From the NCBI GenBank assembly GCA_000182565.2, contig KQ257455.1: DNA of 64,000 nt, one strand, 5' to 3'. The notes beneath the pieces were generated by a model. It worked only from the letters and a program-made list of their open reading frames with translations. It had not been told where the DNA came from and searched no databases. This document shows, one piece after another, positions 1-64,000 of the stretch; the first letter of the stretch is position 1; each line of letters opens with the position of its first letter. The translations under genes were made by a program, and so were the position numbers. This DNA comes from Spizellomyces punctatus DAOM BR117. Taxonomy: Eukaryota.

Positions 1-1672
1 AGGATGCAACGCTGACCACAGAGTCCTGGCGCTGGCACTAATACTAGGGTGTGTTGTAGAGACAGTTTCCGGCTCTCAAAATATGGCTTCTGCTAGCCTC
101 CTTAACTCCACAACCTCTCATACAGATTCAGCGACGGCCGACTTATGCATCTTCTGGGAAAGTGACAAGTAAAAGTCTCGACAAGAGCGACAAAGACCAA
201 TTGCAGCCGGATACAGGGCAAAGTTACAAAGAGCGGGAACGGTCTAGAAGTATGAATGCTTAATGTGAGGCTCTTCTAAGGGGTGCGGAGGTGGAAAGGA
301 TGGAGTGGATTGTGGAGGATGAGAATAGGAGAGTCAGGGCCCAGGTTGGACATTGAATCCATTTTCATGTATGTGGAGTACCGCTCGTGTTATAGTCATT
401 CAGGTAATAAAAAAATATGTGTAGCTATCTGCCATGTACAACCTACTCCTGAATTTACATTGTTTTTTTTTGGTAAGGATGGAGGTCCAGTCCATTTTCA
501 CAGCTGCAGCCTATTTCGGCCCTGTAGCCGGCCAGAAGAAACCCGAAAATGCTGTTAAGCACCGGGCCAGCAGGTAGGCCCTGTGTGTGGGGAGAGTTGG
601 CCCAAAGCAGGCTCCACATTCTTCTTCAGACCTTGAAAAGCCCTCGTCGAGGGGTTCGTTGGATGCCAGAGAAAACCCTATTTTGAACGAGTGTTCCGGT
701 AAGTCATCACGAAGCCCAATATGCCACCTGCCTGATGCATCCATCTTCTTGTAAATGTTCCCGCTGAGAATCCGTTTCTCTTTTTCATCGCTCCCTTCAC
801 GAAAAGGGAAGGTGGAGAGCCACTCCCTCACTAGCAAGAGCTGGTGAGCCCCTTCCATGGTGTGCCGCGCACACAGATCAAAACGAAGTGAATCTGTAGA
901 CTGCTTGCGCATGTCTACTCCACATTTGTCGCCTGTGTCGGGGTCGAATGCCTCGCACTTACTCCACCCCTTTCGTGGCGAGGTGAATTTGCAGCTAAAG
1001 TCGGGGTTGAGGCCGAGACCGACCCAATATGCCTTCGACTCGGCATTGTTGGGTACCTCCTCAAAGGTGCGTCGTTTCTTTGCGTACATGGTGGAATGAT
1101 TGTATTAACAAAAAATCAATTGTAGATTGCAGCAGCTACTCCTTTTCCATATCGTTTTCAAGATATCTCACAATAATTGCAGTCGTGGTGGTGGGAAGGG
1201 TTCTCCTCATTATTCACATGGTGGTAGCCCACGGTGTGCTTTAGAATACTGCTGTCAGAGGACCTATTCTAAAAAGATGGGCTAAAGAGCGTCAGTGTTA
1301 AACTAGTAACTAGGCTACCGCTCTTGCACTCTGCCTAACCATGCCCATACAATGAATGCATTAGCGTTATTTATCAATGCAGTGCAGGAGTCAATGCAGT
1401 GCAGGAGGAAAAGAAAGTGCTGCCACGCATACCCGTCCTCGCCGCCCTTAGTGGCACGTTCAGATGGTGCCCAAGGCCGGAGTACATGTGTATCAATAGG
1501 AATGCGGATAGAAGGCTGACAAAGTTTGAGCTAGGCAGGGTGAATAAAGGACATTGTGGATATGAGCGCTCACCACGTTCATCAAGTGTTTTCGGCCGGT
1601 ACCGGGTGGTGGGGCACCTTGAGATGCGACCATTAATAATGCTCCGGCACTAGCAATCAGAACTATCTTCAT
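1..1672 (-). pseudogene. Possible decayed multi-exon gene for a secreted protein of unknown family
   Basis: ATG at 1672 opens MKIVLIASAGALLMVASQGA, which looks like a signal peptide. Three candidate GT-AG introns join the following exons in frame. Downstream frames are broken by TGA/TAG stops. The 511-1089 ORF has no recognisable homology. Confidence 0.3.
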
Positions 1673-2021
1673 AGTTCTTGCAGGGTATAAGATGGTGAGG
1701 CATCTGCGGTAATTGTCGTGTTCTGTATGGTTGTCGAGGTCTCACTCTGGGTCTCACTTGAGGATCGTCTGTGCCTGAATACATGGCTTTTGGTGCCAGG
1801 TCGTGCAAAGGAGGCTTAGGCACGCGACAACCTCAACCTGGGTCATGTGTCTGGACTCATCGGAAATGATGCGGAACTCAGCTTACTACTCGTTAAATCA
1901 ACACAAAAAACACATAAAAATATACCAGAAATTTATGAAGAATGAAGTGACAGTGAGCGCCAACTAGATATACACCTAAATGCCAAAGACCACACCAATA
2001 TGTCCCCTAACGTCCACAGGC

Positions 2022-3932
2022 CTATGCACTTTTCCCGACAACCTCATCAATCCACTCACAAACCTTTTCCAGCCTCGCCAAAACACTATGCAGACTCATC
2101 AACTCATAAAGCCTATATGGACTTAGCGGTAAGAAGCCCGCAACCCAGTAACAAAGGTCCGACCAATCCGATGGTGGTTGTCCATGTTGATTTTGGAACG
2201 TTGTTCGAGCTCGTTGAGGAAGTGAGGTTAGTAGATCTTGTGTGAATGACTGTATGCGCTGTGTCAGGATATTGAGTTGTTCTGGCATTGTTCGACGGAG
2301 GGAAAGGGAGATAGACGTGTCATCTTCAGGGAGGATATCCTCGATCCGTTCGATGGTGGCAACATTGTAGCCCGTTGAATCGACACTGCGATCTAGCACC
2401 TGAAACCTATGGATTCCAACAACCTCGATCAGGAGACGTGGGAGGGAACCTTCTGGAGTTTGGGCTAGAGGCTCGCGAGACGGTATGGGTTCCACATGGC
2501 GAATCTCAACAAGAGTGCCGTGGTTGACGTATGGAGCAGATGAAGTTAGGGTAGGATGCCGGTTTGGGAGGCAAATACCAAAGCGCTTATTTGTCGCCAT
2601 GCAACGCTGAATCATCACCCTATAGCGAGGTTCTGAGTCCAATTCGACTATCAGCATCGCAAATCAAAGATCGCTCAAATGAGGTAACCTCCACCTACCA
2701 AAGATATGAAATGCCTGTGCTGCTCCTGGAAAGACTAGTGAGCAGACGAATATAGGAACATCGTCCATGTGTCCAAATTCCTTCAATTTCTTCTCAGCTC
2801 CCGGCGCCCTCGCGTTCCATTCCTCAGGAAACAGGTCCCGAGCCAAACGGTCCAGAATCCGATTAGCTGGGCGACTGAGAAAGTATCCTATTGGCGGAAG
2901 CGGAATGCGACAGAGCGGGCATTGACGGGAATGCTTATCGAGTGAGAACAGAATGCATGTCCGGCAGTATGTGTGCCCGCATGGGCAGGTAACAGGGTCA
3001 TGAAGAAGTGAAAGGCAGAGATTACAGTCGAGGTCATCGGAACTTAAACTGCTGTCCACCGCCGTATAGTCTGAAGAACTAGTATGACGTTGCTCAACCG
3101 AGGGGTCATCTGCGTAGTCTTTTCCATCTGATAAACTCTCTCCTGCTTGTTCGGCGATGCTCTTCCGCCAGATGATCAGCTTTTCTGCGACCATCCCACG
3201 ACAATTCGAAGAATTCATTTGTCGTGCTCGCTGTGCGTCCTCCAAAGCAGCATTGAAGCAAAACATCTCTGAAAGTGCTTCCGCTCGTAACAGGTATGGC
3301 AATTGCAGCGTTGGTACTCGTTCAATTGCCGGCGTAAACGATGTAGTGATGACATTCAAGATCTGACCCCTTTTCTCGAACGCGCGCTGCATAGAGCGCC
3401 GAAGACGACCGGACGGTATCCTGCCATCAACGGATTCGGAGTCGCTTACATTATTGGCAGAATCATGAGAAAGCATTCCCAGTTCATTGTCTTCAACACC
3501 TTCAATCGCCAATTGAACATCGAAACCATCCTTATCTTTTAACAAAGATCGTAGCCGCTCCTCTCCTTTCTTGACGAGCTGGAGAGCTTCAGTCTCGAAC
3601 GGAATGTAAGTGTGGAGTATGTGTAACAGTATAACATCCGGTCGCTCCTGTCGATAAGGGTGCTTCTGTCGACATGGACGTGCGGGGCACACATAGAAAG
3701 TTGTCGTAGGCGAAGGTGGAGAGGATATGTGTGTCGTATTCGGTGTTTCATGGGAGTCGGTGACAGGTTTGGCAGCTTCTTCTTGGCCAGCACGAGATCG
3801 GCCCGTTGAATGCCCGGTATGAGAGCGAAAGCACCGACAACACACGGAATACCCGCAGGGTAACGTCAATGGCTCAAACAACAATTCTCGGCAAGCAGCA
3901 CACCGGAAACGGTCTTTTAAAGCCAGTGACAT
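2022..3932 (-). CDS. LON peptidase N-terminal domain and RING finger protein (LONRF-like E3 ligase), 2 exons
   Basis: Two RING motifs (CAACRELLFEPLTLPCGYSVC; CNLCLSLLHDPVTCPCGHTYC...CPLC) and a TPR-like segment. The LON substrate-binding domain (VPIFVCSLVFP...HIF|EPRYRVMIQRCM) is split by an intron at about 2634-2699. Confidence 0.92.
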
Positions 3933-4613
3933 GACAGGTTGGCAGCAGCCAGGTAGTCTGAGACAATGCCGCTTGCTACAATGTACACAAGAATCAGCAC
4001 GTCAGTAGCAAAACATATAATCCAATCTGCAATGATCCAGGGAGGGGTTCGGTGCAAAGAGTGGGTAGAAGAGACGGTAACGACTGCCAGTAGCACAGGT
4101 GAGCCGAATGAATGCCGCCAATGGGCAAGTTTGCTGGTTGGTCGAACGTGGAGGTTTGGAAGTCAGAAGAATATGTATGCACAGTCTAGATCTTCTACTG
4201 TCAGTTGCCCGCCAGCAGGCATATCAAAAAAAGAGGGAAAACAACAAAGGAAAAACTCGAATGGAAAAGCACGAAACGCTTCAAAGTGCCGATCCAAAAT
4301 CCAAACTGAAGCGGAATAATCATGACCTAGTTTGGCTTAACCCGCGCGTTCCGCTCTGACGGGTCCGATCAAAAGTTAAAAATCCCTGCTGTGGGTTTCA
4401 TCGCAGGAAGCAATAAACAGCGCTGCATAAATACAGAAATTCTTCCGCCAGGGAATGAATTGACATATGTACGTGAATTTATTTACCAGTTGCTAACATG
4501 ATAACAGAGGAGAAAAGTACTACGGTCCACGAAGACTAAATAATAGAAAGAAAAAAGCACCCAATCCCCCATAACGTTACTCTCTTAACAGTCTAACCTG
4601 AAACAATAGCATG

Positions 4614-6161
<1,548 letters not shown>

Positions 6162-7050
6162 TATAGATGGGATTCTTTGCGATAGAAAAGGTGTGAAATA
6201 CTAAAAGCACTCAGAAGATTGCGACAAATGGGTCGAAAGCATCGCGTTCAGTTCAGCGTTCAGTTGGGTAACTGCTCCGGTTATCACGTGAATGTCCATT
6301 ATCCCTTTTTTGGACAAGTCCGGATGTGTCCAGGAGTCAGAGTGGCTGTGCACACAATATAAACTTGCATGACTGTGCATCTTATCTCTACTGCATCAAA
6401 GTCTTGCATTTCCAACGAATGCACACAGAAAGATATCTGATATTGCCATTACGGCTTTTGGGATTCATTTCTGGTAACGCATATAGGGTTTTCTTAATGA
6501 CCACTCTACACAGCTATCCTCACTCCATTTTCATGTTATTTCCTTTCCCAAATTCGAGATTTATTGATATTTGAGCTGGCTGGTAGGTTACAGATGATGT
6601 ACAAGGTCGCATATGCTAAAAAGAACAGGAAGAAGCTACGTCTAAATCTCAAGTTTCGCTGCTTTTGACCTGGACTTTCTCTGTAATGGTATGCGACGTC
6701 GATCATTGCACGACTAGTTAGGCCATACGATATGCAATACGCTTGTACACCCGATACACCAAGCCAATATGATACACATATGTGCGTAAATTTCACTGAT
6801 GCAAACGGCGGGCGTGGCTCAGCGGACGGCTCGCAGCTAAGCCGAAGCCACGAACCCTAATCCCCCGTAGCTATCATCTTGATTACTACCTAGTTATTCA
6901 ACATGGTTATTAAATATAACAATCGGTGCGTTCGCTAGCCGTCCATTGAGAATCCAATAACCAAGTGGTTCAAGCTGAGCCCTGTAAACGAACCATACAC
7001 CACTAGGTAATTACATGATAGCACCACCGCCCAACTAGGATTCAGCAGCT

Positions 7051-7995
7051 ATGAGTGATAACAAAGTCGTAATGAGCGTACACGGCGAGGAGTGGGCAAG
7101 AACATCCACCGACGATAACCCAAGCATACCTAGCGTACCCAGCGATGGTAATTTTGCGGCAACGCCCGATACCATCGATAAAATCATCAATGATGCCGTC
7201 ATTGAGTTCCGACGCAGGCTCGAGGCTGCGTTAAAGAAAGGAAACCTGCCCCTACCGAAAGAAACCCTCAAAGCGGGCAGAGGTACCACACCCGTACCCC
7301 AAGATGACCCTGATGGTCTAGCGCTTAAACGCGATGATCCTATGGAACAACAATTACTGAAAACGCTTTCAAAGAACTTACCGCAGTTCTCCGGTTCGCA
7401 GAACCCCATTGTTTTGCGAAGGTTTATCGGCTCGCATCGAGATTATTTGGACCGAATAAACGCTACAGAAACCCAGAAAGTGGCATTAATCACCCCATAC
7501 TTGCGAGGCAATGCCCGAGAATGGTACCGCGATTTGGAGCAGGGCGATGCCATACCGCCCACCGCGGCCGCATTGTTCGATGCACTGCGTACAAAGTTCG
7601 TTGGCCGAACACAGATAGGCAAACAATTGCGTCAATTGCGCTACAAAGGATCCATTTTGCGATATACTAGAGACTTCTCGCGTCTCCGTTACGCCGCTCG
7701 CCTCGCCAGCGATGATGACCCGATTTTCGAATCAGACTTTGAGAAATATTTCCTCATCGGCTTACGCCAAGGTGCCAAAGGTGGACCAGAGATTGCTAAC
7801 ACGGTAACAACATTGAAATTCCTAAGACCCAAAACAGCAAACACCGCCGATCAGCTGGAACTCGACGCTAAAGAAGCCTTCAATGAACTAGGCTATGTCG
7901 AACCTCGGCAACCATCGCGATCAGCGCGCAGACGGCCAATCGCACGGAAAGGAGTAAGTGGATCAGGCACACGCACGACGGGGTACTCCCGATAA
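7051..7995 (+). mobile_element. Stand-alone Ty3/Gypsy-type retrotransposon Gag (capsid) ORF, 314 aa, no pol
   Basis: Intronless ORF with Retrotrans_gag-type motifs: LPQFSG, YLRGNAREWY, FDALRTKF, MHR-like LRQLRYKGSILRYTRDFSRL and YFLIGL. It ends in a basic tail. No protease, RT or integrase ORF follows. Confidence 0.8.
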
Positions 7996-8300
7996 ATCAG
8001 TTAACATCGAACATGACGTGGATCGTCCAACATCTTCCATGGTGTTTCCTCTACTTTTCTATATATTGTACACTAGCTTTACATGCTTTGAAAATACAAA
8101 AAAAAACAGGCAGACTATTTTCTATGCATTGGCTAATGTTTTCTGCACATATACTCTGTAACATACCCGGCATTATTTGTTAATCTAGTCTAAAAGAAAA
8201 TGGATCAAAGCGGTCGGCCATATCCCATTGATATTTGCGGGTTATACTTGCAGTCTAGGGATCCACGACGATGTTCTAATTGTAAACGCCCCGTGTATTA

Positions 8301-9152
8301 CATAGTGTATTGGCAATAACAAATGTCACAACACAATACACCAGGGAATGAACCGGCGACAACCGGCTCGGAAAACCTAACTAACTACTACTAGGCAATT
8401 ATACACGCAATACGTAACGGTTGGTTTTAACCGGATAATTGCCCACCACCACACACGGTCCCTACTAGGCCTTGATCTGGAACTCTTGATGGCATTGAAG
8501 CCAGACTCTTGCATCCAGGAGCGAATCGACTGGGCAGCGTCACAAGCCAGAGGATGTTCAGTAACAAAGGCTTGGAGACTAAAAACTGCATGTCAGAAGA
8601 TGACCCGATGACAAGAAATGCAAGAAATGCCATCGATACATACCAACCAAGCTCAACTAATGTGGCAGCATAATAGTAGGTTTTGTTATCGGATCCGATT
8701 GGTTGCCACTGGTTCTGATCACGGTTGCTGTCGGGAGGGCGAGGTCCTCGACACCACCACATCGGCGTTCTCATGGTTGACCAAGTCGCGATGAGGTTGT
8801 GTGGGGCGCTATGAGGCTGCAATGTGGGTCGCAATGAGCGTTGTGCAGATGCTTTGAGAGTCGAGGGATAAAGAAACAAGAGGGAAGAAGACGAGGGGGG
8901 GGGGGGTTTATATAGAAAAAAGAGGGGATACATTGAGTCATGGAGCGTCATGCATGTGGCAACTGAAGCAGATGGCCGCAAGGGATAGTAACTGCAGTCA
9001 TTCATGGCTGCATATTGGACCCGTTTTCTCATGATGGAGCATCTCTTGTGCATAGTTCATTTGCCTAAATCGAGGCATCTTACATTTCATTTCATTCGAT
9101 CCAGTGGCTGCATCATCTGCAGACTGACAGTCTTTTTTGCCCACACACTATG
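8301..9152 (-). mobile_element. Non-autonomous TIR element, copy 1 (~850 bp)
   Basis: Left end catagtgtattggcaataacaaatgtcac pairs imperfectly with the reverse complement of the right end (catagtgtgtgggcaaaaaagactgtcag). The interior at about 8337-8775 is closely similar to 25038-25468. Confidence 0.8.
8377..8774 (-). CDS. Candidate 110-aa spliced micro-ORF inside the TIR element (intron 8579-8643)
   Basis: TATA box at about 8907-8915 and CAACC-ATG. The GTATGT...CTGAC...TTTTTAG intron is 65 nt, and the spliced frame is open for 333 nt. Motifs are shared in frame with the copy-3 ORF. Confidence 0.4.
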
Positions 9153-9348
9153 TCCGCACACTACAGCTGCTTGTAAGTCATTCTGTACGGACTTGCATAC
9201 TAGATAATTACATGGGACTATTCTTTGGTAAGCATGAAGATCAACTCAATTTTATTATGCTTACATCGAAGATACAATAGAGAATAAGAATTATTTTACA
9301 GTAATTAGAGTAACAATAGATACAATTCATACATTTTCCATCAGATCC

Positions 9349-12300
9349 TCATCCGTCCACTTCCCTTTGTAATCGCCCTAACTGGGGAACCAATTCCCTT
9401 TCCACATACCCGTTTCCATCCACTTCCACAAGTATCCTCGCAAAGCAGGCCATCTCCTTTGCATTTCCCATCGCGGTGACGGCAGTGCTTCCACCTTTAC
9501 GGGGACTAGAAGAACTTCCGCTTAGGTCCCGTTCGATCATACCTCTGAGGACTTTTACCAACATGGCAAAACGAATTCGAAACGCGTTTAGAAGCTTGAC
9601 TATTTCTCCCTCTCCTTCGTGCGGACTTTGTCCGCTGCTTGCCTGTCCATCGCTCATCCCCGTAATTTTCCGTGCAAATTTCAGCGCGATTTGCAGCATA
9701 CCTTCCACCATACCCATCACGGGCTTTTGTTTGGCTCTCATTAACAATCGCCACTGTATTCGGTCCAGTGTCATGTGGTGTAGCTTGTATACCTCTTCCA
9801 AATCCATTCCGCTTGTTTCTCCCAAACCATTGTCAGTTTCCCGATCAAGGATTCGCTGAAAACCCTCCCAAACCTCTCCAATTCCAATCTCATATCCATA
9901 TCTCAGCAGCCCTCCAACAAATGCACGCGCCTCCCAGTGTAAATGCACGGCAGCTTTTCTATCCCTTTCGCTCCAGGATTTCCATACCGGATCCCGACTG
10001 TCAGGATCTCCCTTCATCCACGATTCGCCAGCACGTCGTGTATCGCGCGCTGGACTGTTTCGCCACCACCACTCACTGACGCAGACCCGATCCAATGCTA
10101 TTCGAACACGTTCGAGGACCAGCATAAATTCAAAAATGCGATCATACTTATGTGCGGTAGATTCGGTCATGACGATATCAAACGGCATTGGTGCCGTATA
10201 TTGAAGCCGGAGAAAAGAGAGGGCGTCCAATGCTACGCAGTTGAATAAGATATTTAGAGTGACGGTACGAAAAATCCTCAATGGGACGAGCGATAATTTA
10301 CCTCCAGCGTTTCTTTCAGTAGCTTTGCCTTCAAAAGACAGCTTGCCGATATCACCATGGACGTCACCATGTAGGTGTTCTGGCACAACACCTTGCAATG
10401 CATCTGATAGCTCTCCAAATCCTGGTGGCCAGTGGCCATCGGTACGTCCGTCCACATCAACACCGCCACCCTCCTCGAACAGGGCTTTTGTCAAGCGCGT
10501 CAAAAATAGGCGGTCGCCCAATAATAGGTATCGTCCGGCGATTCCCAAATGCGTTCGGATGCCTGGGTATAGAGCGTTCATGACGGCTTTTGAGATCAAC
10601 GTACTGAAGGACGAGAGACTCGAATGGAGTGTTCGCATGGTAAGTATGGACAGAGAAGATTCAACTGATATATCGCTTCCCCACGGGACTTCGTTTGGCA
10701 GGTTATTCTCAAGGAATCGCGCAAAAGAGAATGTTCCGGACAAGGCAACCGTCGTCTTGGGAGGATCCTCATTTGTATCCAGCGGCGGAAGGGATTCTTG
10801 CTTCGAAGTCTCTTTCATCGATTCGATAGTAGTTGCTCCAACCGTTCCAATCGCGTTGGCGTGATCCCCAGACGGTACGTCATATTCAGGACCGACTTCG
10901 GTCTCGACCGTCTGTGTCGCCGCTGGCACAGCCGCGACACTATGCTGGGCTTGACCAAATCCAGGAGCAAAGAAGGGCGATAAGGACGAAGGGTCGAGCA
11001 ACGCATTCAGCGATCCCATCTCCGCGAGATTCGGGACGGTATTGTATTTGTATAGCGAGGGAGCGCCCGCGTCATCATTGGATGACAATGTATAATTGCT
11101 GGGATGACTTGGAGGTGGAACGTCTGAGCTTGTGATGGTGTCGAGCGCATTGGGCGACGACTCATTCTCCTGCATCAGTTCAGCAGTGGGCACCGCTTCA
11201 TCCATAATTTCCTCCGGTGACGGAATTGGCGTATCAACCTCGGCGGTAACTGAATGCTCACTTGCAGTCACAAAGCTCTCATCCGGCGCTTCTTGCAATT
11301 CTTTGAGCTCGGTCTCTGCCGACCGTTCTCCATTCTCATGCTTCGCATCCAACTCGACCCTTTCCCCCGCGATTACCCTGGACTCGTACGCGGCATTTAT
11401 AGATTCTTCTACTGTACTCCACCCACGTTCCAAAACTTCTCTCCTTTTGTCACCAAGCATCAATCTTTGTCGCTTCCATTCGAGAAGTTCTTCTTTCTTT
11501 TGTATTTCCCTCATCCTCGCTTCATGTTGTTCAATCATCCTTCTTTTCTCCTCTTCTACCAGTCTAAGTCGCTCATGTTCCTTTTCAACCTCTTGCTCTA
11601 GGTGTTTCTCTGCTTCTGCCTTTGCTTGTTCCGCATGAGCGCGTTTGAGTGCATCGCGCTCAGCAAGAAACTCGTCGATTTCGGATTGCAATGCTCGTTT
11701 CTTCTGTACTTGTTCTTCCTTCGCCTTACGCATCTGCTCAGCTTTTGCATCCAACAGCCGTACTTGCTTTGAAAAGAATCATTGACGTAAATAAATGGGA
11801 ACAATGTCAAGATGAAAGGTAATGCATGGCATCTGCCTAACCTGCTTCTTAGTTTCTTCAATCCGTTCTTCAATCCGTCGTGTTTCGCTATGCGCTGCCT
11901 CAGCTGTCGCCTTCTCTGCTTCCATGATTGTATTGTTCATTTCATGGATACAAAGGTCAATCGCTCGGCAGAATCTGTGCGAAAAGCAATGTCAAAAACA
12001 TGATGGGGTTGCGCATACAAGTGATCATTTAGGACCTGAAAGCCTCATCCTCTTGCCAAATCCATCGCAAGCGTCCATCCTGCCTGAGTAGTGCACGAAG
12101 AGTTTTCCCCTCGTCCTGTAACCTGACCAGCGGGTGATCTCGCTGATACAACCGCAGCAACCTCAAATACTTTCCCGCGTGTAGTATCTCCTGCGCCAGT
12201 GACAGGGGGATGAAGGAGGGCGCTGGCGAAGCCTGGTTCATCTGCCATCCTGCTCGCCAGAACGCCTCACCACCACTCTGCTCTGGAATGTCCTTGTATT

Positions 12301-14845
12301 GGACGAAAAATTCCCCATACGGATCCCAAACATCTGTCATCTGCTCGATCAATCCTCCGAGTGTTTCGAGGCCGTCATCAGTTCCTGCGGGAAGGCCGAG
12401 CCATTGCTCAAACCAGGCAAAGTATGGGCGCGTAGTATGCTGGAGTAGTCCGAGTAGGATTAAGCGCAACAGGTGATCCCTCTTCGAGGTGCCCGCGGTC
12501 AGAACAGTATCAACTGCGCACGCCGCGTCGTATAGGCGGGAGAGGAGGGTAGCACCACGCGGGATCTGAAAGGTGCCTTCGGCGTTGTAGGATGGCGACT
12601 CCTGTAACAGATCCGATACTGTTATCTTACTATTCTCAATTGCCTGGTGCGCAATGTCAATCCACTTACACTACACTGACATATCTCTGTCAGAACCGTT
12701 AGCAGATAAAAAGGCTCATTGAGCGCATGGTACAATCGAATTAGCTGCAGATGCTTGCTGTCGTCGCCTAAACTGTCAGGGACAGCGACCAAGCAGGCTC
12801 TAATAAAGGACACGAAAGACGCCAGAGCATGGGCAAAGGCAAGACCAATTTGTCCGTGGCTTGTATGAACCGAGAACGAGGTTAAGACACTAATTCACAA
12901 ACGGAACAATTGTAGTATTTACGTACCTTGTGTCATCTTCAATCATTCGCACTACGTGCTCCAGCCGTATCATATTTGTACCAATAGCCAAGAATCGCCT
13001 CAAATATCTATGTCGCCATGTTAAAATTTATATCAATGCCACAAGGTGCCATAGGTGACAAACCTCTGAAAGCTTGTTGCACTGCAGCCAAGTGTACGCA
13101 AGCGACCTTCGGCATCTTGGGAAATCCGGAACTCCATCGTTTCTGGTATGTACACGAAACTATCTGACTGAATGCCAATGATGAGGTTCATGACATCCTT
13201 TTTGCACCCATCTGCATTAGTTGGAAGATTCCAGTTTGCGGGAAATGAGACCCTTTCCTACCTTCAATAGTTGTTCCTGTTCCGCGACAAGGAGGTACTC
13301 TTCTCTGTTAAATTCATGGGAAAAATGACTATGATATCATTTGTTAAACGCTCAGTTCTACGATCATCAGAAATTGTCCTAGCACGTACCTACTTTCTGT
13401 AGATCGCGTCAAAGAGCTCAAAACTGGCTTCGCTGACATATGGAGATACCATGTGACGATCGGTCCTTCGCGCATCTCGATCTTGGTAATGCGCATCCAG
13501 CATCTCCCAACTCCTCAAGGGCGTCTGCGACAACCATAGTCTGCCGTGAGTTACGCGTATCAAGCAATGTTGCCCGCAATACCAAACTCACTATTAAGGT
13601 CTCGTTTTCTCTGCGCAGACTTGTCCAGATGTCATCGTGGTCTTCATATCCACTGTCATAGGATATGCGGGAAACTTGCGCGCTTCGTTGATCTGCTTCC
13701 TGTTCTCCGCTCCCTTCCATGCCTGACGACAAGGCCGAGATAGCTTGTGGACGGGTACCCAATCGTGGGAGCGCCATGTGCACCTCCAAATTCCAGACAT
13801 TCCTAGGCATATTAACTGTGATTTACTGTTATATCTACCTAGCTGTCGATCATCACAGAGTATGCTATGGTACTTACTGGACGGATGAGTCAGGGCGCCA
13901 AATATAGTCCGCGTCTTGTTATCATCGTAAGAATCCCCCTTTCGAACTCCTTTCAGGAATAAAGAGCTACCTACGCCTTTTCTAAGACCTATTCCCGGGA
14001 GCGAATATCACGTATACTCATACCTTCCAAAACATCACGTTCCACAACTATCTCGTCAACGGCAGGTCTTAGTCCACTCTCAAAAACTGCTGGTGGGTAT
14101 ACAATATCGTATGGGTGATGACTCCGCAATAGCGATTCCATGGCCGGTGAATCGGTGAGTTGCAGATTGTATCTACTAGGCATCAAAAATGCCTTGTCGT
14201 TACAGGGATCTGATGTAGCTGATGAGTCATATTGAAGAATGTGGTTATATCGCGACGCCAGGACATCTTTTGCAAAGCTAAATGCAAGACTGTCAATTGT
14301 GTTCCGCGCTTGGAGTTTTGAAGATTCCTTTGCACTGACCTGCTCAAGTTAGGAGAGCCTTTTTGAACATTCCCCAGGCTCATAATGAGCCATAGGACTG
14401 CCAGCTTTTCTTTCCATGGAATAATCTCAGCACTGCTTCCTTTGGCAAGTTCAATTGTATCTCGATTCTTCTCCGTATCGTCTATATCGAAATTCCCACA
14501 ATAGAATCCAATTTTTTCTAATAACCCCTCCAGTGCATTTGCCGAGTCAAAATTTCGGTCTTCTCTTAGTTTGTACAAGATAGTCGCCACCCGCTCTTGT
14601 AGTTTGCCTGTCCACGCTTCGGGTCTAGTGGAGCTGAAGTTGGTATGAATCCGGTCATCGAGGGTATATGTGAAGAACGTCGTAAGGTATGGGGAAATTT
14701 GACGGATAGTCGGGCGTTGGCCGGTGAAAAGAGTATCGGCTGTTGGGACCTTTGACGGAGATGGGTGGAGAATCTTGGTACATAGATCAGCAAATTCAGG
14801 CAGAAAGCTCCGGGGTAGTGGAGCCTCTGTTCCTGTGGCCAGCAT
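9349..14845 (-). CDS. TUBGCP6: Gamma-tubulin complex component 6 (GCP6; Spc97/Spc98 family), multi-exon
   Basis: GRIP1-like TRPYFAWFEQWLG...DPYGEFFV...PSFIPLSLAQEILHAGKYLRLLR, then a long coiled-coil insertion typical of GCP6. GRIP2-like HLGIAGRYLLLGD and FLRLQYTAPMPFDIVMT...KYDRIFEF follow. Confidence 0.85.
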
Positions 14846-15044
14846 CGTCAATACGAGCGTGTTGGTAGCAAAAGCAAGAGAGAACAATCAGCAATGTTTG
14901 GCTTATTTTCGCTGTAAACCATGGCAAGTCATGTCAACAATAAAGACTTCAAAGGAACATGCGCGTTGGATCTTGGTCGGACACTTGAATGTCCACCCAG
15001 TGGCACAGGTCACTGTAAGGTTCTTAACTTTTCGCACCTCCAAA

Positions 15045-15791
15045 ATGTCAAAAAAGCCCCCGCCAACCTCGGCTTCCCCTGCAAATACTTCCAATTTCCT
15101 CGATGTACCCGACATACCTCCCTCGCACAGTATGTATTTTGCCACAGCTCACACCAAAACCAACTGATCTAACATGCAAATGTGTTTCAACAGTACCACA
15201 GTCCTTTCTCATAGACTCAAACCCCAGCGCAGAGCGTCCACGAACCTTCAAACCACCAGTGCCATCCGCATGTATGTAACAACTGAGCTTGTGATCCTCC
15301 CGACACGACAAGCAAATGCTCACCCAGGCATGTCTGCAGTGCTTTCAAAAGTAGCAGCATTTCTTCCACAAATTGACGCTGCAAACAGTCAACTGCTGCA
15401 AACAATACAGCAAGACAGCGAAAAACAGAAGCAAGTCGATATTGAGAATGTTGACGATGATGGACAGTATATACAAATGGTATGTTTCTTATCGAAATAG
15501 CCAACCCATTGGTTGTACCCTTTTGATCTTGACTGTATTTTCATGTAGGATCTTGGAGTTGGAGTATTCGACACCCATCCACAGACATCAGTCCCGAACG
15601 AAAAAGACATTATTATCACCGGACGGCCAACGGTAGATGAAGATGAAAAACCTCTCATCGAGGTCATACAAAGGACCGAACAATCGGAAAGCGAGTCGGA
15701 ATCTGCAGGTTCCGACGACGATGATAACTCGCAAGACGACTCAAATGACGACTCGAATGAAGATTCAGAGTTGGAGAACGCCAGGGGCTGA
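15045..15791 (+). CDS. NOPCHAP1/DUF4598-like protein (box C/D snoRNP chaperone family)
   Basis: SAVLSKVAAFLPQIDAAN...DIENVDDDGQYIQM|DLGVGVFD across an intron, followed by an acidic tail. The start exon is uncertain. Confidence 0.75.
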
Positions 15792-16155
15792 TGAATCTTT
15801 AGACTTGCAAAGTAGCATAGGACCATCACATGTAAAAACGCAACCCGGCCATCGCTATGCGCGGCATGACGATACCTGTTGAATGTACATAGCATGATAT
15901 ATATTTCCAACCAATATTCGTACGCTATCAACTGGGAGTGCTTTTGACTGACAATCTAAAAACGAACTCTTGAACCTCGCTTATTGCGGACTAAATGATC
16001 CGACCCCGTATCTCGTACTTGACTCAAAGACGATTAGCTAAGCCGATGCGCGTCCGAAGTCGATGATCTCCGCCAAATAGCGTGCATATGCCCTAATCCG
16101 ATCACCACAAAGTTGACCGCTCTTGTATCAGAACAAGAGCATCTATAAACCGACA

Positions 16156-18955
16156 ATGAAGTCCGTGCGCAGGGCAAAGGTATATTACCCATACCCAAAC
16201 CAGCGCTTGGCGTCCTGTAGGTTCCTAAACTCTACTTCGCGTTGCAGTTAGCCCCAGAGACACCCCTCGTTGGCCGCACAGCATCCACGCACTCCCTACG
16301 CTCCAATGGACCAGAAGGAGACGCCAACGGAGCAGATGACTGGCTACCGGTATGATTATCATGTGAACCATCTCTCTTGAGCTGGATATCAGCTGAAGTT
16401 GGGTGACCGTGCAGCCAAAGGTCCTTTTGAAACCCCCGGGACAACTACAACTCACCGACACAGAGCTCAATGAGGAGTTTACACGAATACTGAACGCTAA
16501 TAACCCTAACGCCCCTCAAAATATTGCGCGATTCAATCATCGTGAAAAAGCGTTCAAAGCCAGCCCCAACGTGGATCATCTTGTGGTACATTTTGAGTTT
16601 GATGGGTGGGTAGAGTGATGCTAGGCATCTACAAAATAGGAAAAGCGTACTTGAAGAAATGCAGTTAACGCTTGATGATTGGCTGCAGTTATCTAAATTA
16701 CCGGAATGTTGACGAATCATCCGCACCACCTGAACCCAAACCAGAAGAGGCCGTCGGCCAAGAACAACCGACAACCGAAACTGCAACAGAGCCACTTCAA
16801 TCCGCCGATGGAGAGAAAGCCGAGGACGAAAAGAAGTCCAAAGGCCCGCTTCGAAACCAGTTTAATTTCAGCGAGCGTGCATCGCAGACTATCAACAACC
16901 CCTATCGGGTAGGATTACGTTGCCGTTTAAATGAAAATAGTGTCACAGCCTTATGCTTTCTTGCATTTAAGGAACGATCAACGAATACTGAGCCTCCACC
17001 TCAACGCATCTTTAGCGATACAGTTAACCAATGGTCTATTTATGATGCCTATTTGGAGGACCTGCAACAAAAAGAAAAGGCCAAAGCAAAGGTATACTCT
17101 TCTTCTTCCATTACTGACTGCATTATAAGCCGCCTTACAAATGTGCTTCTCAGGGTGGAGGAGCCAAAGGCCAAAAAGATGAAGACAAACATATTCTCCC
17201 AGCCGAAGCACATACCGAAGATGTTTATTACAAAAATGCGGACCTTCGGAAATCTCTCACCATTGTCGAACGCATGGCAAATCAAAATACGTTCGACGAT
17301 ATTGCGCAGGATTACAAGTATTGGGAGGATGCCTCAGATGAGTTAGCTGGTAGCAAAAGTAAGTCCCTTCCAACTGTGATTTGACCACATTCTTTGTTCA
17401 TATACCAATCGAACTCTCTTCTTTAAAAAAAGCTGGCACCCTCCTCCCTCTCTGGCGTTTCGTCTGCGAAAAGGAGAAACGCAAACAAGTCACAGCCCTC
17501 TGCTGGAACTCTCGTTTCTCGGATTTCTTTGTAGTCGGATACGGATCGTATGAGTTTTCCAAACAGGGTCCAGGCATGATTGGTGGATTCACACTGAAGA
17601 ATCCGTCCTACCCCGAGTTCCTGTATGTAACCGATACCGGAGTCATGTCCCTTGATTTCCATCCCCAGGTAACGGAACGAGCTTTGAATATATTTGCTGA
17701 CGGTTTTAGCCTAACTGTTTCCTTTTTTATTCAGCATCCTTCCATGATTGCTGTGGGTCTTTACGACGGATCCGTCGCAGTGTATAGCTTGCAAGAGAAA
17801 GGCAATGGCCCAATCTTCAAATCATCTCCCAAAGGCGGGAAGCATACCGACCCTGTGTGGCAGGTAAAGAATGCAATGAAAATGTTTATAGTCTCTCGGA
17901 CGAGCCCTTACATACTCTCTTTGGTAGGTATGCTGGCAAAAGGACGATTTAGACGGCAACGCAAACTTCTTTTCCATTTCGACAGACGGTCGAGTAACGC
18001 AATGGACATTACTCAAGACCGAACTTGCGCACACTGTAAGGATCCGCCCACCAAAGATGCGATATTTTTTCTGTTCATACTTTTGTGAGCAAATCTCCTT
18101 AACATTGTTCGAAATGCAGGACGTCATTAAGCTCCACCTTGAACTGTCTTCGCCCCCGACTGCAACCCAACAACCCACCACCGACCCACTGCACACAGAA
18201 ACAACAGATGACCCGCTCTTCAACTTGGCTGGCGGAAGCAGTTTTGACTTCCACAAGAAATTGGATCACCTCTTTGTCGTCGGAACCGAAGAGGGAAGGA
18301 TCTTCAAATGTTCAAAAGAGTACAATAATCAATACTTGCTTTCATTTGAGGTATGTTTACCACCGTGAATGCTGCCAATTGGCGTAGCTGACTCTAGTGC
18401 TCTGTTCTGATTGTGAAGGGCCACCAAATGTCTGTATACACAGTCCGGTACAACCATTTCCACCATAATATCTTCCTGTCTGCGAGTGCCGATTGGACGG
18501 TCAAACTTTGGGATCACGATGAAGAGAAGCCCATCATGAGTTTTGACCTCAACAGTAGTGTGGGAGATGTTGCATGGGCACCATACTCGTCGACTGTGTT
18601 CGCAGCTGCAACGACAGATGGAAAGGTATGTTATTGTGTCCATATAATATTCTGGGTATAAGCGATACTGATTGAGCCTTAAAATCAAATGAAACGTATA
18701 AAGGTTTTTGTTTTCGACCTGAACGAGAACAAATACGAGCCGATTTGTGAACAGCAAGTCGTCAAGAAAGCCAAGTTAACCCACATTGCGTTCAATCCAT
18801 TTGAACCTGTTTTACTCGTCGGAGACGACAGAGGTGCTGTTATCAGTCTCAAGCTATCCCCCAACCTCCGAAAACGTAGCAAAGACCCCGAAGACGAGCC
18901 AACAAAGCTCAAAAACATTTTGTTGGTCGCTATGGGTAAACCCCCAGCGGATTAG
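16156..18955 (+). CDS. DNAI1: Axonemal outer-arm dynein intermediate chain 1 (WD40), multi-exon
   Basis: [23 protein letters not shown]...[55 protein letters not shown] and LKLSPNLRK. Confidence 0.93.
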
Positions 18956-18956
18956 T

Positions 18957-21900
18957 TCATAGTATGCAAATAGATTCGATGGTGGGAATAAATGCCCCAC
19001 TGGCCCGTCGATTTACACGTAACGGGGCAAACAACTGTCCTTTATTTCTTTACTGCACAGTATGCATGAGTGACAACACCATTAGGGAAGCATGTGAATA
19101 CGCTGTTGGCGATGCGTTTAAGACAAATGGGGCACATTCGATCATCAGTGATACGGATGCGCTTGGTTGAGTAATGCGTTAGGCGTTCTTGAAACTAGAA
19201 TCATGATTGAGTGATCAGGTTGGAAAGGCAGGGCTCCAGATAGCCAAACTATGCTTGAAATCACGTACTTGTAGGCATTCTGCTTTAAGTAAATTCTTTA
19301 CGACTTCGTTCATATTCCGCGTACGATGCATGTCATGCAAGCAACGTTGAAAGTATCCGAGCAGAGCCTTCAGTTGGATCGTTCCCGGGAGCATTGGTAA
19401 TGCCTAAAGGGTAATTCGGGGGCGTTACTCAACATAACGCTACCTGACGTAAGGACATGTGCATACTACCTTTGTTGCATCCATACTTGCTCCATAAACT
19501 CCCAAGAATGTCATAACGTCGGCTAAAGGATAGTCACCAGCTTGTACCATGTTAAGGTACAGCTGCAAAAGTATGAGGAATACGTCTTGAGATTCAGGGT
19601 CATCCGGGTCATAATGCTTTTCGCAGTAGCTAATGCCCCAAAATGCGTTAATCATTACAGTTCATTCGCCAAAGCTGTTCTAACTCACGTACACATTTGC
19701 CATGTGATAATTTCGAACTTTCTCAATATATATTCGCAAGGCTTCCTCATGTCTCTTGAGTCTACTAAGAACCATCGCACGTTCTTCATATAAGGCTGGG
19801 CAACCAAGACGGCATAAGGATATATTCCAGCTCCCGGTTGTTCATAGAGTCCAACTTACCATCAGTAGGGAAGCTAGCAAGTGCCTGTTCCGCGTGGTAA
19901 TTTTGCGATTCCTCCAAAAACGCCGCCAACTTTCTGCGCAGCGTCCAAAACGACCTCCCGTCTTCGGTGTTATCTGATTGACATCCACATTAATTGTTTT
20001 CATAAGGCAACAGTGTGGGCCATAGAGATTGCTTACCCGCCCCAGATCTCTTGGGTAACATTGGCCCATCATATCCAGTCTTTGAGGAAAGGTCTCGCTT
20101 CAATTTCGAAAGATAGCATGAAATCAGCTGGTCGTGCAGCTCAGCATCATGGTCGTGAAGATCGTGGATAAGGTATTCCAAATATCTGATGGCGAAGTCT
20201 TCCGATATCGTTTCCAAGAAGCTTACGATGCCCTTTCGGGCTTTTGGGCTGACCTGGTTCAATATACTTGAGTTCCTCATTCACGGAGGGGTATAAGGAA
20301 GATAGCTACCTCATCATAGTGTTCAGTGAAAATCTGAACAGGCATCAATCAGAACCGGTTTATTGAAGTTGACATAGCAGCAGACCCTTACCTTGATACC
20401 TTCTTCTGAATCTCTCTTCAGAATCCACGCAGCATACTCCAAAATGAGGTCCAGATTATCCTCAAAATTAATTCCATGCAAATACGTGACCATCTTTTCA
20501 ACCTCGGCCGCAGTAGACTCTGGAGAAGATGCTTTCCTAAAGCTTTCAGATGAGAAAGATTTCACCCTATAGCCCTCGCACCGGCGATTTTACCTCATAA
20601 GGAAATCGAGCGCATTGCGATGTAGTCCTTTCCCTCGATAGAGATCTACTAATTCATCATATTTCTACATGACGATCCCGTCAAAAGTCGGATCATAAAA
20701 CAATCAACATTCCATGAGCGTACCTGCCGCTCCAGCAAAAGCTGCTCACTTTCCTCCACGTTGCATGCATTTGGTACCCTCAATAGGGAACCTACCAAGG
20801 CTTCATTGATACTTAAATACACTTTCAGTAGTGTGGTATCCACCACTTCAGATAGGTACAGTGTGTCGGCTAAAACAGGATATTGAGCTTGGAGCGCCGA
20901 ATCTGGTGGTTCTGCCTGTTTCATGCCAGCGAGGTATTCTTGTTGCTGTCGAAGTTTTGCAAGGACGGCACGTTGTTCGCTTAGGTAGTTCATCAGGAGG
21001 TACATTGCCTTCTTGTCTTGTTCTACTTTAGCATCACGGCTGCTACCAACTTTCAAACAATGAAAATCATTCACCTGAAGGCGCGGCGGGTTCGGGTGTG
21101 CCCCCATCTGGGTCCGGCGGTGACAAGTCGGGGTAAAGGTTGATGACATCTAATGGGGAGGCCTGGAGCTCCTTCAGTATGGAGAGAGCTTCCTGGTACT
21201 TGTGTTCGGTAGTGAAAATGTGGTGAGCGTACATGCCACGAACTCGAATGATGTTCGCAGTCTTTGGAAAATAAGATCTCAATAAGCTCAAATGATCAAA
21301 GCAATCCATGCAAGAGTATTATGAACCTTGTCTTCCTCTGTGGGAAAGTCCAACTCTTCAATGAGATTTTTAGCTTCAGCGAACTGACCGGCGGTCACCA
21401 ACTGTTCAATCTACCAGCAAAGCAGTTGTAAGCCATACAGTACCATGGATTCGAACGGCCCACATTTGCAAAAACACTACCTGGTCTTCAAAGTCCAAAG
21501 GAAGAAGGCGCCATACCGAAGCTTGACTCGCCACCAAAATGGATGCGCCAAAAATCATCATATTGGCGTTGGGAAGGGGAATGGTTTGGACCAGAGTATT
21601 CGATTGCGTCCTTCGAACCTCCAAATGACCCGTAAACAAACCAACTAAGTAGGGTGACCACACAGCTGACATGTATCTGGTGAGTAACTTTTCACAGACA
21701 CAAGACCGTTACGGTAATCACATACCAACAGCCTCTGGTCCACTGGACCACTCGACACGAAGATCTTGCGATACTTGGCCATTATGGTCAAGAGCAAGGG
21801 TTGTATCTACATTTTTCCAAAGATCTCTATCAGTATCCGTTGATAGGACAAGTTGGTCGGTATCGCACATACTGTCTTTTGTAGCAAGTACTCGATCCCC

Positions 21901-22780
21901 GGAAAAAGGCGTGACTAAAACACTACTCGTTTTGACTGGTGCAAATGATCCCAACGCGGCAGTTAACGACGTCCGGAATGAATACAGATCCTTCACGGCA
22001 CCGGTGGTGACATCGACACAGGAAAGACTTCTCGCGAACCCAATGTAGAGACGTTGCCCAAGCCAAAGCATAGTCCTCGGGCGATCCGATAAGGTCACTT
22101 CCTACAAGAATATAGCCCTGCATTGGTTTGATGGCTTCCTCTCTTTGGACATGGTAAAGTAGCCACCTTGTCCAATACAACATCTGATCCATTATACTTG
22201 ATAAACGATACTTTGCGTTTCGTAGCAAAACAGAATCGAGACTCTAGTTCCGAATTCGCAGAAGTAGGGGATTCGGACTCTCCAAATTGCGCCGCTACAG
22301 GTGCCGCTATGAGCGTTACTCCCTTTGCCTTTTGTATCTGTGTCCGTACGGCTAGAGTTGCAATCTCATAGACCGTAACAGCGCCATCTAACAATCATTC
22401 CTGTCATCAGTATGTGCACATGCTCAGACGCCTTCTAACGAGGTTCTTGTGACGAGGGAACAAACGGTACACACCAGATAGGACAGCCACGTCTCCCGTC
22501 CCAGGAATAAGACACAATTGGTCAATCCCCTTCCGAGATGAGCTCACTCGAGATTCTGACAGTGTTATGGTAAACACTGGGTCCTCTTCAATGCTGTACA
22601 GTAATAAAGAGCCATGGTCCGTTCCGACGATAACCTTATTTTCTGTGGACAAGAGTAACGGTGAGCAGGTAAACCGCCAAGATGTCTACACATGCAAGTT
22701 AAAATACCATAAGCTTGTATACAATTTATCTTTAATGGGAGATTCTCCACAATCGGTTGGTTGTGGAATACGTTGTGCAT
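18957..22780 (-). CDS. VPS39: Vacuolar sorting protein Vps39/Vam6 (CNH domain, C-terminal zinc finger), multi-exon
   Basis: N-terminus MHNVFHNQPIVENLPLKINCI, CNH beta-propeller exons, VVDTTLLKVYL...LVGSLLRVPNACNVEESE, AIRYLEYLI and C-terminal ITDDRMCPICLKRIANSVFTCFPNG. Confidence 0.9.
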
Positions 22781-22922
22781 TGCTCATGCGTCATGTAATG
22801 ATGTTTTCATGTTCGGTTTGCTGGAAATGGTCAAACGGGCGAAAGCTGCGGGAAAGGTGGGGGACGCGTCTCCACGACACACAGACCTCTGGAAATTCAC
22901 CCACCACATCTCTCCCTACATC

Positions 22923-23845
22923 ATGGCCAGCCGGTCCCAAGACGTTACGACTATGCCCGTAGGCGGTCTGCCACTCCACATTCTCGGTCTTAGCACCCTT
23001 CCTCCGTCTCCAGCGCCTATTCAGGTTGTGTTCTTTGCTCATGGCCGCCTGAATACAGCCGCTGCTTCACTCTCCATTTGTCAAGACATTTACTCCTACC
23101 TCCCCCCGTCAACGCTGATGGTGACCTTTGACCAAAGAAATCATGGTCACAGAATCATACATTCCCTTGCAAATGAGTCCTGGCAAAAGGGCAATGATAA
23201 CCATGCTATTGATATGTGGGCTATTCAGTATGGAACAGCACGGGACGTTTCCTACTTGATGGATGTTCTCCCGGCATTCTTGGGTAGGGACGTAGAAGCC
23301 TGGGGGATGTGTGGTGTGAGCTTGGGCGGTCATGCAACACTGTTGGCTTTGGCAAATGGTTTGTGCCTGTTTGGCGTTTGCGTTGCATGAATGTGTCCTG
23401 GCTAACGTGGCAGTCGTTCTTGCCAGACTCACGTTTGCAGACGGGCGTTTCCATTATTGGTTGCGGAGATTACCTTACCCTCATGACACACCGCTCCCAA
23501 AAAAGTACTCCACAGATCCCTCTACCTCCCGCTTCAGAGAAATACATCAACGCTCAACTCTTGTCGGCTCTCCATGCTCATGACCCAATCCATCGTGCAC
23601 ACGCTTTTCGGGACAAGGCTTTATTACTCTTGAATGGTGGAAGCGACAAGTTGGTTCCAGCTTCTTGTAATGAGAAATTTATTGGCAAACTGGGTGCCGT
23701 CATGGATCCTGAGAGGTTTCAAGTGGTCGTTGAGGATGGGGTGAAACATGCTGTGACAGAGACCATGAAGGAACGATGTGGACAATGGCTGGCCAGGTGG
23801 ATAACCACAGGTGAGAAGGACAATGGAACAAAATCTAGAATATAG
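22923..23845 (+). CDS. Alpha/beta hydrolase (esterase-like), 2 exons
   Basis: FFAHGRL, FDQRNHGHR, nucleophile elbow GVSLGG, GGSDKLVP and GVKH. Confidence 0.88.
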
Positions 23846-24002
23846 CATATAGATGGAATGACTACCGTAGGGTAAACCTTGCTAGCAGCTTTCAAAACCC
23901 GTGCTATATAACAAGATAGAACCACCCCGCATGGAGCATTTGTGCAATCCAATAGAATGAAATACACACCGCCCACAACAAGCGTGCAAACATATCAACC
24001 CA

Positions 24003-24999
24003 CTAACACAAAAGCGGAATTTTCTCCATCTTTGCTTGCCATGCCATCTTCTCTTCCAACAGTTTCTCTTGCGCTCCCGGCGGGCGAGGCTCGATCGGGA
24101 TATCCTTGCGTCGTTCTATGAGGTCCTCAGTACGAACTCCCTCGCTATTAAGAAAATTCGATACGGGTGTTCAATAAAGTTGTGTATGGAGATGGTGGAG
24201 GAAAAGGGTACGCACCGTTTGTCCCGTTGTTCGAGTAATTTTGGATCGATTTGGTTGTCGGACGTAAAGGACATCATGAGAGAAGGGGGACCTAATAGTT
24301 GGGAGGGTGGATGTAGCCTACGGGTAACGATTTTTCAAAAATAACACCATACCGTATGGTAAAATATCACCTCGATCAATCTGCCATAAATGCCTAACAT
24401 AGACACAGCACAATCAAGACTCGTATGCAAACCACATTAAACGCGCAAGTAAGAACGCAAAACAAAGATTTACCATGTCTTTCCATAGGTATTCACCACC
24501 TTACTCAATTCCTTCCTCTCAATTTCTTCATGCACGGCAGCAGGTACGAAGCGCGAAACAGGTAAAGTCAAAATCCCGCCCTTGACTTCATAAGTATGCG
24601 AATGCCAATACACTTTTTCAGACTCGGGGAGATCATTGTAGAGTTTAGATGAGATAATGTACTCGACGCCAATGAGTCTTGCATCTTTTTCGGGGCTATC
24701 GTATATTACGCATTGAAGCATATCTGAACTTAGATGCGAGCAGTAATGGTGAGCTTCAACCTACAAGTTTTGTTTTTAGTGTTTTTGTGAACTCTAGGAT
24801 AAATAATGATGGGTGTACATTTTACCTGACGAGTCATATCATGCGCATACACATGAAACCCGCAGAGATGGCGACAGATTTGTTCAAGAGGTGTAAAACT
24901 TTGAACAGCTTTGGCACCGAGACCCATGGCGGTTGTTTCGAGGGAGGGTTCCTCGCCTGGGACCTTATATCCATCACCGATCATTGTTATTATAGTCAT
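24003..24999 (-). CDS. DUF1264 / oil-body-associated protein (OBAP) family, multi-exon
   Basis: HLCGFHVYAHDMTRQ|VEAHHYCSHL...QCVIYDSPEKDARLIGVEYIIS...YWHSHTYEVKGG...TYGKTW and GPPSLMMSFT. Start is ATG 24999 or 24984. Confidence 0.92.
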
Positions 25000-25001
25000 T
25001 T

Positions 25002-25750
25002 GATAGTGTAGAGGTGACAGAAACTGGCACTAGCTACTACACCAGGGAATAAACCGGCGACAACCGGTTCGGAAAAGCTAAGCTACTACTAGGCAATTAT
25101 ACACGCAATACGTAACGGTTGGTTTTAACCGGATAATTGCCCACCACTACACGCGGTCCCTACTAGGCCTTGATCTGGAACTCTTGATGGCATTGAAGCC
25201 AGACTCTTGCATCCAGGAGCAAATCGACTGGGCAGCGTCACAAGCCAGAGGATGTTCAGTAACGAAGGCTTGGAGACTAAAAGCTGCATGTTAGCCAGAT
25301 GACCCGATGACAGAATGACAAAATGCAATCAGTACATACCAACCAAGCTCAACAAGTGTGGCAGCATAATAGCAGCTTTGTTATCGAATCCGATTGGTTG
25401 CTGCTGGTTCTGATCACGGTTGCTGTCGGGCGGTCGAGGTCCTCGGCACCAGAGCAGTATTCTCATGGTGGACTGAGATTTGTTGGGCGGATGCTTTGAG
25501 TCGAGGATGGGTAAAGAGGAAAGAGGGAAGAGGGAGAAGGTCCCCTTTTTATAGACCTTTGGCATGCGCCTCACCGCAGTTTAAAAAAAAAGCTACATTA
25601 GCATGCCACACTGCAGTTTGGAGAACATTAGCATCCATGCCTCCTCACCGCTTTGAGCAATGATGGGGGTTCTGATTATGCGATATGATTAACCGGATTA
25701 TCCGGATAATAATGGGTCTTAGTGCCATTTTCAATCACCACCACACTATG
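25002..25750 (-). mobile_element. Non-autonomous TIR element, copy 2 (~750 bp)
   Basis: 30-bp imperfect TIRs: atagtgtagaggtgacagaaactggcacta (25003-25032) versus the reverse complement of 25720-25749, atagtgtggtggtgattgaaaatggcacta (5 mismatches). The left two-thirds matches copy 1 and the right third matches copy 3. Confidence 0.85.
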
Positions 25751-26054
25751 TAACATAGATGCCATACCGCAGCCGCTCCTCCCGAAACAGGTTTCTTTGG
25801 TTCATTCTCAAGTGACATGTTTAGCTCGAAATGATCAATCCTGGGTACTTGGTCAACCCCACAACCAAAACCTTTGCCCAAAAATGAGAACCTTTATAAA
25901 TACCTACAGAACGATGAACCTTCACAAACGCTCACGTCATCAGTATTCCTCGACACGTGACACTGTTACCATGCCTACAAATGACCCATCCGAACCAGCA
26001 ACTTGAACAACCCGACCGTGCTGGTTCTCGGCGTTGCACCCCATCCCGTTTTTC

Positions 26055-26747
26055 ATGATGCTTCGCCCACTCTGTCGTATGCGGTTCCGGCCTAACCGCC
26101 TCACACAGTACAGATTCAACACAACCGAGGCCGCCATTGTTTCGCCTCCTTCTAGTGCATTCGTGACTCCTGCGCCAGAGGTACCAAAGCGGTCGGGTGG
26201 GGGATTCTTTCGTGGGGGGTAATGTACACCTGTTTTTTGTTGCTTGCATGCGTGTGGGTATTAGCATGTATGCTCATGATTTGGAAATAGCATTATTGGA
26301 TTCCTACTGGGCATCACACTCGCGGGCGCCACATCCTACGTGTACCTCCTAGACGAATACCAACAGAGTTCAAATGCATTATTATCCAATGTAGAGGATT
26401 TGGCGAAATCGACTGCAAAGGTTTGGACTCGCTTTCGATCATGTCTTGTGGTTGTTTGGCTTATGGATTTGAATGACTGTTAGTTGCGTGATCATACCCA
26501 AAAAATCACGACACTCGAAAAGGATTTGAATGGATTCACGCAAAAAGCAGCGACAAAAGGGGATCTGCAAGCGCTGCGGAATGAACTGTTGAAATTGATT
26601 GTAAGTTTATAGTCATGTCAGTTTATTGGGCAATTGGGGTATTAATATTTTTTTTTGTTGATAAATGTGTAGGATGAAGTCAATGTCTCGCATTTGGAAT
26701 TGAAAACGCATGTATGGGAGATTGAGCAGGATGTAAAAGGGAAATAG
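26055..26747 (+). CDS. Small putative mitochondrial membrane protein of unknown function, 4 exons
   Basis: Arg-rich presequence-like N-terminus, then FFRGG|IIGFLLGITLAGATSYVYLLDEYQQS as a single TM segment and a coiled-coil tail. Canonical introns. Confidence 0.7.
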
Positions 26748-26898
26748 ATACTATGATGCACGGTGTTCCAAATGCTCATACATTGGATCCATTGAATGAT
26801 GTTTTACGGGGATAGACGAAGCGGTGGGTACTTTTCGCAGAGTCAAACCCGCCCCAAACATGCCATACACGCACTATCTCATCTACATGTGCACGATG

Positions 26899-28509
26899 TT
26901 ACCCAACAACCTTCCACCCCTCATCCCAAACAACTCTACACACAACCTCTCGACCAACTCCACACCGCTCCACAACACCATTAACCGTCAGTCCATCCAA
27001 CCGCATCGCCGGTCCCAACAAATCCTAAACCAAAAAAAAAGCATGAATAAAACACAAAAACCAAAAAAAAAAAAAGTGCAAGATCAACTTACAATCCTCG
27101 GTCCATGAACAAAAACATGCATAAACCCCGTCCCATCGGTAACAAGCATCGAAAACTCAACCCATTTACTTTCATACACTGTAAATTGACGTACATACAA
27201 GGGAAGGTGGTCCATGAGTTGGACACGCAGAGTATGTGGATGAGTCTTGACCAACTGTTGAATAGGGGTCGTCGATATTTCTTTTGGAGCATGGAGGTGT
27301 AGGTTTGTGAAGGTCCAACCACATTCAAAACATCCCCTTGCAAGGCCTTCCATTTCTTTTCCCGATCTCTCATCCGATCAATCTGGTCTCCATCATTCAC
27401 GATCGTTATATGACTCGTCCTAGTTCGCATTTTATCACCATGTGCAACGACTTGTAATTTATTATAACGGGACACGATGCGGAGGTTCCGGAGGTGGATA
27501 TATGTATCCTTTTGTAACGGTGGATCCATGGGTTCTTGGTCCCTAAACAAAAAACCATGAGCTTATAAAACGTAAAAGAAATATTGCGTGCGTACCAGAG
27601 TGTGACGAGTAATAGCATGTCGGGAGTAAGACGGGTATATGGGATCATCTCTATTGGAAAACTAGCATCTCATCAGTTTTTGAAAAACCAATAAACAAAC
27701 ACGAATACGAACGTACTGTATGTTTGGATTGGTTGTGTAATCAGTAACGACTAGTTCTAGTGGTTGACCTGGATGGTCGGGTTCATTAATATGAAGCACC
27801 TAAAAAAAAAATCATTACCAACCAAAACCCCTTAAAACGAACACAACACAAAAAAACTCAATACCTGAGCATACAAATCACAAAACGTATCAACATCCTT
27901 TAAACTCCCAACCTCCAATACAGGTCTCGTATACGGAAGCGGCATCGTTCCAGTACTACTCGACCCCCATTCTCGTAAAAAGGCTGCGATACCGTTTTCA
28001 ATGATTTGGAAGCAAAAGTCGGGGCCTTTGAGGGATAGACCTTGGAGTTTTGAGTTATACATTTGGACCTACCCAAAAAATTCATGTTATTTGTCAATCA
28101 TGTAAAATGACAAAGGGATGGATATGGTTTACCTTGATGGCGCATTCGACGACATTGCCGTATTGGACTTCTGGCAAGTTTTCTAGAGAATGAAAGATGT
28201 TGATACTCAAGCCTTCTGGGTAGGTCGGATCGGCAATATGGACATGACACATGTAATCTTAAAGTATTGTTAACGACATGTACGGAATGTGATATAATTG
28301 GGAAATGTTGGGTACCGGTTCCATTTGTTTTGCGGGGGGGTTTAAAAGCTGTGACGATACCGTAAACAATGCATGTCGTGTGAAGGGTTAGGTCGGATAA
28401 GGGGGTTGCATTCTAGTTGCAAAACGTTGCAAGTTTAGATTTTGATACCGTGATGAGTGGGCGGGGTACGTACTGTTGTAGAGAGGAGTTTACGGTAGGA
28501 AACGTCCAT
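26899..28509 (-). CDS. POT1: Telomere ssDNA-binding protein POT1 (OB folds), multi-exon
   Basis: TPLSDL...IVYGIVTAFKPPRKTNGT|DYMCHVHIADPT...INIF...ENLPEV (OB1). FCDLYAQ|V...LVVTDYTTN...LLLVTLW...YIHLRNLRI (OB2). Confidence 0.8.
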
Positions 28510-28838
28510 TTGTGTGCTGGGATGCCCAGGGAATGGCTACCCAGCCGCCCTTACAAACCTCCTATAATACCCGTAAATGAACTATGCAGGGAGCAGGGAA
28601 TGCCGTGAGGGGAGGATGAAGCGAAAGTCTAACGCAACAACGAAAAACACGTCGAGAGTCCGAATGGACTGGACATTGGGAGACGAGGATGTGTCAGCAA
28701 TAGATCCACGGATGAGATGACGTTAATAAAGAACTCGAACATTCGTAATAGTTTTCTAATTTGCATTTCAATATCCTCATTCCTCTTTTTTTGCAATTCC
28801 TTTTTCCGCATGTACCATCTGACCCCCACCACGCACAC

Positions 28839-29981
28839 ATGCCAACAGCCGATTGGACTCTCATCCTCTGCATACTAGGCGGAGGAGGGTTAGCCCTCCA
28901 AGCCGGAATGAATGGCACACTGGGTACACTTTCGCGAACAAAACTCTTTGCATCATGTTGGTCATTTGGGAGTGGGTGTTTGCCGCTTTTGATTTATTTT
29001 TTGGCGACGATGCGGGGGGTGGAGATTTCGAGGGCATATCATGGTATGATATCTCATTTTGCGGAATGACTCGAATGTTTTTTTGGATTGTGGCTAATTG
29101 TGATGAGTTTAGATGCACCTCTCTATGCACATTTCGGGGGTATCATGGGAACCATCTACGTTGTCACAATCGTCTACCTCGCACCCCGTCTCGGCGCAGC
29201 ATCCCTACTCAGTACAGCCATTGCATCCCAAATGACCACTGCATTACTATTAGACCATTTTGCGTGGTTGGGATTAGAGAGACGGGAGGCGAGTGTAGGG
29301 AGGGTAGTAGGTGTTTTATTGACCATTTTTGGTGTGGTTGTTATGATGGGGGGTCTCGAGTGGGTACGTAGGGTACTCCGATCCGATCAACGGCCAAAAA
29401 GTGATGAAGAGCATCAACAGCAGGACATGGTGATGGGAGACAGTACGAAACCCGATCCGATAGTAAATGAACCCACTACCACCACCACCACAACAACAAC
29501 CAAAACGCAACCCAAGAAGCCAGATTGGACACTCTTGTTTTCTATTCTTGCTGGTACCTCATTAGGTCTCCAAGCCGCCATGAACGCACAACTCGGGCAC
29601 TATTCCACACCCGCATACAGTGCCCTATTCTCTTTTTCCGAAGGCTTTATACTTCTTCTACTGTTGTTTTTATACGATGTGACGATGGGACCTACATCCC
29701 GTCTCGACCCACCATGGACACTCAACATTGTGACGACAGTACCCTACTGGGCCTGGCTGGGTGGATTCCTTGGCGCCGCCTACGTCCTCATCGTCACCAT
29801 CGCTACACCTCGTTTAGGCGCCGTAACAGTCCTAGGTACATCTGTATGCGCACAAGTCATTGCAGCGGTCTTGTGTGATCATTTTGGGATTGTGGGATTA
29901 CCGGTGCAGAAGGCGGGGTGGGAGAGGTGTGTGGGTGCTGTTGTTGTTGTGGGGGGTGTGGTTTTGATTACCGTTTTGTAA
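28839..29981 (+). CDS. DMT-superfamily transporter with two YdcZ/DUF606-like domains, 2 exons
   Basis: Two internal repeats: LALQAGMNGTLG / LGLQAAMNAQLG, GGIMG / GGFLG, APRLGA / TPRLGA and LLDHFAWLG / LCDHFGIVG. Intron at about 29044-29112. Confidence 0.85.
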
Positions 29982-30358
29982 AGTGTGGATGAAGGGGGTT
30001 TTTACACAAGTTTTATAAGTATTTATGGGGTTCTTTTTACATAACGCTGTTTGGTTGGGAAACATGATGTAACGACCCCCTCTGTCCCATCGTATGAACC
30101 CCCAACAGTTAGGAAACCCACATAAACTGCAAATGTAAAAAAATCCCTAAAATCGATGGGTTTTGGATGAGGGGTTTACTTGTGATTTTTGCATTCTGTG
30201 GTTGCCTACAATCTCCCTGCGCAACAAGACTATGATTGGGAAAACCCCAACAGACAGGAAACCCACAAAAACCTCCAAATGTCAAAAATCCCCAAACGTT
30301 GAATATTCCCCCACAAATCCAACAACCAACAACAAACCCTTATCAAATAACGATTCCA

Positions 30359-30875
30359 TTTAAACAATCTCACAAATCAACCCACCACCCCTCCCAACCC
30401 TACCAACCCAACCCCGTCCAAAACAATCCACAAACCGTCCAACATCAAGTCTACCTTCCTTCCAAACACCTTCCAAAAAACTCTTATCGGGAAACACATA
30501 ACGACCTTGTCCGTCATATAAACCGTTGTAAAAGTTACCGATACATGTCACGCCAGATGGGAACCGTTCATTGTACCGATCCCAAAAGGTTCAGATAACA
30601 AATACGACAAAAAGATCAATGTTTAAACAATCTCACAAACCAACCCACCACCCCTCCCAACCCTACCAACCCAACCCCGTCCAAAACAATCCACAAACCG
30701 TCCAACATCAAGTCTACCTTCCTTCCAAACACCTTCCAAAAAACTCTTATCAGGAAACACATAACGACCTTGTCCGTCATATAAACCGTTGTAAAAGTTA
30801 CCGATACATGTCACGCCAGATGGGAACCGTTCATTGTACCGATCCCAAAAGGTTCAGATAACAAATACGACAAAA
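30359..30875. repeat. Near-identical tandem duplication (period 263 bp) abutting the assembly gap
   Basis: 30359-30612 matches 30622-30875, with two substitutions noticed. Confidence 0.9.
30360..30560 (-). CDS. MORN-repeat protein (MORN2-like), 3' part only; duplicated at about 30623-30823
   Basis: FPSGVTCIGNFYNGLYDGQGRYVFPDKSFLEGVWKEGRLDVGRFVDCFGRGWVG forms MORN repeats. The 5' part was not found and probably lies in or beyond the N gap. Confidence 0.6.
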   Translation of the reverse strand, partial: PSGVTCIGNFYNGLYDGQGRYVFPDKSFLEGVWKEGRLDVGRFVDCFGRGWVGRVGRGGGLICEIV

Positions 30876-30975
30876 NNNNNNNNNNNNNNNNNNNNNNNNN
30901 NNNNNNNNNNNNNNNNNNNNNNNNNNNNNNNNNNNNNNNNNNNNNNNNNNNNNNNNNNNNNNNNNNNNNNNNNNN
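30876..30975. other. Assembly gap (100 N)
   Basis: Run of N bases. Confidence 1.
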
Positions 30976-31293
30976 TGGGCATGGTGTGTGTGTTATTGGT
31001 GTTTTTTATTTTTCTTTTTTGGATAATGTACGAGTGGTTGCGTGGAACAAGAATATCTTGTTAACGTATGAAAAACACCCTCGAAATCAAAAGATCTGCG
31101 CTTTGGATGGATGCGCATATAAAAATGGGGGATCCATCATCCCCCCCAAAAATCCGTAAACAAAAGAGACAATGCTTCCTAGGTTTTGTCACTTTCAAAA
31201 AAAAAAAAAAAAAGCCATATCCCAACAGATACACACACACACACAAAAGATATATATAATATTCTCTTGTTTTCGTGTTAGCAATCAACATTT

Positions 31294-33067
31294 TCAATCC
31301 AACATATCCCCCGTCTTGAAGTCCACATTCAATTTCCACCGATGCTCTTTCAATCCCTGCGCCGTATCAGTCAATAACACTTCTCTCCGACTCTTGACAT
31401 ACCCCATCTTATCCAAAACCTGTTGCCTCAGCTCTCTAATACTCTCTTCAACGCCCACATGACCATTGACAGCTTGTACACCATCGGCAACACCAGGGAT
31501 GGGCCGCTCCAAGAGTTCATTGAGGGATTCAACGGCCACTTCGAGGTCCCGCTGATTATCTTCAAATAAGGCAGTCATGTTGTCTCGTTTGAGGTAGTAT
31601 GCAAAACTGTAAGTCCATTTCAGTGTCATGCGGGATTCGAGGAGGACGTCGACGGCTTTGCGGAGGAATTGGACTTCGATCCAGGAGAGGGTGGAGGTGG
31701 ATTGGAGGGCTTCCATTTTTTGCGCGGTTTTTTGGAGGAGGTCGGAGGAGAGTTTGGCGGATTGTTCGTGGTTTGCGTAGCGGTTATAGTACTTTGAGAT
31801 GGGTCAGTATATGAACCATGTAAAAAACATTTTTTTTTGTTGTCATGGTGGGGTAACAAAAAACTTACATGTAGATATCGCTCCAAAGCAGCTCGACTCT
31901 TTGCTTGTGCATCCCTCGCATCCACACTCGCCTTTTCGTCGAACCGATTACAATTATACCATTGCGTCCCATGCTCTGACCAAGGTCCCAAACACACCCA
32001 ACAAAACTCGTACTTGCATTTTTTGCACGTCATGTGGTTACACCCCCCATTCTTTTCAATCGTCGAATTACATTTCGTGCACTCTTTGGTGTTGGCTGAT
32101 ATCCAATTGGCAGTCTCTGAATCATCTGCACATTTTTTGAGCCATAGACGGACGAGACGGCATATACACGGTTGGTGGTCGGGGAGAGTGCAGCCGAAAC
32201 AGAATTGGTTGCTGCATTTGCATTTGACGGTTGGACGATTTCGTCAAGGGCGGATTGGGGGACGTGCATTCGATGGCGTAGATGCAGTCGGGAGCGGGCA
32301 CATTTCAGGTGGCAGAGTCGTCAACAAATGTGCGGAGGAGTAGATTTCGGTATCTATTTATCCCATGTTAGAATAAAAAAAAAAAAAGTGAAACAGAAAC
32401 AATAAATGGTTACCACGTACTTTTCATAGACTTTTGGGGAAACGACCATTTCCACCGTCTTTTCATCCACCACCAGTCGGCAACCAGCCTCCATACATTG
32501 TATTCTTCGACTCTCACCCTGCTGAGCAATCTTTTCATTCAAATATGCTTCATAGCAATCCCGGCAGAACCGATGCCCACATGAGAGGGCCAGGGTTTCC
32601 AAGCCGTCTTCATCAGAACAGCAAATCGGGCATTCAAACTTGTCGACCACCGTGAAACGCGGTTGTTTCTTGGTATCAACGACGACACCCGCTTTTTCAG
32701 ATTCCCCCTCTGGATCCTCCATGTATCTCTCAATCAGTCGCTCCTTGTTCCATTTAAATTGTCTCAGCATCGTTGCAGCATGCTCTGGAAGGCACCCGAG
32801 AATCCCCGCTACATGTGCTATTTCCTTGTTTTGAAACTCTATAATCTCGTCTGTGGAATGGACGAGAAACTCTACTTCATAGGGTTTCTTGACGTCCTTG
32901 TCGGCAATAACGGGTGCAAACCCATCCGCAGCATCAAAATCATCCTCCTCATCTTCGTCTTCATCGTCCATCCCATCCGAGTCATAATCGGGCTCGTCGT
33001 CCACAATGTCGTCATCGTCATCTAGCATATCATCTTGGTAGTCGTCATTGACATCCATAGCGGACAT
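31294..33067 (-). CDS. Ariadne-family RBR E3 ubiquitin ligase (ARIH1/Hel1-like), 3 exons
   Basis: Acidic N-terminus, [16 protein letters not shown]1 CPICC...[16 protein letters not shown]2 [23 protein letters not shown] and Ariadne domain SWIEVQFL...[11 protein letters not shown]...FEDNQRDLE. Confidence 0.96.
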
Positions 33068-34292
33068 GCTTTTGTAGTTTGGAGAAAACAGGATCTACTC
33101 GAGTCCGGTGGTAATTAATGGCGAGAGGTAATTACTAATCTTTGCGCTAGTCCAAAACCTGCCAAGTAAAAAAAAGGGCATGTTGCGGTTAGCCACAGGT
33201 GACTACAAGACAAGCACCCAACCAACAAGCGTTGACTAATATCCTCCACAAAATTGAGTATTGCCAAACTCGTTCCCGTTTGCAGGCAGAACAAGGAATG
33301 CCATTTTATGCTCTGCAAGCACGCGTCAGCATCACCCAAAAACTGTTTGCCGCAGTTTTGGTTTTTGCACCATCCGAATAACATTACGGCAAACAAACAT
33401 CCACAAGACCGCTCAAGCGCAATGAGTTGCAAGTGTAGTTGTCTGTCCCAAAGCATTTCACCACCATTATTCGACAGACGCCCAAGATGACCAAACCCGG
33501 TTATCTACGGTCCGCATCAAGAAAAACTCACCAAAAACTACCGTCTCAGACTTTGAACCCGTACAAACTAGAAGACACCAAACGATTCGTCAATGCTTCT
33601 CTGCTACGTCCAGTTGGGACTGACAGTAAGTAAACCGAGAAGAAAATGAAAGCGATGGGTTATGCTGTAGTTTGCGGTTTTCCTTGCCAAAACGCTGCGC
33701 TAAAGGTCTACGGATTCGGGATGGAGGCGTGACTCTTTTGTGGTGACTGTGCCCAGAATTGCTCATGTGATTCAAGTCATGTGATATGCAGAGTGCCTAA
33801 ACGATGCATGCAACCCGCCCATTGGCATGCGGCCATGATGGCAGGAACGCATTCCGCATACGGGAATGACTGGGTTCTTGTAAAGAAATGAAAATCAGGG
33901 TCGCAATCCCGCGCGTGAACTAGCCGCATCAACGCATTTTGAACAGTGGGCACAGTGGAACACATTGGGGCGCCAACACTACATTCTGATTTCAATCCCC
34001 ATGTTAACCACCTTGTGTGTGGGTGTGTTTGCAACCACAGACTGTTCAATGCATGATAAAAAGCAAAATGTGTTTTGGTTGTGGCAGCATTGGCGAGAGC
34101 AATGTAAAGAGTTTGTAAACATTGGTGACTCGACGGGCGTGAGGGGATTTTGCCCTAGGTCGAGGCATAAGCAGCGCAAATGGCAGATGGAGGGGCGAAT
34201 CGAGCGCAACCTGATGTTTTTTTGGACTATAAATACCGCCAAAGAGCCCGAATACCCACACACACACACTACGCATAAAGCAGCTAGCAAAA

Positions 34293-34904
34293 ATGTACCG
34301 AATGCAAACTGGAATCCGCCTGTGCCGTCCCCATGGACTAGCGCCTAGTCCTTGGCAGGCAACGATAGCGCTCACACCATGGGTAAGAGGCTCTGCGAGT
34401 GAATGCAAAAAGAATGCCAACGACGGCAAAAGCTGCACCCACACCATCAAACGGCATGCAAGCTCTGATGAAAACCCGTTCAAAACCCTTGCATTCTGGA
34501 CACATGGATATGCATGGAAGCGAGCCTCTGTGAATACGTTTCGATGCCTCGTTGGATGCTCTGTGGGAGACCTGAGCGCCCTGTACTACCTCCAAACGCA
34601 TACCCAACTACCCATGCATGTGACGATGGGAGCGAGTATGGCGAGTGGGATATTGACATCTGTAATACTAGAAACCCTACTGTTGCAAATGACTGATGGA
34701 ATGAATGCGAGACAAGCCTACAAGACAGCAGTGGGAATGTCCCTTGTGAGTATGCTAGTGATGGAGAGTGTAGAGAATGTCGTGAGTCTGAATATAGGGA
34801 ATACGAGTATAGCGAGCGTGATTGTGAGTATGATGAGTGGATATATAGCAGCCCTCCCATACAATTACTATCAATTGCGTAAATACAACAAGGCCTGTCA
34901 TTAG
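34293..34904 (+). CDS. DUF4396-family membrane protein, single exon
   Basis: WKRASVNTFRCLVGCSVGD, TSVILET, AYKTAVGMSLVSMLVMESVEN and C-terminal LPYNYYQLRKYNKACH. Confidence 0.8.
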   Translation: MYRMQTGIRLCRPHGLAPSPWQATIALTPWVRGSASECKKNANDGKSCTHTIKRHASSDENPFKTLAFWTHGYAWKRASVNTFRCLVGCSVGDLSALYYLQTHTQLPMHVTMGASMASGILTSVILETLLLQMTDGMNARQAYKTAVGMSLVSMLVMESVENVVSLNIGNTSIASVIVSMMSGYIAALPYNYYQLRKYNKACH

Positions 34905-35335
34905 TGAGAGTAGAGAGTATGTGAATGTATGTGAACTAGAAAGAGAGAGAATCAAACCGTAAATGAATAGAGTCAAGAGAGAGAGAGAGAAAACAAATGA
35001 AATGCGTGTGTGTGAATCCCATAATTAAAAAAGAGAGAGAGAGAGAGAATATAGTCACATGAACACATTCACACGTGTACACACACACACACACAAGAGA
35101 GAGAGAGAGAGAGAGAATAGCTGTTTGAAATGGGAGATTCACACACACACACACATACACTATTCATCTCTCTCTCACTCTCACTCTCACACACACTCTC
35201 ACACACACACACACACACTATTCATCTCTCTAATCTCTCTCTAATTTCTAAAATGGGAATTGAATGGATCATTCATGGGTATATGTGTCTATATTCAATT
35301 ACTTTTTCTTTCTCTCTCTCTCTCTCTCTCTCTCG
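34905..35335. repeat. Compound microsatellite island: (GA)n, (GT)n, (CA)n, (CT)n
   Basis: Dinucleotide runs are directly visible, along with an internal duplication of cacactattcatctctct. Confidence 0.95.
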
Positions 35336-36089
35336 GCATGGGCTCAATTTCATTAACGGCATGGGCTTTATTTCGTGTCTCTCTTCTGTCTCTCCCCTGG
35401 GCCACACACATCGGATCATTATCGGACATTAGTCGGACGTTTCTAACGACTACTACTTTCATCGGACGTTTTGTCAGAAATTGGTAGGCATTGTGTCACG
35501 CTTACCACCTTCTTACACTCTCTTGTCACACATTTAACACACGTGAACACAACTGCCGAGATTACCATTCTCTCGGATTCACTCCATCACATTGGCAAAT
35601 GTTCTCGCAACGGTTGCGCGCGCATTGCATTTCACACTAGGCATCATTGCACTTGTTTGCTCACCGGTGATGTTGACAACACTCTATATGCAATGCCATG
35701 GTCTTTACAGTCAGCATCGTTTGAGAGCAACTCTCAAGTTACCAGAATCCCGTTACCATGCCCATGGCATACGGTCATGACAGTACCTTGCACCACCATC
35801 GCCAAAACAATTTTCCATCTCGCCCACGGCATGGCGCTGGGAGACGCGCAAATTTTGTTTGTTTTGAACCGTTCGGAGCAACCCCTTTTCCCTGTTTTCC
35901 ACGGAGATACACATGAATGATTAGTCATCGGGTGTATCCAATGAAATCCAGTACCATGGTACAGGATGGCGTCCATGTCAACTGTCTTTTGCTTTCCCCT
36001 CCGTTCCCCACGGGCCTTTTTTTTCTACTCGTCGTCGTCGTCGTCGTTTTCGTTTTCGTTTTTTTTTATTTGCTGCAGGTCTTCCCTCC

Positions 36090-38299
36090 ATGTCAAAGGC
36101 AGGAGGGAGCAGGGACGCCTATGCAAAAGAAAAGGAGAGCAGCAGGACACAGGAGGACTCCCTGCAACAGCAGCAGCAACAGCAACAGCAGCGTCCACTC
36201 TGTCCTCTATCATCATCATTTGTTCCTTCTGCTCCTCCACCGGACCATCCTCTGACAATGACTCCCGTCTCTTGCTCTCCCTCTCCCCGTCCACCACCAT
36301 TACACCCGTCCGCACCACTCCCACCTGCAACACAGGCACCAGCAGCAGCAGCAATACCAGCAGCAGGAGCAACACCAGTAGCAGGAGCAACACCAGTAGC
36401 AGCGCGATCGTTTGTCGCGCATGCATCATCATCATCATTATCACCATCACCATCATCAGCAAAAGCACCAGCAGCAGCACCAGCAGCACCCTCCACTCTA
36501 TCGCATCCGTCCTCACTAGGTGGTGATACCAAAAATTTGTCCCTGTTCCGGCGGGACAAGGGCCCCCATGCCTTTCGACGTCTCTCGTATGCTTCCTCGT
36601 CTTCGTCTCCCTCCTCGTCGTCATCGCCCGCTTCGTCGGCATGGTCAGGCTCCTCTGCATCTCATTCCTTTGCTCCCCACGTGCAACAGCAACAGCCACA
36701 TGCAAGACAGGTACTTATGTTTTCGACCATGGTATACAGCCCATTTTGACTCTTTTCTTTTAGCCTCACGTCTATAAGCAACCCTTGTCACATCCCCGCC
36801 GCCATCCACTTTTTCCATCCCCAAGCGGCATGATCCGAGGTGAACAAATCCCTCCCATCAATGTGGATCCTGCATCCGTACGGGCATTCCCTCGGAGCGA
36901 CGACTCGGACGCGGCACGCGCCGGAACACCATCATCCACGTCGTCGGGATCCTCGTCATCATCATCCCGATCACAGATGGTAGCAACGGACGACGAGGAC
37001 AAGATGGTGCATACGAGACCGGTTCTGACACGGATGGATGACGAGAGGACGGATGCGGGAATGGTGCCGAGGTTGCCGAGTACGGTACAAGCGAGTGGGA
37101 ATGGTATTCGGTGGGTTGACATTTAGCCATAACGTGCAGCACTAGGAGGAGGATCTCTAGGGCTCATGTGTGTGTGCTTTATATATACGCAATGTTTCTT
37201 ATCTCTATGTTTTTTTTGTTTTAGATATCAACTCGTCGTCATTCAGCAACCGGAACGCGCTAGGGTAAAGAAAAATATAGCAACAAACTCCTGGTCTCCT
37301 TTTTTTTTAATTTCTCTTATTAATACAATACCAAATTCCAACACTTTTAGATGTGCGGTTTTGGAGGACGCGATCGACGAGTAGGTACGTAAAATTGTTT
37401 TCCTTTCAAGAAAAACATGGAATGCAACAGCGAATGTTGATCATGTATATTTCTCCACCATTTGTTAGTTGACCCTCCACCAAGTACGTTCTTTAACGCA
37501 CGCACACCCGCATGTACACAAATGCATAACTCGTACTTTAGTTGTCCAGCTCATTGCCCGCAATCCAGAGTCCCAAACCCCGCTTCCAAGCACAACCGAG
37601 CACCCCCTTCTCATTTGCCATGCCACGCTCTACACAGCTACCGGCCAACCCGCCATGGTCCTCCCCAAAAACCCCGCCTTTCCCCATGGCACGCCCAACC
37701 ACACGTATCTCAACACGTTGACAGGGAGTCTGGTGTCTTCTGCGTTTTCGTTAATGGGCCTGGATGGAACGCAGGGGGTTTTTTTCGTGTTTGGGGATTT
37801 GAGTGTGAGGGTTGAGGGACACTATCGGTTGGGGTTTAAGCTCTGTAGTGTTGCGAGGTAAATGTTTATTGTTGGCGCGTGTGCCTCTCCTTTTTTGTCT
37901 GTGCTGTGAGCCTGTGACAACTCATGCATGCATCGTGCCTCTAGTACAACGACAATGACACAACCTGTCATTTCAACCGACACAACAACCGTGGCTGCCG
38001 AAATCCTTTCCGAGCCTTTTACCGTCTACACGGCCAAAGAATTTCCCGGCATGATAGGTAAAAACCCATTTATTGGCTCGTCAACATTTTGCAACACAAA
38101 AATACTAAAAAGAAATCTAGAATCGACGGCCCTGACGAGATCCTTTGCAAATCAAGGTATCCGCCTTCCAGTCCGTGGCAAGAAGCGACGGGGTATGCGG
38201 GCACCCAAAGCGTTTGTGCCAAGTGGGGAAGAGGATGGGGAGCGAGCGGAAGAAGAGGGGGCAGAGGAGACGGAAACCGAAGGGGAAAAAGAGTCGTGA
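36090..38299 (+). CDS. Velvet-domain transcription factor with low-complexity poly-Q/Ser/Ala N-terminus, multi-exon
   Basis: YQLVVIQQPERAR|MCGFGGRDRRV|VDPPP|IVQL, LTGSLVSSAFSL...GVFFVFGDLSVRVEGHYRLGFKL and SEPFTVYTAKEFPGMI|ESTALTRSFANQGIRLPVR. The start may lie upstream, near 35934. Confidence 0.92.
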
Positions 38300-38668
38300 A
38301 AGTTTTTTTTTTTTTTTATTATTAGAGAAGAATACTTTAGATCTTTATTATAAACAGACTTTTGAACGAGAACGTGTATGAGACGGTGATGATGATGATG
38401 ATGATGATGGAATGAATTGAATGATTGAGAAGAGTTTGGGATGTTTGTTTATTAGCTGGTTTTTGCTAAAGAATCATGTAGATCATGATTTGTACTGTAA
38501 TAATGGATCTGACCCTGTAGGAGGACGGGGTGCATTTCTGGGATGCTCACGGATCGGACACTCATCATTTTAATGTGGTTGGAATGGGATTATCGGAGCT
38601 ACCCAGATTTTTGCCAGACCAGATGTGTTTAACAACAACTCCACACTACTTTGTGAGATTGGAATCTC

Positions 38669-39511
38669 ATGGCCCGTCGCAAATCCAAGAAACCGCCTCT
38701 CCCTATCCCTCTCCGCCCTTCCGCAGTTCCTACAAGCAATGCAAGTCTCGCAACCACCACAACCACCCCAACGACCCCACATCCACCCCCAAAACGCCCA
38801 AAACTCTCGACCCAAAAACTCATTTCCACCTACCACACGCTCAACAAACGCCTCTCACACGCCCTCACAACCAACAACATGGCACTCGCGACATTAATCC
38901 GTACAGAAATGTCTGCATTGGGGGGATTGAATGCCTACCAACGAGCCTCCTTAAAGGGCGGTTCAGAACGACAAGGCCTAGGCGCCAGTGGAACGTGGCT
39001 CGTTTCTCATTTACCTCGCACACCCATGACGTTATTGGATATTGGTGCCGTATCTGGCACAACGTATGCGAAATACTCGTTTATTACTCCAACGTATATT
39101 GACCTCCACCCCCAACACCCCAACATCCTTCAACAAGATTTCATGGCACGACCTATCCCACCCCCTGAATCCCGGTTCGATATCCTGTGTTTATCCCTTG
39201 TATTGAATTTTGTTCCCTCCCCGCGAGACCGTGGTGCACTCCTTGTTCGTACTCGAGAGCATACAACTGAGAATGGGTTACTCTATATTGTTTTACCGAG
39301 TCCGTGTGTTTTGAATTCACGGTATATGACGCATGAGCGGTTTATTGAGGTGTTGAGGTGTGTTGGATTTGGGATTGTTGAGTTCAAGTTTGCGAAACGG
39401 GTTGCGTTTTATTTGTTTAGGAGGTGTGGTGGGGGTGTCAAGGGGATTGGGAAAATAGAGTGTGCTCCTGGGAAGGGGAGGAATAATTTTTGTGTTGTTG
39501 TTGATGGGTGA
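38669..39511 (+). CDS. BMT2: 25S rRNA adenine-N1 methyltransferase Bmt2-like
   Basis: LISTYHTLNK, LGGLNAYQRAS, LLDIGA, IDLHPQ...ILQQDFM, LSLVLNFVP, LPSPCVLNSRY and RNNFCVV. Confidence 0.9.
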   Translation: MARRKSKKPPLPIPLRPSAVPTSNASLATTTTTPTTPHPPPKRPKLSTQKLISTYHTLNKRLSHALTTNNMALATLIRTEMSALGGLNAYQRASLKGGSERQGLGASGTWLVSHLPRTPMTLLDIGAVSGTTYAKYSFITPTYIDLHPQHPNILQQDFMARPIPPPESRFDILCLSLVLNFVPSPRDRGALLVRTREHTTENGLLYIVLPSPCVLNSRYMTHERFIEVLRCVGFGIVEFKFAKRVAFYLFRRCGGGVKGIGKIECAPGKGRNNFCVVVDG

Positions 39512-39984
39512 TGTTAGTGTGATGGAAATGTGTGTTTTGTGGGTGTAGGAAGGGGAGGGGTATGTATGGTGTCCGTTGCGAGACTGGTTTTTTTTTGTAT
39601 TATATGTAAATGTTTAGATGTCTCCATTGGGGTAGTCACTCCAACACTTTTTACAAATGAGAATGGAATGGAAATACGCATTATTCATGAATGACCCATT
39701 TTAAACACTTGAATACGTTTTGAGCAGGTGTGTTCAAGTCTTTGTGGGTGCGTTTGGGGTAGATGATCAGCGGCATGCAAGTATGATGTATTTATCTGAC
39801 GGGACACTTATTCGAGTTGTGAATTGGTGTGCATTGGGTTTGGTATTTTGGGTATGGCCGGTGGTGGTGAGTGTAAGTTAAGTAGAGTACGCATCGTAAA
39901 AGAGTGGAAAGTTTCCTTTTCAAGACAAGGCTCATCAAAAATAACGATATTCCAAAAGTCCATATTAAACAAACGTGCAAAAGT

Positions 39985-41094
39985 CTACTTTGTCTCCTCC
40001 CCAAACCCATCAAAAACATCCACACCCCAAAAACTTTTAGGATCCACAAACCTCTTCCTAGTCGTAACACTCTCAATCCTTTTCAAATCCTCATTATCCA
40101 AAACCGCAATATCCAAATTCGATTTTATACGTTTAGGGTTAACAGATTTCGGAATAACCGCCGTCCCACGTTGAACTGCCCATCCAACCAGAACCTGCCC
40201 TGGATCTTTTGCATGTTTTTTAGCAATTTCCGTTATAGTTGAATCCGATAATAACGAAGGGGATCCACCGCTTCCGAGGGGTGAATAGGCTGTTAAGAGG
40301 ATGTTATGCTTTTTGGTAAAAGCGAGCAAAGAGGGTTGGGGGAGGTATGGGTGGAGTTCTACTTGGTTGACGGCTGGGATGATGCTTGTTGAGGATAAAA
40401 GACGTTCCAAGTGGGGGATATCGAAATTGGAGACGCCGATGGCTTTGACTTTGCCCGTTTGGACCAATTTCTACAAAAAATGAAAATATACTCTTTAGCA
40501 CCCGCATCATTTCCCTTATGAACTTTAAAAAAACGATTACCTCCATGGCCTTCCACGTCTCAACATAATCCACATCAACAACCTCACTCGTCCCAGGTTT
40601 AAAAGCCACAGGCCAATGCATCAAATACAAATCCAAATACTCGAGTCCCAAATTATTCAACGTCTCATTTAATCCTTTTTCAACATCCTTTGGATCGTGG
40701 AAGGTGTTCCAGAGTTTGGAAGTGTAGAAAAGGTCGGATCTTTTAATGGTTTTGGAGGAAAAGAGTTTTGAGAGGGTTTCTCCAATTTCCTTTTCGTTTT
40801 CGTCTATTTTTCGTAGGTTTATTTTTTTGTTAATGCTCCCTCTTTTATTTTGCGTATGTGATGTTTTATTGAATAATAAACTTACATGCATACGCTCCAT
40901 CAATATGTCTATACCCAGCTTCAATAGCCGCTTTAACTGCTTCACCCACTTGACCCGGTTCCGATTTCCCTAAAAAAAAAAACAACAAAATCAATTTCAT
41001 GCATGTTCATAGACATTACTTTCTATTAGGACATACAGGTTCCGAGTCCAATGGCAGGAATCTTTGCACCCGTGTTCAACGTAAATACCGTCAT
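39985..41094 (-). CDS. Aldo/keto reductase, multi-exon
   Basis: MTVFTLNTGAKIPAIGLGT, GYRHIDGA, FYTSKLWNTFH, YLDLYLMHWP, KAIGVSNF, NQVELHPY, AYSPLGS and VIPKSV. Confidence 0.96.
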
Positions 41095-42212
41095 GTTTTA
41101 AACTAAAAGTTAAATGGTATGATGAGGAGAGGGTGTGTGATTGGGGGACGGTTTTTTATAGTGGTGAGATGTGATGGGCTTTTTACGTCATTTTGGATTT
41201 TGCTTATCGATTTTGGGTATTTGTGGGATTTCCAAAAAAATGGGGAGATATTAGCAAGGTGGTAACGCGAAGGGATTGCGTGATTGATGATGATCGGTGA
41301 TGTGGGTGAATTATTCCTTTTACTTTCGCCGCCGTCCGCCGTCCGCCTTTCCGCCGTCAAATGATCTTTATTTGGGGGGGAGATTAGAGGCTTGGTCTGT
41401 TTTGGTGTCCTTTGGTGCCGGGCATCTTGCCTGATGTCCACTAGACATGAAATCCAACTACACAAACCGCAAACGATAATTTAGTTTCTGGTTTTACATC
41501 GTAAGAGAGTGCATTATAGGTTATACTCGGTGCATACCCACAACACTAGTAGATTTGTCATCACGATTTGATTCGATTCAACTTGAACAACTATCATCTC
41601 TTTTGTATTTGAGGTACTGTAGTTGTTACGTTTATGTGTTATTTTTGTAGAGTATGGCAGTATGGCTTTGAAAAAAGTATGTATCATATAGCTCACATTG
41701 GTTTCAAACATTGGAATTTCGACATGCCAGACAAGAGGGTATACAAAATGAACGATCAACTTCTGCATCTTTTATGCGGGTATGATGACGGCCAATATTT
41801 GATCGCTGGCGTATTGGAACTAGGGGACATGTATAGATTTAAAAGACAACCAAATTGTAGGAAAAGCAATCTGCATCATAATGAAAATACTGTAAAGAGC
41901 AAAAATGGTGGAAATCCAAGGTACACCCTCCATCCCATTTCATGCCCACACACAAAAAAAGAATTGAATTTTCGATATCAATCTTGTATCATAAATTCCA
42001 CAAACAAAAAAAATCCCCGAACGAAAAGCGGAGTTACGTAACAACCCGCAAGCCACTCACCCAACTACACTTGCACCATACCCACATCACTTAACAAAAC
42101 CAAAAAAGATACCTTTTGGAAAAAAAACAACGATATACTTGTTCCACTCACCATCTCCCCCCACCCACACCAAAACCCACAAACACATACAAAATAAACG
42201 AAAATACCCCAT

Positions 42213-43161
42213 ATGCGCTCACCCACTCAAGTTCCCATCCCAATTCCCACTCGCAGCGGAGGATACTTTGCTCCTCGAGGTTCCTCTCCTCCCAAAGCAG
42301 GAGCATTCAAGGACCGGATTACGGAGATGCATGCTGTGGGTGTACGCAAGGGGGATCCGTTTGCTTCTGGGCGGGTGGACAAGGAAGTTACAAGTACGTT
42401 GAAAAAACATAAAGTGTTTTTTTTTTTTTTTTGCAAAGAATTTGTTATAATGAACTTTTAAAAGGTTTTCGAAAACTCTATGACCGAGGAGATTTTCCAA
42501 TCGCAGTCAACCACGACGCCAAAGGCAACAAAATCAACTGGAAAGTCGATATCGAAAAACTAGATTACCATCACTACCTCCCTCTGTTTTTTTCTGGGTT
42601 ATGCGAAACGGAGGAACCCTATGCGTTTTTGGCTAGACAGGGGATTCATGATTTGCTTGATAAAGGGGGAATCAAGATTTTACCTGTTGTTCCGCAATTG
42701 ATTATTCCAATCAAGAGTATGTTATTTTACGAGTATGTTGATTTGTTGTTTTGTAAACTAAATGTTTTGGTTTTTTTTTTTTCTTTTGTAGAGGCGTTGA
42801 ATACTCGTAATATCCACGTTATCACAACGACACTCAAAGTCCTTCAACATTTGGTTGAATCGGCGGATATGGTCGGAGAAGCCCTCGTCCCATACTATCG
42901 ACAAATCCTCCCCGTCTTTAATCTATTCAAAAACAGGAATGGTAAATGAAACTTTATGTTTTATACAAATTCGTTTTTTAACTTACAATTTGTTAAGTCA
43001 ACCTCGGCGATGGCATTTACTATTCCCAACAAAAACGGGAAAACATTGGAGACCTCATTCAAGAGACGCTCGAAAAGTTTGAATTGACCGGTGGAGAGGA
43101 TGCGTTCATTAATATCAAGTACATGGTGCCGACGTATGAAAGCGTCTTGTCGAGAGTGTGA
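42213..43161 (+). CDS. PACRG: Parkin co-regulated protein (axonemal inner-junction protein)
   Basis: [60 protein letters not shown] and [18 protein letters not shown]. Confidence 0.97.
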
Positions 43162-43539
43162 TATGTGTGTGTGTGTGTGCGTTTTTCTCTAATTCTTTTT
43201 TTTTGCCAAAAAAAAAATATAAAAATACAATTTGTTGATCGTTACGGTATGTCACTGTACGAAAAACCCGGCTTTGGACAAACTGAATGTGCTACACACA
43301 CAAAAGTACACTATACCATGTAATTCATAAGAGACAAACAAACAAAAAACCCCCTCTTCAAGAAACATAGACAAAACAGTAGCAGCTCTGCATACGTGAC
43401 ATCCCCGTCTTTTCTAAAAACCCCCTTCAACAATATCGGCAAACATCTTCGGCGGGGAGCAAATCAGAGACAAACTACTTTTTCGCGACAAATAAACGTG
43501 GCACTTTTTTAAAAAAAACCCCTTCCCAGAAAATCTTTA

Positions 43540-44474
43540 CTAACACGCACAACCACCGGGCTGCGCATTCCGACCGCCAGGTCCAGCGTTCAAGTCCACT
43601 CGACCTCCGGCGGCTGCTCCACTTCCACTTGCTGCTCCACCAGCACGACCTCGAGACGCCAAAAGTTGGTCCAATGGAATCTTCTTGGCTGTTTTTGACA
43701 AAAAACCAAATGTACGATTAGTTTTTCAGATTTCATGTAAAGGCAAAGCTACAGTCCTTACCAATTTCTGTGAATACATCCATAACATTGTCTCCAGTCT
43801 TTGCAGAGGCCTCAGAAAAGAGCAAACCAGCTTCCGTAGCGTATGCTTGCGCCTCTTCCCTTGGAACGCCTCGGGCCGTGGCCTCCAGGTCCAACTTGTT
43901 GCCAACAAGCGCAATGACAATGTTTGGGTTGGCTTGGCGTTGAAGCTCCTTTACCCAGGATTTTGCCTTGTCGAGGGAGGCCTGCAATTAAGAATACGCG
44001 TTACACCATGTACAGATAAAAACATGATGGAAAAAGCCCATCCGCAGCACTTGCCGTGCCTCCGGGCCCACATTCCAGCTCAAATATCCAACGAATCAAT
44101 AAACGCTTGCTTACCGGCTTTGTAATATCGTAAACAACCACCGCAGCCTGCGCATTCCTGTAGTACATGGGAGCCAAGGAATGGAACCTCTCCTGTCCGG
44201 CCGTATCCCAAATTTCGTACTTTATAATCTTATCGTCCAACTTGCACTTTTGAGTCAAAAACGCCGCACCAATCGTCGGCTCCTTGTTCTCTTGAAATTC
44301 ATTGTTGACAAATCGAAGGACGAGGGAAGACTTTCCAACGGCGGCTTCACCGAGGAGAACGAGTTTAACTTGAATGGGCTTTAGGTTTGCAGCATTTTGT
44401 GCGTCCCCTCCCGCCGAGGTGGCAGAGTTGTTAAGGGAGGCGGCGGCGTCTCGTGCGCTTGGTCTAGCTGCCAT
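43540..44474 (-). CDS. Rab5-family GTPase (Ypt5/Vps21-like), 3 exons
   Basis: [50 protein letters not shown] and C-terminal GGCAC prenylation motif. Confidence 0.97.
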
Positions 44475-45018
44475 CGTTTTTGTAGGAAAGAGTGAGGAGA
44501 CTCGAGAGACTTGTGCGGAGGTTTAGAAAACCCGAAATGTGAATAACGTTGCAGAGACGGCTAGTGTCAACGGCGCGGCAATAGAAAGGCGACTGTCAAT
44601 AAAGTAACTCAAGTCGTCAGGAACCGTTTAAACTTCTGTGACTGTACTGGACGGAATGAGGGTTCTGCACGTACCACGCTTGGTCGAGAGAGAAACGGTA
44701 TGCAATGTATATCGTGCCAAAGGATGGAGCTGACACAGTACAGTTATCACCACGTTAACCTGATGAAATGTTTGTTCGTTGAAAGGAATCCCAAAAAAAC
44801 ACAAAATGTAAAATCAAGAAAGTTGCTGTTTCACTTGAGGAAAACACACTTCCCTTGGCAGATTGTGTCATTCGCCCCCCCAAACTGCGCCTTGCGCTTT
44901 TCCGAGGCGTTTCCGTCTGGCTTATCACAGCAACACGAGGTGTCATGTGAGATGACTCATGCAGCATTCGCTCACTCGCCTCCCTCCGGCCAGGTTGACT
45001 GGTTGTAGATTGAAAGAC

Positions 45019-48000
45019 ATGTCTTTGGCGGCAGACTTTGCGTCAAGGGTCTTGCATGCAATCACATCGGGGGAGATACGTAATGAGACTGGGATAAATA
45101 TCTCGAACGGAAAGGCGACCTCCATCTCTCGGGGTACACTCCAACATGTGTCTCATACTCTGGAAAGGAGCATCGCGGACGCAAAGGTGAGAGGAAATGC
45201 GTGTAAGAAGGATATAGATTTCCTTTATGTCACTCACGATGCCATTTAGTACCAAATAGAAACCCATCTTGTCTCAAACTTTGACACGCTGCGACAACGT
45301 GTAGAGGAAGCCGCGGCGGTTGAACGCGAAGCTCGTGACATTTCCGACATTCTGAGCACCCTTACACACCGCATTGAGGATCCAAATGTGAGCGAGTGGG
45401 TTATTACTCAGATCCTAACTATTGTTGTTTCAACTACTCACGTTGTTTGTAGGATGGATTGTGTGCTCAGCTGGAGGAAACGTTGAAGGAGCGGGAAAAT
45501 GCGACCGTTGAGCTTGATACAATCGATTTGCAAATCAGGGTTTTAAAAACTATCATGGAGGTGTGAACGCTGTTTCCGTTGTCCTACTCGTGACATTTCA
45601 TACTCATTTTGAACGAATCACAGATCTCGGCTCGCATGACAGAGTGCGAAGAATCTCTCGCAGCAGCCGACTACCCGGCGGCATTGAGAGCCGCCTCGGA
45701 AATGGTACTCTACTATTTCTGAATGCCTTTTTTTTGGCAAAGCGGCTGATTCCAGCGATCTAGGGTAGACTTGTCAGCCAACTACCGCCCTGGGAGAATG
45801 TGGCTATATTCTCGCACCTTTCTGTAGGTCATGGGGTGTTCAATATGGGTACCGGGACAGCTGCTCTAATGCTTTACCGCTTTCTTGGTGTGAAAGGAGC
45901 GCAGTTCCAGTATTCAAGAAGACGTGCAGGGCCGGTTGGAATACATCGTATCACAGGGCATGTCTGTTGAAATTATGGATTCGAGTTCAGTGCAAATCAA
46001 AATCCAGCTGTCTGTTTCCGGTGAGCATACAGGTATTGTGGTTTCATGAGCGAATGTGGTCCGCTTAGTATAGTGTTATCGTCATAGCACCTGGTCTCGG
46101 TCCGCAACCCGTCGCGTTAAGCACGGCACTGTCTGCTATCTACGCGGAGAACTTGGAGTCACACTATCTGAGACCCTTTCTGAGAATGTTGTACAAGCAT
46201 GTCATTGATCCACTTGCGCGAGATCCGCGATGGTCATTGGTAGAGCCATCCTCGCAGGACCGAGATGGCACGTTGACGTTGCAGGTCCAGATGGCTCAGG
46301 CAAGCCCTTTTTTAAAATGGACTGACTTGCCTCCAGGTACGAATCTTTCAGAGAGCATAAGAGGTAGTGATGATGCTCACATCAAATTGGCCTACAGGAT
46401 CAATTTACAAAGGGCTAAAGCAAGTCCTTACCTTTCTTGAGCATGCCCTCAACCAATCAAATAGCGAGAACTCTCGCCCAATGTTTCGATTATTGGGGGA
46501 ACTGTTTTGGACCCAGTTGTCGACAACCATAATTGCAGAATACCTTGAACGTGCCGTTCCGGATGAAGCGGATGGACTTGCAGCCTTTGCAGACGTTACA
46601 CGGGAATCCGAAGCCTTTGAAGATTGGCTCGTTGCGAACGGTGAGGGGGTTGTGTGATTGGCTTGGCCACTCTATGAGGCTGTGCTCATGCAAAAGATCA
46701 TACCTAGAATTGATATCTGACGGCAACAAGGTTCTGACCGAGTACTGCAAAAACTCTGATGTACACTTTGCGAACAAGAAGCATTTGAAATTAATACAAG
46801 CGGCTCGTGAGATCATTATGAAAACGGACTATTCTACGGTCATGCTTGCAGAATCCAAGCCACTACCTCTTCCTACGTTGATATCATTACCGGAGGGTGA
46901 AGCGAATATGGAATCGATTGAGATTGGCGATGAAATTGAGGATTTATTTTCGTTTCCCTCGTGTGCTATCAGCACTAAAGCACAGCAGTTGCTGCAACTG
47001 GTGATTACTACGCTTTCCGACGCTGCAAAGCTGACTCCTTACTGGTATGAGCCATATTTGGTTGGTATAGTACACTCTATCCCAAAGCCTTAACCCGATC
47101 GGTATAGCGCGAAACGGATGGTTTTGTCAACGCGGGACATGTTTGACCTTTTTCGCGCGATGGTTCCTGTTTATGATGGGTCGAAATTGGATTCCATCCC
47201 GCAGCTCTCCATGGTATTTTACAATGACTGCATGTATCTGGCCCATGAGTGTATGACGCTGGGATGGCGGTACCGCGAAATGTTGGGAGGAGGAAGTGAA
47301 ATAACGTTTATTGATATGGTGGCACCATTCCGGAGCTTGGGGGACAAGTATTACAATGTGCAGATGGTGAGTATCGTAGAAAATGGCCTTAAGAGTATCC
47401 TTGTTTGTCCGATGACTGAATATTCTTTGCCATTTAGGAAATACAACGAAAAAACTTGCTTGACTGTATTGAAAGTGCAGGCGGTTTTGATGTGTTGGCT
47501 GAGAGACGGCACGAGATTGTTGAGCGGGCAATTAAACAAGTATTGTACCAGTTAACCCATCTGTCCAAGGTTTGGAAGGTATGGAAATCTTTCACAGCAC
47601 GCAGTGTAGTTGTCCATGACTGACATGTGACCATAGCCTGTGCTATCACCGTCCATTTACCTGCTGGCCATGGGAAGTCTCATAGACTTTACAATGGACC
47701 GCATCATCACCGAAATCAAGTATCTAATCGATATTGCCGAAGAAGAGTCGCATAAACTCAACCAGCTCTTGACAAAATTCCACACTTCGATCCTCCCCCT
47801 TCTCTCGCATGATTCCATCCCATCTGACAAAATACCAACGCTGGCCGGTCATTGTATTTCTCAATACGAAAAGTTTATTCAGGTGACGGATATTCTCGAC
47901 CTCTCGTTTGCGGATATCATGGATAGATTTAGGGATGGACGATTGAAGGTACTTGAAAAAGAGGAGCTGACTGGATTGGTCAAAGCGTTGTTTGCCGATA

Positions 48001-48056
48001 CGCCTTTGAGAGTCAAGAATTTAGAAGAGATTGTACGAGGGTATCCTGATGGGTGA
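45019..48056 (+). CDS. ZW10: Centromere/kinetochore protein ZW10 (Dsl1/NRZ complex), multi-exon
   Basis: YLERAVP, YCKNSDVHFANKK, FSFPSCAIS, IPQLSMVFYNDCMYLAH, DIAEEES and ELTGLVKALFADTPLR. Confidence 0.9.
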
Positions 48057-48373
48057 TGAATAGGCTTCATCTATGTATTTATCTGTTGCTGTCCTTTTAT
48101 TTAGTTCTGTCTGATATATATTTTGTATTGCATGAAGATGATAATTGATAAAGCAAATCGGCCGATCGCGTTGTGATGACAGTGTGGCTTGCGCAGCAGC
48201 CGCGTGCGGACATGAAGGATGACGCAATGCATTTCGTCCCGTCACAGCTCTCTTTTTGCCTTTCAGTTTCTTTGTTTTTTAAACTGAACCTTTTAACCTC
48301 ATTCCCCCCCATCCAAAACGTACGCACGCATCGTACATTCAAAAGATTTCAATTTTCTCCCTCTCATAGGAAA

Positions 48374-50990
48374 ATGACCATCAATTCATCGTCTGCAGCA
48401 ACACATCGACCTGAACAAGGCCGGCCGTACCCCGTCTCGACGTACCGTGTACAGCTCAGAAAAGAGTTTGGGTTTGCGGATGCGGAGGGTATTGTACAGT
48501 ATTTGAAGGATCTGGGTGTTACGCATTTATATTGTTCGCCTTACTTGCAGGTAAGTTTTGTTGTTTAGTAGAACTTTGAGCGCTCTCTCACTTTTGACAT
48601 GTAGGCCACCCCTGGATCTGCCCATGGATATGATGTCGTGAACCACAGTGTGATCAACAAGGAACTCGGCGGCGAAAAGGTATCCCTGTGTTAATCCATA
48701 CAAAAAAATTCAACATAATTTTAACCCACGTACTTAGGGCTTTGATAATCTCATCAAGAAGCTACACGCTAACAACCTCCGGGCGATCGCAGATATCGTG
48801 CCCAACCATGTCTCTGTCGCCGATCCAGAGAATCTCAATCCATACTGGTGGGATACTCTAAAGCACGGAAGGGATTCACGTTATGCCAGCTGGTTCGACA
48901 TTGAGTGGGATCATCCCCAGTTGAAGGGAAAGGTCTTGCTACCGGTCCTGGGTGGACCTGTTGAAGAGATTATTAGCCGGGGCGAGCTCAAGGTGGAACA
49001 TGAAGATGGTGAACCGGTCCTCAGTTACTGGTCCCATGTGTTTCCGATAAAACCTGGAACAGAGGCGCTAAAGGATGACATTGCCAAACTGGTTGAGGCA
49101 CAGAATTACAAACTGGCGTTTTGGCGGGTCACATTAGACGGAACATTAAACTACCGACGGTTTTTCGATGTCACGACTTTGGCAGGAATTCGAGTGGAAG
49201 ACAAAACTGTATTTGATGAAACACATGCCATATTCGTTAAACAAATCCGGGATGGTGCTTTGGACGGATTGAGAGTGGATCATCCAGATGGACTAGCAGA
49301 TCCTCAGGAATACGTTGAGAGATTAGCGGAGAGCACAGGAGGCTCATGGATTGTCATTGAAAAGATTCTGGAAGAAGGGGAGGAATTGCCAGCTTCGTGG
49401 CCTTGTGCTGGAACGAGCGGATATGACTCGTTGATTCGAATTACCGGGCTGCTAGTGGATAAGAAGGGAGAATCACCCTTGACAGATGCATACCACAAGT
49501 TTACCGGGTTGACCAAGGATTTCAAAACAGTTGTGAACGAGTCCAAGCATTTCATTTTGGAAAAGTCGCTAGTAGCCGAAGTAGAGCGGTTGGTATCGCT
49601 CTTGATGATAATTCAGAAAGAGGACCAGCAGGCACATGATTTGAAGCGAGACTCTATCCGTGCGGCATTGGTAGAATTCTTGGCAGCGTTTGACGTGTAC
49701 AGAGCATACATTCAACCCGGAAAACCAATCCCAAAAGAATCTCTTGTACATCTCGCGTACGCTGACGAGACTGCTAAAAAGGCTTTCAAAGGGCTGCGGG
49801 ATGCCGAGGTAGAGTTTATTGTACGGGCGGCTGCGTACAAGTCCGGTACCTCCCCTGCAGCGAAAGAATTTGTGAGCCGACTGCAACAGACTTGTGGACC
49901 GGTTATGGCCAAGGGAATTGAAGACACGGCGTTTTACCGCTACTTTCGGCTGACGGCTTTGAACGAAGTAGGAGGCGATCCTGGCAATTTTGGTAAATCT
50001 CCCAAAGAATTTCACGAAGCCTGCCTCTCCATGCAGTCCAACTGGCCCCTTTCAATGACGACGCTCTCTACTCACGACACGAAGCGTTCGGAAGACGTTC
50101 GTGCGCGTTTAGCCGTCCTGTCGGAAATCCCACAAGAATGGTCTGAACGCGTTCAGCAGTGGTCCTCTCGTGCAGAGGCATTAGGTCTTCGCAAAGGCCC
50201 TACACTCCCCGACAAAAACACGGAATACCTCTTTTGGCAATCACTAGTTGGAACATTCCCAATCAGCAAGGACCGGTTGGTAGCCTACATGGACAAAGCC
50301 ATCCGAGAAGGGAAAGTTTACACATCGCATACGGATGCTGTAAAGGAATTTGATGATGCTGTAAAGAATTTTGTAGAGGGTGTATTGGACAACAAAGACT
50401 TGTTGGCGGACGTGGAGAAATTCGTCACGAGAATACAAGATTACGGACGCCTCAATGGACTGACCCAAAAAGCTATCCAGCTCACCATGCCCGGCATTCC
50501 GGATGTATACCAAGGCTGCGAAATTGAAGATTACAGCCTTGTTGACCCAGATAACCGCCGACCCGTTGACTTTGCCAACCGGCGCAACCTTCTTACCAAG
50601 CTTGACCACCAAAATACTCCCCCAAAAGTTGATTCGGTTGGATCAGCAAAATTGTACCTTGTCTCCAGACTCCTCCGGCTGAGAAGAGAGCACCCTAGTT
50701 GGTTCGTAGGTGAAGAAGCGACGTACGAGCCTTTACAGGTTAATGGGCCCAAAGTGGACAACGTAATTGCCTTTGGACGGTCAGGGAGGGTAATTACCGT
50801 TGCTCCTAGATTATGGGTCAGCATCAAGGAAGGCGGTGGATGGCAAGGAACGACAGTACGGTTGCCAGAGGGGCAGTGGAGGGATGTATTTAGTGGGAAA
50901 GTAAGAAAGGGCGGCGAGCTAGAGGTTGAGAGTCTGATTGAAGAGTTCCCCATCGCTGTGTTGGTTAGAGAAGGTCTGAACGAAGAGTAG
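48374..50990 (+). CDS. treY: Maltooligosyl-trehalose synthase (GH13, TreY). Exons 48374-48550, 48605-48679, 48738-50990
   Basis: PVSTYRVQL, LYCSPYLQ|ATPGSAHGYDVV, DIVPNH, WWDTLKHG...FDIEW, NYRRFFDV, catalytic GLRVDHPDGL, IEKIL and STHDTKRSED, GPVMAKGIEDTAFYR and LVDPDNRRPVD. Two GT-AG introns splice in frame. Confidence 0.95.
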
Positions 50991-51016
50991 ATAGCTTGGC
51001 AGAAAACACATTTTCA

Positions 51017-51694
51017 CTAGTCCTCCTCTTTCATTTCGTACACAATACTTTCTTGAGAATTATCAGAGTTATCCCGCTTTATTTGCCCCAATGAGTTTTC
51101 CACTTCGGTCAACAACAACGACACTCTTTTCGCTGCTAGTTCCAAATCCTTTTCTTCTCCTGCGAGACTGGCACGATAGGGAATGGATCGACCCGCTGCA
51201 GCCAAAATGCCAGACTTTGAAAGATGTCGAAAGATGCGCCGAAGATAGGATTGGATTTCCTAAAGAAGTCATGGTACTCCAGTCAGATAACCCGACCTCT
51301 AATTCCCTGGAAAACGTCGCTACGTACGTTTAAGGTTTGTACATAAACCTGAAAGCTTTCCGCAAACTTTTCCTCCGCCTCTTCACCGTCCGCTTCATTC
51401 GCTAGTTGTGCTACGGCCTCACTTGCAGATGTCAACAGTAGAACAACCCTCTGCAACAAAAACCGAAAACGCGTGAGGGGTACAACGAAGCGAGGATCAA
51501 AAGGCCATTGAGCAGTGTACAATTCGTTGCCCCACTGAGGAGTGTTAGGCTCATACCTTTTCAACAGCAGATAGTGTTCGCAACAATTGTTCATTTTCCA
51601 ATTGTGCCTGCAACACCGCATTGGTCTGTTGCTGGCTTTCCGGGTGGGGAGTACTGTGGCCGGACGAGATGGAATCGTCAAGTTCCTCTTCCAT
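51017..51694 (-). CDS. MED11: Mediator subunit Med11-like, 3 exons
   Basis: LRTLSAVEK|RVVLLLTSASEAVAQL...FQVYVQTLN, then a final exon with IQSYLRRIFRHL. Size and helical pattern fit Med11. Confidence 0.65.
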
Positions 51695-51991
51695 ATCCTC
51701 GCACGCGGGTTTGTAGGGCCAGGTCAACGAACTATGTTACGCCATGCAGAAATAAAATGGGTCGCAAAGACGGATGCTGCTGAAATGGATCTCTAGATCT
51801 CTTGACGCGAAGCTTAAAAAATGGTTACACAGGGAAATGAAGTGACCGAGTCGCTCGGAGACAAATGTTATGCATTGAACTGACTGGTGAGGTGCACCTT
51901 GTGAGATAAAGTACCAATTACGTTGAGCAAGGGACGCAGTGGTAAGAATTAGGATTTATCAATTTGCGATAATGGCTTCATATATACATGG

Positions 51992-53177
51992 TCAATGACG
52001 AGACGCAGCTCCAAACCCAATTGGATCTTTCCCTGCTGCTATTCGTTCTTCCTCTTCTCTCAAAGCTGCATCTTGTCTCTTTAGTAAGGTCTGACCGATT
52101 TGCTTGGCAGTCTGCAAGTGTACCAATGCGAAACGTGAGAGTAAGAAATATGTAGGCAAGTAAAGGCGGTGCCATTGAATACGCATTCTGGACCAGTTCT
52201 TACCTGAACCATTTCAGCCAATAGACTTGGCTCGATACCACCATGTCCTCCCTTTTGGAGCGCGCACAGATTACCACGTCGATTTACAGCCACGGTTAAT
52301 CTTGCAGACGAACATAACTCTTCCAAGGGTGCTGCATCGACAATGTGACGGTAGCCAATCTATCAAAAAGGCACCAGGTGATGAGACACCTCTTTCAACG
52401 GTATAGATTCGGCTCGATCCTACCTTATTTAGCGATACACAAAGGGGTACATCTTCCCAGCCTCTGATTATCTCTGTTTCCTCATCTGCAATGTCAAACT
52501 CCACTCGTCCGTCCGACTGCTCTACCGTGGCACGAGGAATTCGGGTATTGTGCAGCGCTCCTCTGGTAGCCATGAATATAGCATCCAACAGGTTTCCTCC
52601 ATAATCCAAAACCAAGACGTCAATATTCAATATCCAACATGTTGACCCCGGAATAATACATAGCGCCTTCAAATCCACACCCCCATGGGACCCATTCAAC
52701 ACTCGATTCATGAATTGACTGTACTCATTGCACATATCTTCAATGTCGCGCGGTTCGAAAATGCGCGTTGCCGACGGTGAGCATTCAACATTACAAATTA
52801 TTCTTCCTCTGTCCTTGTCCTTCACCATCGTAATCCCATCATCTTGGTCCATTTGTTCCATGTCTTCCAAAATATCCGCCTCCTCTGCCTCGACCTCGGG
52901 TTCAATACTGCCAACTTCAACTTTTACGCCAACCAATATATCCGTCCCGCCATCAAGTGTAACTCGGCAAGATCCAGATGCTTGTGTTATCATGCCTGTC
53001 TCTAGGACAAGCTCGCGAAAATCCAGCCGAGAACGGCCATCCGCTCGAATAGAAACATCGACGCCTTTGGTTATATAGTCACTAAGGCATACAAAGAGTG
53101 AGTGATATGATGCAGATTAAAGATACCCTGAGCCTAGTAGGACTTTCAGATACGCACCGTTCGCTGACTGAAATCAT
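51992..53177 (-). CDS. RRP42: Exosome RNase PH-like subunit Rrp42, multi-exon
   Basis: MISVSER|DYITKGV...IRADGRSRLDFR...QASGSCRV, DILVGVKVE, DLKALCIIPG..CWILNIDVLVLDYGGNLLDA and VDAAPLEELC. Confidence 0.93.
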
Positions 53178-53516
53178 TTTACAAAATGCAGTGGGAGAGT
53201 AGATCGCAGGACAAGAGCCAACGAGTTCTGGTTGAGACTCGATCTTGCGCACGTGATGCAATTGTCATGGCAACAGCTGGTCCCACTCGCTTTGGTGTAA
53301 GTCAGTGCCCACTTCCGTTGAAGTGGTGCGTCTCAGACCTTTAGCAAGTTGCATAGACTTTGCTCATAAGAACTTTTGCATCTTTGGAACAGCTGCTGAC
53401 AGAATAAAGAGTTTGGAGCAAGACTGCCTTGATCCAGAATATCCATCCCCATCTCAATAATAAGTGGAAATCTAAGCTCAGTAATTCTCGCAATTTCGCA
53501 ATGAATATCAAAAATG

Positions 53517-54042
53517 CTATGCATTATGTCGAAAAAATTTGAGTCCAAGCCAGTTAAAGAATATGAAAAAGACAGTGACGGGTCCAAGCAATGGGATCAA
53601 GAATGTGTAATAGGTATCTGGTGCTACTCGACTGGAGGTCTGTCGAAAAGGATGGAAAGCTACTAGGTCAAGGTCTGGAAGCAGACAAGCATCTCCGTTT
53701 GCAAACCTACTTTTGTCGATATTGTTATGCTCTCCTTCCTTGGTCTCCCCAACGGAACCAGCATATACATTCCCACCACAAAGTAGATTCCAGTCGCAAT
53801 AAGGAGCATCCAACCATACAATGGGGTTCGGTCTGTAAGGGGAGACGATGGGAAGGAGAGCGAAAGTTTGGAACGCGGAGAAGGCGGTGAGCGGAGGGTT
53901 GGTTGTTGGCGATGGGAGGTCTGTGAAGACGGAATGTTGCGGAGCTTCAAAGATGGGATGGGAGGTGAAGAGGCGACTCTTGAATGCACGCCGTGATGTT
54001 TTCCTGTGGGAGAATGCGGTGATTGTGGAGCTGAAGACATGT
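53517..54042 (-). CDS. GPI-GlcNAc transferase subunit PIG-Y-like protein
   Basis: TM segment YGWMLLIATGIYFVVGMY and C-terminal DTYYTFLIPLLGPVTVFFIFFNWLGLKFFRHN. Confidence 0.75.
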
Positions 54043-54207
54043 CTGCCAACGTCGACTTGTGGCGTACAGCTTGACGCCAGGCGGGTTAAGTGTGGAGTTC
54101 AGACGCGACTGCACGCCGCCCATCAGACGCCAACGTCACCCACACTATACCATCTTGCGCGTTTTGTTTTCCATCCGCCCAAGTAAAATCGTCCAAACCG
54201 TGTAGCC

Positions 54208-55067
54208 ATGCCAGACTTTTTCGAGACTATGCAGCGTTCGTACGTCGACGTACCGATAGGTGCGAACGACTATGTCGAAGTACAGGCATTTTTGGAGGCG
54301 ACGGAGTCGTTGACGAAACTTTTCGGTGAGTAACGAGAATGAACTTGTGTTCTACGAATGCGTTGTCGTCCTGCTCCTTTTAGATAGAGCAGATGGCGAA
54401 CGTCAAGGATGTAGATGGCCACTTTTTCCAATAATGCTAAATTGCAGCTTGGTTTCACTCATATAGACTCCATGGGAACTGCATTCACCCCTGTAAAATC
54501 CGACTTGCAAGGCAACGTCGCGGTACGTCAATTATTTCTCGTTCGCTAAATGTTGTATTGCCCCTTTGACGTTGCCTTGAGTATAGAAACTCCGCGCAAG
54601 GTACAGCGAGAACCCTGAAAAGAACAAGACCTTGCAAGAACTAGTCATTACTGAGAGAGCGGAAGGCAAGAAGACAGCTACTGAAGGACTACTATGGTTG
54701 AAACGTGGCTTGGAATTCACCGCCAAGGGGCTGCGACGGAATCTGGACGACAAGAAGGAGGAGCTGAATGTCTCATTCTCTAAAGCGTATGAAGCTACAC
54801 TGTCCAAATTCCATAGCTTCATGGTGCGCCCAGTATTTACGGTAAGTTCAGTCGATATCCGAGGTGTGTAAACCGCGTTGCTGAGCGGCATCATGCGTCA
54901 TGTAGCTCGCTATGAAGGCCTGCCCGTACCGAAAGGACTTCTACGCAAAGTTAGGCTCAGATGAGGCAAAGCTGTACGTCGAGATGGAAAAATGGCTGGC
55001 GGCACTGGAGAAGATTGTGGCTATTTTGAACGCTTTCTACACTCAAGGAGGATACGAGAAGTTTTGA
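54208..55067 (+). CDS. Glycolipid transfer protein (GLTP/HET-C2-like), multi-exon
   Basis: FLEATESLTKLF, AFTPVKSDLQGN, ATEGLLWLKRGLEF, AYEATLSKFHSFMVRPVF and AMKACPYRKDFYAKL. Confidence 0.95.
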
Positions 55068-55230
55068 ATCAGCTTGCTTGTATTCAACTTATGTACACAA
55101 ATTTACACGTCGAGGCAAAAAGTACCCAATAAATGTACTGCAGGTGTATTGCGTTGGACCAGCTGTGAATTCAGTCCGACTATTACGTTGTAGAAATGCT
55201 AATTGTTCAAGTGCGACGGCATATGGACGG

Positions 55231-56184
55231 CTACTGAAGAACTCCCGTCGCTTCAAGCTCCTCGGCGATATCCGTTGGTTTCAGTACAACCTCTTCAACA
55301 ATGGCATATCGGAGCAGGCGTTCAAGAGAGTCACGATGCAGTAGTTGTAGTGCTTCGCCCAGAGGTATTTTGCGTGTCTACACGGACATGGATATTAAAA
55401 ACGACGGTGCAGATACAGATTAACGCGTCCACCGATTGTCACCTCTTCTGGTTCTGATTCATCATTCAATCCGGTCGTAGCTGCGTCACCGGCATCTGCT
55501 CCATTTTCTTCCTCATCGAATGGGTTTCCGGGATCAGGCTTCGTGTCTTCGGTTGCGATATCCTGGCTTCCTCCATTTACCACCTGCTCAATCTGCTTTC
55601 TCATTGTTTCTTCTTGTGTTCTCCAGGTTGTGGTAAATCGGTCCTCCAAAGGCTCCTTTGAGGCGGTCTTTTGTAATGTTGATTGCTTTTCTTTCGTGCG
55701 TGAGTCTAGTGTTTTTGACTTTGTTGTTCGTGGCTTTTTGCCACCGGTCTCCTCTTTGTCACCCGCATCCTGAGGGCGAACTTCACTTTTCCGCTTCAAT
55801 TGTCTCTTGGACTGTTCACGCTTGGTGGTTGACTTGCCTTTCGCTGTGAGGTTGGGAGATGGTTGCGAGCGCGTCGTGGACGACTTTTGGGCGGGTGATC
55901 TCTCCTCCAGGGTCGTTGACGGGGTCGTCGGGAGAGATTTATAAGAGATAATTGTTGGGCCGCCCCATCTCTTTTGCACGACCGGTGTAATGCCTGATAC
56001 GAGGATCACAAAAATGAGCTTCCTCACACGCCAAATTGACGTTGACGTCTGTACCTTGAGCGGCGTACGACCGTCGAGTACACAGTCTTGTTGAAGTGGG
56101 AGTAGAAGCTTCACGTGTTAGGTCACCATCGGTGCGGGATGCTGAAGGCGTTGAGGGCTTTGGTGATATTGTTTTTCTCGCCAT
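55231..56184 (-). CDS. Hypothetical Lys/Ser/Thr-rich protein, about 3 exons
   Basis: Long ORF 55395-56114 with flanking GT-AG introns and a terminal exon TRKIPLGEALQLLHRDSLERLLRYAI. No recognised domain. Confidence 0.55.
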
Positions 56185-56309
56185 GTTGGCCAGCAATCGC
56201 CGTGGGGAAGTTAGTTGCGAACTCGCTATGAGCGCTCCAAGCCACAAAGTCCCAGATCGATGTTTACATAAGCGGCATAGAATGGCACCGCGCGTCACCA
56301 AAACTTCTA

Positions 56310-57061
56310 ATAGTGTGCAGGTGGTAGAAAATGTCACTAGGGACAAATTCTCCCTCCAACCCACTACAGCCGGTTCTAATTTACAATTAGCCAGCCTGTC
56401 CAACCCTTCATAACCTATTCTGCAAACGAGTCCCACCCCTATCCTAACTCGCTACAGATTCCGGCCTGGGTTGAACTGGGGTACGTGCAAAGCAGCACGA
56501 TTCCACTAACTAACTACCACTAGGCCCAATTACACATTACGGTTTTTCTAACCGGGTAACTAAGCCCACCACGACGAGAGAAATCCTACTAAGCCCTTGA
56601 TTCCGAAATTCTTTAGTTGGAGGATGTTCTGATACTAGTAAAATCAGAATAATTAGACTGGATAATCCGCGTGGGAAAATACAAAGATAATGCATACCTG
56701 CGATCGTAGCAGTATAGTAGTAGCAGCGTTTGCAAGGGGTTATGTTGTTTTTGTCGGGAGGGCGAGGTCCTCGGCACCACCACATCTGTATTCTCATGAT
56801 TCAACCGACAGTCGTGATGAGAAGAGTTGCACAGATGCTTGCGAGTCGAGGATGGGTAAAGAGGAAAGGGGAAAGAGACAGAAGGTCCCCCTTTTATAGA
56901 CCTTTGGCATGCGCCTCACCGCAGTTTAAAAAAAACATTAGCATGCCACACCGCAGTTTGGAGAACATTAGTAGGCTGCTTTCAGCGATGGGGGGTTCTG
57001 ATTATGCGATATGATTAACCGGATTATCCGGAAAATAATGGGTCTTAGTGCCATTTTCAAT
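56310..57061 (-). mobile_element. Non-autonomous TIR element, copy 3 (divergent; outer part of right TIR missing)
   Basis: Left end atagtgtgcaggtggtagaaaatgtcacta matches the family TIR. About 56835-57061 is closely similar to about 25490-25735. Flanked by an 11-bp direct repeat, aacttctaata (56302-56312 and 57063-57073). Confidence 0.8.
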
Positions 57062-57313
57062 TAACTTCTAATAAGATAGGAGCATACACGATATAGAAAA
57101 AGGGAGGGGATAGCAGAATTATATACAAAGAGGCTACTCAAGTAATGCAAAAGGAGAGGTGAATATACAACAAATGCTCCAGCGAAAATTACGACAAAAA
57201 AACGGTGGGGTCACCGAGTCCTTCTCCGGTTCGTCGACTTTGAATGTCCAAAAGATGGAGGACTGAGGCTTTTCATACCTATTGGACTGGTATATATAGC
57301 TAGTTGATACATG

Positions 57314-58481
57314 TCACACGTTATCACTTGAGCCAGCGACACTATCGCCAAGGAGGGGTGTTGACTCTGTCGCTTCCGTTGGACATGTATCTTGCTTACA
57401 AATAGGGCAGGTTCGTTTCCGCTGCGTAAGCCACCTGTAAAGTTGACAGCAATGCAATCAATGATACAGCTCCGGAAGGCAACTAGAAATTTCGATACTT
57501 ACTTATCAACACAGTCGACGTGAAATTCGTGCTTACACATAAGTATTCGTATTTGTTCCCCTTCCTGAAAGTCTTCCAGGCATATCGCACATCGTATTGG
57601 CTCATTTTCTTTCCCCCCTTCCATGCTGAACACCCGTGTCGGCAGATTCAGAACCAATCGCATTGGTGCCAATTCCTGTTGCCGTCGCAGATATTGTCGA
57701 TAACTCCACATAATGTACATACAGATCATTACAGCCGCAGGCGACACGACCGTGACGATAATGATCTCCAGCAAAGGAACATCAAGATCATTTGGTATCA
57801 ACAAAACTTCAACGCCCGGCCCATACCCGTATTGGGCGTTTGCTTCGCGTTGCAATTGCTCGTAATCAAGCAATGAGACAAAGACCGAGGGAACTGTTAT
57901 ATCTGATGTGTTACCGGTAGCGAACATGGTGATTAGGCCGGAGTGAGGTGTGTGATCTCCAACAATAACGGACTTGGCGCCGCTCGCTTGCATGGCGCGA
58001 ACTTTATCCACAAATCCACACTGCCCTCGCTGCACGAGAGCTATCCAGTTTGAGAGCCCAGTCGCTGAAACTGGGGTGCATCCAGTGTTCTTTCCGTGCG
58101 TGTCAAGCTTGGAAACGGACACCAAAAATCCCAACAAACCCGGATCTGGTAGCTGTGGCCCAAATGCCGCCAATCGATCCTACACAGCAGGTCATGCATG
58201 AGTTAGCAATTGTCAATTATCACCATTTGATCTGAATCAGGGGAAGAACCCAAGATACTTACTTGACATGAGACGTTATTTCGCAAGACAATAATCTTTC
58301 CCTCCGCAAAAATTCCATTCGCCACTGGAAGCCTCGGATTGAATAATCCTGGAGACGGCAGAGAGGTTGCGAACATTGCTAGCAGTTGTAAGCAGAAAAG
58401 AACTCGTAGAACGTGTCTTGACAGACTTGAAAGGATGGCAGCATGTTGTGGGAGTGAGAGCGATTGGGGGACAGTTGGCAT
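57314..58481 (-). CDS. PA-TM-RING E3 ubiquitin ligase (RNF13-like), 3 exons
   Basis: Hydrophobic N-terminus, AAFGP, PA domain IALVQRGQCGFVDKVRAMQASGA, a TM helix and RING-H2 CAICLEDF...CKHEFHVDCVDK|WLTQRKRTCPICK. Confidence 0.93.
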
Positions 58482-58776
58482 TATCGGACAGCGCAGCTAC
58501 GTAGAAACTTGGGGGGTGGGTATAATTGTTCCTCAAGGGCGACAAGCTGCGCCTTGAGTGTGGTGAGGATAAAGCAGTGCGGAAATGCCGGATGAGGTCG
58601 GGCTTGTTTCTTCGTTGTAAGATGGATAATGGAGAACCGCGGGGGGGCATTAGGTCACGCCAAGTGGCTTCCCAATGTGACTGCAATGATGGTGACATCC
58701 GTTAGGCACGCGTTTTCCAGAACTGCAGGATCTCGTCTCCATTTCGGCTGCACACACCCAAGGGCTGCATTTTATT

Positions 58777-61700
58777 ATGTCCAACGACGATGCTAATTCT
58801 GTATCGTCTTCGGAATTCTCTGTGCTTGATGCCTTGAGCGGATCAGAAAAGTTTGTAAAGGTATCCATCCATGCAGCCCAGTGATCATGGAAATACCCGC
58901 TTACACACGCTATGTAGGGCAATATAACTTTTGACTGGCGTGGACTTCCACCGAACATTGTAGCTGCATTACCTGACCCACCCCCCTCCGCAAAGCGATA
59001 TTTGAAGCGAAGGGTCAAAAATGGCACTGATGATATCTTTTCGAGAAACCAGACTTACATCTCTGACAAAGTTGCAGAATGGGCTAGCAGATCACAGAAG
59101 AATGAAGGTATTTTCATCAACGTAGTTTGTTCGCCATCTGCAAGGCCTCACACGTTTGTGAGAAGATATCCAAGCATCACGTCAGGAAGCGACAGAAAAC
59201 CCTTTTATCCTGGAAGCCAAAGCAATAGAGCCGGAGCACACCCAACGGCCTTTTCCGTTGGCAGATGTCCAGTCAAAGGATCCAGAAAAAGTCTATACTT
59301 TCAATAACTGCCAATTTTCTTATGCTGGAAATGGCAAAAATGATGCGTTCCGTCAGGCGGACGAGTCTGTCGCCGTGGAGGAGAAGCCCGTTGCGAGCCA
59401 CTCAATTGTCGTGGACAGTAGAGATTCCACCGAACGGCTACTCAATACGGGAGAGCTGGGTGCTCAGCATCATACACGCAATCGAGATGTGTCTGCATCG
59501 AAAATAATCCCGGAGGGCGAACCCAACGGTGACATCCTAGGTAGGTATTGTGTTTGTATTCTTTCACCTCACAATTGGCTCACATTATGATCTTTTGCCA
59601 GATCTGGGAAATGACGAGTTAGGCAGACTCTTTGAACAACTCCACCTAATAAAATCTGGTGCGGAAAAAATAGCGCATAATCGAAAATCCGTTCACGAGC
59701 ATGAGAGGAGAGGACACTCACTTTTGCACGAGGCAAAGGGCCGCAAATATAAGGTGAGAGAAGTGCAGAATATCTCAGAGTCATGCGCTTGTAACTCAAC
59801 GAACCAACAGTATTCTTTGACGCATTCAGCTGACGAACCTGAGCTGTCTCTGACCGATCTTGCGGCTTCGGAGAAACCCAGAACTGAACGACCACCTGAG
59901 GCAGGTCAACGGGAACATGTTAACAGGGTCTAAATACTTGGTGCTGAACTGTCTGTTATCACCCAGCCTGCACCGTTCGAACCACATCAAAACCCAATAC
60001 CTGGACGTTCAATGAGCCTGGAGGACAGTCGTGGTAGAGGACGTGTAAGTCCCGAGTTTTGGATGACTGCTACGGAAGGATCTTGACAAGTTGGATGAAA
60101 GATAGCCTGTCAGATCCTCGCAACGTGACGGACTGACTCGTGAGACACATCAGCGAATGCTCTTGAAAATACATAGCGAACTGAGCGAGCTCGCTCACCG
60201 ATTGAAAAAGAAACGTCGCGCAGCAGACTTAAAAGAGCAACAGCTTGCAGCTAAGGAGAGGCATCTTCAGACCCGAGAAACACATATTTTGAAAGAGGTG
60301 GAAAAACTCGTCACTCTACGCCTGGCAAAGAAGGAAGAGGTTCTAAAAAAGGTCCGTCTGGCGATGCTCAACACCGGTGCTTGTCGAGTGACCCACGCTC
60401 ATTTCAACATCAGGATGCGGAGGTGATTGTGGAACAGTATGATGACGCACTTACTACGACGGTGAAAGAGAATAAACGATTACAAGCCTCACTTCGTGAT
60501 CTCATTGCTGTCAACAGACAAATGCGCGAGCAGGTTAGGATGAATATCCCGTGGGGTCTTGCTGGTGGTTATGGTTTTACTGAGCAAGCCGTTTCCCGAA
60601 GGTCAGCAAGTTACAGGAAGATGCATGGGAAAGGGAGCGGGAGTTGGAGGAGCAACGAAACCAATTAAAACATGTAAGCCAGTAGTGTATTACTTTCCGT
60701 TACCGAATTGCTCCATTGAGAGACCTGAAGTCTCGTGACAGGAATCTCCGCTTGAAAGCTGCATTAGCCATCGGAAGGGCTAACAGTTCCACGGCAATCG
60801 TTTCGGTGAAGAAGGAGCAAGCAAGCAAATTAGAGGAAGCGAAGAAGATTATTTTAACTCAAGGACGGAAAACTACTCGAAATGGTGGGTGACTTAGCAA
60901 GATTATATCCGTTCGCCACCGCTAGCGTAGGCCTTAATGTCGTTGAATAGCCCGCACAGTGGAGACACAAACCCTCAATGTGGAAGAATCTATAAGGTCT
61001 GGGGACGATCTCAGGTCAAAGGTCAGATTCTCCAGTTATCTAAAAGTCTGAAATTTTTGTTGTTCATCTATATCTTTTTTTGACCATCAGCTCTCCGGCC
61101 TTCAGAAGATGCTTGCGTACCTGTTACAAACGCGATGCGCAAGGACGCGCAATCATCGTCAAGCCGCTGAAGGAACGAATGCGAATTCTGAAAACATTGG
61201 TGCATTACATGAGGCGATAGCCTCTACATTCTGCCATGTGACTCAAACGGAGGATCGAGACTCACCAAAGAACGTGGTGGACTGTGAACGTGCCAGCTGG
61301 ATAGAGTACTATTTGCAGTTCGTACTTGAATGCATGTTACGAGTTGGGTTCAGTGCAGCGCAGGTAATATACTTCGCTAGTGGCCTTCGTTCATGGTGGC
61401 GCTAATCAGTTTGCACATTCTGCTTGGACCTTCTAGAAGTACATAATATCTGTTATGGCGTATGAGGCATTTACTGGTTATATTAGAGGGACTTCCATCA
61501 ATGTACAGCCATCAGATGGAAGTCACAAAAGATCTCCCCCATTACTGGTCCAGGAGCAAACGACGCGCCTGGTCTTGTGTTTGATTATTTTGTCGGGTGT
61601 CACACAAATTGATGTGATAACAGCCATACTGGACAACATCGCGGCGGAGTTATCGACGGACGAAGTAAGTTGATTCAAACTTGACGCATATATGCACGTC

Positions 61701-62267
61701 TCATAACTGACGATTTTTTAAAGGGGAAAGGCATCTTTCTCAAGGCAAACGGCGTTGACGTCGTTCACATGTGCCTCCGCGATGTTGGCCATGATAATGT
61801 CCAACATTTGGCAAGTTCGATCTTTCTTACGCTCTGTGCTGAGGGAGGTAAGTAGAGCCAAATTTCCACTGATGGTATTTTCGGGCGGGTATTCATTCCC
61901 ATCCAAAGATTGGCTCGTAGACTTCATCGGGCAATGTAGCACAGTGGATGTCCTCGACTCTATTATTGTGGCGTTGGACTCTAGTAATCTTGGAACGCTA
62001 GAGAACATTTCAGTTGTCCTTCAGAAAATTTCAAAGCTTTCGTATGTGTGCAAGCGCTTTCGTTAAAGACCTGGCATTGTCAGCTAACTGTCGCTTTCCA
62101 GGGAAAATCGTACTTCGCTGCGCGAACGCCCGGATCTTGTTCCTCGATTGAAAGCAATAATTGATGGGACAGAGGAAGCATCCATCGTGTCACCACTGTC
62201 GGAATTTCTCATGATCAATATACGATCCATCCTGGCCAATGTAGATAATACAATAACTGTAATTTAG
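58777..62267 (+). CDS. Coiled-coil protein, CCDC138-like, multi-exon
   Basis: Coiled coil ...KENKRLQASLRDLIAVNRQMREQ and C-terminal LENISVVLQKISKL...FLMINIRSILAN, which resemble CCDC138 from memory. Many GT-AG introns. Confidence 0.55.
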
Positions 62268-62436
62268 AATACTCATTCAACACGTTTCATTTTGATTGCG
62301 TAAAACTAATTAGATGACTCACGATCACTGTGATTCAGATTTCAGCCGACCCAGCCGTGCTGTATATCTGCTGTGTATTGTCCCATCGTCTGCCCATCCC
62401 ACTGACCGTTTTCGTTGATAAAGACAAATATCAAGC

Positions 62437-64000
<1,564 letters not shown>

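What the first reader, a model, noticed from the sequence alone, without database searches (positions are those of the whole stretch)
48374..50990. Bacterial-type TreY trehalose synthase with spliceosomal introns in a zoosporic fungus
Seen: a full-length GH13 maltooligosyl-trehalose synthase with all three catalytic motifs intact (RVDHPDG, IEKIL, THDTKR). Two GT-AG introns (48551-48604, 48680-48737) lie near the 5' end, followed by one 2.25-kb exon. The gene sits between the eukaryotic genes ZW10 and MED11. Established: the TreY/TreZ glycogen-to-trehalose route is the bacterial/archaeal pathway, while fungi canonically use Tps1/Tps2. Inference: a horizontally acquired gene has been domesticated by intron gain, giving a second route from glycogen to trehalose, possibly for desiccation or resting-spore survival. 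The introns and flanking genes argue against contamination. No treZ is present in this window.
Basis: partly seen in the sequence, partly recalled or inferred. Interest (0 to 1): 0.8.

Follow-up and report, generated by a model that had tools for sequence, protein, structure and literature searches.

The report
Bacterial-origin trehalose synthase TreY in chytrids
A soil chytrid fungus carries an intact, spliced and transcribed copy of a bacterial-type enzyme (TreY) that starts converting glycogen-derived chains into trehalose, apparently inherited from one old gene transfer into the ancestor of two chytrid orders.

Summary
Window 48374-50990 (+) encodes an 834-aa malto-oligosyltrehalose synthase (TreY) in three exons. 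TIGR02401 scores 801 bits on exon 3 alone and 919 bits on the full public protein (cut-off 499). Both GT..AG introns (48551-48604, 48680-48737) are absent from a 933-nt contig of public run X3. The protein is letter-for-letter residues 50-883 of the Spizellomyces punctatus DAOM BR117 protein already named 'malto-oligosyltrehalose synthase', so the gene itself is not new.

It is not confined to this species. Nine other chytrid genomes (Spizellomycetales and Rhizophlyctidales) hold orthologues at 58-95% identity, and these form one clade (support 100) that follows their taxonomy. The next hits are Actinomycetota TreY at 48-53%. Trees place the chytrid clade inside an Actinomycetota-only group (SH-aLRT 96-99), but AU tests (p 0.35 and 0.10) do not reject a sister position.

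GC3 is 0.51, like the host genes, against 0.91-0.98 in actinobacterial TreY. ZW10 lies upstream; 'MED11' is only a sub-threshold hint.

The best reading is one ancient bacterium-to-chytrid transfer, followed by intron gain and vertical descent. Whether the partners TreZ and TreX exist could not be tested because no genome is held, so the 'second trehalose route' remains inference. No paper on this was found in the searched library.

The parts
48374..48550 (+). TreY exon 1 (59 codons, ATG at 48374)
   Evidence: Residues 20-58 match TIGR02401 profile positions 1-39 (48.7 bits). The exon ends TTGCAG before GTAAGT. This start coincides, within about 3 alignment columns, with the start of 8 of the 9 orthologue models.
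48551..48604 (+). Intron 1, 54 nt, GTAAGT..TAG, phase 0
   Evidence: Skipped in X3 contig record 8 (joint 48548>48603, 'skips 54, GT..AG, cut +2'). An in-frame TAG lies at 48566-48568 (the ORF end). GC is 0.37.
48605..48679 (+). TreY exon 2 (25 codons)
   Evidence: Residues 1-24 match TIGR02401 profile positions 41-64 (31.2 bits).
48680..48737 (+). Intron 2, 58 nt, GTATCC..TAG, phase 0
   Evidence: Skipped in the same X3 contig (joint 48677>48736, 'skips 58, GT..AG, cut +2'). Its length is not a multiple of 3. GC is 0.31.
48738..50990 (+). TreY exon 3 (750 codons plus stop). It carries the motifs DIVPNH, GLRVDHPDG, VIEKIL and THDTKRSED.
   Evidence: TIGR02401 gives 801.1 bits over profile positions 66-838 of 838. 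PDB 6lcv 'MTSase' gives 490 bits, colinear over query 4-745.
50991..51122 (+). Likely TreY 3' UTR, overlapping the 3' end of the convergent neighbour
   Evidence: In RNA run X8, sense (+) depth is 29.6 in bin 50721-50921 and 35.2 in bin 50922-51122, falling to 0.18 in the next bin. The exact end is not mapped.
46361..48053 (+). Upstream host gene, ZW10/Dsl1-like (3' exons)
   Evidence: Pfam hits are Zw10_middle (38.1 bits), ZW10_C (75.3 bits) and ZW10_C2 (70.1 bits). X2 contig 47242-48463 joins it to TreY exon 1.
51011..51723 (-). Downstream convergent host gene with a 68-nt intron (51259-51326); possibly Med11
   Evidence: The joint 51258>51327 is seen in 5 reads of RNA run X8 and in an X3 contig, and a poly-T loose end lies at 51011. 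Med11 PF10280 gives only E 0.019 and 15.8 bits, below the 26.9 cut-off. X2 contig 49789-51578 joins it, unspliced, to TreY.

Best explanation
The locus is a functional, cytosolic malto-oligosyltrehalose synthase (TreY; GH13; EC 5.4.99.15 by family assignment) of Spizellomyces punctatus.

Origin: the gene descends from one ancient transfer of a bacterial treY, from an Actinomycetota-like donor. In that group treY sits in a glgX-treY-treZ operon. The recipient was the common ancestor of the soil chytrid orders Spizellomycetales and Rhizophlyctidales. Since then the gene has taken on host base composition, gained two short phase-0 introns at AG|G sites near its 5' end, acquired its own transcription unit between ZW10 and a convergent neighbour, and been inherited vertically under purifying selection.

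Mechanism (inferred from the family): the enzyme takes a linear alpha-1,4 malto-oligosaccharide with a free reducing end and flips the last alpha-1,4 bond to alpha,alpha-1,1. The product is non-reducing malto-oligosyltrehalose. Trehalose is then released either by a TreZ encoded elsewhere in the genome or by a host exo-glucosidase.

Shown here: gene structure, splicing, transcription, family membership, conservation, distribution, and nearest relatives.
Inferred: enzyme activity, direction and donor of the transfer, the downstream step, and the physiological role.
For: Family membership:
- TIGR02401 gives 801 bits on exon 3 and 918.7 bits in one stretch over residues 69-877 of the full public protein P0287, crossing both exon junctions.
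- All 10 chytrid proteins score 865-926 bits against the 498.65 cut-off.
- PDB MTSase 6lcv gives 490 bits. The Atlas model of P0287 has pTM 0.89 and TM 0.90 to bacterial TreY clusters.

Intact and constrained:
- DIVPNH, GLRVDHPDG, VIEKIL and THDTKR are present in 10 of 10 chytrid proteins.
- 308 of 922 alignment columns are invariant among the 10, at 56-95% pairwise identity.

Spliced and transcribed:
- An X3 contig lacks both introns. The same run also lacks the neighbour's intron, which on-record RNA run X8 also splices.
- X8 sense depth is about 30-35 at the TreY 3' end, similar to the 3' ends of the neighbours.

Part of the host genome:
- Window ORFs hit Rad51, gamma-tubulin complex, Vps39, Velvet, ParcG, Ras, ZW10, RNase PH, PIG-Y, GLTP and PGI.
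- GC3 is 0.51, against 0.39-0.58 for 11 host coding pieces and 0.91-0.975 for 5 actinobacterial treY genes.
- Unspliced X2 contigs bridge ZW10 to TreY and TreY to the downstream gene.
- The orthologues lie on contigs of up to 725 kb, and this one on a 1.5-Mb contig.

Bacterial origin:
- Of the 120 best of 8000 scored proteins, 9 are chytrid clusters at 58-95% identity. The other 111 are at 48-53%, and all 17 of those that carry an organism name are Actinomycetota.
- Among 1.84 billion representatives the score falls from 1167 bits (the chytrid cluster) to 674 bits.
- The best named genomes are Actinomycetes MAGs, Frankia sp. QA3, Kineococcus and Kribbella.
- The chytrids form one clade with support 100 in all three trees.
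- That clade sits inside an Actinomycetota-only group: 142 rows at support 100 in FastTree, 60 rows at 96 under LG+G4, and 23 rows at 99 under LG+C20 PMSF.
- Within the clade, Rhizophlyctidales pair together and Powellomycetaceae form a clade.

Donor-type operon: glgX-treY-treZ was found in 3 of 4 loci checked (L002, L005, L006). L007 has glgX-treY only.
Against: - Two AU tests do not reject trees that hold all Actinomycetota-type rows together with the chytrids outside (p 0.346 and delta lnL 12.0; p 0.101 and delta lnL 18.0). 'Nested in Actinomycetota' is therefore favoured, not settled.
- The trees are unrooted. The direction of transfer rests on distribution.
- No TreZ, TreX or other GH13 gene lies in the 64-kb window, and the rest of the genome could not be searched. 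The canonical pathway is unconfirmed.
- On-record RNA run X8 has zero depth over both splice sites (bins 48309-48710). Splicing rests on one contig of run X3, whose library kind is not on record.
- Only the 120 best hits of each search are visible, so more divergent eukaryotic TreY genes could be hidden.
- NCBI files one carrier, Phlyctochytrium arcticum, under Chytridiales.
- No enzyme assay exists.
Confidence: 0.8

Rival explanations
1. TreY works without a TreZ partner. The bacterial enzyme has been wired into eukaryotic glycogen catabolism, and host exo-acting enzymes (glucoamylase GH15, alpha-glucosidase GH31, phosphorylase) trim malto-oligosyltrehalose down to trehalose. Alternatively, the non-reducing oligosaccharide itself is the protectant.
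For: - No TreZ or GlgX lies within 48 kb upstream or 13 kb downstream.
- No fused TreY-TreZ or TreX-TreY form with chytrid-level identity appears among the 120 best long proteins, all at 45% identity or less.
- A review table lists GH15, GH31 and GH37 enzymes in zoosporic fungi (PMC6690862, passages seen).
- That glucoamylase leaves the trehalose end intact is recalled, not checked here.
Against: - In bacteria treZ is often not adjacent either: 3 kb away in L002 and absent beside treY in L007. After transfer to a eukaryote, operon genes need not stay together, so absence from the window says little.
- Long-term retention of TreY is most simply explained by a complete pathway.
Confidence: 0.25
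2. Vertical inheritance: TreY was present in early fungi or eukaryotes and was lost everywhere except in these two chytrid orders.
For: - The gene tree inside the chytrids follows taxonomy.
- The AU tests do not force the chytrids inside Actinomycetota.
- The trees are unrooted.
Against: - No other eukaryote appears among the 120 best near-length, 120 best longer or 120 best shorter hits.
- The chytrid clade joins one actinobacterial subgroup with SH-aLRT 96-99, rather than branching outside bacterial diversity.
- This reading would need many independent losses.
Confidence: 0.05
3. Bacterial contamination or an assembly chimera.
For: The best non-chytrid hits are bacterial.
Against: - Two introns are removed in a public contig.
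- GC3 is 0.51, against more than 0.91 in the bacterial relatives.
- The gene is flanked on both sides by intron-bearing eukaryotic genes on one 1.5-Mb contig.
- Unspliced contigs of run X2 bridge both flanks.
- Orthologues occur in 9 other chytrid assemblies.
Confidence: 0.01
4. A decaying or silent relic of a transfer, with no present function.
For: X8 depth over the gene body is near zero, 0-0.25 in most bins.
Against: - X8 is strongly 3'-biased for every gene in the stretch, and the TreY 3' end has depth about 30-35, like its neighbours.
- The open frame is intact and all motifs are kept in 10 of 10 species.
- All 10 proteins score well above the equivalog cut-off.
Confidence: 0.04

Closest known systems
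Actinobacterial TreY of the glgX(treX)-treY-treZ locus (e.g. Frankia sp. QA3 L002, Mycobacteriales MAG L005, Kribbella sp. L006)
   Same: Same family (TIGR02401), about the same length, 48-51% identity over nearly the whole protein, same motifs.
   Different: The chytrid gene has two spliceosomal introns and GC3 of 0.51 instead of 0.91-0.975. It has no neighbouring glgX or treZ, and its flanks are eukaryotic.
Solved MTSase structures: 6lcv/6lcu ('MTSase'), and 5zcr, 1iv8, 3hje (maltooligosyl trehalose synthases)
   Same: Colinear alignment over query residues 4-745 to 6lcv (490 bits), with the GLRVDHPDG, EKI and THDTKRSED blocks aligned.
   Different: The three other entries (5zcr, 1iv8, 3hje) are more distant at 278-327 bits, matched in two stretches. 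No chytrid enzyme has been solved or assayed. The source organisms of these entries were not given by the tool.
Fungal Tps1/Tps2 (trehalose-6-phosphate synthase and phosphatase) route
   Same: Same end product, trehalose (recalled general knowledge).
   Different: Those enzymes are unrelated (GT20 and a HAD phosphatase) and use UDP-glucose plus glucose-6-phosphate rather than glycogen-derived chains. Whether S. punctatus has them was not testable here.
Bacterial CAZyme genes acquired by zoosporic fungi (Neocallimastigomycota cases cited in PMC6690862)
   Same: Bacterium-to-zoosporic-fungus transfer of a carbohydrate-active enzyme (passages seen).
   Different: Those cases are mostly secreted plant-wall enzymes in gut fungi. 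This one is an intracellular storage-sugar enzyme in aerobic soil chytrids, and it is fixed across two orders.

Membership tests
TreY / malto-oligosyltrehalose synthase (NCBIfam TIGR02401, equivalog) | Full-length match above the curated cut-off (498.65 bits) | tested here: met
   Exon 3 alone scores 801.1 bits. The full public protein P0287 scores 918.7 bits in one stretch over profile 1-838. The 9 orthologues score 865-926 bits.
TreY / malto-oligosyltrehalose synthase (NCBIfam TIGR02401, equivalog) | GH13 conserved blocks carrying the catalytic Asp (RVDH), Glu (EK) and His-Asp (HD). The role labels are recalled. | tested here: met
   GLRVDHPDG is at residue 261, VIEKIL at 290 and THDTKRSED at 529 of the 834-aa protein. 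D181, E208, H446 and D447 of exon 3 are invariant in a 13-sequence alignment with bacterial TreY. The blocks are present in 10 of 10 chytrid proteins.
TreY / malto-oligosyltrehalose synthase (NCBIfam TIGR02401, equivalog) | Fold of solved MTSase | tested here: met
   Sequence match to 6lcv_A is 490 bits over 742 query residues. The Atlas's own model of P0287 has pTM 0.89 and TM 0.90 to bacterial TreY clusters over residues 60/63-880. I made no model of my own.
TreY / malto-oligosyltrehalose synthase (NCBIfam TIGR02401, equivalog) | Intramolecular transglycosylation of the reducing-end alpha-1,4 bond to alpha,alpha-1,1 (EC 5.4.99.15) | not testable with these tools
   This needs an assay of recombinant protein on maltodextrins.
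TreX-TreY-TreZ glycogen-to-trehalose pathway | Presence of TreZ (TIGR02402) and a debranching enzyme (TIGR02100) in the same genome | tested here: inconclusive
   Neither lies in the 64-kb window (Pfam on 207 ORFs plus one shorter ORF). No whole genome is held. No fused forms at chytrid-level identity were found.
Horizontally acquired bacterial gene in a eukaryote | Eukaryotic sequences nested within a bacterial clade with support | tested here: inconclusive
   The chytrids are nested with SH-like or SH-aLRT support of 100, 96 and 99. AU tests give p 0.346 and 0.101 and do not reject the un-nested alternative.
Horizontally acquired bacterial gene in a eukaryote | Patchy, narrow distribution in eukaryotes against a wide one in bacteria | tested here: met
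   Only the 9 chytrid clusters plus S. punctatus appear as eukaryotes in the visible hit lists. There are 13,896 representative hits at E up to 1e-3 in all. The limit is that only the best 120-150 rows are shown per search.
Horizontally acquired bacterial gene in a eukaryote | Physical integration in the host genome (introns, host composition, linkage to host genes) | tested here: met
   

The most novel reading that the evidence does not exclude
Spizellomycetales and Rhizophlyctidales run a hybrid trehalose route. A lone bacterial TreY caps cytosolic, glycogen-derived malto-oligosaccharides with a trehalose end, and ordinary eukaryotic exo-glucosidases or phosphorylase, not a TreZ, finish the job. 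Alternatively, the non-reducing malto-oligosyltrehaloses themselves accumulate as glass-forming protectants in resistant sporangia. Either way this would be a lineage-specific adaptation to the drying-wetting cycle of soil.
Probability: 0.2. Interest if true: 0.7.

Novelty: new member of a known kind. Interest (0 to 1): 0.5.

Why it matters
- The passages I read describe the TreY-TreZ route only in bacteria and archaea (PMC11046441). A search for TreY and TreZ in metazoans found none (PMC8277472, passage).
- A TreY kept intact, spliced and expressed across two orders of soil chytrids would be a clear case of a bacterial storage-sugar enzyme fixed in a fungal lineage.
- The carriers are typical soil chytrids (PMC9024642). 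Soil zoosporic fungi are said to have adapted to drying-wetting cycles through resistant sporangia (PMC3261367). This gives a testable link between the gene and stress survival.
- S. punctatus is a laboratory chytrid, so the question can be addressed by experiment.
- The locus also offers a dated example of intron gain in a gene that must once have lacked introns.
- The gene is already named in the public annotation, and transfers into fungi are well known, so this is an interesting instance rather than a new principle.

Tried and rejected
- Whole-genome search for TreZ and TreY in the window's own genome: no genome is held. TreZ, TreX and Tps1/Tps2 status therefore stays open.
- I did not query the big protein collection with a bacterial TreZ. 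Only the best 120 rows are listed, and a chytrid TreZ at about 50% identity would rank far below bacterial ones.
- Earlier findings of this scan: nothing by place, by words, or by a bacterial TreZ sequence.
- Sequencing-run search: no RNA holder is listed for the stretch. Evidence came only from laying runs X8, X1, X3 and X2. X1 gave one 261-nt piece and adds nothing.
- LG+C20 tree on 85 rows did not finish in two calls. It was replaced by LG+G4 on 85 rows and C20 on a 36-row subset.
- Longer (over 1313 aa) and shorter (under 412 aa) relatives: the best 120 of each are at or below 45% and 55% identity, and none is named as fungal. No chytrid fused or fragment forms were seen, which is weak evidence.
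- Metagenome scan for environmental chytrid copies: 1 locus at 44% identity (L081), not followed up.
- Atlas search with the window's own exon 3 was not possible. The stored identical public protein was used instead.
- Literature: no paper holds 'maltooligosyltrehalose synthase' with 'chytrid', or 'Spizellomyces punctatus' with 'trehalose synthase'. Listings show no title on a chytrid or fungal TreY. Of the listed papers I opened PMC8277472 and PMC11046441 and PMC6690862, as passages only.
- Searches were badly framed, because one or three chytrid words sufficed for a hit, and are uninformative. Supplements are closed, so CAZyme or HGT tables that might list this gene could not be seen.
- Med11: Pfam on the two exons gives only a sub-threshold hit.
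Full report
**1. What is in the sequence**

- exon 1, 48374-48550, 59 codons, ATG at 48374
- intron 1, 48551-48604, 54 nt, GTAAGT..TAG
- exon 2, 48605-48679, 25 codons
- intron 2, 48680-48737, 58 nt, GTATCC..TAG
- exon 3, 48738-50990, 750 codons plus stop

Both introns are phase 0 and sit at ..CAG|G and ..AAG|G. Intron 1 holds an in-frame TAG, and intron 2 is not a multiple of three, so retaining either would truncate the protein.

The three exons match the NCBIfam TreY equivalog TIGR02401 colinearly. Exon 1 covers profile 1-39, exon 2 covers 41-64, and exon 3 covers 66-838 of 838. Exon 3 alone scores 801 bits against a cut-off of 498.65. Pfam sees only the N-terminal alpha-amylase block. The solved 'MTSase' 6lcv aligns over query residues 4-745 at 490 bits, with the GLRVDHPDG, EKI and THDTKRSED blocks in register.

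**2. Whose gene it is**

The spliced 834-aa protein, joined by coordinates in a script, is letter-for-letter residues 50-883 of XP_016608827.1/KND00788.1. That entry is 'malto-oligosyltrehalose synthase [Spizellomyces punctatus DAOM BR117]', encoded on a 1.5-Mb contig. So the gene is already in the public annotation under the right name, with the same two introns.

The annotated model starts 49 residues further upstream. That extension has no counterpart in 8 of the 9 orthologues; the ninth, P0002, has an unrelated extension. It also lies outside the TIGR02401 match (which starts at residue 69) and outside the structural match (which starts at 60-63).

**3. Splicing, transcription, linkage**

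- A 933-nt contig of run X3 (depth 12.4; library kind not on record; 8 single-base differences from the window, so another strain or sample) lies on 48472-48548, 48603-48677 and 48736-49516. It skips 54 and 58 nt with GT..AG ends.
- The same run also lacks the 68-nt intron of the downstream gene (51259-51326). Five reads of the on-record RNA run X8 skip that intron too. That X3 is RNA-derived is thus an inference, but a strong one.
- X8 is 3'-biased with 60-nt reads. It has no depth over the TreY splice sites. Its sense-strand depth is 29.6 and 35.2 in the last two bins of the gene (50721-51122). This is like the 3' ends of ZW10 (31.9) and of the two minus-strand neighbours (27-55).
- Run X2 carries unspliced contigs 47242-48463 (ZW10 into TreY exon 1) and 49789-51578 (TreY into the downstream gene, intron retained). 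X2 may come from the same sample as the assembly, so it is not independent support.

**4. Surroundings**

Pfam on 207 stop-to-stop ORFs of at least 90 aa, plus one shorter ORF, shows an ordinary eukaryotic neighbourhood. The hits are a LON-domain RING protein, Rad51, gamma-tubulin complex protein, Vps39, Velvet, Bmt2, ParcG, Ras, ZW10 (46361-48053), RNase PH (52084-53116), PIG-Y, GLTP and PGI. There is no second GH13, TreZ or GlgX. The downstream gene gives only a sub-threshold Med11 hit.

TreY has GC 0.495 and GC3 0.51. Eleven host coding pieces have GC3 of 0.39-0.58, and five actinobacterial treY genes have 0.91-0.975. Contamination is excluded, and the transfer is old enough for the composition to have fully converged on the host's.

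**5. Distribution**

In the 5.8-billion-protein collection, 8000 candidates were scored and the best 120 listed.
- The first nine rows are chytrid clusters:
  - Spizellomyces 'palustris', 95% identity
  - Phlyctochytrium arcticum, 72%
  - Powellomyces hirtus, Fimicolochytrium jonesii and Geranomyces michiganensis, 69% each
  - Borealophlyctis nickersoniae and Thoreauomyces humboldtii, 67% each
  - Rhizophlyctis rosea, 63% (partial)
  - Gaertneriomyces semiglobifer, 58%
- The remaining 111 rows are at 48-53%. All 17 that carry an organism name are Actinomycetota.
- All ten chytrid proteins pass TIGR02401 at 865-926 bits and keep the four motif blocks.
- Searches among longer and shorter proteins and a metagenome scan added no further eukaryotic copies.
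- Against 1.84 billion representatives, the score drops from 1167 bits (the chytrid cluster) to 674 bits.
- By NCBI taxonomy the carriers belong to Spizellomycetales and Rhizophlyctidales. The exception is P. arcticum, filed under Chytridiales. I recall that this species was moved to Triparticalcar (Spizellomycetales), which would fit its place in the tree, but I did not verify the synonymy.

**6. Phylogeny**

| Tree | Rows | Chytrid clade support | Smallest supported group that contains it |
|---|---|---|---|
| FastTree | 265 | 100 | 142 rows, support 100; includes the named Actinomycetota hits |
| IQ-TREE LG+G4 | 85 (41 from named genomes) | 100 | 60 rows, otherwise Actinomycetota only, support 96 |
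| IQ-TREE LG+C20+F+G4 (PMSF) | 36 | 100 | 23 rows, same kind of group, support 99 |

- In the LG+G4 tree a second actinobacterial clade and the non-actinobacterial rows lie outside the 60-row group.
- In the PMSF tree the Pseudonocardiales/Micrococcales/Micromonosporaceae clade is excluded from the 23-row group.
- Inside the chytrid clade, the two Rhizophlyctidales pair (support 90-94) and the four Powellomycetaceae form a clade (99). The gene therefore follows the organisms.

Against this, AU tests that force all Actinomycetota-type rows together without the chytrids are not rejected (p 0.346; p 0.101). The trees are unrooted. The chytrid rows also differ in amino-acid make-up from the rest, as flagged. 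The safe statement is that the chytrid TreY is closest to, and probably within, Actinomycetota TreY. In four such bacterial loci treY follows glgX, and in three of them treZ lies downstream.

**7. How it most likely works**

[quoted passage not shown] TreZ then releases trehalose, and TreX with phosphorylase supplies linear chains.

The conserved N-terminus (MTINSS..HRP..GRPYPVSTYR) carries no obvious targeting extension (my reading), so a cytosolic enzyme acting on glycogen-derived oligosaccharides is likely. Which enzyme supplies free reducing ends, and which one releases trehalose in the chytrid, is unknown. It may be a TreZ elsewhere in the genome or a host exo-glucosidase. This is the main gap.

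The link to drying tolerance is ecological inference only. The carriers are soil chytrids (PMC9024642), and soil zoosporic fungi are said to cope with drying-wetting cycles through resistant sporangia (PMC3261367).

**8. Verdict**

It needs correcting in one respect: this is an ancient, order-level acquisition followed by vertical descent. The pathway claim is unproven.

The gene is a new eukaryotic member of a known enzyme family and a known kind of event. It is already correctly named in the public annotation. I found no paper on it in the searched library, and supplements could not be read.

Noticed in passing
window 48227-48373 (+): The public S. punctatus model (P0287, 883 aa) starts 49 codons upstream of the 48374 ATG. 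That extension is absent from 8 of the 9 orthologue models and lies outside the TreY profile and structural matches, so it is probably an annotation over-extension.
   Followed up: partly
window 50990-51122: TreY and the convergent minus-strand neighbour appear to overlap at their 3' ends. A poly-T loose end in 10 reads marks the neighbour's poly(A) site at about 51011, 21 nt after the TreY stop. TreY-sense reads continue to about 51122.
   Followed up: no
window 28752-29978 (+): Two ORFs hit PF04657 (DMT_YdcZ, 'putative inner membrane exporter', 174.6 bits, two stretches). The Pfam description calls the family an inner-membrane exporter. It may be worth checking for bacterial origin.
   Followed up: no
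window 24473-25029 (-) and 34233-34901 (+): Genes with DUF1264 (141.7 bits, split by an apparent intron) and DUF4396 (101.4 bits). Function unknown.
   Followed up: no
window 7039-7992 (+): A 318-aa ORF has weak, sub-threshold hits to Retrotrans_gag and Ty3_capsid (23.7 and 22.8 bits). It is possibly a retroelement remnant.
   Followed up: no
window 30876-30975: A run of 100 N, an assembly gap.
   Followed up: no
L013 (contig labelled MAG: Janthinobacterium lividum): Its TreY is sister to Kineococcus sp. G2 with support 100, inside the actinobacterial clade. The contig is probably mis-binned, or this is a recent transfer.
   Followed up: no
P0002 (Phlyctochytrium arcticum): NCBI taxonomy files this species under Chytridiales, but its TreY sits inside the Spizellomycetales clade next to Spizellomyces. 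I recall a transfer of the species to Triparticalcar (Spizellomycetales); this was not verified.
   Followed up: partly
window 62422-63999 (+): A phosphoglucose isomerase gene in at least three exons runs off the window end. It is an ordinary glycolytic gene about 11 kb from TreY, and no link is implied.
   Followed up: no
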